Origin: a virus
Length of the DNA: 53,108 nucleotides
Reading direction: 5' to 3' (one strand)
Virus record (IMG/VR): IMGVR_UViG_3300000271_000005
Location: 1-53,108 of that record
Shown here: piece by piece, positions 1 to 53,108 of the stretch
How positions within the stretch are numbered: position 1 is the first letter of the stretch
Layout of the letters: each line of letters starts with the position of its first letter
The notes under the pieces: model-generated
Database searches by the model: none
The model's input: only the letters and a program-made list of their open reading frames with translations
Told to the model about the DNA's origin: nothing
Translations under genes and position numbers: made by a program

Positions 1-82
1 TTCGGGGGAGGCTGCCCCCCCTGTTTCGGGGGAGGCTGTACCCCCTATTTCGGGGGAGGCTGTACCCCCTATTTCGGGGGAG
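1..82. repeat. 24-bp tandem repeat array, left copy (3 full units plus a partial); positions 1-81 are identical to 53028-53108
   Basis: Units at 1-24, 25-48 and 49-72 (TTCGGGGGAGGCTG..CCCCCT.T), partial unit at 73-82. Alternating G5 and C5 tracts give dyad symmetry. Confidence 0.95.
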
Positions 83-528
83 TACGAACCTGACCGCTTC
101 CAGGCGAATGAAGCGACCTTTATGTCGCGCTCCTTGGCCTGATTGAAGAGAAATTCTTCGTAGTCGTCGAAAAGTTTCTGTGTCAAAGCGTATTCGTTTT
201 CAGCTTGGCGGCCGTGCTGATCAGTGGTCGTGCGCTTAGCCAGATAGCCTCGCTTAATTAACGAGCGCACGCTCTTCATGAGGTTGTCGGCCTTCCTATA
301 CCCCAGGCGTTCCGCAAGCACTTCGGATTTTATTTTGATCCACTCTTGAAAATTGCTTTTGAAATTTGCTTCTGAGCCAAAGAAACTTATGAGTGTTCTT
401 TCCACCGGACTTAAATCCGGAAGGTACCAAACTGCATTCAGGCATCTGCCGCCGTGATATGCGGCTGATTTACATTCTTCGCGCAGCTGCTGGATTTCTT
501 CTTCTGTTTCGTAACTGGGGTTTGTCAT
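1..528 (-). CDS. 5' part of a junction-spanning gene: winged-helix (replication-initiator/replisome-organizer-like) protein with an SPEIGGTA repeat linker
   Basis: ATG at 528-526 is preceded by an in-frame TAG and an AAGGA SD. The frame stays open to position 1. It translates MTNPSYETEEEIQQLREECK...LGYRKADNLMKSVRSLIKRGYLAKR...SPEIGGTASPEIGGTASPETGGAASPE. It joins 52656-53027 in frame for 900 nt (299 aa) in total. Confidence 0.8.
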   Translation of the reverse strand, partial: MTNPSYETEEEIQQLREECKSAAYHGGRCLNAVWYLPDLSPVERTLISFFGSEANFKSNFQEWIKIKSEVLAERLGYRKADNLMKSVRSLIKRGYLAKRTTTDQHGRQAENEYALTQKLFDDYEEFLFNQAKERDIKVASFAWKRSGSYSPEIGGTASPEIGGTASPETGGAASPE

Positions 529-536
529 CTAAGCAT

Positions 537-562
537 CCTTGCTAAAACCTGGTTTAGCAAGG
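537..562. promoter_or_regulatory. Perfect 10-bp inverted repeat (CCTTGCTAAA n6 TTTAGCAAGG) overlapping the SD of the initiator-like gene
   Basis: The arms 537-546 and 553-562 are exact reverse complements. The AAGGA SD of the gene starting at 528 lies in one arm. Confidence 0.6.
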
Positions 563-886
563 CGTACAGCGAAGCAATTGCTGCTTGACTCGGCGGGACG
601 GCAGGACATATTCTCCCGCCGAACACAAACGAGGCCACTACAATTGGCCTTGTCTGATCACTGTAGAGTCTACAAACTCTGGTGATCGAAACTAGGGGCG
701 CTGATTCCGCCTTGAAGTTTCCTATCGATCGACGGGTCTTGGCGGACCCGCATCGAAAGTGTTCCGGGGCCGCCTATACAAATGGGCGGCCTTTGCCGGA
801 ACGTAACCCCCCTATTTATCCCTTTCTGCGTTAAAAAGAAAACCATAAAATATCCCTAAAGCTAAAAATAACGAGGGGTTTGGACC

Positions 887-1453
887 ATGGGAACATCCAG
901 GGGCAGGGTTATTATTGACGTTGGGCATGGCTGGTATGCCGAAACCGCAGCGGAACGCGGCCGATTCGATCCTGGGGTCGTGCTGCCCTGTGGTACCAAC
1001 GAGTTTATGCTCAACGCGGCCGCTGCGGCAGTGGTGATGAGCGATCTACTCGGCAGGGGCCACCGCGTCGAGTTCGTCCAGCAAGGGCTTCCGCTCTACG
1101 AGCGCGGCCGATCCGGCGCGGGCTTCGACGTCTTCCTATCGATCCACCACAACGCGCTGAATGGCCGGGCCCAGGGGGCTGAGGTCTGCGTGCACGACGA
1201 GCGGGCACTGGACCCCGATCTAAAACTGGCCGCCTCGATTGCAAAATGGGTTTCTGCTGAGCTGAAGATATCGGATCGGGGAATCAACCGGAGGGGCCTT
1301 GCGGTGCTGTCAGGAGCGCGGAAAGCGAACGCGCGGGCGGCGGTGCTCACCGAGGGATTTTTCATGGACGCACCGGGCGTGGATCTCTTTGGCTGGGCCA
1401 AGCGGGAGGGCGCGGCGATAGCGATGGCGGTTCACACGTGGCTGTCGATGTGA
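887..1453 (+). CDS. N-acetylmuramoyl-L-alanine amidase (Amidase_3 type), probable endolysin
   Basis: Motifs IIDVGHG, FLSIHHNA and LTEGFFMD, as in AmiC/CwlD-type zinc amidases. The gene is visibly GC-rich compared with its flanks. Confidence 0.8.
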   Translation: MGTSRGRVIIDVGHGWYAETAAERGRFDPGVVLPCGTNEFMLNAAAAAVVMSDLLGRGHRVEFVQQGLPLYERGRSGAGFDVFLSIHHNALNGRAQGAEVCVHDERALDPDLKLAASIAKWVSAELKISDRGINRRGLAVLSGARKANARAAVLTEGFFMDAPGVDLFGWAKREGAAIAMAVHTWLSM

Positions 1454-1502
1454 TAATTTTGCACGACGTTGAATCAAGGCAGATTAATTGAATAATGACG
1501 AA

Positions 1503-1531
1503 AGAGAGGTTTTTACACCTCTCTTTTTTTT
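1503..1531. terminator. Bidirectional rho-independent terminator
   Basis: AGAGAGGT-TTTTAC-ACCTCTCT stem-loop followed by a T7-8 run on the plus strand and preceded by an A-rich run. It sits between the amidase (+) and small minus-strand ORFs. Confidence 0.75.
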
Positions 1532-1719
1532 GTGACTGCTTTGCGAAAAAGAATCAGCAGCGCATTGCAATCGGCGTATTTATCTTCTGATGAATGGCAG
1601 GCGTATGACGGGTTTGCAGGATCACACAGAGCATGATTACCACACGCATGGCGCGCATTTTTTTCTCCATATTTCTTCTGCTGATCCTACCTTTTTCCGC
1701 TCTCCCGTGCAATAATAGC

Positions 1720-1869
1720 TTAGTTTTTCACAGACGAATTGGGCGCGTACATTGTTAAAACTCGATCTATTCTCTTGCGCAGCTCCTTAATCTCTTCATG
1801 CATTTCATGCATTTTATCGTCTATTTCTTCGAGAAAATCGAAAACCTCATCGATCTTGGATGGAAACAT
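1720..1869 (-). CDS. Small coiled-coil protein (49 aa), below the ORF-track size cut-off
   Basis: Hand translation gives MFPSKIDEVFDFLEEIDDKMHEMHEEIKELRKRIDRVLTMYAPNSSVKN. A GGGAG lies about 9 nt upstream. Confidence 0.35.
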   Translation of the reverse strand: MFPSKIDEVFDFLEEIDDKMHEMHEEIKELRKRIDRVLTMYAPNSSVKN

Positions 1870-1919
1870 TCAGGGCTCCCAGCGTGCGCGGTTAATCATT
1901 TTTGGAAAGGGCTTGAAGA

Positions 1920-2411
1920 ATGATATCTGATTCGATTGACCTTTACAAAATTCCTGAGACTCTGATCTATCGCATTGCGCTGGAGACAGGCGTCGATGCC
2001 TTGCTAATTTCTGCGATCATCATCAAGGAAAGCGGCGGCAACCGCTGGGCTCAGCAGTATCAGCCGGGCTATCCATATCTGCACAAGGTCAATGAGTTCG
2101 CGCGATCGATCGGCTGTTCGTACGTGACCGAGCTGCACATGCAGAGGACGTCGTGGGGCATGATGCAGATCATGGGCGGCACGGCCCGCTTTCTCGGCTT
2201 CCGGGGATGGTTCGGAGAGCTCATGGAACCGGAAACCAATATTCGCTTCGGCGCGCGGCTGCTGTCGAACCTGCGGAAAACATATGGACTCGAGGCGGAC
2301 GTCATCTCTGCTTATAACCAGGGCCAGCCGTTCAAGACGCCGCAAGGCCGCTACAAAAATCAGGAGTACGTGGACGATATTTTGAAAATCAAGAGGAGGC
2401 TCAGGAAATGA
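1920..2411 (+). CDS. Lytic transglycosylase (SLT domain)
   Basis: Catalytic IIKESGGN, GMMQI and SAYNQG motifs typical of the goose-lysozyme-like SLT fold. Confidence 0.8.
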   Translation: MISDSIDLYKIPETLIYRIALETGVDALLISAIIIKESGGNRWAQQYQPGYPYLHKVNEFARSIGCSYVTELHMQRTSWGMMQIMGGTARFLGFRGWFGELMEPETNIRFGARLLSNLRKTYGLEADVISAYNQGQPFKTPQGRYKNQEYVDDILKIKRRLRK

Positions 2412-2626
2412 ACTACTGGCTGGACGTACTCGGATGGACGGGAACAGTGATTTTGTTTTTCAGCTATTTCATGAGCGAACGCAAGGCGCTCCATGCCGTC
2501 GCGCTTTTTGCCTGCGTCCTTAAAATGATATATAGCTATCATCACAACGTCTGGCCGCTGTTTACGAACTGGGTGATACTGATCCCTGTTCACATTCTTC
2601 AAATCATTAAGCTGAGGGCGAAATGA
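2408..2626 (+). CDS. Small two-TM membrane protein, holin-like candidate
   Basis: 72 aa with two hydrophobic helices. ATGA overlap with the SLT gene suggests translational coupling. Confidence 0.45.
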   Translation: MNYWLDVLGWTGTVILFFSYFMSERKALHAVALFACVLKMIYSYHHNVWPLFTNWVILIPVHILQIIKLRAK

Positions 2627-2847
2627 GGTTTCGCATGGCGCAATATCTTGTCATTGCCGCGGTGCTTGAAAAGCACGGCTACGAGGTCGTGCGCTCGATG
2701 GACCAAAAAACGATTTATGTGACGAGAAATAAAAATCCCTCCAGCGGCCGCGAGATCATTTCGATCTTCGACCGGGAGGGCATGCTAAGTTACCTCGATT
2801 ATATCGAACCTCAAGCCCTGAGGATGTGGAAAATTACCCTCGTTTAA
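2623..2847 (+). CDS. Hypothetical protein
   Basis: 74-aa ORF whose start overlaps the stop of the previous gene. No motif recognised. Confidence 0.4.
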   Translation: MRFRMAQYLVIAAVLEKHGYEVVRSMDQKTIYVTRNKNPSSGREIISIFDREGMLSYLDYIEPQALRMWKITLV

Positions 2848-3494
2848 TGCTGCTCCTGATCGCTCCCGCCTGCCGCTGGACTCGCGCACTTCATCGTAGG
2901 CCGCAGAACATTCGTTGCAAACCTGCCCAGGTAATTGCCGGGTGGGCTGTAGCGGCAAACGTGGAAAACTCCCTGTGGGCAGCTGGCAGAAGCGCAGCCA
3001 AGCTCACGCGTTTCTTTCCAAACCATTTGCGTAAAGTGCATGTAGCGGGTAGGCGGAGTGCTTACGCCGTAGGGATAATCCGTGCCCTCTCCAGCCCACA
3101 TGGCCATGGCTCCGGACGGTGTTAAGCGCGTGCCGATAGCCAGATTCTCGCCGAACTGTCCAGCGCCGTCGTCGTGACGAAACTGGCAGCGATTGGCCCA
3201 TGCCTGAGCCGACTCCGCAAGCTTTTGCGACCAGCCGAGTAGCGCGACGCCGTGGTCGCAGCGCAGCGCATTGTGCTCCTGGCTCCATACGTTTTTCGCG
3301 GGTTGCGGCGGCTTTTGAGCTGGCGGGGGGACAGGGACAGGCGCGGGCTTCGGCGCCGGAACAGGCACAGGAATGGGCACAGGATACTGCGGTCCTTGTT
3401 CCAGCGGAAGCGGCCATCCGGGATGCTTTTCCGAATTATGATCGTCGCTACAAGAAAAAACAGACAGAGACAAAAACAGCAATGCGAACCGCAT
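2844..3494 (-). CDS. Secreted CAP/SCP/PR-1 superfamily lipoprotein
   Basis: Lipobox LSVFSC, then a P/V-rich linker, then CAP motifs GENL, HFTQMVW and VCRYSPPGNY. Confidence 0.8.
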   Translation of the reverse strand: MRFALLFLSLSVFSCSDDHNSEKHPGWPLPLEQGPQYPVPIPVPVPAPKPAPVPVPPPAQKPPQPAKNVWSQEHNALRCDHGVALLGWSQKLAESAQAWANRCQFRHDDGAGQFGENLAIGTRLTPSGAMAMWAGEGTDYPYGVSTPPTRYMHFTQMVWKETRELGCASASCPQGVFHVCRYSPPGNYLGRFATNVLRPTMKCASPAAGGSDQEQH

Positions 3495-3594
3495 GCGCCC
3501 CTCCGGTTGATGACCAATCCTTTTTTTTCAGCCCTATCAATATGGGCTGTCGTATACTCGTTTTCAACAGTCAAAAATCAAAGGATGGTGTCTC

Positions 3595-5019
3595 ATGCGA
3601 ATGTTGCTAGGGATTTTTTTATCTCTCGTCTCCGCTTCGGCGTTTGGAAAAGTGGTTGAGGACGAATATATCGTCGTCCTTAAGCCCGGGGTCAGTCTCA
3701 ACTGGTATGCGGCCGATGCCGTCGTGCAGACGTTTCCCTCCATCAACGGGATGCTCGTGCGAACCGATAGCCCGGATGATTTTTCCGTTGATGAAGGTGT
3801 CGCTTACATCGAACCAAACTATGAGTTTGAGGTGCTCGGCAGCTGGGGCCTGGATCGGATCGACCAGCGCTCGGGCACCGATGGAAAATACACCTACAGC
3901 GCCACGGGTCAGGGCGTCACGGCCTACGTCATCGACACCGGTATCGCTCCGCACGCTGATTTCGGCGGGCGCCTTCTGCCTGGCTATTCAGGGCTCGGCG
4001 GTGACACCGTCGACTGCCACGGACACGGAACGCATGTCGCCGGGACAATCGGCGGCACCGAGTTCGGGGTTGCCAAGAAAGTCTCGCTCGTCCCTGTGAA
4101 AGTGCTCGACTGCCAGGGGTCAGGAACCAGCGCCAGCGTGCTCGCAGGTATCGAATGGGTTACAGCGAACGCGAAGCTCCCGGCCGTCGCAAACATGTCG
4201 CTCGGCTCTCCGAAGTCGCAGGCTGTAAACGACGCCGTGACGAGGGCTATCCAGCGCGGGGTCGTGTTCGCTGTGGCTGCAGGCAACAGCTCGGACGACG
4301 CCTGTAACTACTCCCCAGCCAGCACCCCGGCTGCTATCACCGCGGCCGCGAGCGATAACGGAGACAACCAGGCCTCGTTCAGTAGCTTCGGCCGCTGCGT
4401 GGACGTGTACGCTCCCGGCGTCAATATCATGTCCGACGCGCCGGGGGGTGGATCTCAAAGCATGTCCGGTACGAGTATGGCATCGCCGCACGTCGCTGGA
4501 GCCGTCGCCCTTCTCCTGGAGAAAAACCCAGGCTCGTCGCCCGCTCAGATCGCAGGTCTGCTCACGAGCAATGCGACCCAGGGGGCTATCAGAAACCCCG
4601 GCGCTGGTACGCCGAACCTTCTGATCTATACGAACCCAGGCGCAGCGCAGCCCGCTCCAGGACCGGGGCCGAAGCCAGACCCAGAGACACCCGCGGCGTG
4701 CGCCGATCCTCGCATGTGCCTTAAGCTGACCGGATCTCTCGACAAGCAAAAGTCCTACATGCAGGTGCCGGTCGGCGACTATGTAGTCGTGAACTATGCG
4801 CGGCCGATTGAGATCTTCGTGAAGGGGACGACCGACTTCGATATCCAGCTCTTCGTAAGCTCAGACGGCAAGACCTGGAAGACGGCGGCGAAGTCCACCG
4901 CAGCTGGCCAGGCGGAAACTCTGCGATATCAGGCGACCGAAAATGGTTTTTATTCGTGGATGATTTTCCTCAAAAACCCAGACGCTCCCGGCAAATTCGA
5001 GCAGTGGTTCGTCCGCTAA
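3595..5019 (+). CDS. Secreted subtilisin-like serine protease (S8, proteinase-K-like) with I9 propeptide and C-terminal PPC-like domain
   Basis: Signal peptide, YIVVLK propeptide, triad motifs YVIDTGI, HGHGTHVAGT and GTSMASPHVAG, oxyanion AAGN. Confidence 0.9.
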   Translation: MRMLLGIFLSLVSASAFGKVVEDEYIVVLKPGVSLNWYAADAVVQTFPSINGMLVRTDSPDDFSVDEGVAYIEPNYEFEVLGSWGLDRIDQRSGTDGKYTYSATGQGVTAYVIDTGIAPHADFGGRLLPGYSGLGGDTVDCHGHGTHVAGTIGGTEFGVAKKVSLVPVKVLDCQGSGTSASVLAGIEWVTANAKLPAVANMSLGSPKSQAVNDAVTRAIQRGVVFAVAAGNSSDDACNYSPASTPAAITAAASDNGDNQASFSSFGRCVDVYAPGVNIMSDAPGGGSQSMSGTSMASPHVAGAVALLLEKNPGSSPAQIAGLLTSNATQGAIRNPGAGTPNLLIYTNPGAAQPAPGPGPKPDPETPAACADPRMCLKLTGSLDKQKSYMQVPVGDYVVVNYARPIEIFVKGTTDFDIQLFVSSDGKTWKTAAKSTAAGQAETLRYQATENGFYSWMIFLKNPDAPGKFEQWFVR

Positions 5020-5269
5020 GCAGCCCGCCGTTAAATCTTCCGCGAAGCCTTGATTCCGGCTGGACTTCGCCTTGCTTTCCCGCCTTGCGTGTTATAAAAA
5101 ATGCCTGCCCAGACGTGATCAAAAAACCCCTGTTGGGATTTTCGATAATACTGTTTTTTTCGTCTGGAATGTTCGAAACGTGGCAACTTGCAAAGTGATC
5201 AAGATCCATCCAGAAATCATCTGTTAAATAGTGCAACGTATCGACGCATTCACACACTAAGGAGTCAAA

Positions 5270-5356
5270 ATGAATATAGAGGATATCCTTCCAGGGACTA
5301 GACCAAAAATCCCAGAATCAAGCAGGCCCTGGGGCCAGCCATTCCCGATAATTTAA
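5270..5356 (+). CDS. Tiny ORF (28 aa)
   Basis: Strong AAGGAG SD 7 nt before the ATG. Translates MNIEDILPGTRPKIPESSRPWGQPFPII. Confidence 0.3.
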   Translation: MNIEDILPGTRPKIPESSRPWGQPFPII

Positions 5357-5387
5357 CATCTTTTTTATGATTTGATGAGGTAGAGGG

Positions 5388-5615
5388 ATGGGCATAAAGC
5401 TGACGATAGGCGATGGTTCTACTGGGGTACATTGGCGGCAAACGGACGGTGACGAGTTTTTTCTCGATTTGCGTTTTACTCCGAGGCAGCATGCTATCGG
5501 TGCGGATGCTTCTGAGGAAAGTGCTGACCCAGACGTGTCCATAAAATTCACAAATACGCGGTCGATAGGCGTTATGATTTGGGCTCTATCGGAGATCCTG
5601 CAGAGGATGCGCTAG
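5388..5615 (+). CDS. Hypothetical small protein
   Basis: 75-aa ORF with a GAGG-type SD. Confidence 0.5.
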   Translation: MGIKLTIGDGSTGVHWRQTDGDEFFLDLRFTPRQHAIGADASEESADPDVSIKFTNTRSIGVMIWALSEILQRMR

Positions 5616-5674
5616 GGTCATAGCGTGCAATTCTGTAGCCCAGTAAACAAATTGTTTTTATATCGAGGTCAACT

Positions 5675-5887
5675 GTGGACGTAAATCCGAAAAAGGGTTT
5701 GGAAGCCTTGAAGGCCCTGAAGCATACCGGGAAAACGCTCTCATGGGATGATATCAATCTATTGATTGACCTGATAATTTTGCTGGACCGGAAGGAAAAT
5801 CTTTTGGAGAGAATCCGCGTGAAAGCGATGCAGACAGGTTGGATGGATAAGCTGACTGAAGCGCTCGGCGAGGAACTAAATGCTTGA
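5675..5887 (+). CDS. Hypothetical small protein
   Basis: 70-aa ORF with a GTG start and a GAGG SD. Confidence 0.5.
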   Translation: MDVNPKKGLEALKALKHTGKTLSWDDINLLIDLIILLDRKENLLERIRVKAMQTGWMDKLTEALGEELNA

Positions 5888-5967
5888 GTTGTAGCGCGTT
5901 ACTCTAATGATCAAATAAGAAGACCATACAAATCGAATGTGAACAATTGAGCTATGAAGGTGACGGG

Positions 5968-6159
5968 ATGAGCGATGACTACCCCGCTTGGAAGCTGCAC
6001 CGCTACGAGCAGCCCTTCGATGGCGGCCGGGAAACGGATGTGATTTACTCTTGCTCCCTGTGCGATGGTAAAAATTGGAGCCGCGAGGAGTTTGCTGCAA
6101 CACCAGATATGGCAGTGATTCGGGTCATGCGTTCCTTGGATGAGGTGACGGGAAGATGA
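5968..6159 (+). CDS. Hypothetical small Cys-containing protein
   Basis: ATG preceded by the conserved GGTGACGGG cassette. The track ORF 5947-6159 starts at an upstream TTG. Confidence 0.55.
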   Translation: MSDDYPAWKLHRYEQPFDGGRETDVIYSCSLCDGKNWSREEFAATPDMAVIRVMRSLDEVTGR

Positions 6160-6431
6160 GCATGCTGGAACATCTGAAACAGCTTGAGCAAGAGGCCCGC
6201 GAGGCTGCTGATTCTGACTTTGATAATACGGACGAGCGCATGGATACGGCTGAGAGTTTTGATTTTGCCTATGCCCTGCAAGGTGCTTGGCCCAAACTCC
6301 TGGCCGTGGTCGAGGCGTTCAAGGCAATGAATCTTCGCTGTGACGCAGAAGATCCGTTCGATGACGAGCCGGCTTGTGGTGACTGTGAAGTCTGCCGGGT
6401 AAATGCCCTGCTTGCTGAGGTGACGGGATGA
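6156..6431 (+). CDS. Hypothetical acidic small protein
   Basis: 91 aa. ATGA overlap with the previous gene and the same GGTGACGGGA SD cassette. Confidence 0.55.
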   Translation: MSMLEHLKQLEQEAREAADSDFDNTDERMDTAESFDFAYALQGAWPKLLAVVEAFKAMNLRCDAEDPFDDEPACGDCEVCRVNALLAEVTG

Positions 6432-6625
6432 GCAAAGAAAAAAGCTACAAGATAAAAGATGATCTCTATATTGGAATATTTCAAGGTCGTAGCAATGCGG
6501 GGCCTTTGAGAACCTATATTAGCATAAGCGATGATGAAAACCCAGGGATTGGTGAATGGCTCACTCTAGCGGAAGCTCGGAAGCTTTTAAAAGCTTTGAG
6601 CCGACTGCTGAAGGCTGAGTTGTAG
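6428..6625 (+). CDS. Hypothetical small protein
   Basis: 65 aa. ATGA overlap and the same SD cassette. Confidence 0.55.
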   Translation: MSKEKSYKIKDDLYIGIFQGRSNAGPLRTYISISDDENPGIGEWLTLAEARKLLKALSRLLKAEL

Positions 6626-6709
6626 CGCGCAAGGCGACCGATAAGTCAATGAAAGACGTGGCGATTGGTGCTAGACTTTCCGTATTCAAAAACCTTTGGA
6701 GTACGGAAC

Positions 6710-7381
6710 ATGAAAAAATTGTTGGGACTTTTGCTTTTGCTGCCGTCGATGCTCAGTGCTCAAACCATGGTAAACGAAAGCCGCACCAGCTCAAGCGGCC
6801 CTGGCATTGGTCCTTCGATGGCCTTCTCGGAAGTCGAGTACGAGACGCAGTCGGATCGCGTTTTCACATACAAGCGTAAAACGCTGGGCCTTGCAGTAAA
6901 CAATCCTCTGAACAATTACGTGAGCGTGATGTTTCAGGGCGGCTATAACTTCAAGGCCGAGTTTGAGGACGGCAGCGACGACGGCCATGGCTATACACTC
7001 GGCGCGGGACTGAACGGAGTTTTTTACCATATCCCCGTGGCCAAGTTCGTCGGATACGGCCTCGTAGAATATCAGGCAGATTCTTTCGAATACGAATACG
7101 GCGACGCCGATCTGAATTCGACAGATCTCCACGTCGGAGCGCTCGCGCTGTTCCCGATTGCGCCGAAGCTCGACGTCTACGTCGGCCTTGATCTGGTCCC
7201 ATTCAGCGACGGGAGCATCGAATATTCCATGAAATATAATGACAACGTGGTGCGCAAGCGGAAGGTCAGCTTCGAGCGCGACGAGATGCTCGGCGTGAAG
7301 ATCGGCGCAAATATTGGATCCGTGCGGCCCGAGCTTACGCTTGGCAGCGAAAAGACGTTTGCCTTGACCGCTACTTTCTAA
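6710..7381 (+). CDS. Outer-membrane beta-barrel protein (OmpA-barrel/OMP_b-brl-like)
   Basis: Signal peptide MKKLLGLLLLLPSMLSAQT, alternating amphipathic strands, C-terminal TATF. GGAG SD before the ATG at 6710. Confidence 0.7.
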   Translation: MKKLLGLLLLLPSMLSAQTMVNESRTSSSGPGIGPSMAFSEVEYETQSDRVFTYKRKTLGLAVNNPLNNYVSVMFQGGYNFKAEFEDGSDDGHGYTLGAGLNGVFYHIPVAKFVGYGLVEYQADSFEYEYGDADLNSTDLHVGALALFPIAPKLDVYVGLDLVPFSDGSIEYSMKYNDNVVRKRKVSFERDEMLGVKIGANIGSVRPELTLGSEKTFALTATF

Positions 7382-7441
7382 GAAACCCTGCCCCCCGGTG
7401 CGGGGCACGGAGCAGAGAGCAGGCCGACGGCAAAAAGTAAT

Positions 7442-7627
7442 TTACGCATGGCAATCGACCTCTATTAGCTTGAGTTCCCGCACGGCTTTCCTGGGCTGCT
7501 GATCGTCCTCAGGATAGTCGGGCACGAACAGGCGCACGGCCCGGTCAAGATTTTCAACGGCCTTTAAAAGCCGATCTATGCGCTCTTCCGCCCGCTTGTC
7601 TCTTAATTTATAAAGAACTTGTGACAT
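7442..7627 (-). CDS. Hypothetical small protein (MSQVLY... family)
   Basis: 61-aa ORF with an AGGA upstream. Its N-terminus resembles that of the 7704-7880 ORF. Confidence 0.5.
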   Translation of the reverse strand: MSQVLYKLRDKRAEERIDRLLKAVENLDRAVRLFVPDYPEDDQQPRKAVRELKLIEVDCHA

Positions 7628-7703
7628 GGTGATATTTTCCTAGGCACGAGGGATATGCTTACCGAGGCCGGTTCTATCATCCATCCGAAGGAAAAAACAA
7701 GTG

Positions 7704-7880
7704 TCAGGGATTACTAGGGACGAGAGTCAAATGCGATTTCGGATTCTTTTCAGCGTCCCGTCGCGTAACCATTTCGCGCAGGATCGCTATCATTTCAGCC
7801 TGTTGCTTTATCATGTCTTTGATTGTCTGATTTCGCTGATCCTCGTACTTTTTCAAATAATCGTACAGTATTTGAGACAT
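7704..7880 (-). CDS. Hypothetical small protein (58 aa), below the track cut-off
   Basis: Hand translation gives MSQILYDYLKKYEDQRNQTIKDMIKQQAEMIAILREMVTRRDAEKNPKSHLTLVPSNP. GGAG SD 8 nt upstream. The gene starts 3 nt after the upstream stop. Confidence 0.5.
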   Translation of the reverse strand: MSQILYDYLKKYEDQRNQTIKDMIKQQAEMIAILREMVTRRDAEKNPKSHLTLVPSNP

Positions 7881-7883
7881 TTT

Positions 7884-8465
7884 TTACTCCGATACCGTCA
7901 CCAGAAACAGATGCGATTTTGCCTTTTCCGTGACGTCTTTTCCCGCGACCAGATCTTTCATGAGGTCAAGCATTTCATTTTGTTTCGTGAGTAATTCTTT
8001 ATTCTGCTCCGAGAGTTCTTCGAAACGCTTTTTCATCTGCATCGTCATGTCGTCATCCCTACTCGTGCGTATTTTGCGCTTGCCCCGCAAGGCCCATAGA
8101 TTATCGCGCATCGATTGCAGCAGATTAAGAAACTCTATTTCGTCCTGAGTATAAAGCAAACGGCAACCCTTATAGCGAAAGGGTTTCGTGCCCTTCCTAC
8201 TAAATTGGTCGTTTAATTGCAAACTGAATTCGTCGAATTTGTGGAAAAAATCACGATCTTCCAAACTATCCAGCAGACGATAACTCGTACGCTTCGAGGT
8301 ATCTAAAGTTGACTGAATCATTTTAGACACGCCCTGGGGCGCATAGATTATATTGTCATCGAAACTACAAAGATAGCGGAGGAGATACCGCGTAAGCGAG
8401 TCTGTATCTTTATTTCGACGAGCGTCGATGATTTGAGGCTCCAGAAAATTCAGGTCGTATTCCAT
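7884..8465 (-). CDS. Winged-helix DNA-binding protein (candidate regulator) with C-terminal coiled coil
   Basis: The segment VSKMIQSTLDTSKRTSYRLLDSLEDRDFF looks like a MarR/Rep-type wHTH. The gene sits next to a long AT-rich control region. Confidence 0.5.
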   Translation of the reverse strand: MEYDLNFLEPQIIDARRNKDTDSLTRYLLRYLCSFDDNIIYAPQGVSKMIQSTLDTSKRTSYRLLDSLEDRDFFHKFDEFSLQLNDQFSRKGTKPFRYKGCRLLYTQDEIEFLNLLQSMRDNLWALRGKRKIRTSRDDDMTMQMKKRFEELSEQNKELLTKQNEMLDLMKDLVAGKDVTEKAKSHLFLVTVSE

Positions 8466-8630
8466 ACCATCCCTGCCTGTTACAAAAAAACGGATCGCAA
8501 GCTAAGTCATCGGGTCCTGCCCGGCGATGCAATTAGCAAGTCGAATGATGAAAGTCTTGTTCTTTTAAAAAAACAAAGATCGTTTTTTAACCATACATCT
8601 GTGCTGTGTCGGTCAAAGCGTTACGGACAA

Positions 8631-8649
8631 AGTGCCAAAACTTGGCACT
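8631..8649. promoter_or_regulatory. Palindromic operator-like site AGTGCCA-n5-TGGCACT (site 1)
   Basis: AGTGCCAAAACTTGGCACT with 8-bp perfect arms, inside the 0.9-kb divergent intergenic region. Confidence 0.55.
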
Positions 8650-8662
8650 TTAGAGGGGTATC

Positions 8663-8681
8663 AGTGCCAGATTTTGGCACT
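8663..8681. promoter_or_regulatory. Palindromic operator-like site AGTGCCA-n5-TGGCACT (site 2)
   Basis: AGTGCCAGATTTTGGCACT has the same half-sites. Its centre is 32 bp from site 1. Confidence 0.55.
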
Positions 8682-9173
8682 TTGGATGGTTTTTTTTTCG
8701 GTAATCATTGGGGTTTTTAAAACCCCCTTATATATCTATTCCCGGGGTTGCCGGTGTCTCGAAGCCGCCGAAGGCATGCCCGTCAATTTCCCGACCCCTG
8801 ACATTTTGCTGACTCGTGCGGATTGCCGAACCTTTCCCCCTCATCACGGTTAGCGAAACGAGCGTACTCTCGTTCGATTATCTTTTTCAGAGAACGCTAT
8901 GCTTTTTTGTTCACAAATTGAGCAGATCCGCTATACTCATGGCCTGCCAGCCTGAAATCCCCTTTCGGGCCTTGATATCATGATCATTAATCCCCCTCAA
9001 AAACATGTAACGGTTGGTACTCAAGGGTTACACGCCTCACGTTTCTGGTTCAGAAATCAGGTGTATCTCCGCAAACCGTTGCGGCGCAAAGGTTCGAAGA
9101 ATTTTTCGGCGAATGCATTTAAGAAATCTGATTCTCAACCATTCGCTGATCGATCTGTATTTACAGAGCTTTG

Positions 9174-9191
9174 GTGACAATTTATTGTCAC
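9174..9191. promoter_or_regulatory. Perfect palindrome GTGACAAT-TT-ATTGTCAC
   Basis: 8-bp arms, about 165 bp upstream of the 9355 gene. Confidence 0.45.
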
Positions 9192-9354
9192 TACATGATT
9201 TTTTGATGTGCACGCTAAAGCGTTGCTGCACAACATGCACAGGATAATCAACTGATGAAAAACCAGCGCTGACAAATCATCAACATTAACGGCAGCAGGG
9301 CTGACAGCCCTGTCGCGTATTTGGCAGGCTTGAAAAATAAGGAAGGAACCCCCT

Positions 9355-10188
9355 ATGACTGATGGCGATCGAAAACGAACGCACACGTCTTATAAGGCGA
9401 TGCTGGAGAGATGCAACGATTGGAAATCAAAGTCGTACCAGTATTATGGCGATAGAGGGATCGCCGTATGCGAAAGATGGCGAACCAGCTTCTCGGCCTT
9501 TGTTGCTGACATGGGTCTAAGGCCGGCGGGCAGAACATTGGATCGAATCGATAACACCAAAGGCTACGAGCCAGGGAACTGCAGATGGTCAACGTGGTCG
9601 GAACAGGCAAATAATCGGACGAATAATATCCCGGAAGACGTGAAGGCGCAGGTTATCGAGCTGAGAAAGGAAGGGTATTCATACGAGTTAATCTCCAAGA
9701 TGGCTCCTGTTTCCAGGGGGGCAGCACACCTCATCATTCGCGCTTTAGGCTGCGATCCTCTTACAATCAGAAAGCCGCCCGAGCTTGGCCGGCGGGAGTC
9801 AAAGTGGAAGCAGAAAATCATCGCATTAAGATCCGAAGGATACAGCTTCGAGGTTATTGCCCGTATGACGGGTGTCTCTCGCGGAAAGGCCTGCAAGATC
9901 ATCCGCGAGCTGGATCAAGATCCTCTGACAGAGAGAAAACCCGCCCCACCGGAAATTGACCTCAGGCGCGTATATCGCAAGGACAAAGGGATAAAGCCCT
10001 GGACGAGTCGCGAGGCGCGGCGTCTCAGAGAGCTTGGGTATTCGTTTCGGCGTATTGCCGAGCGGCTGAAGATAACAGAGGGCGTGGCAAGAGGGGTCAT
10101 CCGAAAGCTCGGTATTGACCCCATAGTAAAGCCGACGTGGAAAGGTTTGACCAAGGAGCTGATGGCAGATCATCATGCCGAGCCTTGA
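9355..10188 (+). CDS. DNA-binding protein: N-terminal YYGxRGI/LDRIDN..GYEPGNCRW module plus three tandem HTH repeats
   Basis: AAGGAAGGA SD. Three 45-47 aa repeats, each of the form L(R)xEGYS(Y/F)..I(A)..(V/I)(S/T).G....IR.LG.DP. Confidence 0.7.
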   Translation: MTDGDRKRTHTSYKAMLERCNDWKSKSYQYYGDRGIAVCERWRTSFSAFVADMGLRPAGRTLDRIDNTKGYEPGNCRWSTWSEQANNRTNNIPEDVKAQVIELRKEGYSYELISKMAPVSRGAAHLIIRALGCDPLTIRKPPELGRRESKWKQKIIALRSEGYSFEVIARMTGVSRGKACKIIRELDQDPLTERKPAPPEIDLRRVYRKDKGIKPWTSREARRLRELGYSFRRIAERLKITEGVARGVIRKLGIDPIVKPTWKGLTKELMADHHAEP

Positions 10189-10646
10189 GACACCACTGCC
10201 GCCCTGCGGCCTTCGGGCACCTATCGGTGCGCTCGTCCTCCGGTTGCCGCGTCGAGCAGCGTGCGTGCCGGGCCGGGTCGCCTCCGCTGCGCGGCGGTCG
10301 CCCCTATCAGCCCGCCCCACCCGCTGCTCCGACGGCTTAAAACGGCATACCACTTAGAACGCTGGAAAAGGGGTCGTGGCTGCGAGATCGTCGGGGGTGA
10401 CCCAAGCCCTTGAGCGGGGTCCATAGGAGCGCCTGGAATCGAAGTACCTGCGCCTGATAGTGGGGGCTGGACTGGTGGGTGGGGGAAGCCATCCGATCGG
10501 CCGGGACGGGTGAAAGCCGACATGTGTAAAAAAAGTCGTCCCAACGCGATCGAACGAGGGGGAAGCTATTCCCCCGGCGCGGGTTTGTGAAGCTGGGAAG
10601 ATTGCTCATCGAACGATGCCTCGACCCTGAGGCGCCCTTCGATTAA
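10189..10646. other. GC-rich ORF-free spacer between convergent genes (candidate structured RNA or recombination site)
   Basis: Only R/P/G-rich junk ORFs in all six frames. Several stable helices, including 10251-10261 with 10322-10333, 10217-10230 and 10558-10575. Confidence 0.4.
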
Positions 10647-11564
10647 TCAGCTTTCTTCCTTCGAGTACCTGCGAATGTGCTCCTTCACCCAGATCAATTT
10701 TACTTTCGAGCGATTGGGACCGAACGGTTGCCAGCGGAGATGAGTTTCAACAAAGGCCTCTTCCGCATTCATCACTCGCGGTTTCTTGTATTCGAACCCG
10801 ACGAGTGTGATCGGTATGGGACTGAGGTTTTCGCGCAACCACTGTCGCTGCTTTTTCGGGCTATGCGGACGCCGCATAGGTTTATATTCTCGCAGATCAG
10901 GATCACCGCTGTGAATGTAAAGGATACACTTAAGCAGGAACTCAACAAGGTCACGGCTGAACCCGGTCGGGCTGGTCGTGTTTTTGATGGATCTTTCGAT
11001 TGCCTGTTCCAATGTTTCGTCGTCTAAAAACAGTAACTTTATTTGATCGTGTCCCATCTGCCCGTCAGGTTGATTCTCGTTATGCAGAGGCACAATAATA
11101 TCAATTCGCTTGTTGAAGTTCTGTCCCTCTGGGGAAAGCCAAATCTTGTCCTGGGACTTGAACGCTGCAATATAAGCTGTTTGTGCATAGTCGCCGTTCT
11201 TCATGTCGAAAAGTTTGTCGTCAGGAAACTCGATGCAGCGCACAATGTTATCAAAGGGAATGTAGTCGATACTTACCTTGCAATCGGCTCGAAACAAAAC
11301 ATCGCCGAACTCGCGGGCGATCTTATAAACAAGCTCGCCCTGATACCAGAACAACTTCAAAAACGATATCACATGATAGGGATAGGTTTCCGGAAGGGCG
11401 TTCTTAAACATATCCTTGAGCATCTGGTTATAAAATTCAGCCACGAGCCATGGTGGAAATTCACCCGAGGCCATTCGCGCAGTAACGTCAACATCAAGTT
11501 CACCAGCTAATTTTTGAATCAAAGGCTTGAATTTCACCCAGTCCAGTATTCGCTTTTTTTTCAT
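10647..11564 (-). CDS. Hypothetical protein (305 aa)
   Basis: Long clean ORF in the AT-rich block. No motif recognised. Confidence 0.65.
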   Translation of the reverse strand: MKKKRILDWVKFKPLIQKLAGELDVDVTARMASGEFPPWLVAEFYNQMLKDMFKNALPETYPYHVISFLKLFWYQGELVYKIAREFGDVLFRADCKVSIDYIPFDNIVRCIEFPDDKLFDMKNGDYAQTAYIAAFKSQDKIWLSPEGQNFNKRIDIIVPLHNENQPDGQMGHDQIKLLFLDDETLEQAIERSIKNTTSPTGFSRDLVEFLLKCILYIHSGDPDLREYKPMRRPHSPKKQRQWLRENLSPIPITLVGFEYKKPRVMNAEEAFVETHLRWQPFGPNRSKVKLIWVKEHIRRYSKEES

Positions 11565-11749
11565 TTTTTTCCCTCCTCTTCAATTACCTGTTCATATTTT
11601 ATTTTTGGCCTTCTGCCTGCCTTCTTAAAGCGTTCCTTCAACTTTTCGACTTCATGAATTGCATCACTTTCACTGCCAACAACAAAAAAGAATCCGCTTC
11701 CTAAGCCTTCTATTTTGCTACTCCAGCTTATCGTCCATCTTTTTTTCAT
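11561..11749 (-). CDS. Hypothetical small protein (62 aa)
   Basis: The ATG at 11749 follows the GAAAGGG SD of the terminator-RBS cassette. The upstream part of the track ORF is the terminator sequence translated. Confidence 0.5.
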   Translation of the reverse strand: MKKRWTISWSSKIEGLGSGFFFVVGSESDAIHEVEKLKERFKKAGRRPKIKYEQVIEEEGKK

Positions 11750-11765
11750 TTGTTTTTTCCCTTTC

Positions 11766-11786
11766 AAAAAAAGGCCATCCGTGGCC
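11766..11786 (-). terminator. Rho-independent terminator (cassette copy 1)
   Basis: Minus strand reads GGCCA-CGGA-TGGCC followed by T7. Confidence 0.6.
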
Positions 11787-11866
11787 CAATGTCGAATCAA
11801 AATTTTGCTAACTCGATAGCTTTTACTATCGCTTCCTTAAGAGGCTCAAGAAGGCTTATACCAAGT

Positions 11867-12100
11867 TCACAGCCCAAGTTCATCGACTGGGTCACCCGAT
11901 TGTTGAGGCCTGAGCGAATCAAGCTCTCGATCAAGCTCAATAACAACAGCTTCCAGAACCAACTTATATCGAGCAAGGCTCTCAAATCCGGCCTCATGAA
12001 AAAGATCGGCAATTATATCTGCGATGAGATTTTTTATTTCATCGTCAGATGCGTCTTTGACTTTGAAGTTGAAGCTTTTCAAAATAAATTTGTTATCCAA
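11867..12100 (-). CDS. Hypothetical acidic small protein (77 aa, TTG start proposed)
   Basis: In-frame TTG 7 nt after GAAAGGG of cassette copy 2. The start is uncertain. Confidence 0.4.
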   Translation of the reverse strand: MDNKFILKSFNFKVKDASDDEIKNLIADIIADLFHEAGFESLARYKLVLEAVVIELDRELDSLRPQQSGDPVDELGL

Positions 12101-12116
12101 TTTGTTTACCCTTTCT

Positions 12117-12138
12117 AAAAAAAGGCCATCCGTGGTCC
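12117..12138 (-). terminator. Rho-independent terminator (cassette copy 2)
   Basis: Near-identical copy of the 11766-11786 hairpin with one change, followed by T7. Confidence 0.5.
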
Positions 12139-12154
12139 CAGAGTCGAGATTCAA

Positions 12155-12280
12155 TTACTTTGAATAGATGCCTTTTTCGTCTGACTTCAGTTCGCCATTT
12201 TTCCAAAGGCGCCATAGATTATCGCCGCATTGTTTTACTGTGAGCCCTGTGGCCTCAAAATCCTTAGCTGAAATTGACAA
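12155..12280 (-). CDS. Possible small MerR/excisionase-like HTH protein (41 aa, TTG start)
   Basis: Hand translation gives (M)SISAKDFEATGLTVKQCGDNLWRLWKNGELKSDEKGIYSK. No SD and no ATG or GTG start. Confidence 0.25.
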   Translation of the reverse strand: MSISAKDFEATGLTVKQCGDNLWRLWKNGELKSDEKGIYSK

Positions 12281-12320
12281 AAAAAGTCAAAATCTGATAA
12301 GCTATTGACATGTATTGACA
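12274..12320. promoter_or_regulatory. Cluster of TTGACA-containing repeats (TTGAC-A7-GTCAA inverted repeat; TATTGACA direct repeat x2)
   Basis: Read directly at 12274-12290, 12303-12310 and 12313-12320, between divergent small genes. Confidence 0.4.
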
Positions 12321-12375
12321 ATACGAGGCCAGAAAAAGGCTAAAAAACTTCAATTTCGATAGGAGTTATAAATCA

Positions 12376-12525
12376 ATGAAATCATTAAGGATTCAGCTTG
12401 ACGAAAAGATCTTGGAATCATTGGACAAACTTGCAGAGGATTTAGGCATGAAGACGGGATCATATATACAAATGATCCTGGGCCTTCATGTGAAGGAAAA
12501 TCAGGGGGAGGAAAAAACAGACTGA
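12376..12525 (+). CDS. Ribbon-helix-helix (CopG/Arc-like) protein, 49 aa, below the track cut-off
   Basis: TAGGAG SD. MKSLRIQLDEKILESLDKLAEDLGMKTGSYIQMILGLHV fits a strand-helix-helix pattern. Confidence 0.6.
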   Translation: MKSLRIQLDEKILESLDKLAEDLGMKTGSYIQMILGLHVKENQGEEKTD

Positions 12526-13583
12526 TTTATCGGGCAAAGCCATTGTCTTTCGATCTGATCAGCAACTCGCTGCATCATGAACGGCGGAACACTCATGCCG
12601 CAGACATATCCTGCTTCAACTTCTTTAAAGAAGTAATCCAATGGAAATGTTTGGCACACCATAATTTCAATTGGAGAAAAACGTCTTGGTTCGTCCCATC
12701 GAGTTGGCAGACCAGCAGCTGTTGCAGCAATTGTATTTGATGGAACGTTAGGATGCGCTTTCCAAGTATTAAAAAAGGATTGTTTAGGATGAACAGAAGA
12801 CAGGGATTTTCCCGGTTCTGTGAGTCTCCACCATTTTGCAAAAGCCTCCGATAAAGGCTTTACGCCGTGATTTGTGTACATTGGATGATGCTGAATTTCG
12901 GAAAATGCTTGCGCAAGCGTTATTGGGGTTTCGTGAAAATTCATTACTATAGGCGGTAACGCGAGACTTTGTTTCTTTGCTATAAAGAAAGTTCTTTCAC
13001 GTCTTTGCGGAACTCCCATTCTACTTGCGTTAAAAAGGAATAGCTGACAATCATATCCAGCGGATTTGAACTCTGCAAATATCTGCTTCACATAGCCTTT
13101 GGCATTGCCTAGTATGAGGCCCTTCACGTTCTCAGCTATGACAATTTTAGGCTTTAGCTTTTTTGCTGTGTCTATAAAGTGAAAAAAGAGATCATCCAGA
13201 ACCTGAACCGCCTGGCCCTCTCTGAATTTAGTTTCAACCGACCACTTTTTTTCTCGCGAACCAGACACGCTGAATGAGCTGCACGGTGGGGAGCCGTCAA
13301 GTATGTCGAGGTTGAATAGCTCCTCTGGCAGCTGACTGTCGGGGATCTTGTTGAAGTCCTGAACACCCATCAGATATGAATGCCGCGGGTTATGGTTCCG
13401 CCGATATAAATCCATCATCTGTGGATCGATTTCGACACCGCCTATAACGTCATAGCCGGCCAACTTGTATCCCATAGTTGAACCGCCGCCACAGTGAAAG
13501 CATGAGAATACTTTCAAACCGTTTTTAGGCACGTCCTTAAGGTCACTCAAATGCCATGGACCAGTTCGAAGAGGAGCAACCAC
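12501..13583 (-). CDS. DNA (cytosine-5)-methyltransferase
   Basis: Motif I FHCGGGS, motif IV GSPPCSSFS, motif VI AENVKGL, motif VIII QRRERTFFI. GTG start with an AAGGA SD. Confidence 0.9.
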   Translation of the reverse strand: MVAPLRTGPWHLSDLKDVPKNGLKVFSCFHCGGGSTMGYKLAGYDVIGGVEIDPQMMDLYRRNHNPRHSYLMGVQDFNKIPDSQLPEELFNLDILDGSPPCSSFSVSGSREKKWSVETKFREGQAVQVLDDLFFHFIDTAKKLKPKIVIAENVKGLILGNAKGYVKQIFAEFKSAGYDCQLFLFNASRMGVPQRRERTFFIAKKQSLALPPIVMNFHETPITLAQAFSEIQHHPMYTNHGVKPLSEAFAKWWRLTEPGKSLSSVHPKQSFFNTWKAHPNVPSNTIAATAAGLPTRWDEPRRFSPIEIMVCQTFPLDYFFKEVEAGYVCGMSVPPFMMQRVADQIERQWLCPINQSVFSSP

Positions 13584-13595
13584 TGAAATTATCCT

Positions 13596-14195
13596 TCAAT
13601 CAAATTCAAATTTGCACCGCGGACATTGATGCGCAAAATTCTGAAACTGGTCTTCCGTATATTCACGAGATCCGACCTTTTCCGGCTGGCTTCGAGGGCT
13701 TTCCTGATTAGGCTCAGATGCCTGATAATGTCCGCCTGATTCGTAGGCTTCATTAGCAGAGGGTGGATTATGAATTTCCGTACGCACTATGAATGGCTGG
13801 ATCTGCTGCATTGTGAACCCAGTCAGCTCCAAATCAACGGACAGAGTTTCCAGCTGACCCACAATCTTCTGCAGTTTGCCCACGTTCATCTGCGACATGC
13901 GGGCAAGCTGGTTATCCGCCACGATATCCGCAAGCTCCTGCGCCTCGTCAACGTAATCCTGATAGTCCACCGGGACCGATTCACAGCCAGCGGCTAGAGC
14001 AGCCGCCAGCGCGCCGTGACCCTTCGTTATGAACCCAGACCTGATCGAAACCGTGATCGGCCTGCGCCAGCCCTGGTATTTCAGAATCTCGACGAAAAGG
14101 TCGATCTGATCCTGCCCGTGCTCGTTCGGGTTGGCTGGATGGGGCTTCAAGGTCTTAGGATTCAATAGCTCACGATATGCGCAGCGGACTTCCAT
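13596..14195 (-). CDS. ParB N-terminal (ParB/Srx) domain protein with C-terminal CxxC ribbon
   Basis: KPHPANPNEH, ITKGHGALAAA, ADNQLA...LELTGF, as in the ParB module of ParB-methylase fusions. No methylase domain follows. Confidence 0.8.
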   Translation of the reverse strand: MEVRCAYRELLNPKTLKPHPANPNEHGQDQIDLFVEILKYQGWRRPITVSIRSGFITKGHGALAAALAAGCESVPVDYQDYVDEAQELADIVADNQLARMSQMNVGKLQKIVGQLETLSVDLELTGFTMQQIQPFIVRTEIHNPPSANEAYESGGHYQASEPNQESPRSQPEKVGSREYTEDQFQNFAHQCPRCKFEFD

Positions 14196-14198
14196 GGC

Positions 14199-14513
14199 TT
14201 AAATTATCTCCAGCTTTTTCGTGACGGTCGTTTTAACCTTGAATTGCTTTGGCACAGCGCGATAGATCTCGCAGACCTCGGATCCGAGTTCCAGGCCCTT
14301 GACCAGCTCCTGCAGCTCTTTCAGGGACGCCGACTTTACGAGGTTCACTTCGCCGGCGAGGCTCGACACCACGGCAAGCCACACGGTCTGGCTCTTCTTT
14401 TTGCTGTTGGCTTCTGTATTCTCCTGATCGGCGTCCAGCTGGAGGTCTTCGTCGGCAGTGGCTGCTGCTTCCGTGGCTGCTTCTGTGGCTTCGTTCGTCG
14501 TTTGCTCTTCCAT
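14199..14513 (-). CDS. Hypothetical protein with a strongly acidic N-terminal tail
   Basis: The first roughly 35 aa are E/D/T/A-rich (MEEQTTNEATEAATEAAATADEDLQLDADQENTE). Confidence 0.6.
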   Translation of the reverse strand: MEEQTTNEATEAATEAAATADEDLQLDADQENTEANSKKKSQTVWLAVVSSLAGEVNLVKSASLKELQELVKGLELGSEVCEIYRAVPKQFKVKTTVTKKLEII

Positions 14514-14526
14514 GTTTCAATCCCTC

Positions 14527-15321
14527 TTAAAGAATGTCGTTTGAGTATCGCTCGCGCAGGACGGCGAGGACTGTGTCGGTTGTGTTGTCGATCTCGAGTT
14601 TTTTCTGGAAGTGCTCGACGATCGTCATGAATTCAGCGACGGTTTTCTCATCGAAAAACAGCTGAATCATTCGGACGTGACTTTGCGCCACAGGCTGCGG
14701 CGCGGGCAGATTGTCGGTATGCGGCTGATCGTGGGCCGGTCCACCGGAGTGCTGGCTCTCGGTGGCAAACTGAGGCGCGGCCGCAAGAGGGGCTTCCGTC
14801 AGCTCTTCGGGTTCGTCCCCATAATCCTGCACCGCCAGGCCTGGATCAGCCGCCTGCTGGCTCGCCACGGTGCTGAGAAGGCTCTTGACCCGCACCGGCT
14901 CAAGTCCGGTAAGCTCCATTGAAAATCCCGTGTCGAGTTGAACCAGAAGCTCCGTAAGCTTGCCCGTATCCATCTCGCTCATGCGCTGCAGCTGATTGTC
15001 GGCGACGATATCAGCCAACTCCTGATCGTCGCTCTCGTAGTCCTGGTAATCGACCGGGACGATGCTATATCCGGCTGTCATGGCTGCTTCGTGGGCGCCG
15101 TGGCCTTTCGTGATGTAGCCCGAGCGCTTGGAGACGGTGATCGGCCGACGCCATCCCTGATATCCGAGGATGCTGATAAAGAGTTCTATTTGCTTCGGAG
15201 GATGCTTGTTCGGGTTGAGCGGGTGAGCTTTCAAAAGCCTGGGGTCGACTTGCGCGGCGTGGGCGCAGCGTATTGAGGCGTTCTTAATCAGACGCGATTC
15301 CGCTGGAGATACCTGTTCCAA
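14527..15321 (-). CDS. ParB N-terminal domain protein (paralog of 13596-14195)
   Basis: Shares the blocks YQGWRRPITVS, ITKGHGA, VPVDYQDY and QELADIVADNQL with the neighbouring ParB-like gene. Confidence 0.8.
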   Translation of the reverse strand: MEQVSPAESRLIKNASIRCAHAAQVDPRLLKAHPLNPNKHPPKQIELFISILGYQGWRRPITVSKRSGYITKGHGAHEAAMTAGYSIVPVDYQDYESDDQELADIVADNQLQRMSEMDTGKLTELLVQLDTGFSMELTGLEPVRVKSLLSTVASQQAADPGLAVQDYGDEPEELTEAPLAAAPQFATESQHSGGPAHDQPHTDNLPAPQPVAQSHVRMIQLFFDEKTVAEFMTIVEHFQKKLEIDNTTDTVLAVLRERYSNDIL

Positions 15322-15324
15322 GTA

Positions 15325-15969
15325 TTACCTCTTTCTTATCGTGCTTTTTTTTGCTGGAGTGCTGACACTATTTAAATCAAAGTGTGCGTATCCGTCCATG
15401 TCAATCAACACGACTTCGCGGTTTTTCCACATTAAAACCTCGCGCTCGATTTGCTCTCTGCTGGCAAACTTCCCCTCGTCCGTTCGCATCCGGACAGCCC
15501 GGAACCGTGCCCGCTCCTTAAGAGGCTTGCGCGGGATAAGCTCCTGCGGCAGCGTCAGCTCTATGAGCGTCCGGCTGTTGGGACGAGCCTTCGCCCAGCC
15601 CACTGCTTCGAGCACCTCCGAGAAAGTCAGCTTGCGATCGGCAGGCCACTGAACAGCGCGATCCAGCTCGAAGCGGGAAAAGTGCCGCCTGTCCGCCACG
15701 AGAACGTGCAGGCATATGGCCGTCAGCCGCCCGAGGCCCATGGGATAGCTGTCCCGCGAGAGCGCAAGGAAGTTGCGAAAATCAACCGATTCGCTTATGG
15801 TGACGGAAATTTTAACGTGATGATCTTTTGCGCTTGCACTTGCTATTTTCAATTTCGATCCCCTCATCGAGGTATTTATGAACCCTAAATGCGCCCTGGT
15901 TATTGAACGCGAAAATATGGGTCCGCTTATAATCACCTGCGATAGTTTTGTCATGCTTTCCAAGTTCAA
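15325..15969 (-). CDS. Hypothetical protein (214 aa)
   Basis: Clean ORF with tight spacing to the downstream gene. No motif recognised. Confidence 0.6.
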   Translation of the reverse strand: MNLESMTKLSQVIISGPIFSRSITRAHLGFINTSMRGSKLKIASASAKDHHVKISVTISESVDFRNFLALSRDSYPMGLGRLTAICLHVLVADRRHFSRFELDRAVQWPADRKLTFSEVLEAVGWAKARPNSRTLIELTLPQELIPRKPLKERARFRAVRMRTDEGKFASREQIEREVLMWKNREVVLIDMDGYAHFDLNSVSTPAKKSTIRKR

Positions 15970-16067
15970 GGAAAAGCTTGACCGAAAAATCGAACGAACA
16001 AGAATTCAAAAGACCTCGATCGTCGGCCTTATGAATCTTGAAGATTTTATGTCGATTGAAGAGATCG

Positions 16068-16853
16068 TCAAGGAATCCGCTGGGGCGTAGCCGCCGTCTC
16101 CGGGCAGCCCGCGAGGACGAAGCTCTCGAAGTCGCCAGGCCAATCATTGAGGTGAGCGTGTCGCCATTTATAAATGACGTATGCCCGATCGTGCAGATAT
16201 CGCAGTTCGTCCGACTCGCCCCAGTCCCGCACCACGGCCCAGCGCTCGCCGCTTCCAAGCTTTGAAAACATTGCAGCCTCCAGGTGTCCGTAAAACGCCC
16301 GCGGCTCGGTCAGAAAGCCGACCCTGCGCAGCCAGCCGTAGCGCCAGGCACAAATGGAGTTCGCTATCGGACGACGGGTCAGAAGCAGCTTTAAATATCC
16401 GTCGGCCGTGACCTCGTCATATCCCCGCTCGCAAACGTCCTGGAGGGTGCGAGGATTGCCCAGGGTTGACCAGACGACCTCGCCCTTGCCGTCGCTGCGC
16501 TTGGCCTCGATCGCGCGCACAAGGGCCATATCCCAGCCCTCTGTGATCGGCAGGCTGTCCCCATCGTAACCGATTATAATGTCCTCATCCTTGGGGTTGA
16601 TCTGGCGCAGAGCCCAGTTGATTCCCTCGTGCAGCCCGAGGTTTCGCCCTGGATCCAATACACGGATGCCGTGCGCCAGCCTCATCCCCTCGAGTCCGCG
16701 CGCAATTGACTCGGGCTCCAGAGGATAATGCTGATGCACGACATAGTGCCCGGAAAGGGGCAGGGCAGGGTTTCGCGTGGCATGAAAGGCGTTGATAGAT
16801 CGAGTCAGTATCTCAGCGTTGCAGAACGCCAGCGTGATAGCGTGGATGGCCAT
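16068..16853 (-). CDS. Glycosyltransferase, GT-A fold (family-2-like)
   Basis: NLGLHEGINWAL and the DxD-like IIGYDGDS motif. Confidence 0.55.
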   Translation of the reverse strand: MAIHAITLAFCNAEILTRSINAFHATRNPALPLSGHYVVHQHYPLEPESIARGLEGMRLAHGIRVLDPGRNLGLHEGINWALRQINPKDEDIIIGYDGDSLPITEGWDMALVRAIEAKRSDGKGEVVWSTLGNPRTLQDVCERGYDEVTADGYLKLLLTRRPIANSICAWRYGWLRRVGFLTEPRAFYGHLEAAMFSKLGSGERWAVVRDWGESDELRYLHDRAYVIYKWRHAHLNDWPGDFESFVLAGCPETAATPQRIP

Positions 16854-16939
16854 GGTTTCCCTTCTTTACGATCGCCGGATCTGACGAACACATTATCAGT
16901 GTTACCGCCGACGCGAAAGCAATCAGGGCCGCATGAAAA

Positions 16940-17356
16940 TCACTTGGATGGAAGAGCATATTTATCGGCGCTCCGATCGAAGAATTGCTTGTAAATCTGG
17001 TGCGCGAAAACCTGGACAGCGCCGAGCGTGTTGGCGTGCATGAACGCGGCCGCCCAGTCGATGCCCTGAGACTTCAGGCCGACCATTCCAGCGACAACGG
17101 ACAGAAACTGCACCAGCATGAGCTTTTGCTTGCCGTCCATTTTCACGAATTGACTGCGGAACAAAAGCAACAGACCCTGCACCAGGACGCCGGCGATGCC
17201 GAGAGTCCCCAGCCCGACGGTCCCCTTCAGGCTCATCAAAAAAGCAAGCCAATCTTCGTAACTCGGCTCACCCATGTCGACGCCCGCAGCGTAGAGCGTA
17301 AGCGTAAAGAGAGGCGCAAAAAGCAAGGCGACAAGCATCCAAAAGCGTGGTTTCAT
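16940..17356 (-). CDS. Membrane protein (signal peptide plus TM helices)
   Basis: N-terminus MKPRFWMLVALLFAPLFTLTLYAAG plus two further hydrophobic helices. Confidence 0.6.
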   Translation of the reverse strand: MKPRFWMLVALLFAPLFTLTLYAAGVDMGEPSYEDWLAFLMSLKGTVGLGTLGIAGVLVQGLLLLFRSQFVKMDGKQKLMLVQFLSVVAGMVGLKSQGIDWAAAFMHANTLGAVQVFAHQIYKQFFDRSADKYALPSK

Positions 17357-17406
17357 ACCCCGGGTTCCCCATAAAAAATTATCGACAATTGGTTAAAGGC
17401 AAGTTT

Positions 17407-17991
17407 ATGGCATGGCTTTCCGAAAAACAGCTACAATCATTTGGATCAGTAGGAAAAGGCGTAAAAATAAGCGAACACGCGATAATCTATGGAGCTGAAA
17501 ATGTCGAGATTGGGGACAATGTTCGAATTGATGCGCACACTATCATCCTGGCTTCATCGGGCTCTTTACGTATTGGATCTCACGTTCACATTGCTGTTCA
17601 ATGCCTTCTCTCCTGCAACGGGGGAATCGTACTAGGCGACTTCACGGATCTCAGCATGGGATCAAAATTGATATCTGCCTCCGATGATCCGTCCGGCGAA
17701 AGCCTCGTCGGTCCCGTCCACTCTGAGGATTTGATCTCCGTCTATAAAGCTCCAATCGTTATGGAAGACTACGCCTGGGTCGGAACAAACGGCGTTTTAA
17801 TGCCGGGCGTTCGCATGATGCAAGGCGCCTTGCTCGGCACAGGCGGCGTTGCGCTGCAAGACAGCCGGCTGGAGCCGTGGTCAATCTATGTCGGAGTCCC
17901 AGCCCGGAGGATCAAGGATCGATCGACCGAAATGATTGCGAAAGCCTGGGTAGCAGAACAGCGCTGGGCTCATTCTGGCAAAAATCTTTGA
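17407..17991 (+). CDS. Hexapeptide-repeat (left-handed beta-helix) acyl/acetyltransferase
   Basis: Repeated [LIV]-G-x4 turns (IGDNVRIDAHTIIL..IGSHVHIAVQCLL..). The internal ATG at 17407 is preferred over the track start at 17347. Confidence 0.75.
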   Translation: MAWLSEKQLQSFGSVGKGVKISEHAIIYGAENVEIGDNVRIDAHTIILASSGSLRIGSHVHIAVQCLLSCNGGIVLGDFTDLSMGSKLISASDDPSGESLVGPVHSEDLISVYKAPIVMEDYAWVGTNGVLMPGVRMMQGALLGTGGVALQDSRLEPWSIYVGVPARRIKDRSTEMIAKAWVAEQRWAHSGKNL

Positions 17992-19025
17992 ATTGCTTTC
18001 ACGACCTCGGCAGCCTCCTCCATCGAGCAGTCGGACGGAAGGGCCATGCAGCGGTCCAGCTCGGGACAGAACCGACCCTCCTGCTGCGCATCGAGATAGC
18101 CAGGCATCGTCCGGAGCGGAATGTAATACTGCTTTGCCACAAACCCGAACGAAATCGCAAACGCCTCGAAATCCCCAGGCCGCATCTCAGGAAAGGGGAA
18201 CACGCAGAGCGAAGGCGCCCTGGCCTCCACCTTCGGCCGCCTGAGCTCGTCCCCATAAAACGCAATCAGCTCGCGCCGGTGCTGGATCCTCTGGGTCACG
18301 CGACCATACTGCCGATCGTCGAGCTGCGCGCAGAGCACGGCTGCCGTGATCTCCGAAATTTTGAAGTTCTGTCCAGACGGTTCCTCAATCCTGCGATCGA
18401 CCGCCGTCGAGAAGTTCGTGAGGCTCCTGGCCCGCCTGGCTGCCGCTTCCCGCGCAAAAAGGATAACGCCGCCCTCGCCGACAGGCATGGACTTCGTTGC
18501 GTGGAGTGAATAGACGGTCGGGAACTCGTCGTCGAAATCGAAGTCCGTCCATGCGCCCGCATAGTCGAACACCAGATAAACCCCATAGCGCCGAGCAGTG
18601 TCCGCGTAGAAAGCCCGGTCGATACCATAGCCAAACGGATTGACGATCACGGCCGCGTCGATGTCCCCAATCCTGCAGAGCACTTCGAACCGCTCCCGGT
18701 CCATGGCCATCGTGGCCTTTTCACAGCTGACGATCAGCGGCTCAGCCACGTTATTGCGTATGCCTACGAGCGATCCGGCGTGAGTAAAATCAGGGACGGC
18801 AACCATGGATGGAGGCCTCGGAGCCATGCTCAGCGCGAGGTCTATAGCAGACGTGGCGGAACTGACAACGACGGGATAGCGTCCCGTCATTGCCTTTATA
18901 GTTTGAACGGCTCCAAAGTACAGCGATCCAAAATTACTCCAAACGCCCGTTTCATAGCACGTCTGGAGATACTCGCTTATGATGTCGAGAGGGGGCATCA
19001 CAGGTCTGAGAAGTGGTATCATCAT
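17970..19025 (-). CDS. DegT/DnrJ/EryC1/StrS-family PLP-dependent sugar aminotransferase
   Basis: SLHATKSMPVGEGG (PLP lysine motif) and the overall length. Confidence 0.8.
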   Translation of the reverse strand: MMIPLLRPVMPPLDIISEYLQTCYETGVWSNFGSLYFGAVQTIKAMTGRYPVVVSSATSAIDLALSMAPRPPSMVAVPDFTHAGSLVGIRNNVAEPLIVSCEKATMAMDRERFEVLCRIGDIDAAVIVNPFGYGIDRAFYADTARRYGVYLVFDYAGAWTDFDFDDEFPTVYSLHATKSMPVGEGGVILFAREAAARRARSLTNFSTAVDRRIEEPSGQNFKISEITAAVLCAQLDDRQYGRVTQRIQHRRELIAFYGDELRRPKVEARAPSLCVFPFPEMRPGDFEAFAISFGFVAKQYYIPLRTMPGYLDAQQEGRFCPELDRCMALPSDCSMEEAAEVVKAIQRFLPE

Positions 19026-19045
19026 CCGCCCTTTGGTTCAACTTT

Positions 19046-20518
19046 TTATCCGCCAACCCGCACTGCATAGAACTTTCCTGTCCCAGAGCTAAGCCAGGTG
19101 GAAGTCGCCCCCGACCGCGCGCAGCGACCGACAAAGTCTTTCGTGCCCGTGATTGTTACGACGTCCGAAATGTAAAACGCCCCGTCCTTCGCTCCCGTGT
19201 CGTCAGCAATATTGTAGTAAGCGGCAAACACCCCCGACTGACAAACCTGGGACGCGTCGGTGCTGTTGTATATCTCAGCCGAAGCCCCCGAGCTGTTGCC
19301 CGCCGAAGGGTCAACCAGCACCGAAGCCGAATCGAAAAAGACGATATGCCAGGTGCCCTTGGTCAGCTGCAGGGTGTTCGTCGCCGATACGTATGCCGTG
19401 CCCGAGCCGCCGAAGGATGTCGAGTTCACCGTGGCGCTCAGCTTTTGAGCCACCTGCACGACGTTCCCTGGAGTCCGGGCGTCGACGATATCGAGGTCCT
19501 GCCAGACGGATCCGGCCTGGCTATAGAGCACGAAGTAGCAGATCAGCTTATAGCCGCTGTCCGGCGTGAGCGTGGCGTCGAAGATCAGCCCGAACGCAGC
19601 CGACTTGCTCGTGCTGTCGGCCGTGTGGAACTTGACGTTAAGGATATCATCCGTCCCGATCTGGATCAGCCCGACCCGATAGCGATCGGCTGCGCTGACC
19701 GTCGCCGGGGTGAAGTCCGGGCTCAGGCCGTCGCCCCCGGTAATTGCTCCTGTGGCCATGTTCAGGACGGTATCAGCGAAGTTGAATACGCCTCCAGCTG
19801 TCCTCGGAAAGAGCGAGGGGAAGCGATTGCTGATATGCGTGAATGCTATGGGGTTTGCCGAGTCACCGCCGCTGCCGGGATAGCCCGAGATGCTAGGCTT
19901 GATGCTGATCGACACCGCCGCCGAGCGATAGGGCCGCAGCCTGTCGTCGTAGAGCGATTGATCGACCCGCTGGGAAGTCCGATTGCGGCCCAGGATCTCC
20001 CTGATCGAATAATCGAAATCCCAGTTGCCGTCGATCGTGCCCGAGGTCTTGACCCGGACCCCCGCGAGGATCACGTCGTTCGTGCCCTTTGAAGGATAGA
20101 CAGGGCTCGCCGAGGCAGTCCCCCGAACGATGATTACCTCGCACGTCTGCTGCTCTTTCAGGTAAACCGTTGATCCAGGATTGACCGGATCGTCGATAAG
20201 GGTGTTCGCTGTCTCCAGCGGCCGCAGAACGATCAGGCTGCGCTCTGCATCCGTCAGAGGCGCCGATAGCGTCACGTCATAGTCAGCTGCCAGATACATC
20301 AGCGAGCCGTTCACGCCCAGCGCAATGCCGCTGCTCACGCGTATCTGATTGCCTGATACCTGGGTGACCTTAAGCCCCGAGACGATGGCGCCACCCGTCA
20401 GCCCCTCGAACGAGCCCCGGTAACTGTCCACCTGGCCGTCCTGCCATTCGGCGAAATCATCCTTGTTCCAAAGGTAGCGCGAGTAGAAATTGAAAAAGTT
20501 GATCAGGCTACTCGGCAT
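19046..20518 (-). CDS. Tail fibre / receptor-binding protein
   Basis: 490 aa, G/S/T/V-rich beta-type sequence. It lies directly distal to the main tail fibre in the tail module. Confidence 0.55.
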   Translation of the reverse strand: MPSSLINFFNFYSRYLWNKDDFAEWQDGQVDSYRGSFEGLTGGAIVSGLKVTQVSGNQIRVSSGIALGVNGSLMYLAADYDVTLSAPLTDAERSLIVLRPLETANTLIDDPVNPGSTVYLKEQQTCEVIIVRGTASASPVYPSKGTNDVILAGVRVKTSGTIDGNWDFDYSIREILGRNRTSQRVDQSLYDDRLRPYRSAAVSISIKPSISGYPGSGGDSANPIAFTHISNRFPSLFPRTAGGVFNFADTVLNMATGAITGGDGLSPDFTPATVSAADRYRVGLIQIGTDDILNVKFHTADSTSKSAAFGLIFDATLTPDSGYKLICYFVLYSQAGSVWQDLDIVDARTPGNVVQVAQKLSATVNSTSFGGSGTAYVSATNTLQLTKGTWHIVFFDSASVLVDPSAGNSSGASAEIYNSTDASQVCQSGVFAAYYNIADDTGAKDGAFYISDVVTITGTKDFVGRCARSGATSTWLSSGTGKFYAVRVGG

Positions 20519-20756
20519 TTGGTTCGCTCACTTTCTCATCTTCAGTGGCTTTGATTGGAATCACGTTCGATTCCCCTGCTTCTTCCGCCTTTGGCAGATC
20601 GCTCATGAGACTCATCAGCGCCATCTCAGCGCCCTGCAGCCGCGTTATAGCATCGCGCATTTGCTGAATCTGCTGATCCAATTGCTGGATGTTTGATTGA
20701 AAATGGCTGGCGGATCCGCGGACGTCGTCGAGCTTTTTCTGGATGAGATCTAGCAT
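20508..20756 (-). CDS. Small coiled-coil protein (possible fibre-associated)
   Basis: 82 aa with a Q-rich heptad region, located between the two fibre genes. Confidence 0.5.
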   Translation of the reverse strand: MLDLIQKKLDDVRGSASHFQSNIQQLDQQIQQMRDAITRLQGAEMALMSLMSDLPKAEEAGESNVIPIKATEDEKVSEPNAE

Positions 20757-20797
20757 TGAAAATCCTTTTTATAAATCGGCCCCGGAAGGCCGGAGGG

Positions 20798-23527
20798 TTA
20801 TGCGATGCGGACTGCTTCGATATAGCTGTTAGTAGAGCCAAGGCCCGAGATGCTGGAAGCAAATCCGACAAGATACACAGGCAGCGTTGAACCCGAAGCT
20901 ACATTGAAAGTTCTAGGGAAGGTACAAGCCGAAACTATGCCTGCGGTGGTGTGATAGTCCGCATTCACAACACGCCCTGACACCGTGTCCGTTGTGTTTG
21001 TCGTGCTGGAAATAGAGAGGCGCATATATCGAGTGACTGTATCTGCACTAAAATTACATCCGCCGCTAACAGTCCACACACCTGCGGTTAGGGTTACTGT
21101 GGCTAGGTTAGCCGCTGATGTAGTAATTGCAGTTGTGGTAGTTTGAGATAGGATTTCCCCAACATACCCAGCTGGTATCGCACTCCCACCTGTATACCCT
21201 GGTGCCTGCCCAGCTTTGTACAAGCCCGACGAGCCGTCAGTGCTTGCGAGGCCGAAGCCTACCGGACTGCTAGCCTTAACCTTGCGCACGCGCCACTTGA
21301 AAGTTGTAAACGAGCTAAATCCGGTGCCGTTTCCTGCGTAGGTAGCATTATCGCCTCGCGCACCTCCTGGCAGTAGAACCACGTCCACATCAGTTGTGCT
21401 GCCTGAGACGTATCTAGCTTGGGCACCGTAGTCAGTGGCACCTTGTCGAGAAATTCCGTAAAGACGTTGGTCGAGTGGTTGCCATCCCGTTCCGTCGTTA
21501 ACTTCCAGCAGCAACAAATCATCGGTCTGGATTGGATACTGAAACCTAACCCGCCTTGTCCAAGTTGTTCCTACGACAAAGTTGGAACTGAAAGCTATAC
21601 CGTCCGGGCCGTAGGCAAAGCCGCTTGCTGTGACTGAGGCGGTTGAGCTTGTGTCGGTGTTGTACGCATACTCCACCTGCGCGCCTGCGCCGAGGTTGAG
21701 GGTGCCGTTGCCTGCCCATTCGTTAATTGGGATAGTCGCGTTTAACGTAAACTCGAAAGCTGTCGAGTAAGTTGAAAACTGGACATTCCCGCCGCCTGTG
21801 AAAGTTCCATTAGCAGGGTTGGCCGTCCCGCTGAAACCAGTTAGAGCGGTTATAATTAGATAATACACACCGCTTTTTGCTCTGATGCCTACTTGACCTC
21901 TGTAATTGGCCGTATCAATCCTTACCTCTGCATCACCGTAGGTATTAAAGAGGCCATTACCAGAGCCCAGGTAATTGGGGTTGATAGTGAAGCCTGCCGG
22001 AATGGGGAACAGGTAAATACCCGAACCAGCCGCAACACCTGCATTGTTTGTAGCCCGGTAGTTCATCTGGACATTCATGAACTCGCCCGAGCGAGCGTAG
22101 TATGCGGTCCAGGTGTAAGCTGAGTGAAGAGTCGGAGCCGTTGTATCTGCTTGCACAGTGCCTGGGGTGAAGGCGGTCACAGGACCAACCGCAGCGCCTT
22201 GCTCCCTTACCCCAGGCCCTACAATCACGTTCGTAATGAGGCAATCGCCTGTCGTGCCGCTTGTGCGGGTGACGTTGAGTGAGTAGGCCGTAGCTGTCGT
22301 GCTGTCGAATGTCGCTACAAACCTGCCTGTTGTGTTGGCTGGAAGGGTTGTAACCGAGCTGCTGTCAGAGCTGAGGCTGAGGCGTGTGCTGCCTGCATAC
22401 ATGGACACCCGGTACACATCCGTGGCAGGCGTCGTGAACCAGAATTCCACCTTCAGCTTCATGCTGCGGAGTGGGGAGGCTAGGGTGGCGATGCTGTAAT
22501 AGCCGCCGCTCGTGCTTGATTCTGCGGCTGCAGCGTTGGAGATGCTCAGGGCTGTGGTGACAACGGGGTCGAGGGGCGAGCTTGCTGTTACGCGTGTGGC
22601 GTTTGTCCAGCCTGTTGTGCCAATTGCCGCAACTGGATTGGAAACGGCATTTACTTCGCCAGTACCAAGGCCCGAGCCAGCGCCCACCTGCGTTTCCACT
22701 CCACTTGGGTCGAGGGAATAGAAGAAGCCATCACTCTTTGGATAAAATTTCATCTTACCGGCAGCGGGGTTGGCGGGCGTTGTCTCCTGATTGAAGATGG
22801 CGGAGTTGTCAATAACAGGAGTGTCAAGGGTTTTGTTGGTCAGTATTTGACTGCCAGTCAGGGTAGCTACAGTGCTGTCGATAGCCACGGTGGGGTTGCC
22901 GCTTACGCCGTCCCCGTTCGTGACCGAGATACCTGTGCCTGCTGCTATGGATCGTTGAGCCCAGGTATTCAAGGCCGTTCGGACTGCAATACCTGTGGAG
23001 CTTAGGGCTGCAATGGCTGTCAGGTCGACATCAAGAGGCTGCTTAGCGTCGAGCTGTGTTTGAATAGATGACGTCGCGTCGAGAAACGCCAAGGTCGACG
23101 AGGCAATGCTGGACGCTGCAGCTACGCCAGATCCATCGGTGACCATGACTTTACTGGCCGAAAGTGCGGCCATCTTGCTGTAAGCGATCGAGGCATTGCT
23201 GGCGACCTTTGAGTCGGTAACGGCTCCAGCTGCGATGGTGGCGGCTGCGCTGCCCGGTCCCGAGGCCGTGACCTCGCCGGTCAGAGCGGTCAGGTAATTG
23301 CCCGAGTCCTGCTTTCCGGCAACGGCCGCTGTAAGGCTGTCGATCTCGGTCTCGGCCCAGCGGTCCCACTGATCGAGATAGTAAAACAGGAAATTGAAGT
23401 TCTTGGACTTCGGCGTATCGCTGGGCGAGTATCCGTTGAGCGTCAAGGCCCCCGTAGGCGTTTCGATTCGCGTCCCGACGCTGCCGTTCCCCTGTAGCCA
23501 GTCTATGTGTGTAATCGGTTTAGTCAT
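20798..23527 (-). CDS. Tail fibre protein
   Basis: 909 aa. The N-terminal anchor is followed by fibre repeats (LTGEVT, DLTAIAAL, LTNKTL motifs). It occupies the position of Mu gp49/S. Confidence 0.75.
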   Translation of the reverse strand: MTKPITHIDWLQGNGSVGTRIETPTGALTLNGYSPSDTPKSKNFNFLFYYLDQWDRWAETEIDSLTAAVAGKQDSGNYLTALTGEVTASGPGSAAATIAAGAVTDSKVASNASIAYSKMAALSASKVMVTDGSGVAAASSIASSTLAFLDATSSIQTQLDAKQPLDVDLTAIAALSSTGIAVRTALNTWAQRSIAAGTGISVTNGDGVSGNPTVAIDSTVATLTGSQILTNKTLDTPVIDNSAIFNQETTPANPAAGKMKFYPKSDGFFYSLDPSGVETQVGAGSGLGTGEVNAVSNPVAAIGTTGWTNATRVTASSPLDPVVTTALSISNAAAAESSTSGGYYSIATLASPLRSMKLKVEFWFTTPATDVYRVSMYAGSTRLSLSSDSSSVTTLPANTTGRFVATFDSTTATAYSLNVTRTSGTTGDCLITNVIVGPGVREQGAAVGPVTAFTPGTVQADTTAPTLHSAYTWTAYYARSGEFMNVQMNYRATNNAGVAAGSGIYLFPIPAGFTINPNYLGSGNGLFNTYGDAEVRIDTANYRGQVGIRAKSGVYYLIITALTGFSGTANPANGTFTGGGNVQFSTYSTAFEFTLNATIPINEWAGNGTLNLGAGAQVEYAYNTDTSSTASVTASGFAYGPDGIAFSSNFVVGTTWTRRVRFQYPIQTDDLLLLEVNDGTGWQPLDQRLYGISRQGATDYGAQARYVSGSTTDVDVVLLPGGARGDNATYAGNGTGFSSFTTFKWRVRKVKASSPVGFGLASTDGSSGLYKAGQAPGYTGGSAIPAGYVGEILSQTTTTAITTSAANLATVTLTAGVWTVSGGCNFSADTVTRYMRLSISSTTNTTDTVSGRVVNADYHTTAGIVSACTFPRTFNVASGSTLPVYLVGFASSISGLGSTNSYIEAVRIA

Positions 23528-23539
23528 GTCCCCCCCTAA

Positions 23540-24286
23540 TTATGATTCGAGTATTCCAACGTCGAAGCCCAGAACGTCGCCAGAATCGAAGCCAAAAAAT
23601 CCACCCGAGGCGGCTATGACAGCGTTCACGAAATGCCTGTCCCGCGCAGCCTCTGCCGAGGTCAGTATCTGATCTATGGACACGAGTTCGTCTGCCGTCG
23701 GCTGATAGCCTATGATTTTGACTTCGTATGTGTAGGCCTGCTCCCGCGCGTTAAGCAGCTGCTGCTCCGTCAGGCCGAGGTCAGCCGCCGACTGGCTGCA
23801 GCATTCGTCCCCGACGTGAATCATGGCGTTGCCGGCGCCGAGGAACGTGGTATTTCCCAGCTCGGATTCACCGATGCGCCACGCGCCGTAGACCGGATCG
23901 GGGCTGTTCCAGGGGAAGATCACGACTTCTTTATCAGAGCCGATGATCGACTGTACGGCCTCTTTCATGTCGTTTCGGGTGATGCCTTTTTTCGAGCGGA
24001 GCTTGGTAACGACGCGATCCCGACGTTCTGCGAGAGTGAGGGAGGCTGGCAGAGGATAACCGAATGCGGTTATTTCCCAGTCGGTTATGCGTCCGTCAGC
24101 GTTGTTCGGAAACTGGTTGTCGTAGATGATCTCAAGATTCGCATACGAGCCCGACACCGCGTCGGAGACCGAGGCCATATCGGCGGTTGAAAAGAATGCC
24201 GACGGAGCGCCGTCCGGGTAAACCCCTTCAGGCAGCTCGCGTTGCAGGAGCCGATAGACTTCTTCTGTGGTGAGAAATTTCGGCAT
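23540..24286 (-). CDS. Baseplate protein, Mu gp48 / DUF2313-like
   Basis: Synteny after the baseplate J gene, and a conserved N-terminus of the type LP.G.Y....S.....L. Confidence 0.6.
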   Translation of the reverse strand: MPKFLTTEEVYRLLQRELPEGVYPDGAPSAFFSTADMASVSDAVSGSYANLEIIYDNQFPNNADGRITDWEITAFGYPLPASLTLAERRDRVVTKLRSKKGITRNDMKEAVQSIIGSDKEVVIFPWNSPDPVYGAWRIGESELGNTTFLGAGNAMIHVGDECCSQSAADLGLTEQQLLNAREQAYTYEVKIIGYQPTADELVSIDQILTSAEAARDRHFVNAVIAASGGFFGFDSGDVLGFDVGILES

Positions 24287-24289
24287 CGG

Positions 24290-25489
24290 TCAGCTCATCA
24301 CGTTGATTGTTATAACCCCTGGAACAGCGACCTCGCGGCCCAAAATCGCCCGATTCGCCCCGCTGGCGGAAAGGTCATCGACCTGCCGATCGAGGACGAT
24401 CTGGGCGATGGCGCCGACAGTGTACGGGCTGGCTGACAGGTTCATATCGATGACCTCCTCGATCTCCGCAGCCACCACATAACCCGAGGCGCCGAACTTC
24501 CGGCCGCCCGGAGGCGTCTTGTAGATCGCCCGCTTCACCTCGCGCTCGACGAGTTCGGACTGGGTCAGGGTCTGTCCGCTCAGGATGGTCGATCCGTCGC
24601 CCTGGGAAAATCTCACGTTGACCGAGACGTCAATGGCGGCCGTCGCAGGCTTGAGGACATAGGCGCAATCGGTCGCGGGGTTGACCGTCTCGATATAGGC
24701 CTGGACTGTATCGACGAGGGCATCGCTCGGGATCAGAACAATCGGGTCACCATTCTCCAGGGCCGCGTCGATGTCCGTGGTGCCGGCCGTTATAACGACC
24801 CCGACTGTCCCGAGGCCGTAGACGTATCGCATGATCGTGCAGGACGTGACCGAGGGGTCGGCCGCGAGGGCGAACTGCTCATAGTCGGAAACCTTGCCGC
24901 CAGCCAGGGGGGTCCTGATCTGGGCCAGGATTCGCGCTGCCGCTTCCTCGTTGCTCTCGATATTTCGGCCATCGGACAAAGCCGCTCCGTAAACCGTGGC
25001 CGTGCTCTGGATGCCAGCTGGGGGCGAGGGGAGGGCGAGCGCGGTGCCTTCGAGCAGGTTCTGGTTCTGCCCGGTCTCCACGGATACGACTGGGACGACG
25101 GCTGTCACGGCGTCGCTGAATGTAACCTCTTCCGACGCAGTGTAGACGTTGCCGTTTGCAGCGTATTCAAACTGCGTCCCTGCCGGTATCGTCGCGCCTG
25201 TTGCTGCTGCCGTTGCCAGGACGTTTCCCACTGCCACGGTTGCCTGGCGAAACCCTTCGCCGAAGTATGTAAAAAGGTGCCGCTCCAGGGCCTCGCGTCG
25301 TGCGGACTGGGGAAAGGCATCATTGCTGATCTTCAGCTGATCGGCATAAACGCCCGCCACGACACCGCCCACGACGCGCGACCTGATCCACCAGTCGCTG
25401 TCTGTCTGGGCTGTATTAACCTCGGGCTTGAGGTTTTTCAGATATAGCAGGTACTGGTCCGCGATCTCGTCAGGCGTTTTATAGGCCAC
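24290..25489 (-). CDS. Baseplate J / Mu gp47-like protein
   Basis: Size, synteny and a J-like sequence pattern. Confidence 0.7.
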   Translation of the reverse strand: MAYKTPDEIADQYLLYLKNLKPEVNTAQTDSDWWIRSRVVGGVVAGVYADQLKISNDAFPQSARREALERHLFTYFGEGFRQATVAVGNVLATAAATGATIPAGTQFEYAANGNVYTASEEVTFSDAVTAVVPVVSVETGQNQNLLEGTALALPSPPAGIQSTATVYGAALSDGRNIESNEEAAARILAQIRTPLAGGKVSDYEQFALAADPSVTSCTIMRYVYGLGTVGVVITAGTTDIDAALENGDPIVLIPSDALVDTVQAYIETVNPATDCAYVLKPATAAIDVSVNVRFSQGDGSTILSGQTLTQSELVEREVKRAIYKTPPGGRKFGASGYVVAAEIEEVIDMNLSASPYTVGAIAQIVLDRQVDDLSASGANRAILGREVAVPGVITINVMS

Positions 25490-25491
25490 GG

Positions 25492-25866
25492 TTACACTCC
25501 GAGCGATGGGATTTCTAGTTGATCGAAGACGCCGCGCTGCCGTTCGATGGCTGTCTTGAGGCCCACGCTGGTCCGGTTCGACGACGTTGTTTCGACGGTA
25601 ATACTCAGCGCACGGCCATCATCGAGGATCGGTTGAAGGGCTACGGCTGCAGCGTTTTCGATCCGCGACGCGTCCCGGCCCGTGGGTCGCTTTTTGATCT
25701 GCGAGAACCGGGAGCCATAGCTGCTGTCTGGCGCGTAAAGCCATTGATTGACCGTCACCTTCATACGGATGTAGGCCGGGATCTTGAGAGAGTCGGTCTC
25801 CTCGGGCGAGCCCCCGCTCATCACATAATCGCCAGTAGCCGGGTTGAGATTCCAATTCTGAGCCAT
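25492..25866 (-). CDS. Mu gp46-like baseplate protein
   Basis: 124 aa, syntenic position. Confidence 0.55.
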   Translation of the reverse strand: MAQNWNLNPATGDYVMSGGSPEETDSLKIPAYIRMKVTVNQWLYAPDSSYGSRFSQIKKRPTGRDASRIENAAAVALQPILDDGRALSITVETTSSNRTSVGLKTAIERQRGVFDQLEIPSLGV

Positions 25867-25878
25867 GGCTTTCCCCCC

Positions 25879-26115
25879 TCAGGTGATTGATAGCGGTATG
25901 GGGGCAGCCGGACCCGTCTGGGTCGCCGCACTCCCTGTGGTTACAATCGCGGCTGCTGGTATCGTCACGACGCCGGCCCCGGTAATATGCGTGACGATCG
26001 CGTCGGCAATAGCGTTGGCAAATGTTTCGACCATTGCCGGATTGGTTATCGTCGGATCAGCAGCGACCATCTTGTCCTTGATCAGAGTACCCAGCACCGT
26101 CTTGCTAAGAGCCAT
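25879..26115 (-). CDS. Hypothetical A/T/I-rich small protein
   Basis: 78-aa ORF between the gp45-like and gp46-like genes. Confidence 0.45.
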   Translation of the reverse strand: MALSKTVLGTLIKDKMVAADPTITNPAMVETFANAIADAIVTHITGAGVVTIPAAAIVTTGSAATQTGPAAPIPLSIT

Positions 26116-26681
26116 TAGGCAAGCCCTCCGTCTTCAGTGGTCAAAAGCTTTCTAGTCACAATCGTCTGGGCCTTGAGCTGCGTGAAGTCCGCCGACTTAT
26201 CCGACGGCGCACCAGGCCCGGGGTGAACGTGGGCTATGAGCAGGTCCAGCAGCGCCGAGAAAAACTCGTTGGAAGCCTCGCCGAGCAAGAGGGGTTTATC
26301 TGCCGAGTCCTTGCCCACGTAGACGCCATCGCTCCCGACGTAGACCTGATAGCCGGCCACGGAATACATTTTCGCAGTCCCGTCATCGATGTCGCTCGGG
26401 CGATCAGCGTCCCGGTGCCCGATGACAAGCCTGTTGCCTGGATGCTCGCCTTGCCTGGCCACGACCTGGAGCGTGCCCCTGGGGGCCTGGGATACGAAGC
26501 CATAGGGATGGGCAACCGGGCGATCGGTGATCGTGTCGGCGCCGGGAAAAATCTGCTCGATGTCCTGGGTGAACTTCGTCGGGTCCGAAGATCCGGCCAC
26601 GCCGGTCAGGATGATATTCACTTCGCGCCTGATCTCGCTACGAATGAATCGACTTATGTCTGGGTCAAGGTGATTGATCAT
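26115..26681 (-). CDS. Baseplate assembly/spike protein, Mu gp45-like
   Basis: Synteny and the HPYGF..P.G motif. Confidence 0.6.
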   Translation of the reverse strand: MINHLDPDISRFIRSEIRREVNIILTGVAGSSDPTKFTQDIEQIFPGADTITDRPVAHPYGFVSQAPRGTLQVVARQGEHPGNRLVIGHRDADRPSDIDDGTAKMYSVAGYQVYVGSDGVYVGKDSADKPLLLGEASNEFFSALLDLLIAHVHPGPGAPSDKSADFTQLKAQTIVTRKLLTTEDGGLA

Positions 26682-27904
26682 GGGGCCACATTATCCGCAA
26701 CAATGGAGCCGAATCGGCAGAAGGACAGGACGGTTGTCTGCCCCTGCTCCAGGCTCAGTTGATATTGCACTTGATAGAGATACATATCCTCGAAAAGGCT
26801 GCCGCGATCATAGTTGATGTTGTAAACCGTGTCCGGCATATACGGCTCGCCATTGGCGTTGAAATGCCCTGGCACCACGCACTCGAACTGAATCTCGCCG
26901 AAGTTCTGCCGGGCGATCTCTCGCTTCGCATAAGCCTGAATCACCTGCGATCCGGCTGCCTGCACCGCGTTTATCGCCGACAGGCCCTGGGGGTCGGTGG
27001 CGTTGACGTTAGATGTCACGACGGCCTTGGGCACGAGATAGCCCGCTTTGCGGAGGCGGGTAGGGCCTGGCGCAGAGTTATAAATGATCTGCTGGGGACT
27101 GATGCGCGCGCCGAGCTGTTCCTGCCCAGACCATATGGCCGCCACGATGTTCGCAATGTTGGTCGAGGACCTGCGCACGCGGGCTGAAAGGATATTCGAC
27201 GACCGATCGCTCTTGCTGAGAATCAGGTTGCCCGCTTTCTGCTGCCGCATGTTTGGCTTGCCGACGATCAGCTCGCCGCTCGGCCCGGTCCATGGCACCA
27301 CGTTATAGGGCTCCAGGAAGCGCTGCAGAACGCTCAGCTTGCTTTCGCCAGGCTCTGACGCCAGCAGGGGGGCAGGGGAGGGAGACGGAACGCCCCGGAA
27401 ATCGAAGCGGCTTATCTTAGTGTCCTGGCAGATCAGCTTCACGCCGTTCTGAATCGATGTGCTCTTTGCGAATATTGGCTTGCTCGTGAGGCTCACGGCG
27501 TCCTGGTCTTCGAGCTGGCCCATTACGTCGCGGCCGCTGATCGTGCTCTTCTCCCCATACTCGGCGTCGGTCTCTGTTTCCGTGACGTCGATGACCCCGG
27601 TGCAGATCGGAATATCGTTCGCGAGGAGCGTGGCTATATCGCCGTCCTGGATCGCGTCGGTCAGCGGAGGACCGTCGGGCGCAGCGAACGCAAAAGAAAA
27701 GGTATCGACCGGAATGATGATCGAGCTGGAAAATGTGTAGCTCAAGAACCTGTCAACCGTGATCGAAGGGCCGCCAGTCAGGGGCTTAATGATGATCGTG
27801 ACCGGGGGCATGCGTCCGGTCTTTTGCAATTGCTTTTCAAGGCCGCTCGCGCCGATCTGCGAAAAGCTCTGATTGTCGTCTTTTGGAAAGATCGTGATCG
27901 TCAT
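26678..27904 (-). CDS. Baseplate hub protein, Mu gp44 / P2 gpD-like
   Basis: 408 aa, synteny between the gp43-like and gp45-like genes. Confidence 0.6.
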   Translation of the reverse strand: MTITIFPKDDNQSFSQIGASGLEKQLQKTGRMPPVTIIIKPLTGGPSITVDRFLSYTFSSSIIIPVDTFSFAFAAPDGPPLTDAIQDGDIATLLANDIPICTGVIDVTETETDAEYGEKSTISGRDVMGQLEDQDAVSLTSKPIFAKSTSIQNGVKLICQDTKISRFDFRGVPSPSPAPLLASEPGESKLSVLQRFLEPYNVVPWTGPSGELIVGKPNMRQQKAGNLILSKSDRSSNILSARVRRSSTNIANIVAAIWSGQEQLGARISPQQIIYNSAPGPTRLRKAGYLVPKAVVTSNVNATDPQGLSAINAVQAAGSQVIQAYAKREIARQNFGEIQFECVVPGHFNANGEPYMPDTVYNINYDRGSLFEDMYLYQVQYQLSLEQGQTTVLSFCRFGSIVADNVAP

Positions 27905-29112
27905 GCGGCTGGCACCTTTACGACGGTTCCGGGTTCGATGTAGTTGATTGAAAGCAGCGACGGATTAAGCAGGTCCAGCTCCTGAACCCGGTTCGGCGGC
28001 AGGCCATTGAGAAATGCGGCCTCGCGCAGGCTCATCGTCCGGGGCACCGTATAGTCGATCACCCGCGCGTTGGAAGATGCTGCGCCGCGTTCCAGGACTT
28101 CCTGCAGCAGCACGGCCGTCTGCCGAAGCTCGATGACCGTGTCGAACAGCTCAAGGGCTGCGCCGTTGTCAGTGATTGCCTGGATGATGGCAGCCAGCTC
28201 CGCCCGCCTCGCTATCACCTGCTTCGTTAAATTGTTAACCGCTGTCGCCAGGATTACCTCGGCCGAGAGATCCGAGAGCGGCACAGAGTTAAAGGGGTCC
28301 GACGGCGAGCGGGCAACGACGAAGTTCTCGCTCGATATGGAGCCGTCTGAGTTTCGCGTCCCGCCCTGGTTTGTCGGCAGGAGCGAGGGTATATCGGCGC
28401 TGCCGCCCTTGGCGTTGAACGTCGCGTTCATTTGCGTCAGGGTGATTGCCGTCGTTGACTTATAGGTTCCCAGCAGCTGATTGATCGTGATCTTGACCGC
28501 GCGGGCCAGGAGCGTGGCGGCTTCGACCTTTGCTATGGCTGCGTCGATAACGGCGAACACCTTTAGGGCTGCGCTCAGGGCGGACTTGACCGTGCTGTCG
28601 CGCAGCTGCCGAATGTTGCCTATGGTGAAGTTATGCTCGATGAACGTCACGCGCATCTGAACGGCCTTGCGGCTCTGGCTCTCGTGCGTGACGACGTAAT
28701 CCTCGATTGCGCAGACGATCTCCCCGCGCACGGGATGAATCAGCTTGCCGGGGGTCGACTTGTCGAACTCGGCTATCAGCTTTTGAAAGCCCAGCATGTA
28801 GCGCGGGCCGAAGATCATAAGCTCCATATCGAAAGATCCAGGCTTTCGCCCGAGGTCGTCGGTCGTCTGTCCGTCCCTGTAGGGGTATTGGTACTTGACC
28901 TTGCGCCGGCCACCAGTGTCGGTCACGCGGGGCAGGGCGCCGTCCCACTGCTGCTTGGACTCAAAGACGTGGAACACGACCCCGTTGTAGGATCCCTCGA
29001 CGATATCCCATTCGCTCGGATCGCGGCCGCCGAAGAGGGCGTTAACATCCTTCAGCGAGCCCTGGGTAACGCGGCTGAAATCGGCTGGATCGCTCAGATC
29101 GAATTTTGACAT
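27901..29112 (-). CDS. Mu gp43-like DNA circulation protein with C-terminal LysM domain
   Basis: N-terminal GGRRKVKYQYPYRDGQTTDDLGRKPGSF. C-terminal YTVPRTMSLREAAFLNGL...YIEPGTVVKVP is LysM-like. Confidence 0.75.
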   Translation of the reverse strand: MSKFDLSDPADFSRVTQGSLKDVNALFGGRDPSEWDIVEGSYNGVVFHVFESKQQWDGALPRVTDTGGRRKVKYQYPYRDGQTTDDLGRKPGSFDMELMIFGPRYMLGFQKLIAEFDKSTPGKLIHPVRGEIVCAIEDYVVTHESQSRKAVQMRVTFIEHNFTIGNIRQLRDSTVKSALSAALKVFAVIDAAIAKVEAATLLARAVKITINQLLGTYKSTTAITLTQMNATFNAKGGSADIPSLLPTNQGGTRNSDGSISSENFVVARSPSDPFNSVPLSDLSAEVILATAVNNLTKQVIARRAELAAIIQAITDNGAALELFDTVIELRQTAVLLQEVLERGAASSNARVIDYTVPRTMSLREAAFLNGLPPNRVQELDLLNPSLLSINYIEPGTVVKVPAA

Positions 29113-29116
29113 TACT

Positions 29117-29863
29117 CTACTCCCCGCATACCAAACCGCATTTAATCACAAATTCTGGCTCTTTTTTTCCGGCGTCTGGCGGAATATCTTTTAGGAATGT
29201 GTAGCTTCCTCTGTATTTTAATATTGCTGTATTTAGCCTTTCCTCGACATCGATCATTCGCTGAAATACATCAGGAAAAGCTTTGCGAATTTTATTCCAA
29301 TATCCGATTCCTCCTTTGACGCAACCAATACAGTTATTGTTCTTGAAGCCAAGTTTATACATTTGAGGGATTTCAATACCTGCATCGACAAGGATTTTCA
29401 GACAGGATTCTTTGTTTATGTTCCTGTCAATCAACGGAGTGTGTATGTTTACTTCTGGATTATTCTGAATAAACCGATTGAGTCTGGGAATTTCTCCCGC
29501 ATCGAATCCAAAAACCTGAAGGTCGTTGATAGGATTTTCAACCCTGTGCCTGACCATTTTTTTAAGCTCAGTTGTGCAACGGGCTCCCCGATTACCGACA
29601 AGATATTTTGTTTTGTCGAATACGTCCCATATATCCGAGTATTTGTCTGATTTAAATATTTGTATTTTTTGTCCGTACCATTTTTCGCAATCAGATATGA
29701 ATCGCTTGTTATCTTCGTGTTCCGATCCAGTGTCGCAATATGCGATCGTTATCGGCAACCTGTTTTTGAATTCTGCTACTGCAAGTTTGATTGCAACAGC
29801 ACTTGTTGCCCCACATGAAAACCAACAAAGGAGACGATCAATCTTTATTATTTTTTGGGGCAC
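29117..29863 (-). CDS. PAPS-reductase-like adenine-nucleotide alpha-hydrolase (PP-loop) protein
   Basis: PP-loop variant WFSCGATS, then GARCTTELKK, then CIGC. AGGAGG SD before the GTG at 29863. The gene is visibly AT-rich. Confidence 0.6.
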   Translation of the reverse strand: MPQKIIKIDRLLCWFSCGATSAVAIKLAVAEFKNRLPITIAYCDTGSEHEDNKRFISDCEKWYGQKIQIFKSDKYSDIWDVFDKTKYLVGNRGARCTTELKKMVRHRVENPINDLQVFGFDAGEIPRLNRFIQNNPEVNIHTPLIDRNINKESCLKILVDAGIEIPQMYKLGFKNNNCIGCVKGGIGYWNKIRKAFPDVFQRMIDVEERLNTAILKYRGSYTFLKDIPPDAGKKEPEFVIKCGLVCGE

Positions 29864-30066
29864 TGTGGTCCCTCCTGCTTTATCTTGCCTATCGTCCTCC
29901 GGTACGGCGCGGGGCCTACATAAGCCTTGCGGCATTCAGGGCAATCGACAAGGGTCCAGATGAAGTTTACCTTGATGTCCGGCGCGTGCAGAACTTCCAT
30001 TCCGCAGGCTGTGAGCTGCCTTCGGACGTCGGGTGGGAATTTTTTCCAGAGGAACTTGTGAATCAT
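29848..30066 (-). CDS. Hypothetical small Cys-containing protein
   Basis: 72 aa. The ATG overlaps the tape-measure stop (TAATG). Contains CPEC. Confidence 0.4.
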   Translation of the reverse strand: MIHKFLWKKFPPDVRRQLTACGMEVLHAPDIKVNFIWTLVDCPECRKAYVGPAPYRRTIGKIKQEGPQCPKK

Positions 30067-31781
30067 TAGTTGCTCGCTCCGCGCTTGGGCTGTTTGGACT
30101 CTTTGAGTAGGGGCGTGTTGAATTCGACCTTAACCTTTTGCGGGGCCGAAGGGACCTGCCTGAAGCCCGACGTGGTGTCGCCGCCGAGGAGCATGTCGAG
30201 TTTGAAGAAGAGGCGTTCGACGATATCGCCCCGGAAGCCTTCCTTGGTCGTGTCGGTCGTGTTTTCGGTAAGGAACTGGCTGACCGCCGGCTCGATAGCC
30301 TTGCCGATCGTATAGCCCGCGAGCCCTGCAGCACCCACGGCCCCGGCCTTTCCGAGCAGACCCATGCCGCCGCCAAGACCCCCTGCCGCCGATCCCATTC
30401 CGATTTCAGCAGCGTTGGTGACATATACCGGGATCGTCTTCTGTCCGGTGATCTCCTCTGCAGCTGCGCCCTTGGCCACTGTTCCGAGCAGTCCTTTGCC
30501 GATTCCCCGGAGGCCGCCCCCCGTGAGCAGGGCAGCCAGCAGGCCCCCTCCAGCCACCACTGCACCAGCGCCTGCATCTGATTTGGATGCGCCGGAAAGG
30601 ATGTCCGTCGCGCCCTGAGTGACCATGGCCAGTGGCTCGGCAAGGAAACTCTTAATGCGGTTGATGTTGGCCCGGAACGACTCGCCGAGCCCGAGGGATT
30701 CTCGATAGGATTCGTTTAAGCTTCCCTGTGTTCGCTTTATTCTGTCCTGCGCCTCTTTCACTCGCTCCAGTGATTCCGCAAGACGTACAAATCCTTCCGC
30801 AGCATCCTCCGACAGCCCAAGCGTTTGGGCCGCAAGCCGAGGATCGCCACCCATTCGAGAAGTGATGGCTTGAGCGAACGCTTGAAACTTTTTAATGTCC
30901 AGACCCTGGTCCGTGAATACGCCCTTTCCGCCCTGGGCTTCGAAAGCCATGCGCGCAACTGGGCTCTTGCCGAGGTACTCTTCAAGAAATTTGGTGGCGT
31001 TGGGTCCTGCAACGGCCGATGCCGCAGAGAGACTAGCAAGGCCAGACGATGAGATCGCTTTTCGTAGGTCCGTCGGCATCGCTGCGAAGATTGCTTCCAT
31101 GTCCTGCAAAGTTTTCGTTGGCCCTTGGCCGGTGGCGAGGAAAACGCGGCGCAGAGATTCGGCCAAAGCTTCCATCTGCTTTTTGTCATTTACTTCGCCC
31201 CCCCGAGCCTGGATTACCTTTGCAATGCCCCGCGCTATTTCGCCTTCGCTTCCCTGCTCGCGCGAGGCTGACGCCAGCTGTCCGGCTGTCCTGGAATAGG
31301 CGGTCAGGTTCTCGGGGCCACGGACCTGGGTTTGCGAAAGTCCCGCCAGCGTCTTGCTCGCAACATCAGAGCTGAGGCCGATTTCGCCGAGCCCATCGGT
31401 AATGGTCTTCTGCAGCGAAACAAAGTCCCGCTCCGCCATGCCGAACACTGGGCCGAGCTTTCGGATGACGTCCGACAGCTGGACTGTTTCTGAAACGGAG
31501 TCCCTGAATTGTGATGAGATCTTGAGGCCGGCGCCGAGGCTTTCCACCGATACGAGGCTTTTGAAGTCGCGCTTGAGCTGGTCGGAGACGCGACGCCCGA
31601 ACGTGCGCAGGTTGCCGAAAAATGTTTCGGTCTCCTTGGTGTTGGCTTTTATTGCCTCGCTGGTTTCCTCTCCTGTCTCCTCAAGGGCCTTGGCAACTTC
31701 CTCGGCTTTTACCTTGAGCGACTCCAGGTCATCGAGAATGGATTTTAGTCCACTCTTGACCTTTATCTCGACGTTTGCCAT
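30066..31781 (-). CDS. Tail tape measure protein
   Basis: 571 aa, helical and A/G/L/E-rich with a Gly-rich hydrophobic segment. Canonical position. Confidence 0.8.
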   Translation of the reverse strand: MANVEIKVKSGLKSILDDLESLKVKAEEVAKALEETGEETSEAIKANTKETETFFGNLRTFGRRVSDQLKRDFKSLVSVESLGAGLKISSQFRDSVSETVQLSDVIRKLGPVFGMAERDFVSLQKTITDGLGEIGLSSDVASKTLAGLSQTQVRGPENLTAYSRTAGQLASASREQGSEGEIARGIAKVIQARGGEVNDKKQMEALAESLRRVFLATGQGPTKTLQDMEAIFAAMPTDLRKAISSSGLASLSAASAVAGPNATKFLEEYLGKSPVARMAFEAQGGKGVFTDQGLDIKKFQAFAQAITSRMGGDPRLAAQTLGLSEDAAEGFVRLAESLERVKEAQDRIKRTQGSLNESYRESLGLGESFRANINRIKSFLAEPLAMVTQGATDILSGASKSDAGAGAVVAGGGLLAALLTGGGLRGIGKGLLGTVAKGAAAEEITGQKTIPVYVTNAAEIGMGSAAGGLGGGMGLLGKAGAVGAAGLAGYTIGKAIEPAVSQFLTENTTDTTKEGFRGDIVERLFFKLDMLLGGDTTSGFRQVPSAPQKVKVEFNTPLLKESKQPKRGASN

Positions 31782-31861
31782 GTCGTCCCCTGCTGATCAT
31801 TTCCACTGAAGCTCGCCGCTTACCAGGGAATGAACGACCCACCAGACGCACTGTCCGCGTG

Positions 31862-32374
31862 TCAATCGCTGTTGATCAGAAAGGAAGTGATAGCCTTTAG
31901 TTGCGAGAAAGATAGCTCGGTCAGTCGTGAGTCCAGATCCTCGCGAGAAGTTTTTTTTAGATCAGCCACCAGTCTCCGCACCTCGTCGGCGGGCATGGTT
32001 TCGAGGCTGGGGTCGCACTTCTCTGTGGCCGAAACGTACTCTTTATACATCGTGATAATTTCATCCGGCGTGAAGTCATTCAACACCGGATGAGTTAAGC
32101 GGTAATCAGTCGCACCAGGCTGAGAAGTGGTGGCCAGGATCAGGTGTTCCTTGGCCATCAATGCGTGTTCATGGACGCGGTTCTTATAGATGTCGGGCGC
32201 GCGCTTAAGCTCAGACGCGACCCGGCTCATCACTTCGATAGTTTCGGACATGCTCAGAGGCCGGACCATGACCTCGAAATCCCTGATACGGATTGGCCAG
32301 CGCCAGTTAACGCCGAGGCGCATCTTCGTCAGGATTTCGTTGGTTGCGTCGTAGCCCGGGCTCTGATCGTACAT
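31862..32374 (-). CDS. Tail assembly chaperone-like protein
   Basis: Lies between the tube and the tape measure. Confidence 0.45.
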   Translation of the reverse strand: MYDQSPGYDATNEILTKMRLGVNWRWPIRIRDFEVMVRPLSMSETIEVMSRVASELKRAPDIYKNRVHEHALMAKEHLILATTSQPGATDYRLTHPVLNDFTPDEIITMYKEYVSATEKCDPSLETMPADEVRRLVADLKKTSREDLDSRLTELSFSQLKAITSFLINSD

Positions 32375-32384
32375 GGATTATCCT

Positions 32385-32801
32385 TTATAGACCGATATCG
32401 AACAGAGTTCCGTTACCGATGGCGTCGGTGACTTTCACTGCTCCGAAATTGAACGTGGTTTTTACCTCGTCGCCCACGCCCCCGGCGTTATCGTCGGCGT
32501 CCTTCAGGAAAAGACCCGTTGCGATATATTGATCGGCTCCCACGACGAACGTCAGCTGAACGTCGTTCGTTTCATAGTCGATCGATTCCATTTTAGGGCG
32601 AGGCTCCAGATTACGTACAGCAATCGTAGCCGTGATGTCTATATCAGTGTTGCCCTGCACGAAGCCCCGATTGAAGCCGTCGTTGGTCATCGAGGGGACG
32701 ACGCGCGCGTTTTTGTTCTGCCGAAGGGTTGCGCTCTGGACATCGGCCAGGCGCGCGCCGTTTACGCTTAAATACGCTCTATCTGCATACTTCATGGCCA
32801 C
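32385..32801 (-). CDS. Tail tube protein
   Basis: 138 aa, directly after the sheath gene. Confidence 0.6.
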   Translation of the reverse strand: MAMKYADRAYLSVNGARLADVQSATLRQNKNARVVPSMTNDGFNRGFVQGNTDIDITATIAVRNLEPRPKMESIDYETNDVQLTFVVGADQYIATGLFLKDADDNAGGVGDEVKTTFNFGAVKVTDAIGNGTLFDIGL

Positions 32802-32827
32802 TTTGATTCACTCCTTTGTTTAATCGG

Positions 32828-34021
32828 TTACACGCTGACTACATCGAAAGCGGTCGTAGCTTCTATGTTGGTCGCTATGACATGGAGGCCCGGAATGACA
32901 TTGCAGGGTGTTTTAACGTCAAACCGATGCCGATCACTGGCGTTACGCTCGACCAAAAATGTTTTTGCCAGTTGCGATACTGCCTGGAACATGTTTTGGT
33001 CTTCAAACTGCACGGCCAGGCGGATGGCTTCGGACTTGATTTCGGTCGCAGCCGACGCGGAAGCCTTGCGCTGCTTGAAGTCTGGCTGACTGAATCGGGT
33101 GTAGAGAGTTTTCCGCCAGAAATAAAGCACCTGGAAGTCCTGGACGTCGTAATAGCTAGTCACAACAGGTGTTCCAGTTCCGTCGGCTGAGATGCGCCCG
33201 GTCACGGTACGGACAAAGGCCATTTCTTCGTTGGGCTTGGTATAGATCGGGGTCCAGCCCTGCTCCAGGCAGCTCTCGGACTCGAGCCCTGCGCCGACCG
33301 TGATCCAATCGGATTGCTTGGCAGGAGCGGGCACCGAACCGATCGAGACGTCGTCGAGGGGGTTGAACGGAACGATGTTGCTGGCCATGCGAGCAGCGCA
33401 GGCGGCTGCGTCTTCGCCGAGGCTGTAGGCGCGCTCATCGTCGCCGGTTCCAGTGTCCCGGATCCAGAGGCCGATAAGGTATTGCGTATCGAACTTGGTG
33501 AGGGTCGACGGCGATGTAACGCTGTGATTCGCGCCTACGCCGAACGTCCCGAACTGGTTATTGCTCACGCGGGCTGCTGCCGACATCGTCAGGGCGAGGG
33601 TCTTAAGCGTCGTGCGATTGGCTGAATCGGTGTCGAGGTCGTAGGGGGTGACAACGAACTCCGCCTTGGTCGCCAGGATCGCCGTCTGTGCAGCCGTCGG
33701 GATATCAGTGGCTGCCGAGTCGAGGACGCATGCCTTGAGTCTCGGATAAGTGGAGCCCCCGGCGTTTGCCCTGATTGCTGCGAGGACCATTTTGGAAAGC
33801 TCGGAACCGTCGCCGAACTTTGTAGCGACTTCGCCCGAAGCGGCTGTCAGATCCCCGCTGTTTTCGATCACGATTACCGTGTTCGTGCCGGTGGCGCCCG
33901 ACGCTGCATGGCCGATCAGCAGGACCTCCTGCGAATCGCTGGGCAGTCCCGTATCAGCTGCAAATGTGATTTCTACGGGCCGTCCGGGTGTTTTTTGTGA
34001 GCCGATACTCGTGAGCGCCAT
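32828..34021 (-). CDS. Contractile tail sheath protein
   Basis: 397 aa, position and composition. Confidence 0.7.
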   Translation of the reverse strand: MALTSIGSQKTPGRPVEITFAADTGLPSDSQEVLLIGHAASGATGTNTVIVIENSGDLTAASGEVATKFGDGSELSKMVLAAIRANAGGSTYPRLKACVLDSAATDIPTAAQTAILATKAEFVVTPYDLDTDSANRTTLKTLALTMSAAARVSNNQFGTFGVGANHSVTSPSTLTKFDTQYLIGLWIRDTGTGDDERAYSLGEDAAACAARMASNIVPFNPLDDVSIGSVPAPAKQSDWITVGAGLESESCLEQGWTPIYTKPNEEMAFVRTVTGRISADGTGTPVVTSYYDVQDFQVLYFWRKTLYTRFSQPDFKQRKASASAATEIKSEAIRLAVQFEDQNMFQAVSQLAKTFLVERNASDRHRFDVKTPCNVIPGLHVIATNIEATTAFDVVSV

Positions 34022-34036
34022 GCGCCACCTCCATTT

Positions 34037-34720
34037 TTAAATGCTTTGGTTTATCTGTAAGCTGAGTTCCACGTCGTCGGTATCGTTGGACCGCAGGGCG
34101 TCGATCGTCGAGACTATGCGCCTGAGGTCCGTCAGTGTTCGCCGGAACGGTTCGTCCTTGGTCCGGTAATCGCTTTCGAGGTATTCGTCCCACTCGCTGA
34201 GCAGGATGCGGAAGTTGGCCGTGATTCGGGTCAGGGGGATGATGTCGTCCTGCCACTTGAATCCGAGGTCAAAATCAGCATTCACAACCTTTCCAAGCTC
34301 GTTGAGCCCCGGGACGAGGTTGCAGATCGTCTCGAAAAATGTCGGCCTGCGCAGCTGCTGGATCATCGCTCCGGCGATCGTCTGGGGCAGCCTGTTAAGC
34401 TCGCCCCGGCGTATGGAGGCGGGCCAGATGATGTCTATTATGATGTCGCCCGACTCGTACCACGTTTCGTATTCCTTCCGGTAGCGCTCGCAATAGATCC
34501 GCATTGCCGGGAGCGATCGCATGGGAAAGTCCATGCGTTCGTAGTCCTCGATATAATCGCCGAAGAGCTGAAACCAAACGGGATCGGCCCGCAGATTGGC
34601 GACGAGCGAGGAGACCAGGAACTCGCCCGGCTGGGTCAGAAATAGGTTCGTCTCCAGCGGCTCGCGCGTGCTGGACTTATCGGGGGCTGCGTATTGGAGT
34701 TCGTCGATGCGTTCAGTCAC
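34037..34720 (-). CDS. Hypothetical neck/tail-completion protein
   Basis: Position only. Confidence 0.45.
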   Translation of the reverse strand: MTERIDELQYAAPDKSSTREPLETNLFLTQPGEFLVSSLVANLRADPVWFQLFGDYIEDYERMDFPMRSLPAMRIYCERYRKEYETWYESGDIIIDIIWPASIRRGELNRLPQTIAGAMIQQLRRPTFFETICNLVPGLNELGKVVNADFDLGFKWQDDIIPLTRITANFRILLSEWDEYLESDYRTKDEPFRRTLTDLRRIVSTIDALRSNDTDDVELSLQINQSI

Positions 34721-35240
34721 GGTTCAGCACCTCCGCTGCCTTGTTCGCCAGGGCTGCGCTGACCTCGTCCTGATCCTGCTGGTTCCAGTCGTTGAATGGC
34801 CTGGCTGGAATGCGGACGGATTTTCTGAACATGAACTTGCCGCCGCCGATGGGGATCTTCAGGGCCTTGGCGTATTTCGGTCTGAGCACGCCACCGGGCA
34901 GCCCGGCCGTACCATAGTTCATCATGGCTGCGTAGAGGAGCTTGGTTCCGACGATAATAGCGTCGGGCTGAATGACGACAATGCCGTCTGGCCCCGGCTT
35001 TCCGTCGGCCGAGTAGGGGGCTATGGATTTTCTAAGGACGCCGCGGTCGGAAAGGATCTGGCCCTTTCTCATCTTAAGCGGAGCCCACCCTGGGCGGCCG
35101 TTATACTTTCCCTCGCTATCGAAGAGCATTCCGCGGTTGGTCTGAACGGCGGCAGCCAGGAAAAGATTGATCTCGCCCTCGGCGCGTTTAAGCCTGGCTT
35201 CGAGGTCTGGAAATTTGAAATTGATATCAACTCCCGTCAT
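34713..35240 (-). CDS. Virion morphogenesis protein, Mu gpG-like
   Basis: The internal ATG at 35240 gives MTGVDINFKFPDLEARLKRAEGE... The upstream part of the track ORF is R/P/T junk. Confidence 0.55.
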   Translation of the reverse strand: MTGVDINFKFPDLEARLKRAEGEINLFLAAAVQTNRGMLFDSEGKYNGRPGWAPLKMRKGQILSDRGVLRKSIAPYSADGKPGPDGIVVIQPDAIIVGTKLLYAAMMNYGTAGLPGGVLRPKYAKALKIPIGGGKFMFRKSVRIPARPFNDWNQQDQDEVSAALANKAAEVLNRD

Positions 35241-35796
35241 CGTCGCCCCCCCAGAAGGTTTGCGATGGGTCGTTGATGCGCCTGGCCGGATAGGAGCCGC
35301 CGTTATCCCCGCTCCCGGCCACGAGCACCATTCCTGCGTAGCCGTCGTCGGCCGTCTGGTTATGTGCGGCAAGCATCAGACCGGGCAGCGGGGGCAGCAT
35401 CCAGCCGCTGCCGTAATCGTCGCGCCGCTTCAGAAGGTCTCCGACCATGGACTTATATCGAGCTTCCAGGCGGTCGTAGTAGCTCGCAGCGTTGACCGTG
35501 GTTCCGCGACCGAAGTCCACGTCCAGGATCTTCATCACGCCCTGGATCTCGCATAGGGTCCTAAGAACCTCGCGCGTCGGGCGATCGGGTAAATTCTTGA
35601 ACGCGGTGCCGTCGGCGGTTTGGAACGGAGCTGCATAGCGAGGCGAAAGGTCCATCTCGACCTGCCCCTCGCCCTCGTTGATGAGGCGCTGAGCCAGTGC
35701 CAGGGACATTTCATTTTCTTTTTTCGGATCATCCGTAAATCGGACCTTTCCGACCAGGCGGATGCGTATGTCTTCAATTGAAATGTATCGTGGCAT
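35227..35796 (-). CDS. Head-tail connector protein, Mu gp36 / DUF1320-like
   Basis: N-terminus MPRYISIEDIRIRL and its position after the capsid genes. Confidence 0.5.
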   Translation of the reverse strand: MPRYISIEDIRIRLVGKVRFTDDPKKENEMSLALAQRLINEGEGQVEMDLSPRYAAPFQTADGTAFKNLPDRPTREVLRTLCEIQGVMKILDVDFGRGTTVNAASYYDRLEARYKSMVGDLLKRRDDYGSGWMLPPLPGLMLAAHNQTADDGYAGMVLVAGSGDNGGSYPARRINDPSQTFWGGDDDGS

Positions 35797-35808
35797 GGCA
35801 GACCCCCT

Positions 35809-36084
35809 TTAGTTGACCCGCTCGGCGCGCTTATAGCGGTGGCGGTTCGCTTCGGCGAATGAGTCCGAGTGTTCGCCCGATACGGCAAAGCCGCCCGTGA
35901 AAAGGCGATCTGCGAACTCCTTGGCCTCGTCTTCACTGACCTCGACGATCTGTCCTGGGGGCACAGAAACCTTGTCGTTGCCCTTGGCTACGAGGATCGG
36001 CATCAGAGTCTTGATTTTGACGAGTTTGGGAGTGGCGGGAGCAGCTGCCTGCATTTTGCTGATGTCGCTTTGTGCTTGGGTCAT
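35809..36084 (-). CDS. Hypothetical head-associated protein
   Basis: 91-aa ORF downstream of the capsid gene. Confidence 0.45.
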   Translation of the reverse strand: MTQAQSDISKMQAAAPATPKLVKIKTLMPILVAKGNDKVSVPPGQIVEVSEDEAKEFADRLFTGGFAVSGEHSDSFAEANRHRYKRAERVN

Positions 36085-36200
36085 TTAAAAAATCCTCCGG
36101 ATAGGTGTTTAGGAACGACGGCAAGGGGCTGATTCCGGCAGCCCCCGGCCGTCTCTATAGCAAAGATCCCGGTCCTCCCTCAAAGCCCGGGATCAAGCCG

Positions 36201-37283
36201 TCAGGAAACAACTTTTGCGGTCAGAACGTCGAAACCGCGATCGAGCTTCACGCCGCCGTAGACGCCGCCGATGAGATCGAGGTAGGGGTTGCCTGGTCCG
36301 CCTTTGGAGCCGGGCGTGGTGTTGTCTTCGATCACCAGGAACTTGCCGAAGCCCGGAGAGTCGATCGACCCTGCTGCGAGGTGAATCGTCTGCATGAACT
36401 CGCCGATGACGTCGTTGCCTGGCAGCGAGCACTCGAAGAAGATGTAGCCGTCTGGGATAAAGTACGTGGCGTCCGACACCAGAATGCGGCCGTTGGTGAC
36501 GGATTCAGTCTGGTACCAGCCGTTGTAGACCGTAACCGAGGGCAGACCTGGGATCAGGAACTGCAGCGTTTTGTTCAGGTCGTACTCGCCGATTGCTGGG
36601 TTCGCGCCGTAGCTCGTGAGGTATGCGCGGGTATTGGTGTTGTCGAGGATCCAGCGCGCGGTGTTACCGTTCATAACGATGCCGGTGATCGTGTACTTAC
36701 GGAACGCGCTCAGGCCGCCCATGATCCAGTAGCGGAGGTCGCGGATTGGGTCGGCGGAGTTGTTGGCGTTCAGGCCATCGGAAGACCAGACGGCGCCGGT
36801 GGGCACTGCGCGGTTGCCGGATGGAATGCCGAAGCTGATCGTCTTGTTCATGTAGCTAAAGCCACCGTTGAAGATCGTGTCCCAACGCTGCTTTTCGATA
36901 CGGGCCTCGATACGGCGGTTCAGCCGGTCGATGTCCTTGTCGATATACTGCTGGATGCCGCGGACGTTGCGTCCGTTGTTGCCCAGCTGGCGCAGGAAGA
37001 GGATTCGCTCTTCGTCGTAGTGGACAGCTTCCTTGTAATACGCGGGCTGGTATTCCTGCACGCGCGAGCCGAAGCTCTGGATGTACTGCGGGTTTGTGCC
37101 TGGGCGGTGTTCGTTCGTCAGGCCGCCAGTGGCTTCGATCACTTCCGTGCGAACCTTGTTAACGGGTAAAGCAACCGAAGGCAGGTACTTCGATCCCATG
37201 TAGGTCGAAGGATCGTTGACGACCTCGTTTACCAGTTTCTGGATTACCTCGGTATACTCGTTGCTGAAAAACTCGTTAGCCAT
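36201..37283 (-). CDS. Major capsid protein
   Basis: 360 aa, positioned after the decoration and scaffold genes. The sequence pattern resembles lambda-E-type capsid proteins. Confidence 0.75.
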   Translation of the reverse strand: MANEFFSNEYTEVIQKLVNEVVNDPSTYMGSKYLPSVALPVNKVRTEVIEATGGLTNEHRPGTNPQYIQSFGSRVQEYQPAYYKEAVHYDEERILFLRQLGNNGRNVRGIQQYIDKDIDRLNRRIEARIEKQRWDTIFNGGFSYMNKTISFGIPSGNRAVPTGAVWSSDGLNANNSADPIRDLRYWIMGGLSAFRKYTITGIVMNGNTARWILDNTNTRAYLTSYGANPAIGEYDLNKTLQFLIPGLPSVTVYNGWYQTESVTNGRILVSDATYFIPDGYIFFECSLPGNDVIGEFMQTIHLAAGSIDSPGFGKFLVIEDNTTPGSKGGPGNPYLDLIGGVYGGVKLDRGFDVLTAKVVS

Positions 37284-37342
37284 TCTCGTGGGCCTCCTAA
37301 AGATGGATTAAGTATGGTTGGTTGTTCATGAGCCCACGGGGC

Positions 37343-37753
37343 TTAGAACAGAACGAGATCGTCTCCTGTGGTGCCTTTCACAACGCGGCCCTTGAGGTCT
37401 GTCAGGGCGTTGGCGTCGTATCCGGTCAGGTTGTCTTTGTAGACTGCGCAGCCGCCGAAGATACCTACGGCGGTCGTCGTGCTGGTTGCAGCTGTTCCGT
37501 CGAAGTCCTCAGCCGCGTGCGCTTCGAACAGGACGCAGGCAGCGGTATTGATGCCGGACGCCCCGGCGTCGTCGTACGCCTGATAAAGTCCGTCGGTGGT
37601 ATTGCGGGCCAGAACGGTTCCTGCGGTGTAACCGCCCGACTGATACTTCAGGCGCAGACCAATGAGGACCGCTGACGAGCGGTTCATGGCGATGACGAGC
37701 GGCTGATCGAAGCGGAAGATGGAACTCTTGAAATTTACGTCTACTGATGCCAT
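37343..37753 (-). CDS. Head decoration-like protein
   Basis: 136 aa, immediately upstream of the capsid gene. Confidence 0.45.
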   Translation of the reverse strand: MASVDVNFKSSIFRFDQPLVIAMNRSSAVLIGLRLKYQSGGYTAGTVLARNTTDGLYQAYDDAGASGINTAACVLFEAHAAEDFDGTAATSTTTAVGIFGGCAVYKDNLTGYDANALTDLKGRVVKGTTGDDLVLF

Positions 37754-37781
37754 GCGGCGTACTCCTAATCCGGTGTTAAAA

Positions 37782-39437
37782 TTATTCGCCAGCGGCGAGG
37801 CTTGCGGCCAGCCCCATGGCTTCGTCGAACTTGCTTGATAGTTCTGTCAGGTCAGCTTGCAGCGCGGCCAGCTGGGTCATGGACTCCTCGTGCATCGTGG
37901 GTTCAGCCAGGCCGTAGGCGCCGAGGCGCTTATAGCTTTCGATGAAGCCCTTGAGGCGCGCTTTTGCGTCGGGGATCTTCCCGCCGTCGAGCATGCTGCA
38001 GATTTCGTTGTAATCGGCCTCCATCGAGGCGATGTCCGCGGTCGGGAGTTCGATTTGCTGGGACATGGCGAGGCGTTTATCGCTGAAGGACGGCGCTTTG
38101 TTTTCGCCGTCTTCCTTCACTGTGCTGGCGAGCAGGCTCATGTTTTTGCGGGTTTCGGCTTCGAGGCGCGACATGCTTTTGGCTTGATTGCCGGCGCGTT
38201 CGATTTCCTTCAGGCTCATGGCTTTCATGGAGCCCAACTGTCCGGCCATGATCACGGGCTGGCGATCTTCGTAGGTCTTCAGGACTGCGTCGATTGCCTC
38301 CTGGGATTTTCCAGCCAGCTCCTTGACGTTGACCTTTTTAACTTCGGCCGGGGTAATGCGGCCCGAGGCGCGGATTGCTGAGAGGCGAGAGCCTACGGCA
38401 GCGGCCTTGGCGGCGAGGCTTGCTGCATCACGCTTAGCGCGAAAGTCAGCGCCGAGGCGAGTAATTGTTTCTTTGGCTGCCGACATTTTCTTGTCGTGCT
38501 CTTTTTTCTTTTCTTCTTCTTCCTCAGCCAGCTTTTTCTTGTCCTCGTCGTCATCGTCGCCGGACATTTCCTTTTTTTCTTCGTCCTTTTCAGCCTCTTC
38601 AGCCAGCTTTTTCAGCTCCTCCTCGTTTTCTTCCTCGGCAAGCTTGTTCATTTTTTCTTCGACCTGCTCGTCGCTCATTTTCTTTTTGAGCTTGAGATAC
38701 TTGCGAAGACGCTGGTAGAGAGCTAGTTTCATGATTGATTCCTTATCTGTTCTTGAGAAGTTCCAGACGATTTTTGCATTCCCACCTGCTTTGATATAGC
38801 GATCGACAACTTCTTGAATGAAGGCCGATTGAGGGGATTTTGTGATTTTTCTGAACTCGTCGAATGAATATCGGATCACGCTTCCGTTGGGTTGCTTGAC
38901 TTCGATATACCCCTCTGATGCTAGTCGAGCGGATAGAAGGCTAGCCTTCTCTGCCGCCGGGAAAGGCGTGACAGTCAGCTCGTCGAGCTTGCCGTCTTCG
39001 AAATTGGCTCCGATGGAGAGCGTCGACCAGCGTCCGTCGAGAACGCGCTCGACGTTATCGCGACCGAGGAAACGCACGTGGCCGTAGAGGGCTTTGCGCG
39101 TCTTGCCGTCCTCGTCCGTCCAGTCTTCGACTGTGAGATCGGTATTTTCAAGGCGCCCAACGGTATCGCGTGCGCTGCGGGTGTGATCGAGCTGGACTGG
39201 GGGAAGGTTTCCGACTGATACGTTACCTAGGGCGAGGCGCTTGAGCTTGGCAAGCTTGCCGTTGTATGCGTTGCAGATCTTTTGGAGATGTTCTTCCTTA
39301 ACGCTGACCGGGCCGTCCATTGATTCGAAGTCGCCGCAGTAGACGAGCCTCGCCCGCTTGGTCAGCTGAGTGGGTATCTCGCCGGACAGGGGTTCTGAAT
39401 ACTCAATAAATCCAGAATTGCTTAGTCGCACTAGCAT
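37782..39437 (-). CDS. Mu gpI-like prohead protease / scaffold protein
   Basis: The N-terminal region (..GDFESMDGPVSVKEEHL..PPVQLDHTRS..) resembles Mu I. The centre is an E/K-rich low-complexity coiled coil. Confidence 0.5.
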   Translation of the reverse strand: MLVRLSNSGFIEYSEPLSGEIPTQLTKRARLVYCGDFESMDGPVSVKEEHLQKICNAYNGKLAKLKRLALGNVSVGNLPPVQLDHTRSARDTVGRLENTDLTVEDWTDEDGKTRKALYGHVRFLGRDNVERVLDGRWSTLSIGANFEDGKLDELTVTPFPAAEKASLLSARLASEGYIEVKQPNGSVIRYSFDEFRKITKSPQSAFIQEVVDRYIKAGGNAKIVWNFSRTDKESIMKLALYQRLRKYLKLKKKMSDEQVEEKMNKLAEEENEEELKKLAEEAEKDEEKKEMSGDDDDEDKKKLAEEEEEKKKEHDKKMSAAKETITRLGADFRAKRDAASLAAKAAAVGSRLSAIRASGRITPAEVKKVNVKELAGKSQEAIDAVLKTYEDRQPVIMAGQLGSMKAMSLKEIERAGNQAKSMSRLEAETRKNMSLLASTVKEDGENKAPSFSDKRLAMSQQIELPTADIASMEADYNEICSMLDGGKIPDAKARLKGFIESYKRLGAYGLAEPTMHEESMTQLAALQADLTELSSKFDEAMGLAASLAAGE

Positions 39438-39464
39438 CAGGTTTATGCTCCGGTCGGTGAATTT

Positions 39465-40430
39465 TTAACGGCCTTCCCACTCGGGCGGCAGCGACTTGCA
39501 TTTGCGATTGCGCCGGCGCCGTGCGGGGTCGTCGATCAGCTTTTTGTGCGTTGGGTTGAGTTCGGTCAACGGGAGAAGCTCGCTCCTGCAATTCCAATGC
39601 ACGGGCGGCTGTTCTTTTTTTAGCAGAGGGTCATCCTTAGCATATACCAGACCGTGACGGGATTTACACCACTCTGTTGTCCGGTGGTCGCGGATGGCCA
39701 TAAAAAGATAGTGGGAAACGTCGGGGGACTTGTCGAAAACTGCCCTGCGCGTCTTGTTATAATAGTAGGTCGTCTCGGTCTCGACGATCATCTTGGCCCG
39801 CACATAGCCGACGTCGGCGCCCTTCATTATCGCGGCGACGGCCTCGGTTCGCACGGCAACCTCACCGGATCGAAACTTGTCGCCGTGCTTCACCCACTCG
39901 GCCTGCACGCGGTGCAGATAGGCTTTCTTCACGCGCTCGGCGATGGCTCTCTGGCGCGGAGGAATGTATTTTTTCTTCCTGAACTTATCCCAGAGTATGC
40001 GCAGCGCCCGAAAGCTGGTGGGGACCGAGGCGCGGGGTGGAGCTTTCGATTTCGCAAGGCGGGCTTCTTCAGGTTCGGGCAAAAAGTCGACGCTGTCGTC
40101 GAGGGCCTTTTGCATAACGTCGAGGCTGTGCTCCATGGCAATCTTCGTGAAATCCACGTAGGCGAGATCGAGCTGGCCCGTCCTCTGGGCTTTATCGATG
40201 ATCCATTCCGTCAGGGATTTCAGCTCGTCGAGCCAGATTTTCCGCCATTTTGATTCGACGGAATCCAGGTCCTTCGCCGCGAGCAGGATGCGGGAGGATC
40301 TTACGGGGCCGTATATTGCCGTGAGTTGTGATGCCGTATCACTCTTGCAGTGGCCCGCAAGGCGATTTTGCAATACGATCCCTGGCACAAAGCACTCGTT
40401 ATGGAGAAGCGTTGCTATGGAACTTACCAA
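39465..40430 (-). CDS. Head morphogenesis protein, Mu gpF / SPP1 gp7 family
   Basis: The C-terminal PPVHWNCRSELLPLT motif and preceding conserved blocks. The true start is uncertain (the track start is TTG). Confidence 0.7.
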   Translation of the reverse strand: MVSSIATLLHNECFVPGIVLQNRLAGHCKSDTASQLTAIYGPVRSSRILLAAKDLDSVESKWRKIWLDELKSLTEWIIDKAQRTGQLDLAYVDFTKIAMEHSLDVMQKALDDSVDFLPEPEEARLAKSKAPPRASVPTSFRALRILWDKFRKKKYIPPRQRAIAERVKKAYLHRVQAEWVKHGDKFRSGEVAVRTEAVAAIMKGADVGYVRAKMIVETETTYYYNKTRRAVFDKSPDVSHYLFMAIRDHRTTEWCKSRHGLVYAKDDPLLKKEQPPVHWNCRSELLPLTELNPTHKKLIDDPARRRRNRKCKSLPPEWEGR

Positions 40431-40944
40431 ACTACACTTGGGATGTGGACCGCATATTTTTCCGGGGTGGAAAAACTACGACCTGGAGCCCGGTCCTGGC
40501 GGCATCAAATGCGACCTCTCGCGCGCGCTGCCGATCGACTCGGCGTCGGTTGATTTCATATTCAGCGAGCACTTTATCGAGCACCTTAGCCGCGATCAGG
40601 GGGCTGCGTTTTTGAGGGAGTGTTATCGCGTTCTGAAGCCAGGCGGCGTGATCAGGATCTCAACGCCCGACCTCCTCCAGCTCATATACTGCTACCTGAA
40701 CGACATTATAACCGACTGGGCCCCGACGTGGGCGCCGAGGACCCCTGCCCGGCTCGTCAACGAGGGCATGCGGCTGTGGGGCCACCAGTTTATCTACGAC
40801 GGCGACGAGCTGAGCCTGGCTCTGACCGAGGCTGGCTTTAAATCCATTGCGGGCTGGGACTGGCGCGATAGCGATCATGCAGACCTGAAAAATCTCGAGG
40901 TCCGGCCGTATATCGGCGATTTGATCCTGGAGGCTATGAAGTGA
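40417..40944 (+). CDS. Class I SAM-dependent methyltransferase (Methyltransf_11/23-like)
   Basis: LHLGCGPHIFPGWKNYD (motif I) and LKPGGVIRISTPD. The ATG at 40417 is preferred over the track start. Confidence 0.7.
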   Translation: MELTKLHLGCGPHIFPGWKNYDLEPGPGGIKCDLSRALPIDSASVDFIFSEHFIEHLSRDQGAAFLRECYRVLKPGGVIRISTPDLLQLIYCYLNDIITDWAPTWAPRTPARLVNEGMRLWGHQFIYDGDELSLALTEAGFKSIAGWDWRDSDHADLKNLEVRPYIGDLILEAMK

Positions 40945-41759
40945 CCCATCTGATATTCGGTTCGGGCAACCTGGCCCTGGCGCTGGAGCATGCCCTTGAG
41001 GAGCGCCGCATTCCGGTCTCGCGCGTGGCGTTCGAGGCTATCGACAGCTGGCAGCTGGATATCGAGTTCCCTGATCTGCGGCATTACGATGTGGTCTGGC
41101 ACTGCACCGGGGGGCGGACGTCGCACGCGCGGGAATCGGCCGAGCGGAGCTTCAAGCACAACGTCGACATACCAAGGCGCATGCTGAACTCTGCAGAGAT
41201 GACGCGATTGGTATTTTTCTCCACGCTGGAATGTGCCCACCCCGAGTATCCGACGCGGCCTCACATGCGGCAGCCGGAGCCCCTTTCGGAGTGGCAGAGG
41301 CAGAAGCTTGCGCTGGAGGGGTCTATCATCGCCCTGGATCGGCCCAATACGGCCTTCGTGAGGCTGGGGTCACTCTACAGCGATTCGCTGCCAGAGCAGA
41401 CGTTCCCCGGCCGACTCCTGAGGGGCGACTGGGTGGCGGACGCCTCGCTTTCGTTGCCCATGAACGAGGTCGTGCCGACGCCGGCCGAGTGGGCTGCAGA
41501 AAAGCTGATTCAGGCGATGGACAGGAACCTCTGGAATGCGTCAACATACACATGCCATCATCTCGCTCCGCTCGGCTCGATAGCTGCTTTCGACTGGGCG
41601 AAGATGATCCTGGGGCCAGCGCGTTATTTCGAGAAGGTCGTCTGGGATCACACGCGGCCACGCGTCACGCAGGGGGGAAGCTCGCTCGACGTGGCAGACG
41701 ATCACTGGTCGATTCTTTGGCTTTCGCACTTCAACCGCTCGTCCTATCTGGTCGAGTAG
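40941..41759 (+). CDS. NAD(P)-binding Rossmann protein, RmlD/extended-SDR-like sugar reductase/epimerase
   Basis: N-terminal IFGSGNLA glycine motif and a length and layout like dTDP-4-dehydrorhamnose reductases. ATGA overlap with the methyltransferase. Confidence 0.45.
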   Translation: MTHLIFGSGNLALALEHALEERRIPVSRVAFEAIDSWQLDIEFPDLRHYDVVWHCTGGRTSHARESAERSFKHNVDIPRRMLNSAEMTRLVFFSTLECAHPEYPTRPHMRQPEPLSEWQRQKLALEGSIIALDRPNTAFVRLGSLYSDSLPEQTFPGRLLRGDWVADASLSLPMNEVVPTPAEWAAEKLIQAMDRNLWNASTYTCHHLAPLGSIAAFDWAKMILGPARYFEKVVWDHTRPRVTQGGSSLDVADDHWSILWLSHFNRSSYLVE

Positions 41760-41785
41760 TCTCCGAGTCCTAATTGCATATTAAT

Positions 41786-41820
41786 GGCGAGCGTGGCGTC
41801 TGTCGGCTCGCCTGTTTTCG
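41786..41820 (+). terminator. Rho-independent terminator after the plus-strand cassette
   Basis: GGCGAGC...GCTCGCC stem followed by TGTTTTCGTT. Confidence 0.5.
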
Positions 41821-41826
41821 TTGGGC

Positions 41827-41857
41827 AAAAAAAAACCCAGCCTCGGTATGGACTGGG
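41827..41857 (-). terminator. Rho-independent terminator after the portal gene
   Basis: Minus strand reads CCCAG...CTGGG followed by T9. Confidence 0.5.
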
Positions 41858-41908
41858 AGAACGAAGAAGTGGGTCTGTTTTCCATTGCCTGGCTCTCTTC
41901 ATCTGCCC

Positions 41909-43408
41909 CTAATTCATATCATCTTTTTCTTCGTCTTCGCCTTCCATTTCTGGTTTTTCGATTGGCTTGGTTCTGGGGACGAGCCCGATCTTTTCCCGGA
42001 TGGCGTTCAGGTCTTCAAGCTCATTGGTGTCGGCTACGCCCTTATCGATTGCTACCGCGAATATATTCATTTCTTTTTCGCGTTCCTCCTGCGTGAGCTC
42101 TCGCTTGGTGAACTCCCCGAAACCTTCCTTTTGCCACGCTTTATCTGGGAAATTGTACTGAATCAGCTGCCGGACGAGCTGATTGACCCAGGTTTGCTTG
42201 ACGCCCGAGTTCATGCCGTCGAGGATCTTCTCCCAGGTCTTGGCGTGCTCCTGGCCCAGGGCAAAGGATCCCGTGCCGTCGCCGTTGGTGAAAATTAGAC
42301 TTGGGACGAGCATGGCCCGCATGAAAGCCTTGTCGCATAGGGCTATGGCGCTCTCGAAGTCGCCCGCGTTGCTCTGCTGGCTGATCGTCTGGATATCGTA
42401 GATCTGCCCCTTCTTGCCGGGCAGGATGACTGTGCTGTCGTTGTGGATGTTGGCGAAAGCCTTTGCTGCTGCGACGTCTGCCCGCACCCCTACGGTTGCA
42501 TTGCCCCTGACGTTGGAGCCCTGATACCTCGATTCGTCGATTGTGCTGGCGTTGGGATCGGCAAAGACCACGTTCAGCGGGGTGCCCTTGCGGTCGAGGG
42601 CGACGCTCAGCATCTTCAGGAACGCATCCTTCATGACCCACCACTTGTAGCAGCGCCTTAGGAGCGAGCGGCCGTAGGGGTTTCCAAACTGTCCAGGAGC
42701 CCTGTTGCTGTACACAAGGCACTTATCCTTCGGTATTCGTATGCTGAGATAGCTGTAGCTGTTTGCAGAACGGATAGGGAAAGGAAAGTCACCGAGCCGC
42801 GCGTAAGGGTCGGGCTGACCCATACTGTTTGAACTGAATCCGAACAGGTACGACGCTCCATAGCCGAGCTGGGCCGGGTTATAGTTTCGCTGGTATTGAA
42901 GGATTCCATCTGGCGTCAGCTCCCCTGTGCGCTCGGTTTCAAACAGGATGCTCGTCGGCGGAAGGCCCACAAGCTTTTTCGGCACGAAGCCGAGGTCGCT
43001 GTTCTGCCAGACGATCTCCTGCACGCTAAAGCCAGCCCATACGGCTTCTGTAGTGTCCTTGAGCGCGTTATAGAAGCCGCCCTCGATCTGATCCAGGGCC
43101 TTGTTGACGAACTTTGTGATCTCCTCGCTCGGGTGCTGATATTGACCCACGCGTGCTGCGAGGCAGGTTTGCAGGAAATCAACCCCGGCGCCGAGCGTTT
43201 CGTCGGTGTCGACCATTCGCTTGAACGTCTCGACGGACACGGTCGATGGGTTCTGGATGAACTTATAAAACTGGCTGAAGAGCGCCGGTATATTGGTACC
43301 GCGCTGCGCTTCGAGGTCTTTTTCTGTCTTAATTTCGGCGTGAACAGCGTACAGCATTTCGTCGAGGGAGTCGTTTGATTCGGAGACAGGGTCTGGCATT
43401 CTGACCAT
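41909..43408 (-). CDS. Portal protein (Mu gp29/DUF935-like)
   Basis: 499 aa, immediately downstream of terL, with an acidic C-terminus. Confidence 0.75.
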   Translation of the reverse strand: MVRMPDPVSESNDSLDEMLYAVHAEIKTEKDLEAQRGTNIPALFSQFYKFIQNPSTVSVETFKRMVDTDETLGAGVDFLQTCLAARVGQYQHPSEEITKFVNKALDQIEGGFYNALKDTTEAVWAGFSVQEIVWQNSDLGFVPKKLVGLPPTSILFETERTGELTPDGILQYQRNYNPAQLGYGASYLFGFSSNSMGQPDPYARLGDFPFPIRSANSYSYLSIRIPKDKCLVYSNRAPGQFGNPYGRSLLRRCYKWWVMKDAFLKMLSVALDRKGTPLNVVFADPNASTIDESRYQGSNVRGNATVGVRADVAAAKAFANIHNDSTVILPGKKGQIYDIQTISQQSNAGDFESAIALCDKAFMRAMLVPSLIFTNGDGTGSFALGQEHAKTWEKILDGMNSGVKQTWVNQLVRQLIQYNFPDKAWQKEGFGEFTKRELTQEEREKEMNIFAVAIDKGVADTNELEDLNAIREKIGLVPRTKPIEKPEMEGEDEEKDDMN

Positions 43409-43426
43409 TGGTTTGGCGTCCTTCGT

Positions 43427-45736
43427 TTAGTGCTGCGGTTGATCCAATAAACCATACTCCGAACGAAGCGGCGAGGGAACCGACTCGTGTATGCGGAAGT
43501 TGGAGGTCGGGGGGAAGATCTTATAGACGGCGTAGCCTGCGGCATCGGTCGCGTGGGTTCTCAGATAATCGCCGCCGTCCGATAGCTTGCCCCGTCCCGA
43601 CTGGGTGTTTTGCTTCCAGCCCACGACCTTGGTGTCGTCGTGAAAGTGGGGGCAGCTGCTCGGGTTATACGTCATTCGCACTTCTCCGAGGGAGTTTTTG
43701 AACATCACGTTCATCTGCTCGACGCGGTTTCTGACCTTTGGGTTCTGGGCTTCTTCGCCCTGGAAGTAGTCGATCGAATAGCTGACGCTGGCTTTCTGAA
43801 AGACCGAGGCTATCTGATCGTAATCTGTGATGCCTGCGTTACTTGTCGTTCCCACCCCGCCCGAGCAGTCGCCGTAGACGCGATAAAAAAACTCGGGGAA
43901 ACGGTTGAGGAGGATCATGGTCATGCCTGTGGAGGACATTTCCGGCTCTGCGATCTCGCCAAACCAGTGGATCATCGAGCCCCAGTGCTCGCCCTTCGGT
44001 CCGAACATGTTAGGGCCACACTGACCTATCATCCAGATACACGGGGCTGGGCTGAAGTTGAAGTCACAGCCGATGATCAGGGGCCTCTCGCGATTGGGAG
44101 CCGCGTCTCCCCATGGGGCTCGGCCGCGCTGGTTGTGACTGCCGGCTGCGTAATAGGCTCTTCCACCCAGGACGTTGACGTGCTGAGCCTCGAGTTCCTG
44201 GGCGGCGTAGAGCGGGGAGAATGATCTGGCCATCGAGTCGTAGTATTCCTGGCTGATGATCCCAGCCTTTACCGACTCGATTGTCTTGACGTGCATACTG
44301 CCGTAGAGGTAGTCGTTGCGCCTGGCCCCCTTCACAAAGCGCTGATATGACCAGTCCTCGCCGTTCGTCGTCGTCGTGATCAGCCCACGCATGTAGTCCG
44401 ACTCTCTTAAACGGCTCAAAACCACCTTATGAGTGTCATCAGGGGTGTCGCGGGTCTCATCGAGCCAGTACCACGATATCTCAATACCCCTCAAAGCATC
44501 GGCATCGGAGAGAATTCGGACGAAAGCGTGGGAAACTTTCCCGTTTCTCGGGTTCCTCACACTTAATATGTTCCGGTAGGTCTTGAACTTCCGGCCGACC
44601 CCCCAGGAGTCAGGCGGCAGCCGGTCGACGACGTATTCCAGCCCGTAGGCGTCGAGCCAATAGAACAGCTCTCGGAGCGTGGCCTGCGATAGCTGATCGT
44701 GATTATTGGCTGCGACGAGGCCCATGAGGTGCGGGTAATTGATGAAGTGAAAGACGGCGAACTGCGATCCGGTAAACGTCTTGCCGCAATTATGATGGAC
44801 TGCCCCCTCGGCCAGATAATTTTCGGTTCCCGGTATATGGACATCCCAAAATTCTTGTTCCTCATGCAACACCGCGATAGAAACTATCCTGGAGTAGCAT
44901 AAGGAGTATTTGCATGCGTAAGGCGAGGGAAAAGAGACGGGTTCATGATCGCCAGCCCATTCGAGATCTAGCGGACGGCACGCGCTCTTCTGCTGAAATA
45001 GCGGCATTGACGGGATATTCAGCGAAGTTTGTCCAGGAGGTCCTGCTTCATGAAGACCTTCCGAGGCTGCCTCGCAATTCCCCGCACGGCGCCCGTAACG
45101 CGGCTTATCGAGGTGGAGGAACTGTCGATAGGGACGGCTATGTTTTGATGGCTGCCCGCTGGCATCCGCACTGCCGCAAGACTGGGATGATATATGCTCA
45201 TCGACTTGTTTACGAACTTGCAAACGGAGTTGTCTTATCCAAGGCTCAGGTAATAGACCACATCGATGGTCTAAAGCAGAATAACTTCCCGTCGAACCTT
45301 CGTATTTTTGAAAAGAACTCTGATCACTTGAAGCAAACCCTTGCAGGCCAAGTCCCGCGCTGGTCCATGCTCGGTTGGAAGAAAATGAATACAGGACATC
45401 GCCAACGGAAAGATCAGCCGCATATTCATAGCTACCGCCTTTTAAAGCAATCAGGTGCCGTTCGTGAGCAACAAACGAGCCTCGCTCGTGCTCAATTCGG
45501 AGAAGCCGGGCTCGACCTTTTACGAAAGGTTTTTCACACGGAACTAGGACTAGACCTTGAGTTCCTACAGAAACAACCAGATCGTTTTCTTGAAGTTTGG
45601 AAATTTCGCACGGGCCACGAGCTGTCTCAATAAGGGTATTGGCCGCAACGCAGGCAACCCCCGCAAACATCGCAAAATGCATATAGGGGTTATAAAGGGC
45701 AGCCATCTGCCATGGGGCGAGCGTGACTGCCGGCAT
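43427..45736 (-). CDS. terL: Terminase large subunit interrupted by a 288-aa intein in the Walker A loop
   Basis: The spliced extein reads ..MFAGVA/CGKTFTG.. (P-loop). Walker B is YWLDETRD. The nuclease-domain motif is IIGCDFNF. Confidence 0.9.
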   Translation of the reverse strand: MPAVTLAPWQMAALYNPYMHFAMFAGVACVAANTLIETARGPCEISKLQENDLVVSVGTQGLVLVPCEKPFVKGRARLLRIEHERGSFVAHERHLIALKGGSYEYAADLSVGDVLYSFSSNRAWTSAGLGLQGFASSDQSSFQKYEGSTGSYSALDHRCGLLPEPWIRQLRLQVRKQVDEHISSQSCGSADASGQPSKHSRPYRQFLHLDKPRYGRRAGNCEAASEGLHEAGPPGQTSLNIPSMPLFQQKSACRPLDLEWAGDHEPVSFPSPYACKYSLCYSRIVSIAVLHEEQEFWDVHIPGTENYLAEGAVHHNCGKTFTGSQFAVFHFINYPHLMGLVAANNHDQLSQATLRELFYWLDAYGLEYVVDRLPPDSWGVGRKFKTYRNILSVRNPRNGKVSHAFVRILSDADALRGIEISWYWLDETRDTPDDTHKVVLSRLRESDYMRGLITTTTNGEDWSYQRFVKGARRNDYLYGSMHVKTIESVKAGIISQEYYDSMARSFSPLYAAQELEAQHVNVLGGRAYYAAGSHNQRGRAPWGDAAPNRERPLIIGCDFNFSPAPCIWMIGQCGPNMFGPKGEHWGSMIHWFGEIAEPEMSSTGMTMILLNRFPEFFYRVYGDCSGGVGTTSNAGITDYDQIASVFQKASVSYSIDYFQGEEAQNPKVRNRVEQMNVMFKNSLGEVRMTYNPSSCPHFHDDTKVVGWKQNTQSGRGKLSDGGDYLRTHATDAAGYAVYKIFPPTSNFRIHESVPSPLRSEYGLLDQPQH
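44789..45652 (-). mobile_element. Intein (Cys29-Asn316 of TerL; +1 residue Cys) with no in-frame endonuclease domain
   Basis: Block A is CVAANTLIET, block B region is FVAHERHLIAL, blocks F/G are FWDVHIPGTENYLAEGAVHHN followed by C. Residues about 121-282 are a low-complexity linker. Confidence 0.85.
44914..45633 (+). CDS. HTH + HNH (HNH_3-type) homing endonuclease gene nested antisense inside the TerL intein
   Basis: AAGGAG SD 8 nt before the ATG. Motif GYVLMA..HPH...YAHRLVYELANGVVLSKAQVIDHIDGLKQNNFPSNLRI. The C-terminal roughly 85 aa lie opposite the Hint N-domain and may be non-domain tail. Confidence 0.75.
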   Translation: MRKAREKRRVHDRQPIRDLADGTRSSAEIAALTGYSAKFVQEVLLHEDLPRLPRNSPHGARNAAYRGGGTVDRDGYVLMAARWHPHCRKTGMIYAHRLVYELANGVVLSKAQVIDHIDGLKQNNFPSNLRIFEKNSDHLKQTLAGQVPRWSMLGWKKMNTGHRQRKDQPHIHSYRLLKQSGAVREQQTSLARAQFGEAGLDLLRKVFHTELGLDLEFLQKQPDRFLEVWKFRTGHELSQ

Positions 45737-46462
45737 TTACGTCGTCTCCAGTCCGTCCCCCGATGCGTCGATGATCTCGCCCCCGGGCACGTCATAGTAT
45801 TGCTTCATCATTTTTTGCATCGCCTTATCGTCGAGCTTTTCACCACCGATTAGCTGAACTGTCCACTGCTGGTCTTCCATTTTCGGCGCCTCGAACTGCT
45901 TCGGATCGGTAAAGCTCTCGGCTACCTTCATGTTCCAGCCGTCGATCATCAGGGCCTTGTGCCGCGCTTCCGTGACGAGCTTGAGACCCGAGGCGATGTT
46001 TCGTAGCTCGGCAGTTTGTATCTTGGCGAATTCGGACTCGAACTTTTCCCCGGTCTGATTCGCTCGGGCTTTGGCCTTTTCATCTTCGTTGATGACGTTG
46101 ATTATATCGTTGATGCGCTTTTTGAAGATTCCCATCATGGCGTCGGGCGCTTCGGGGTATTCCTTCAGCGTCTTCAGAACCTGCTCGTGCCACTTGCCGC
46201 GGTGTGAGAAGAGAGCTTCGGCGATGGATTCGGCCTGCTCCCTGGCGAGGATGTCGCGCTTTTCCTTTTGCCAGTCGGGAAACTCGTCGTAGCTGCGGGT
46301 GGACGGACGCCAGCCCATGCTCTTGGCCCACGTCGTCCATTCGAGATGTGGCGAGGCCATGAAGAGCTGTTTCGCTTGTTCGGGCGATATTTTTGGCTGA
46401 CGCGAGCCTTCCGGCCTGACGATCTGCAGGCGCGGCTGATCGCGTATTTCGTCATCGCTCAT
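45737..46462 (-). CDS. Terminase small subunit (by position)
   Basis: 241 aa. Its stop abuts the terL start. Confidence 0.5.
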   Translation of the reverse strand: MSDDEIRDQPRLQIVRPEGSRQPKISPEQAKQLFMASPHLEWTTWAKSMGWRPSTRSYDEFPDWQKEKRDILAREQAESIAEALFSHRGKWHEQVLKTLKEYPEAPDAMMGIFKKRINDIINVINEDEKAKARANQTGEKFESEFAKIQTAELRNIASGLKLVTEARHKALMIDGWNMKVAESFTDPKQFEAPKMEDQQWTVQLIGGEKLDDKAMQKMMKQYYDVPGGEIIDASGDGLETT

Positions 46463-46465
46463 GCA

Positions 46466-46738
46466 TTAATCCGATGCTGTTTTCTCGAACTGCTCGAATT
46501 GCTTTGCGCCCATATAGTCGCGCAGGAGCGCGTCGGCGCAGGCTCTGAAAAAATCCGATGGGCTGGTGCCCTGGACTTCGCAGATGCGCTTGAGTTCTTC
46601 CTTCTTTTTTGGATCCAGACGAACGGTGATGTTTTCTTTTGGGTCGCGCTTGCTTTTTTGCTTGTTCACAACTGACTGAGCGAGTGCGTCGTGGATATTC
46701 GTGACTTCGTCCATTGCCGTGTCCCTTCGTTTCGTCAT
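46466..46738 (-). CDS. Ribbon-helix-helix-like DNA-binding protein
   Basis: ITVRLDPKKKEELKRICEVQGTSPSDFFRACADALL fits a CopG-like pattern. Confidence 0.5.
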   Translation of the reverse strand: MTKRRDTAMDEVTNIHDALAQSVVNKQKSKRDPKENITVRLDPKKKEELKRICEVQGTSPSDFFRACADALLRDYMGAKQFEQFEKTASD

Positions 46739-46798
46739 ACTTCCAAAAAGTGAGTTACCATAGTTCGCTTCCCGATCGCAAGGCAGTATCGCCTTGCG

Positions 46799-47167
46799 TC
46801 AGGGGTAGAGGGGTTCGACGATCTCGAGCGCGCCGTCAAAAAGTATTTTCACGAGTCCCCTATCATCCCTGAAATCCACCTGAAACGACTGCTCGTCGCC
46901 AGCTTCGAGCAGAGCGGTCGACGAGGCTGGCAGGTCGATTTGCAGCTTGCCGAGGTCGGCCGACACGAGCGTCGCCGGTATGCTGATAATGGCGGCGTCC
47001 TCACCCTGGAAGTGTCCCGTGGCCCCCTGGAGCGTTTGAAACGAGGCGGGCTGACTGGTGCCCCTGTAAAGCATCTGCACGACGAGATATGTGTCCGAAT
47101 CCTTTACGATCGACGGGGTCAGACGGTCAGCGATCTCCCCGACAATTCCTCTGTTCAGGCAGCTCAT
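46799..47167 (-). CDS. Hypothetical protein (122 aa)
   Basis: Clean ORF with start-stop overlap with rusA. Confidence 0.55.
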   Translation of the reverse strand: MSCLNRGIVGEIADRLTPSIVKDSDTYLVVQMLYRGTSQPASFQTLQGATGHFQGEDAAIISIPATLVSADLGKLQIDLPASSTALLEAGDEQSFQVDFRDDRGLVKILFDGALEIVEPLYP

Positions 47168-47694
47168 TTATAAAACTCCACAATGTCGCCGAGGTTCACC
47201 ACATAGGTAAACGTCATGATTTTCGGGCCGATGATTTTGTAAGGATGATACTCCCAAAATCGACAATCGTTAACCCCTGTTGCGTGACCGATTGCGTCGT
47301 GCAGTGCTTTCTGTCGGTTGTCGACGTCCATGATTCGCACCTGCCGGCGCTTCGTGATCCAGTGGGGCGACTGATAAAAGACGATCCCCATAAGCACCCC
47401 GCGCGGGTTCCACGTCGTCGGGCCGATAGCGTTTTTCACTGCCTCGCGAAAGTGGAGGGCCTCCGGGCTCAGGCGACGCGAGCCTATTCTGAACCCCGGA
47501 AGATACATGTGGTTGACTGATGGAGGGAGGTATGGAACTGCGAACGACAGGATTTGAGATTTCGGCTTATTTGTCCTGGCCCAATCGAGAAGAATCTGGG
47601 CCGTGGGTGGAAAAGCGAAGCCCAAAGCTTGAACCGTCCTGACTCGAATTGCAAGGTCTTCCGTTACGTCCAGGGGTCGATTCCGCTTAGGCAT
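47164..47694 (-). CDS. rusA: RusA-family Holliday junction resolvase
   Basis: YLPPSVNHMY and MDVDNRQKALHDAI motifs. Confidence 0.8.
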   Translation of the reverse strand: MPKRNRPLDVTEDLAIRVRTVQALGFAFPPTAQILLDWARTNKPKSQILSFAVPYLPPSVNHMYLPGFRIGSRRLSPEALHFREAVKNAIGPTTWNPRGVLMGIVFYQSPHWITKRRQVRIMDVDNRQKALHDAIGHATGVNDCRFWEYHPYKIIGPKIMTFTYVVNLGDIVEFYK

Positions 47695-49850
47695 TCTATG
47701 ATTTTCCAGCGTTCGTGGTTCACGGCTCCGAGCGTCAGATTTTGACTGATGAATTCGCGCGATCTGCCGACGAGATTGCTGCGATTCACGCCACCCTCAA
47801 GCAGCATCGAGAGCTTTTGCCGAAAGTCCTCCTGATCGCGGTACAGGATCACGCCTGGCCGTCGCCACTCGTCCCAGTCGGGGGCAAGGCAAACGGCGCC
47901 GGCGTGGGAGGCCTCGATCCAGGCGATGTTGCTGTTATGTGATACGATTCCATTTGCTATATAAAAATTTCCGTCTGGAACTTCTATGTCATATACATCG
48001 GATCTCAGACTTTCTTTTGATGAGACTTTTGCAGTCCACTCCCATTCTTTATAAGCGTTGCTATGTTTCTTTTCGCAGATACGATTCAATTTTTCTGTTT
48101 TTTCTCTGCTTATGAAGCCTATTTCTTTATTGAATATATCGCAACCCTGTCTTCCAAACCCTATTTTGTAATAGTATTTTCTATATGTCTGATTAAACTG
48201 CCTGCTGATTTTGCTTTTTATTCCGAAACCTAGCAAAAGAATCTGAGCTTCTTTAGCAAGAGATTCCTGTTTAGTTGATAGGTAAACGCTGGTGTCGCCA
48301 ACAGTTGCATCAGTATCGAATAGTCCCCTAAGAAAAGAGGCAACAACTTTTTTAGGAGATTTCCAAATTACTTTTGGAACCATTAAAGTTTTGTTTCTCA
48401 CCCCTATAAACCCGACGCTTTCAGCAAGAAACTGACGGAGAATCACGCTATTGATATATATGTCGAATCCTTTTCCTGGTTTTTTAACCTCGGTTACTCC
48501 AAGTCCAAGACTTGAAGCAAACCCTCTGACTTTTTCGATCATATCGACGTGCTCTATAGACATAGCTACACCTATGCGGTTGTAGGCGTTCATAGTTCCG
48601 TCTCCTAGCATGATCCCAATAAATTCAGCCCATCTTTCGTTAATAAAAATCTGTGGATGCATTTCATTATTTAGGTCAATTTCGTGAATCGTATTTTTTC
48701 TATTGTTTTGCTGCTTGAATCCCCTCATGGGCAGGGTTTGAATTTTTGATCCAAACTCGATTGGAGAAATGTCGATTTCATCTCCAGCAGATATTTGATC
48801 AATGGATTTCCATTGCCCATTGCTTCTAATTTTATGATGAGGCGTTCCAGATATCTCATAACCATCTTCAGTAACAATTCTCATTACCGGTTGATCTTCG
48901 TACTTGTATGTCGTAACAACGTCTGCCCATTTATCCTCGCGCCATACTTGATCACCGATTTTTATATCCTCAATTGCAATTAGACCTTTCCCGTTGACTG
49001 GAACTAGAGTTCCAGGAACGAGACACTTGCTGCGGTTGAACTCGTCGCCCAGGAGCGGCACGAAAACGACGGCGGGCTTTACGCGGTGCAGGAAGTGGAA
49101 ATACTCGATCGGGTCTAGCGGCGGCGTGACGATCGTCCTTTCGGACGGAATGCCGGCGTCCTCCAGCGCCTTTAGCGTTCCCCACCAGGGACTGCCGACG
49201 AAGTTCAGCGTCCATTTTTCACCGTCTGCCTTGAATGCATCTCTGAGCGGGTCCGTATACACAGCGAGGTCGGCGTCGTGGGTATTCGACCCGCGCCAGA
49301 GGGCGCAAAGGTTTGCGTCCGGCGGGGGCTTCGTCCAGCTGCGATGCGAGTAGGCGAACAGCTTTTCGTCGTAGGCGTTGGGGATAAGGACGATCTTGTC
49401 AGGGCTCAGGAACCGGCGCGGCAGATCCGTTTTTGCAGCTGCGAAGCGTTCGATTATTTTTTCGAGCTTCGTTTTCAGCGCAACCGTGGACACCGAGACG
49501 ATGTCGGCCTGCGCGATGAGCGAGGTCAGGTTATTTTGGATTTGCTTCGGGCTATAAAATTTATGGGCTGGATTTTGAAACGGCACCGAATAGAGGTCGT
49601 CGTCGTAGTCGATCCAGATGGGCTTGCCCTGCAGCTTGCAGAACGACATGACGCGGACGTGATCTGCGGTGTACGGCCGCTGCATGAAGACGGCGTTAAC
49701 GCCCCGGAGGTAGACCCAGTTTATCGTTCCGCCCATTTCAAGCCGGATATCCCGCGGACGCTCCTGCTCCATGGCCTGCAGCGGCCCGCCTGCCCTATAA
49801 AAACTCGTTCCATCGGTCACATTAGGGATTACACAGCCCAGCCGAAACAT
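47664..49850 (-). CDS. Glycosyltransferase (GT-B-like) interrupted by a 364-aa LAGLIDADG intein
   Basis: The extein joins ..GDEFNRSK/SNIAWIEASHAGAV.. The N-terminal and C-terminal halves look like Rossmann-type GT domains. Confidence 0.7.
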   Translation of the reverse strand: MFRLGCVIPNVTDGTSFYRAGGPLQAMEQERPRDIRLEMGGTINWVYLRGVNAVFMQRPYTADHVRVMSFCKLQGKPIWIDYDDDLYSVPFQNPAHKFYSPKQIQNNLTSLIAQADIVSVSTVALKTKLEKIIERFAAAKTDLPRRFLSPDKIVLIPNAYDEKLFAYSHRSWTKPPPDANLCALWRGSNTHDADLAVYTDPLRDAFKADGEKWTLNFVGSPWWGTLKALEDAGIPSERTIVTPPLDPIEYFHFLHRVKPAVVFVPLLGDEFNRSKCLVPGTLVPVNGKGLIAIEDIKIGDQVWREDKWADVVTTYKYEDQPVMRIVTEDGYEISGTPHHKIRSNGQWKSIDQISAGDEIDISPIEFGSKIQTLPMRGFKQQNNRKNTIHEIDLNNEMHPQIFINERWAEFIGIMLGDGTMNAYNRIGVAMSIEHVDMIEKVRGFASSLGLGVTEVKKPGKGFDIYINSVILRQFLAESVGFIGVRNKTLMVPKVIWKSPKKVVASFLRGLFDTDATVGDTSVYLSTKQESLAKEAQILLLGFGIKSKISRQFNQTYRKYYYKIGFGRQGCDIFNKEIGFISREKTEKLNRICEKKHSNAYKEWEWTAKVSSKESLRSDVYDIEVPDGNFYIANGIVSHNSNIAWIEASHAGAVCLAPDWDEWRRPGVILYRDQEDFRQKLSMLLEGGVNRSNLVGRSREFISQNLTLGAVNHERWKIIECLSGIDPWT
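47934..49025 (-). mobile_element. Intein with in-frame LAGLIDADG homing endonuclease (Cys276-Asn639; +1 residue Ser)
   Basis: Block A is CLVPGTLV, LAGLIDADG motifs are FIGIMLGDGT and FLRGLFDTDATV, blocks F/G are VYDIEVPDGNFYIANGIVSHN followed by S. Strikingly AT-rich compared with the exteins. Confidence 0.9.
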
Positions 49851-50154
49851 TTTGCATTACTCCCGTGTCGATTGCTTTCTTTGCCTCTTCGGTCGTCATG
49901 AGCCCAGCCTTCCAGGGCTCGGCGATATCGCGCCAGACCTGGTTGAATTTCCAAGCCATATACTGGCCCGCTTCGACCGAGCCGATGGCGTGAATGCGGC
50001 GCTTGCCGAAGCCATTTTCGAGAAAGTGAAAGTAAAACCTCTCGGCCTTGCCTGTCATGGAACTCATTTCAACGTCGATGACGGCGCTCATAACGTGGCG
50101 GTACCTGAGCTGCTGCTCGTGCTCGCCGAGCCAGACGCGGGTTCTTTTATACAT
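49822..50154 (-). CDS. Hypothetical protein (110 aa)
   Basis: ORF overlapping the start of the downstream gene. Confidence 0.55.
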   Translation of the reverse strand: MYKRTRVWLGEHEQQLRYRHVMSAVIDVEMSSMTGKAERFYFHFLENGFGKRRIHAIGSVEAGQYMAWKFNQVWRDIAEPWKAGLMTTEEAKKAIDTGVMQNVSAGLCNP

Positions 50155-50263
50155 ATTGCGTATCCCATTCCAAAAAGCACTCCATGCTTTTCCGGTAAAA
50201 AGATAGACCGGGCTTTGATATATGACCCGGTCTCTTTATTGCAGAAATCGTTTGTTTTGGATG

Positions 50264-50461
50264 TCAGCGAAGAACTTGCTCTGCCCGGCGTAAAAATTCA
50301 AGCAGCTTTTTTAAATCTTTTTTGTCGAGCGAGGCTGCAACCGAAATGTCGCCGCAAACTCCACGCTCTTTTATCGTGAGGCTTACCCGTCCGTAAGACC
50401 CTTCGCCGTCGGGCTCCAAGAGCCCAGCGCGCAGGTCCTGGCTGATCTGAATCACTTTCAT
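50264..50461 (-). CDS. Hypothetical small protein
   Basis: 65 aa, ATGA overlap with the upstream gene. Confidence 0.5.
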   Translation of the reverse strand: MKVIQISQDLRAGLLEPDGEGSYGRVSLTIKERGVCGDISVAASLDKKDLKKLLEFLRRAEQVLR

Positions 50462-50712
50462 GCGTCCTCCCTGTATCCCTGTTTGCGCAGCAGGTCCATG
50501 CGATGCCTGGCTGCTCCGAGAAGGTCCCCCTGCTCCAGGTCATCGAGGCCCGACTTGCAGCAGCCGCGCGCGAAGACCGAGGCGGAGTTGACTTTAAAAT
50601 TTTCGACGTGGAGACGTTCGATCCCTTGCTCATCGGCGGCGTGGCAGTTTTTGCAGCACTGGAATTTTTTTACTGCGCGGATATCGTCGCAGCCGATTTC
50701 GATATACTTCAC
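50458..50712 (-). CDS. Hypothetical Cys-rich small protein
   Basis: 84 aa containing CC..C and CC clusters. Confidence 0.5.
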   Translation of the reverse strand: MKYIEIGCDDIRAVKKFQCCKNCHAADEQGIERLHVENFKVNSASVFARGCCKSGLDDLEQGDLLGAARHRMDLLRKQGYREDA

Positions 50713-51116
50713 TCGGCCTTTGGCCTCCTCATGACTTTCGGCTTCGGCTTTCTCGGCTCATCATAGATCGCGGCCCACAGGTCGTCCGGGACATGCGTCC
50801 AGTGAGGGCGCCCGCTGATCAGCTGCACATCGCAAACCTCGCTCCGGCTCTCGTCGGGCGGTATGTAGCTATTGGCGTCGTATTGCTCAAACCAGAGATA
50901 TGGCATTCCTGGCGCTATGTCGAGCCATTTTTCGACTGCTGCGCGCAGCACATCATGAGCGTTTGTCACCGACGGGCCGGGGTTGTCCCCGCGCTCGGTG
51001 ACGAGGATATTATAATCGCCGTCGCTATCGACCCAGGTCTCAAGCCTGCAGCAGGCGACCTGGGTCTGACTATAACGGTAGTACCAGCGGTCAATGCGGA
51101 CTACGGAGCGGGTCAC
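50709..51116 (-). CDS. Hypothetical protein (135 aa)
   Basis: Start-stop overlaps on both sides. Confidence 0.55.
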   Translation of the reverse strand: MTRSVVRIDRWYYRYSQTQVACCRLETWVDSDGDYNILVTERGDNPGPSVTNAHDVLRAAVEKWLDIAPGMPYLWFEQYDANSYIPPDESRSEVCDVQLISGRPHWTHVPDDLWAAIYDEPRKPKPKVMRRPKAE

Positions 51117-52027
51117 TTCACCATCTCCCAGACAGCCATGAGCTGCTCGATGTTAAGGTCGGGCACGGCGGACAGGGCCATGCCGAGGGTGCTTTCGATT
51201 TCAACAGGGTCAGAGCCGCCCTGGATCTTTGCAGCGATTTTCTTTTCCACCCGATCGAGCACGTCGAGGCGCTGCTGCTCATCGCGGGTCAGCTGCTCCT
51301 CGCGCACGATAGCTGCCATGGTTTCCCTGGCGTCGGTCTTCGTTTCGATCAGCTGCGGCGTTGCCGGCGTTGCTCGTTCGATGTCCTCGACCTCCTCGGC
51401 CGACATCGCCGTCTGACCGAAGATATGGGGCGCGTGCTCTCGGATCATGAATGCTGCGGCGCGCTTTCTGAGCATCAGTGCCGGCATGGTCAGCCACTTG
51501 CTGCCCTTCTTATCGAACCAGCCTTCGGCGCGGGCCATCTTGAGGCTGACCACTGTGCCTTGCGCTTTCGAGCCGTCCGGCCGGATACCGACTGCGCGGG
51601 TCCAGGCTGTCTCGTCTTTCAGGTCTCCCCCCGATTCGTATTCGATCGCGGTGAAGATGCCGAGCCCGACGACGCGCTTGATCATGAACTCGGTATACCA
51701 GCCGAGGCGCCCGTGAACGAAGTAGCAGCCCTGCAGGGTTTCGCTCAGCGGCATTTTCATCGTCTCTGAAAGCTGGCTCATGATGAAGATCGACCGATAG
51801 TCGCCATTGAACACCTCGGGCACGAGGCCGTTGCCCACGCTCGCAAAGAAAAAAGCGTTCTTGAGATGCCGCAGCTGTTCGCCTTCGATGCCGAATATTT
51901 CGGCCACCATTTTGATTTCGTCGGCCTGGATCCTCAGCTCTTCGATGGAAGCGAACCCGCTCCCCTGGATCTGGGCTGGTCTTGCGCTGCCTGATGATTT
52001 TACGATTTGTCCTGATACTGCTGTCAT
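51113..52027 (-). CDS. recT: RecT-like single-strand annealing protein
   Basis: GWFDKKGSKWLTMPALMLRKRAAAFMIREHAP resembles the conserved RecT core. Confidence 0.6.
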   Translation of the reverse strand: MTAVSGQIVKSSGSARPAQIQGSGFASIEELRIQADEIKMVAEIFGIEGEQLRHLKNAFFFASVGNGLVPEVFNGDYRSIFIMSQLSETMKMPLSETLQGCYFVHGRLGWYTEFMIKRVVGLGIFTAIEYESGGDLKDETAWTRAVGIRPDGSKAQGTVVSLKMARAEGWFDKKGSKWLTMPALMLRKRAAAFMIREHAPHIFGQTAMSAEEVEDIERATPATPQLIETKTDARETMAAIVREEQLTRDEQQRLDVLDRVEKKIAAKIQGGSDPVEIESTLGMALSAVPDLNIEQLMAVWEMVK

Positions 52028-52029
52028 TG

Positions 52030-52578
52030 TTAGTCCCTCACGAGTGAGAATATTGCTGAATACGTCTGCTTGAATCCAGCCAGGGCCATGATTTCGTGAT
52101 CACCCTCTTTAAGCTTCGCCCTGACTGCGTCGCTGACCCAGCTGTATTCGGTTTTAATCAGATCGGGATATTTAATCTTCATCGCTGCCGTTGCTTCGGC
52201 CTTGATGTCAACGGCCGGTCTTCCGTTCTTTCTTAAGCTGACGACGTATTCATTGCCCGTGAACTTGTCAAAGCCATTATCCTGCATCGACTTGACAAGA
52301 TGCTCCTTAACGCGCTTGATGTTGGCCTCGATTGCTTTTTTGGCCTTATTGATTTCCTTCTCGCGCCGAGCCAAGAACTCCGCCTGCACTTCGAGCTTAT
52401 CCAGAACGTATTTATAACTGTCGACCTTGACCCGGCCGTTCTCGATCAGGTCGATTTGTTCGTCCAGGTTAAGCTCGATCATCTCCTCGTCAACGGCCTT
52501 CAGGGCCGAGAGCAGGTTGAATAGGGTGGGCTTGGCTGGCTCTGCAACGGCAAGCGCAGTGCTGGTTTCGGGCGTCAT
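52030..52578 (-). CDS. Siphovirus Gp157-like protein
   Basis: AAGGAG SD before the ATG at 52578. The coiled-coil N-half plus FTGNEYVVSLRKNGRPAVDI pattern is typical of the Gp157 family. Confidence 0.5.
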   Translation of the reverse strand: MTPETSTALAVAEPAKPTLFNLLSALKAVDEEMIELNLDEQIDLIENGRVKVDSYKYVLDKLEVQAEFLARREKEINKAKKAIEANIKRVKEHLVKSMQDNGFDKFTGNEYVVSLRKNGRPAVDIKAEATAAMKIKYPDLIKTEYSWVSDAVRAKLKEGDHEIMALAGFKQTYSAIFSLVRD

Positions 52579-52655
52579 GTTGATCTCCTTTATAATCGCA
52601 ACCGTCTGGTACTCAACGGTTTTAGCAAATCGCCTTGCGCTGCGCAAGGCATTTT

Positions 52656-53108
52656 TTATCCGTGGTTGCTTTCTTGAACCATACCCTTGCTCTCCCGGAA
52701 GTCGTCCCAGAGCCGGTCCAGATTGGTGGCTTTCGCGACGATGGGCCTATCGCGAAGCCTGCGGACGTTTCGGACGTGCATGGTGAACTCCACGGTCAGC
52801 ACGCGATCGGAGTTCCATAGGCCCGCCATAAACGGGTTCAGGCATTGATGGATGAAATCCTTATCCGGGTCGTCGAAACAGCCCTGCACCTGCTTGGCAA
52901 ATGAGACGTAATTACCCCCTACAAGGGAAAGGACCGGAGGGGCCTTGGCCCCTTTCCTTTCCTTTCCTTTAGGAGCACTAGGAGGAGTTACGGGAGGAGA
53001 AGAAGGATTAGTATAAGTCCCCCCTATTTCGGGGGAGGCTGCCCCCCCTGTTTCGGGGGAGGCTGTACCCCCTATTTCGGGGGAGGCTGTACCCCCTATT
53101 TCGGGGGA
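52656..53108 (-). CDS. 3' part of the same junction-spanning initiator-like gene (P/S/K-rich linker plus C-terminal domain)
   Basis: The frame of the 52656-52889 ORF stays open up to the window end and is in phase with the 1-528 part. There are no stops across the repeat array. Confidence 0.8.
   Translation of the reverse strand, partial: SPEIGGTASPEIGGTASPETGGAASPEIGGTYTNPSSPPVTPPSAPKGKERKGAKAPPVLSLVGGNYVSFAKQVQGCFDDPDKDFIHQCLNPFMAGLWNSDRVLTVEFTMHVRNVRRLRDRPIVAKATNLDRLWDDFRESKGMVQESNHG
53017..53108. repeat. 24-bp tandem repeat array, right copy; 53028-53108 duplicates 1-81 (terminal overlap)
   Basis: Base-by-base comparison shows the last 81 nt equal the first 81 nt. A degenerate partial unit GTCCCCCCTAT precedes it. 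Confidence 0.95.

Follow-up and report, generated by a model that had tools for sequence, protein, structure and literature searches.

The terminase large subunit (TerL) gene of the viral record IMGVR_UViG_3300000271_000005, of which a window of 53,108 nucleotides covering positions 1 to 53,108 was analysed, raises the question of whether the homing endonuclease of an uninterrupted intein can be supplied by a separate gene on the opposite strand. Such an arrangement had been proposed in an initial annotation made from the sequence alone, and it was borne out by frame-specific dN/dS values, by codon-position counts and by 90 further loci. The TerL frame matches Terminase_6N (Pfam) and phrog_2, terminase large subunit (PHROG), and 390 homologues were collected with the spliced TerL sequence as query. 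Its translation reads ..FAGVA/CVAANTLIET...EGAVHHN/CGKT.. (slashes mark the junctions), which places the insertion in the Walker A loop, and the 288-codon intein that had been claimed there was recovered with identical boundaries. The N-extein is colinear with that of the intein-free allele P0038 (90% identical), which runs straight through Walker A as ..WGGVAVGKT... The C-extein is 83-90% identical to the C-exteins of P0038 and of the relative L003, and it was modelled with high pLDDT in the precursor. The C-terminal splicing domain shares its DNA with the 5' untranslated region and the ribosome-binding site of the HNH gene.

Table 1. Position of the TerL precursor, the intein and the nested HNH gene in the window (aa, amino-acid positions of the HNH protein)
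Feature	Coordinates	Strand	Remarks
TerL precursor ORF	43427..45736	minus	769 codons plus stop; N-extein, intein and C-extein; from the ORF list
N-extein, 28 codons	45653..45736	minus	Ends with the first half of Walker A (..FAGVA); from the translation
Intein, class-1, 288 codons	44789..45652	minus	Cys1 (45652-45650) to Asn288 (44791-44789)
N-terminal splicing domain, intein codons 1-100	45353..45652	minus	Complementary strand encodes the C-terminal domain of the HNH protein; matches mini-intein N halves by profile
Central linker, intein codons 101-246	44915..45352	minus	Opposite the N-terminal HTH and the HNH core
C-terminal splicing domain, intein codons 247-288	44789..44914	minus	Blocks F and G: FWDVHIPGTENYLAEGAVHHN; matches mini-intein C halves by profile
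C-extein, TerL ATPase and nuclease body	43427..44788	minus	Starts with the +1 Cys and the GKT of Walker A
HNH_3 endonuclease gene, 239 codons plus TAA	44914..45633	plus	ATG start; wholly within the intein, antisense
Shine-Dalgarno AAGGAG	44901..44906	plus	7 nt upstream of the HNH ATG
Predicted helix-turn-helix (HTH) DNA-binding module, aa 14-46	44953..45051	plus	AF2 helices 14-19, 26-33 and 37-46, pLDDT about 90
Predicted HNH beta-beta-alpha metal catalytic core, aa 72-143	45127..45342	plus	AF2 strands and helix at 77-143, pLDDT 81-91
C-terminal helical domain of the HNH protein, aa 152-233	45367..45612	plus	AF2 helices, pLDDT 72-84; opposite the intein N-terminal splicing domain

The plus-strand ORF had been described as a 239-aa frame inside the intein with an AAGGAG Shine-Dalgarno motif, an HTH-like segment at its N-terminus and an HNH_3 core, and the sequence, profile searches and modelling agree with these features. 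Pfam HNH_3 matched aa 94-135 with 36.8 bits (cutoff 24.8, E 2.9e-9), phrog_10730 'HNH endonuclease' matched almost the full length (E 4.6e-33), and 15 of the 17 PHROG families that match are annotated as HNH endonuclease; relatives of the protein fall in 338 clusters at E<=1e-30. Residues H96, R97, H116, D118, N124, N128, N135 and H138 are invariant among 36 homologues, and the AF2 model has a mean pLDDT of 78. Together, the alignment and the model indicate that the nested protein carries an intact HNH catalytic core. Foldseek returned no significant global match for the model, and the HNH profile matched I-HmuI (PDB 1u3e) weakly (E 0.15) at the HNH motif. The HTH module corresponds to three confidently modelled helices, and homologues carry precomputed HTH Pfam matches; its profile shows a weak likeness to a LuxR-type HTH (7r3g, E 0.072) and matches a designed helical repeat (8vd6, E 6.3e-8). 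With start codons picked regardless of the motif, a Shine-Dalgarno core precedes the HNH gene in 34 of 54 loci; with the motif taken into account, it does so in 47 of 55. The core occurs at 9.4% of background positions, so that it is strongly enriched before HNH starts. The gene runs antisense to a late operon. A TTGTTC-n17-TAGAAA promoter proposed for it was not supported by a sigma-70 scan of 44500-46000, which yielded no promoter-like site and none for the HNH gene. Of the two overlapping ORFs, gene callers often list just one. These comparisons confirm the plus-strand ORF as a real HNH endonuclease gene whose activity is predicted.

The same layout, in the same antisense phase, was found in 90 other loci of phage and prophage sequences (77 of the 79 that phage records and viral contigs yielded, together with 2 on Logan contigs and 11 on genome contigs). 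The carriers include cultured Pectobacterium phages (Ymer genus) and Pseudoalteromonas phage PHS3; most are phages and prophages of Gram-negative bacteria, joined by many metagenomic lineages. The cassette has several unrelated TerL families and one helicase-like P-loop gene as hosts and is far better conserved than these, with a median pairwise identity of 41% for the HNH protein vs 17% for the C-extein; in the pair L072 and L074, HNH identity is 71% and extein identity only 14%. HNH divergence correlates with divergence of the splicing domains (rho 0.61-0.64). Within the TerL clade of the window, intein-free alleles (90%, 81% and 76% identity) interleave with intein-bearing ones (84%, 83% and 63%), and extein nucleotide identity to the intein-free allele is 70-78% around the insertion point vs 92-95% further out. 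Internally deleted cassettes were found at L054 and L077, and they agree with what a homing cycle predicts. The cassette is sporadically distributed and has been transferred between unrelated host genes. It had also been suggested that the arrangement could be an intermediate towards fractured genes, and this was not supported: each of the 91 loci has an unbroken host ORF, and the partnership persists while the HNH protein has diverged to about 32% identity. Since no split version was found among the 91 loci, nothing suggests a transient step to fractured genes, and a long-lived mobile cassette of intein and endonuclease is the best reading of the element.

Among the competing explanations, the one that survives best, although unlikely, is that the nested HNH protein has been domesticated and serves the phage, whether in terminase-associated cutting of genome ends, as a nuclease against competitors or as a regulator of terL through its antisense transcript. 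The HNH gene lies physically within terL, strong purifying selection and long persistence would fit any useful function, and HNH proteins encoded beside terminase genes are known to take part in packaging (Kala et al. 2014, cited in PMC10694778). However, the TerL relatives at 90%, 81% and 76% identity do without the entire cassette, which is dispensable there, and the occurrence in unrelated TerL families and a helicase-like gene, the conservation of the cassette above that of its hosts and the decayed copies at L054 and L077 all argue for mobility. Packaging helpers are small HNH proteins of another kind, whereas the nuclease of the cassette is of the HNH_3 type and has an HTH module. A terminase-associated HNH packaging factor was rejected as a candidate for the locus, given that the gene is nested, antisense and HNH_3 in type and that the same three relatives have no insert at the site. 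No opposite-strand gene was called on contig L082.

According to the second alternative, the insertion would be a non-splicing surface loop tolerated by TerL, with the HNH gene as its only functional part. Cys1, His287 and Asn288 are invariant among 47 related inteins, and the +1 residue is C, S or T in 55 of 55 distinct loci, whereas intein-free alleles have V or S at this position. The clear N- and C-terminal splicing blocks reported earlier were upheld by these residues and by the profile of the 47 related inteins, which matched the solved DnaB mini-inteins 4o1r (E 8.8e-16) and 1mi8 (E 5.3e-14) in two stretches corresponding to the N and C halves. The central part of that profile was without a match among solved structures (PDB), no endonuclease family was matched in the intein frame of any of the 47 members (Pfam), and LAGLIDADG or Vsr families matched neither frame, in line with the earlier statement that the centre lacks an in-frame endonuclease. 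This linker is unalignable among relatives and has a pLDDT below 50 in a precursor model whose alignment was thin, with five intein-bearing sequences only. Two properties of the window intein would suit a surface loop: it scores under the gathering threshold of Pfam Intein_splicing (27.9 bits, cutoff 35.8), a family that 36 of the 47 relatives do match (best E 9.3e-14), and its block B is atypical, reading HERH where the usual form is TxxH and relatives such as Amona have TEHH, with the His kept and the Thr replaced. There is also a precedent in ShiLan, where an out-of-frame HNH lies in a non-splicing, stop-free insertion of a phage methylase (PMC11855218). The insertion here, however, splits Walker A itself (GVA/../CGKT), where a loop of 288 residues should abolish ATP binding. 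Furthermore, the terminal residues and the +1 nucleophile are kept in all relatives, the nucleophile being replaced by Val in intein-free alleles, and the intein frame has a dN/dS of 0.09 over the C-terminal splicing block in the comparison of the window with L003. With the profile matches to solved inteins, these data make a mere loop quite improbable and confirm the insert as a class-1 intein, for which splicing is predicted.

The two overlapping frames were then compared for signs of selection. The antisense phase used by TerL contains no stop codon, and the other two antisense phases contain 14 and 10. The claim that the TerL frame is stop-free throughout the intein was strengthened by codon randomisation: synonymous permutation of the HNH ORF produced a mean of 6.3 stops in the TerL frame (P(0) = 5e-5), and HNH ORFs drawn with the codon usage of the window gave P(0) = 1.25e-3. 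Across 55 of 55 distinct loci there were no antisense stops vs about 7.5 expected (per-locus P0 <=0.03). In the other direction, about 2.2 stops would be expected in the HNH frame across the N-terminal splicing domain, and 46 of 55 distinct loci keep the HNH ORF open over the full extent of that domain (P0 per locus: median 0.05, and 0.021 for the window). The openness of both frames was thereby confirmed as an effect of selection.

Substitutions showed which frame is constrained where. In the centre of the overlap, dN/dS estimated from the one close pair of the window and L003 (89% identical) comes to 0.05 for the HNH frame and 5.4 for the intein frame, with an intein-frame identity of 55%; over the C-terminal splicing block the pattern is reversed. 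Codon-position counts, which were taken over multiple but non-independent pairs, are 112/362/83 in the centre and 64/40/130 in the C-terminal block, where the differences fall mostly at the intein wobble position. The central stretch of about 146 codons is only kept free of stops in the intein frame, without amino-acid conservation of its own. The earlier proposal that both strands are under coding constraint stands in part: both frames are kept open, and both look constrained over the N-terminal splicing domain, but in the centre amino-acid constraint is confined to the HNH frame.

These results also bear on the view that would see in the plus-strand ORF a relic in decay, or a frame open by chance, opposite the junk linker of a mini-intein. 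It would fit the failure to detect a promoter and the many gene calls that contain one ORF only; against it stand the dN/dS of the HNH frame, with 63.5 synonymous vs 20.5 non-synonymous changes, the invariant catalytic residues, the enriched Shine-Dalgarno motif and the fact that the HNH frame was open in 0 of 20,000 synonymous codon permutations of the intein frame. Moreover, when relatives were checked for disruption of the plus-strand ORF, it proved intact in 89 of 91 loci, including those with as little as 32% identity, and a relic or chance frame is strongly disfavoured and very improbable. Least credible of all is removal of the insert at the RNA level, as a group I or II intron that harbours an antisense endonuclease gene, because, although group I introns with HNH genes are frequent in phage genes and some nuclear group I introns contain endonuclease genes in antisense, Rfam gave no match at E<=1 on either strand of 44500-45900, the host frame is open across the entire insert in 91 of 91 loci, and the ends of the insert are protein-level intein motifs under purifying selection.

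The N-terminal splicing domain differs from the rest of the overlap. Between the window and L003, its nucleotide identity is 92%, compared with 81% for the centre, and both frames have a dN/dS of about 0.5 at a low dS; the codon-position differences among the non-independent pairs (392/480/530) are spread across all positions. The interval 45353..45652 is accordingly a candidate for a true dual-coding stretch. Tentatively, about 85 codons within it (45367-45612) may encode two folded, functional domains on opposite strands, the N-terminal splicing domain of the intein and the helical, possibly DNA-binding, C-terminal domain of the HNH protein, and both may have been kept through transfers between unrelated terminases and a divergence of the cassette to about 35% identity; we hold this to be a real possibility, if somewhat short of an even chance. 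If true, it would be an unusually old and widespread natural antisense overlap of two structured domains, and it would physically lock the endonuclease and the intein together, so that neither could be lost or replaced alone.

Altogether, we consider it highly likely that the locus is a composite selfish element, consisting of a class-1 intein in the terL P-loop and a separately translated antisense homing endonuclease with an HTH, an HNH_3 core and C-terminal helices. From the sequence, we infer splicing, antisense transcription, translation, cleavage specificity and homing as the steps of its cycle. TerL would be made as a 769-aa precursor, in which the N- and C-terminal HINT halves (codons 1-100 and 247-288) would fold around the unconserved linker of about 146 residues, and excision of the intein would restore AGVA-CGKT and with it a working packaging ATPase. 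The HNH protein would be translated from its own ribosome-binding site on an antisense transcript and would cut or nick near the P-loop codons of an intein-free terL in a co-infecting phage or prophage; recombinational repair would copy the intein and the HNH gene jointly into that allele. The HNH endonuclease very probably spreads the element in this manner. A stop codon in the intein frame would be lethal because TerL is essential, and the spread of the cassette would depend on a working endonuclease; purifying selection thus acts on the HNH frame, and stops are kept out of the intein frame over its whole length.

Compared with known systems, the general concept of an antisense endonuclease within an intein is already published, and the assumption in the initial annotation that intein endonucleases are always in-frame domains was incorrect. 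Work from 1998 and 2002 (cited in bioRxiv 10.1101/2025.01.02.630785) had already described antisense LAGLIDADG endonucleases within inteins, and antisense LAGLIDADG and VSR-like endonucleases have been reported in actinophage inteins (Gosselin, Arsenault and Gogarten, bioRxiv 10.1101/2025.01.02.630785). Like the intein studied here, the latter are contiguous, often lie in TerL and have a stop-free host frame with an opposite-strand endonuclease between the splicing blocks; continued horizontal transfer was inferred for them, and invasion of an existing intein by a free-standing endonuclease gene was proposed. That survey, however, lists HNH only as an in-frame domain and concerns actinophage hosts, whereas the present cassette has an antisense HNH_3 with an HTH module, is found mostly in phages and prophages of Gram-negative bacteria and in metagenomic lineages, and has an endonuclease ORF that usually spans the whole N-terminal splicing domain. 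An antisense HNH version in an intein was not found in the literature searched, and HNH_3 would, by its sequence assignment, be a new nuclease type for such inteins beside the LAGLIDADG and VSR-like types reported so far.

The cyanobacterial DnaX intein similarly has a LAGLIDADG endonuclease outside the intein frame (Gorbalenya 1998, as cited in later work), a frame that is termed a '+2 ORF' in a 2026 preprint and anti-sense in the 2025 preprint. Over the dnaX overlap, the endonuclease frame has a low omega and the host frame an omega >1, and secondary invasion of a mini-intein has been proposed (Phillips et al., bioRxiv 10.64898/2026.09.14.751524). Frame-dependent selection, a sporadic distribution and intein-free alleles are common to dnaX and the present system, but dnaX is a cellular gene with a LAGLIDADG nuclease. 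Fractured genes (Dassa et al. 2009, PMC2677866), which are of phage and metagenomic origin and include one terminase locus, likewise combine an intein with a separately translated endonuclease gene of the free-standing type; their host gene is divided into two ORFs joined by trans splicing, and their nucleases are GIY-YIG or Vsr-like. A fractured gene with a split intein was rejected for the window and the 90 other loci, in which the TerL frame is contiguous and the HNH gene antisense.

In the ShiLan insertion of a phage DNA methylase (Arsenault et al. 2025, PMC11855218), an HNH is also hidden in an alternative frame of a stop-free insertion and overlooked by standard annotation; that insertion, however, is without a detectable splicing domain and its HNH lies on the same strand in another frame, in contrast to the clear intein blocks and antisense HNH described here. 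The TerL P-loop inteins of mycobacteriophages (Kelley et al. 2016, PMC5050341) share the location in TerL Walker A and the horizontal dissemination among phages. Their 'classic' site lies between Lys and Thr of GK/T or one residue off, whereas the present site is three residues upstream (Gxxx/[CST]GK[ST]), and no mention of an antisense or opposite-strand gene was found in that report. Finally, the family of the catalytic core is common to the nested HNH protein and to free-standing or intron-encoded HNH_3 enzymes (I-HmuI type, PDB 1u3e; phage genes L078 and L079, with 31-54% identity in the HNH core). Genes of the L078 and L079 type stand alone, have antisense frames full of stops and carry other DNA-binding modules, whereas the combination of an N-terminal HTH and a C-terminal helical tail is specific to the intein-nested HNH family.

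The window's terL encodes a precursor that resembles the terminase large subunit over its C-terminal 453 residues (Terminase_6N, 1.6e-7; phrog_2, 4.7e-19), and the intein boundaries given in the initial annotation coincided exactly with the junctions in the translated protein, which read ..FAGVA/CVAANTLIET...FWDVHIPGTENYLAEGAVHHN/CGKT.. (slashes, intein boundaries). Scored alone, the window intein reached 27.9 bits against Intein_splicing, below the Pfam threshold of 35.8; of 47 related inteins from other loci, 36 matched this family. Combined into a profile, the 47 sequences matched the solved DnaB mini-inteins 4o1r (8.8e-16) and 1mi8 (5.3e-14) at profile positions 14-92 and again at 257-295, with no match in between. 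All 47 have Cys1, a penultimate His and a terminal Asn, every distinct locus has Cys, Ser or Thr at +1, and block B of the window intein reads HERH where TxxH is expected. A group I or group II intron was rejected, because an Rfam scan of the region matched neither these nor any other RNA family.

Profile searches of both translations went in favor of the antisense HNH gene that had been proposed from the sequence: no endonuclease family matched the intein frame in any of the 47 related inteins, and the plus-strand ORF passed Pfam HNH_3 (36.8 bits, cutoff 24.8). Furthermore, phrog_10730 ('HNH endonuclease') matches this ORF at positions 16-210 of 234 (E 4.6e-33). The part of the intein initially described as filler proved to be the stretch facing the HNH core, with HNH residues 72-143 lying opposite intein codons about 103-175. 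These data indicate that the nested HNH gene is real and that the earlier observation was correct. Of 55 distinct loci, 47 have a Shine-Dalgarno core 5-16 nt upstream of the HNH start; with the start chosen irrespective of such motifs, 34 of 54 have one, over a background of 9.4% of positions; in most loci the start is set 116-149 nt inward from the intein's C-terminal end. The promoter initially suggested for the gene was not recovered by a sigma-70 scan. Nearly all window genes from ~10.6 to 52.6 kb lie on the minus strand, and the nested HNH gene is thus among the few plus-strand genes there. The window's second HNH gene is free-standing and lies near a strand switch; no tRNA genes were found in the window.

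Coordinates of the TerL intein, the nested HNH gene and related or neighboring features
Record	Feature	Coordinates	Strand	Evidence or remark
Window	TerL precursor ORF, 769 aa	43427..45736	minus	translated ORF
Window	Intein, TerL residues 29-316, in Walker A motif	44789..45652	minus	translation
Window	Exteins compared with L082	45653-45736, 44500-44788
Window	HNH ORF, 239 aa, wholly within intein	44914..45633	plus	ORF; HNH_3 and phrog_10730 matches
Window	Shine-Dalgarno AAGGAG, 7 nt upstream of HNH ORF	44901-44906	plus	sequence
Window	Second HNH endonuclease gene, 277 aa	9355-10188	plus	phrog_3377, 8e-37; weak HTH-type matches further along the protein
Window	Protease-like protein, 474 aa	3595-5019	plus
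Window	RusA-like resolvase	47164-47694	minus
Window	728-aa protein	47664-49850	minus	N-terminal region glycosyltransferase-like
L001 (Amona, PQ008971)	TerL ORF, 754 aa	2423-4687		CVHPHTK...IHHN/TGKS
L001 (Amona, PQ008971)	HNH ORF, 232 aa	2616-3314	opposite TerL
L002 (PHS3, KX912252)	TerL ORF, 708 aa, intein-bearing	1688-3814		236-aa antisense HNH
L048	Cassette in helicase-like P-loop gene	2798-3664	minus	..WCHN/TGLGKSF..
L054	Internally deleted cassette	2858-3475		intein 206 aa, HNH 133 aa
L077	Internally deleted cassette	2254-2850		intein 199 aa, HNH 155 aa
L082	Intein-free allele, segment compared	706-1000
L083	Epimerase and isomerase genes after terL	3819-5292
L084	Epimerase and isomerase genes after terL	3971-5289

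The HNH protein was modeled with AF2 from a 36-sequence alignment (mean pLDDT 78), and the model predicts a three-helix HTH (aa 14-46), a beta-beta-alpha core (aa 77-143) and a helical C-terminal domain (aa 152-233, pLDDT 72-84). Foldseek returned no significant global match to this model in the PDB, probably because it consists of three loosely packed modules. A single-sequence PDB search matched only a designed HTH repeat; the HNH profile weakly matched I-HmuI (1u3e) at the HNH motif, and its N-terminus matched LuxR-type HTH proteins and a designed helical repeat. In the model of the TerL precursor, the C-extein was predicted with high confidence and both HINT halves as beta structure. Precursor residues 117-279 had a pLDDT below 50, with only five intein-bearing sequences in the alignment, a result that hints faintly at an unstructured linker in the center of the intein.

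Both frames are open over the same DNA, and the HNH ORF contains 0 antisense stops in the TerL phase and 14 and 10 in the other two phases; the free-standing HNH gene, as an internal control, has 11, 6 and 8. When the synonymous codons of the HNH ORF were randomized, as the initial annotation had envisaged, a mean of 6.3 TerL-phase stops was obtained and the frame stayed stop-free in only 5e-5 of trials. With codons drawn from window usage instead, the probability of a stop-free TerL phase was 1.25e-3. The reverse permutation, of synonymous codons in the intein frame, left the HNH frame open in 0 of 20,000 trials. All 55 distinct related loci had no native stops, where the expected median was ~7.5 (P0 <=0.034 at every locus). 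Altogether, these data demonstrate that the joint openness of the two frames is not due to chance. The reading of the HNH frame as a relic ORF was rejected.

A search for relatives, proposed at the outset, showed that layout and phase recur in about 90 loci. In phage genomes, tblastn with the HNH protein identified eight cultured Pectobacterium/Dickeya phages (Ymer, Abuela, Koroua, Amona, Sabo, Taid, Pappous and Setonix; 42% identity) and Pseudoalteromonas phage PHS3 (34%). When viral contigs were scanned, 77 loci were retrieved, which with Amona and PHS3 made a set of 79; at 77 of these, HNH lies within the span of a long open frame on the opposite strand. The antisense phase is constant, with codon position 1 facing position 1, and HHN[CST]GK[ST] is present in nearly all. 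The remaining two loci, L078 and L079, hold ordinary free-standing HNH_3 genes with nothing but the core in common. The same layout was found in two more contigs (L083 and L084) and in 11 bacterial-genome or MAG loci, whose carriers include Enterobacter pasteurii, Acinetobacter, Paracoccaceae and Marinobacter, and an exhaustive profile search yielded 338 clusters (50% identity) at E<=1e-30. A search of IMG/VR with the C-extein alone returned no close TerL relatives, and an IMG/VR alignment query returned just the two contigs already known. Taken together, the element is widespread and old.

On short contigs, the cassette was also seen in MAGs assigned to very distant lineages, namely Candidatus Peribacteria (L094), a Thermoplasmata archaeon (L095) and an actinobacterium (L091); these may be mis-binned phage contigs and not a sign of wide host range. 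In L083 and L084, terL is followed by genes for an NAD-dependent epimerase and a dTDP-sugar isomerase, with no portal directly next; these genes are a sugar-modification module beside the packaging gene.

To compare selection in the two frames, the window was paired with its closest relative, L003 (HNH 89%, C-extein 83% identical), a comparison free of gaps because the inteins have the same length. In the center (intein codons 101-246), the intein frame showed 55% amino acid identity and an apparent dN/dS of 5.4, and the HNH frame showed 90% identity and a dN/dS of 0.05 (63.5 synonymous, 20.5 non-synonymous changes). The C-terminal splicing block, which lies outside the HNH ORF and codes in the intein frame only, had a dN/dS of 0.09. 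In the N-terminal splicing domain, facing HNH residues ~160-239, both frames had a dN/dS of about 0.5 with low dS, and nucleotide identity was 92% vs 81% in the center. Differences at intein codon positions 1/2/3, counted over many moderately close, non-independent pairs, were 112/362/83 in the center (excess at HNH wobble sites), 64/40/130 in the C-terminal block (excess at intein wobble sites) and 392/480/530 in the N-terminal domain (no clear wobble position), in agreement with the dN/dS values of the L003 pair. The initial annotation had expected coding constraint on both strands, and constraint was found on the HNH frame in the center and on the intein frame in the C-terminal block. These data reveal three regimes in one element: HNH only, intein only, and both constrained.

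The HNH ORF spans the whole N-terminal splicing domain in 46 of the 55 distinct loci, ending from 4-46 nt short of the first intein codon to up to 47 nt past it. Permuted intein synonymous codons predict ~2.2 HNH-frame stops across this domain, and P0 for an open HNH frame there had a per-locus median of 0.05 (0.021 in the window). A minority subfamily (L044, L057, L062, L072, L074 and L048) has an HNH of about 173-202 aa that stops 205-229 nt before the N-terminal end of the intein and has no overlapping C-terminal tail, indicating that the tail is not indispensable. The N-terminal splicing domain of the intein and the C-terminal domain of the endonuclease are likely truly dual-coded, and this putative dual coding is the most unusual aspect of the element.

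The insertion always falls at Gxxx/[CST]GK[ST] within Walker A; the host genes vary and comprise several TerL types (..GGFG/, ..GPVG/, ..GGRG/ and ..AGNQ/). In L048 the cassette resides in a helicase-like, non-terminase P-loop gene, an apparent switch of host gene via the common Walker A motif. Median pairwise identity was 41% for HNH vs 17% for the C-extein, and L072 and L074 have 71% identical HNH proteins but exteins just 14% identical. HNH and splicing-domain divergence correlated (rho 0.61-0.64), the pattern to be expected of two parts that move jointly. Within the window's TerL clade, intein-free homologues (P0038, 90%; P0039, 81%; P0041, 76%) are interleaved with intein-bearing ones (P0040, 84%; P0037, 83%; P0058, P0062 and P0066, 63%; P0134, 58%), and intein-free alleles have Val or Ser where intein-bearing alleles have the +1 nucleophile. 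Compared with L082, a 90%-identical intein-free allele, the window exteins showed nucleotide identities of 95% over nt 0-60, 70-78% over nt 60-300 and 92-95% over nt 300-420, with the insertion point at nt 84; in this one pair, the dip may mark a co-conversion tract or reflect divergence at the target site. Two internally deleted cassettes (L054 and L077) have truncated HNH ORFs and intact splicing blocks; they look like decay towards mini-inteins and fit the decay stage predicted by the homing cycle. Altogether, the element is a mobile intein-plus-endonuclease cassette, for which we infer splicing, expression, cleavage and homing. Readings as a packaging HNH or as a non-splicing loop were rejected. 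A step towards fractured genes had also been suggested initially; no split intein was present at any locus examined, no evidence for such a stepping stone was found, and identity with a fractured gene was rejected on this ground.

Gene callers give HNH or TerL, never both, and the intein frame is nearly absent from a 5.8-billion-protein database, where the one match was a truncated TerL. In GenBank, the PHS3 record has HNH annotated and TerL is truncated to the C-extein; in the Amona record the 754-aa precursor is a 'hypothetical protein' and no HNH is annotated. Public records are thus inconsistent on the TerL/HNH overlap, which is an annotation problem. The publication on the Ymer genus makes no mention of an intein or an HNH. 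The Pectobacterium Ymer genus and Pseudoalteromonas PHS3 are cultured, tractable carriers of the cassette and would allow direct tests of splicing, antisense expression and homing.

The full-text literature searched, in which subscription journals were incompletely covered, contained no account of an intein with an antisense HNH. Earlier descriptions include inteins split around GIY-YIG or Vsr-like genes (Dassa et al. 2009, PMC2677866) and a non-splicing insertion with an HNH hidden on the same strand (Arsenault et al. 2025, PMC11855218). For the Synechocystis DnaX intein, an antisense LAGLIDADG (Gorbalenya 1998; Gogarten 2002) is cited by the Gogarten group (bioRxiv 10.1101/2025.01.02.630785), who describe antisense endonucleases of both LAGLIDADG and VSR-like type in the inteins of actinophages, many of them in TerL, and propose invasion of an intein by an endonuclease gene of free-standing origin. 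The element is best filed as a new HNH_3 version within this known class of inteins with an antisense-encoded endonuclease; HNH_3 becomes the third nuclease family among inteins with a separate antisense homing endonuclease gene. Its occurrence in about 90 loci, several TerL families, Enterobacter and Acinetobacter prophages, and marine and soil metagenomes indicates that the layout can be ancient, stable and common, and is not necessarily a rare accident, and speaks to the way in which endonucleases are gained by inteins ('splicing first, nuclease invades later'). With its regimes cleanly separated, this one 864-bp element offers a natural setting in which to test dual coding on opposite strands. 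In the actinophage survey HNH occurs only as an in-frame domain, whereas here an HNH_3 is antisense. The frame-dependent omega pattern is the same as that of the dnaX intein (2026 preprint, bioRxiv 10.64898/2026.09.14.751524).
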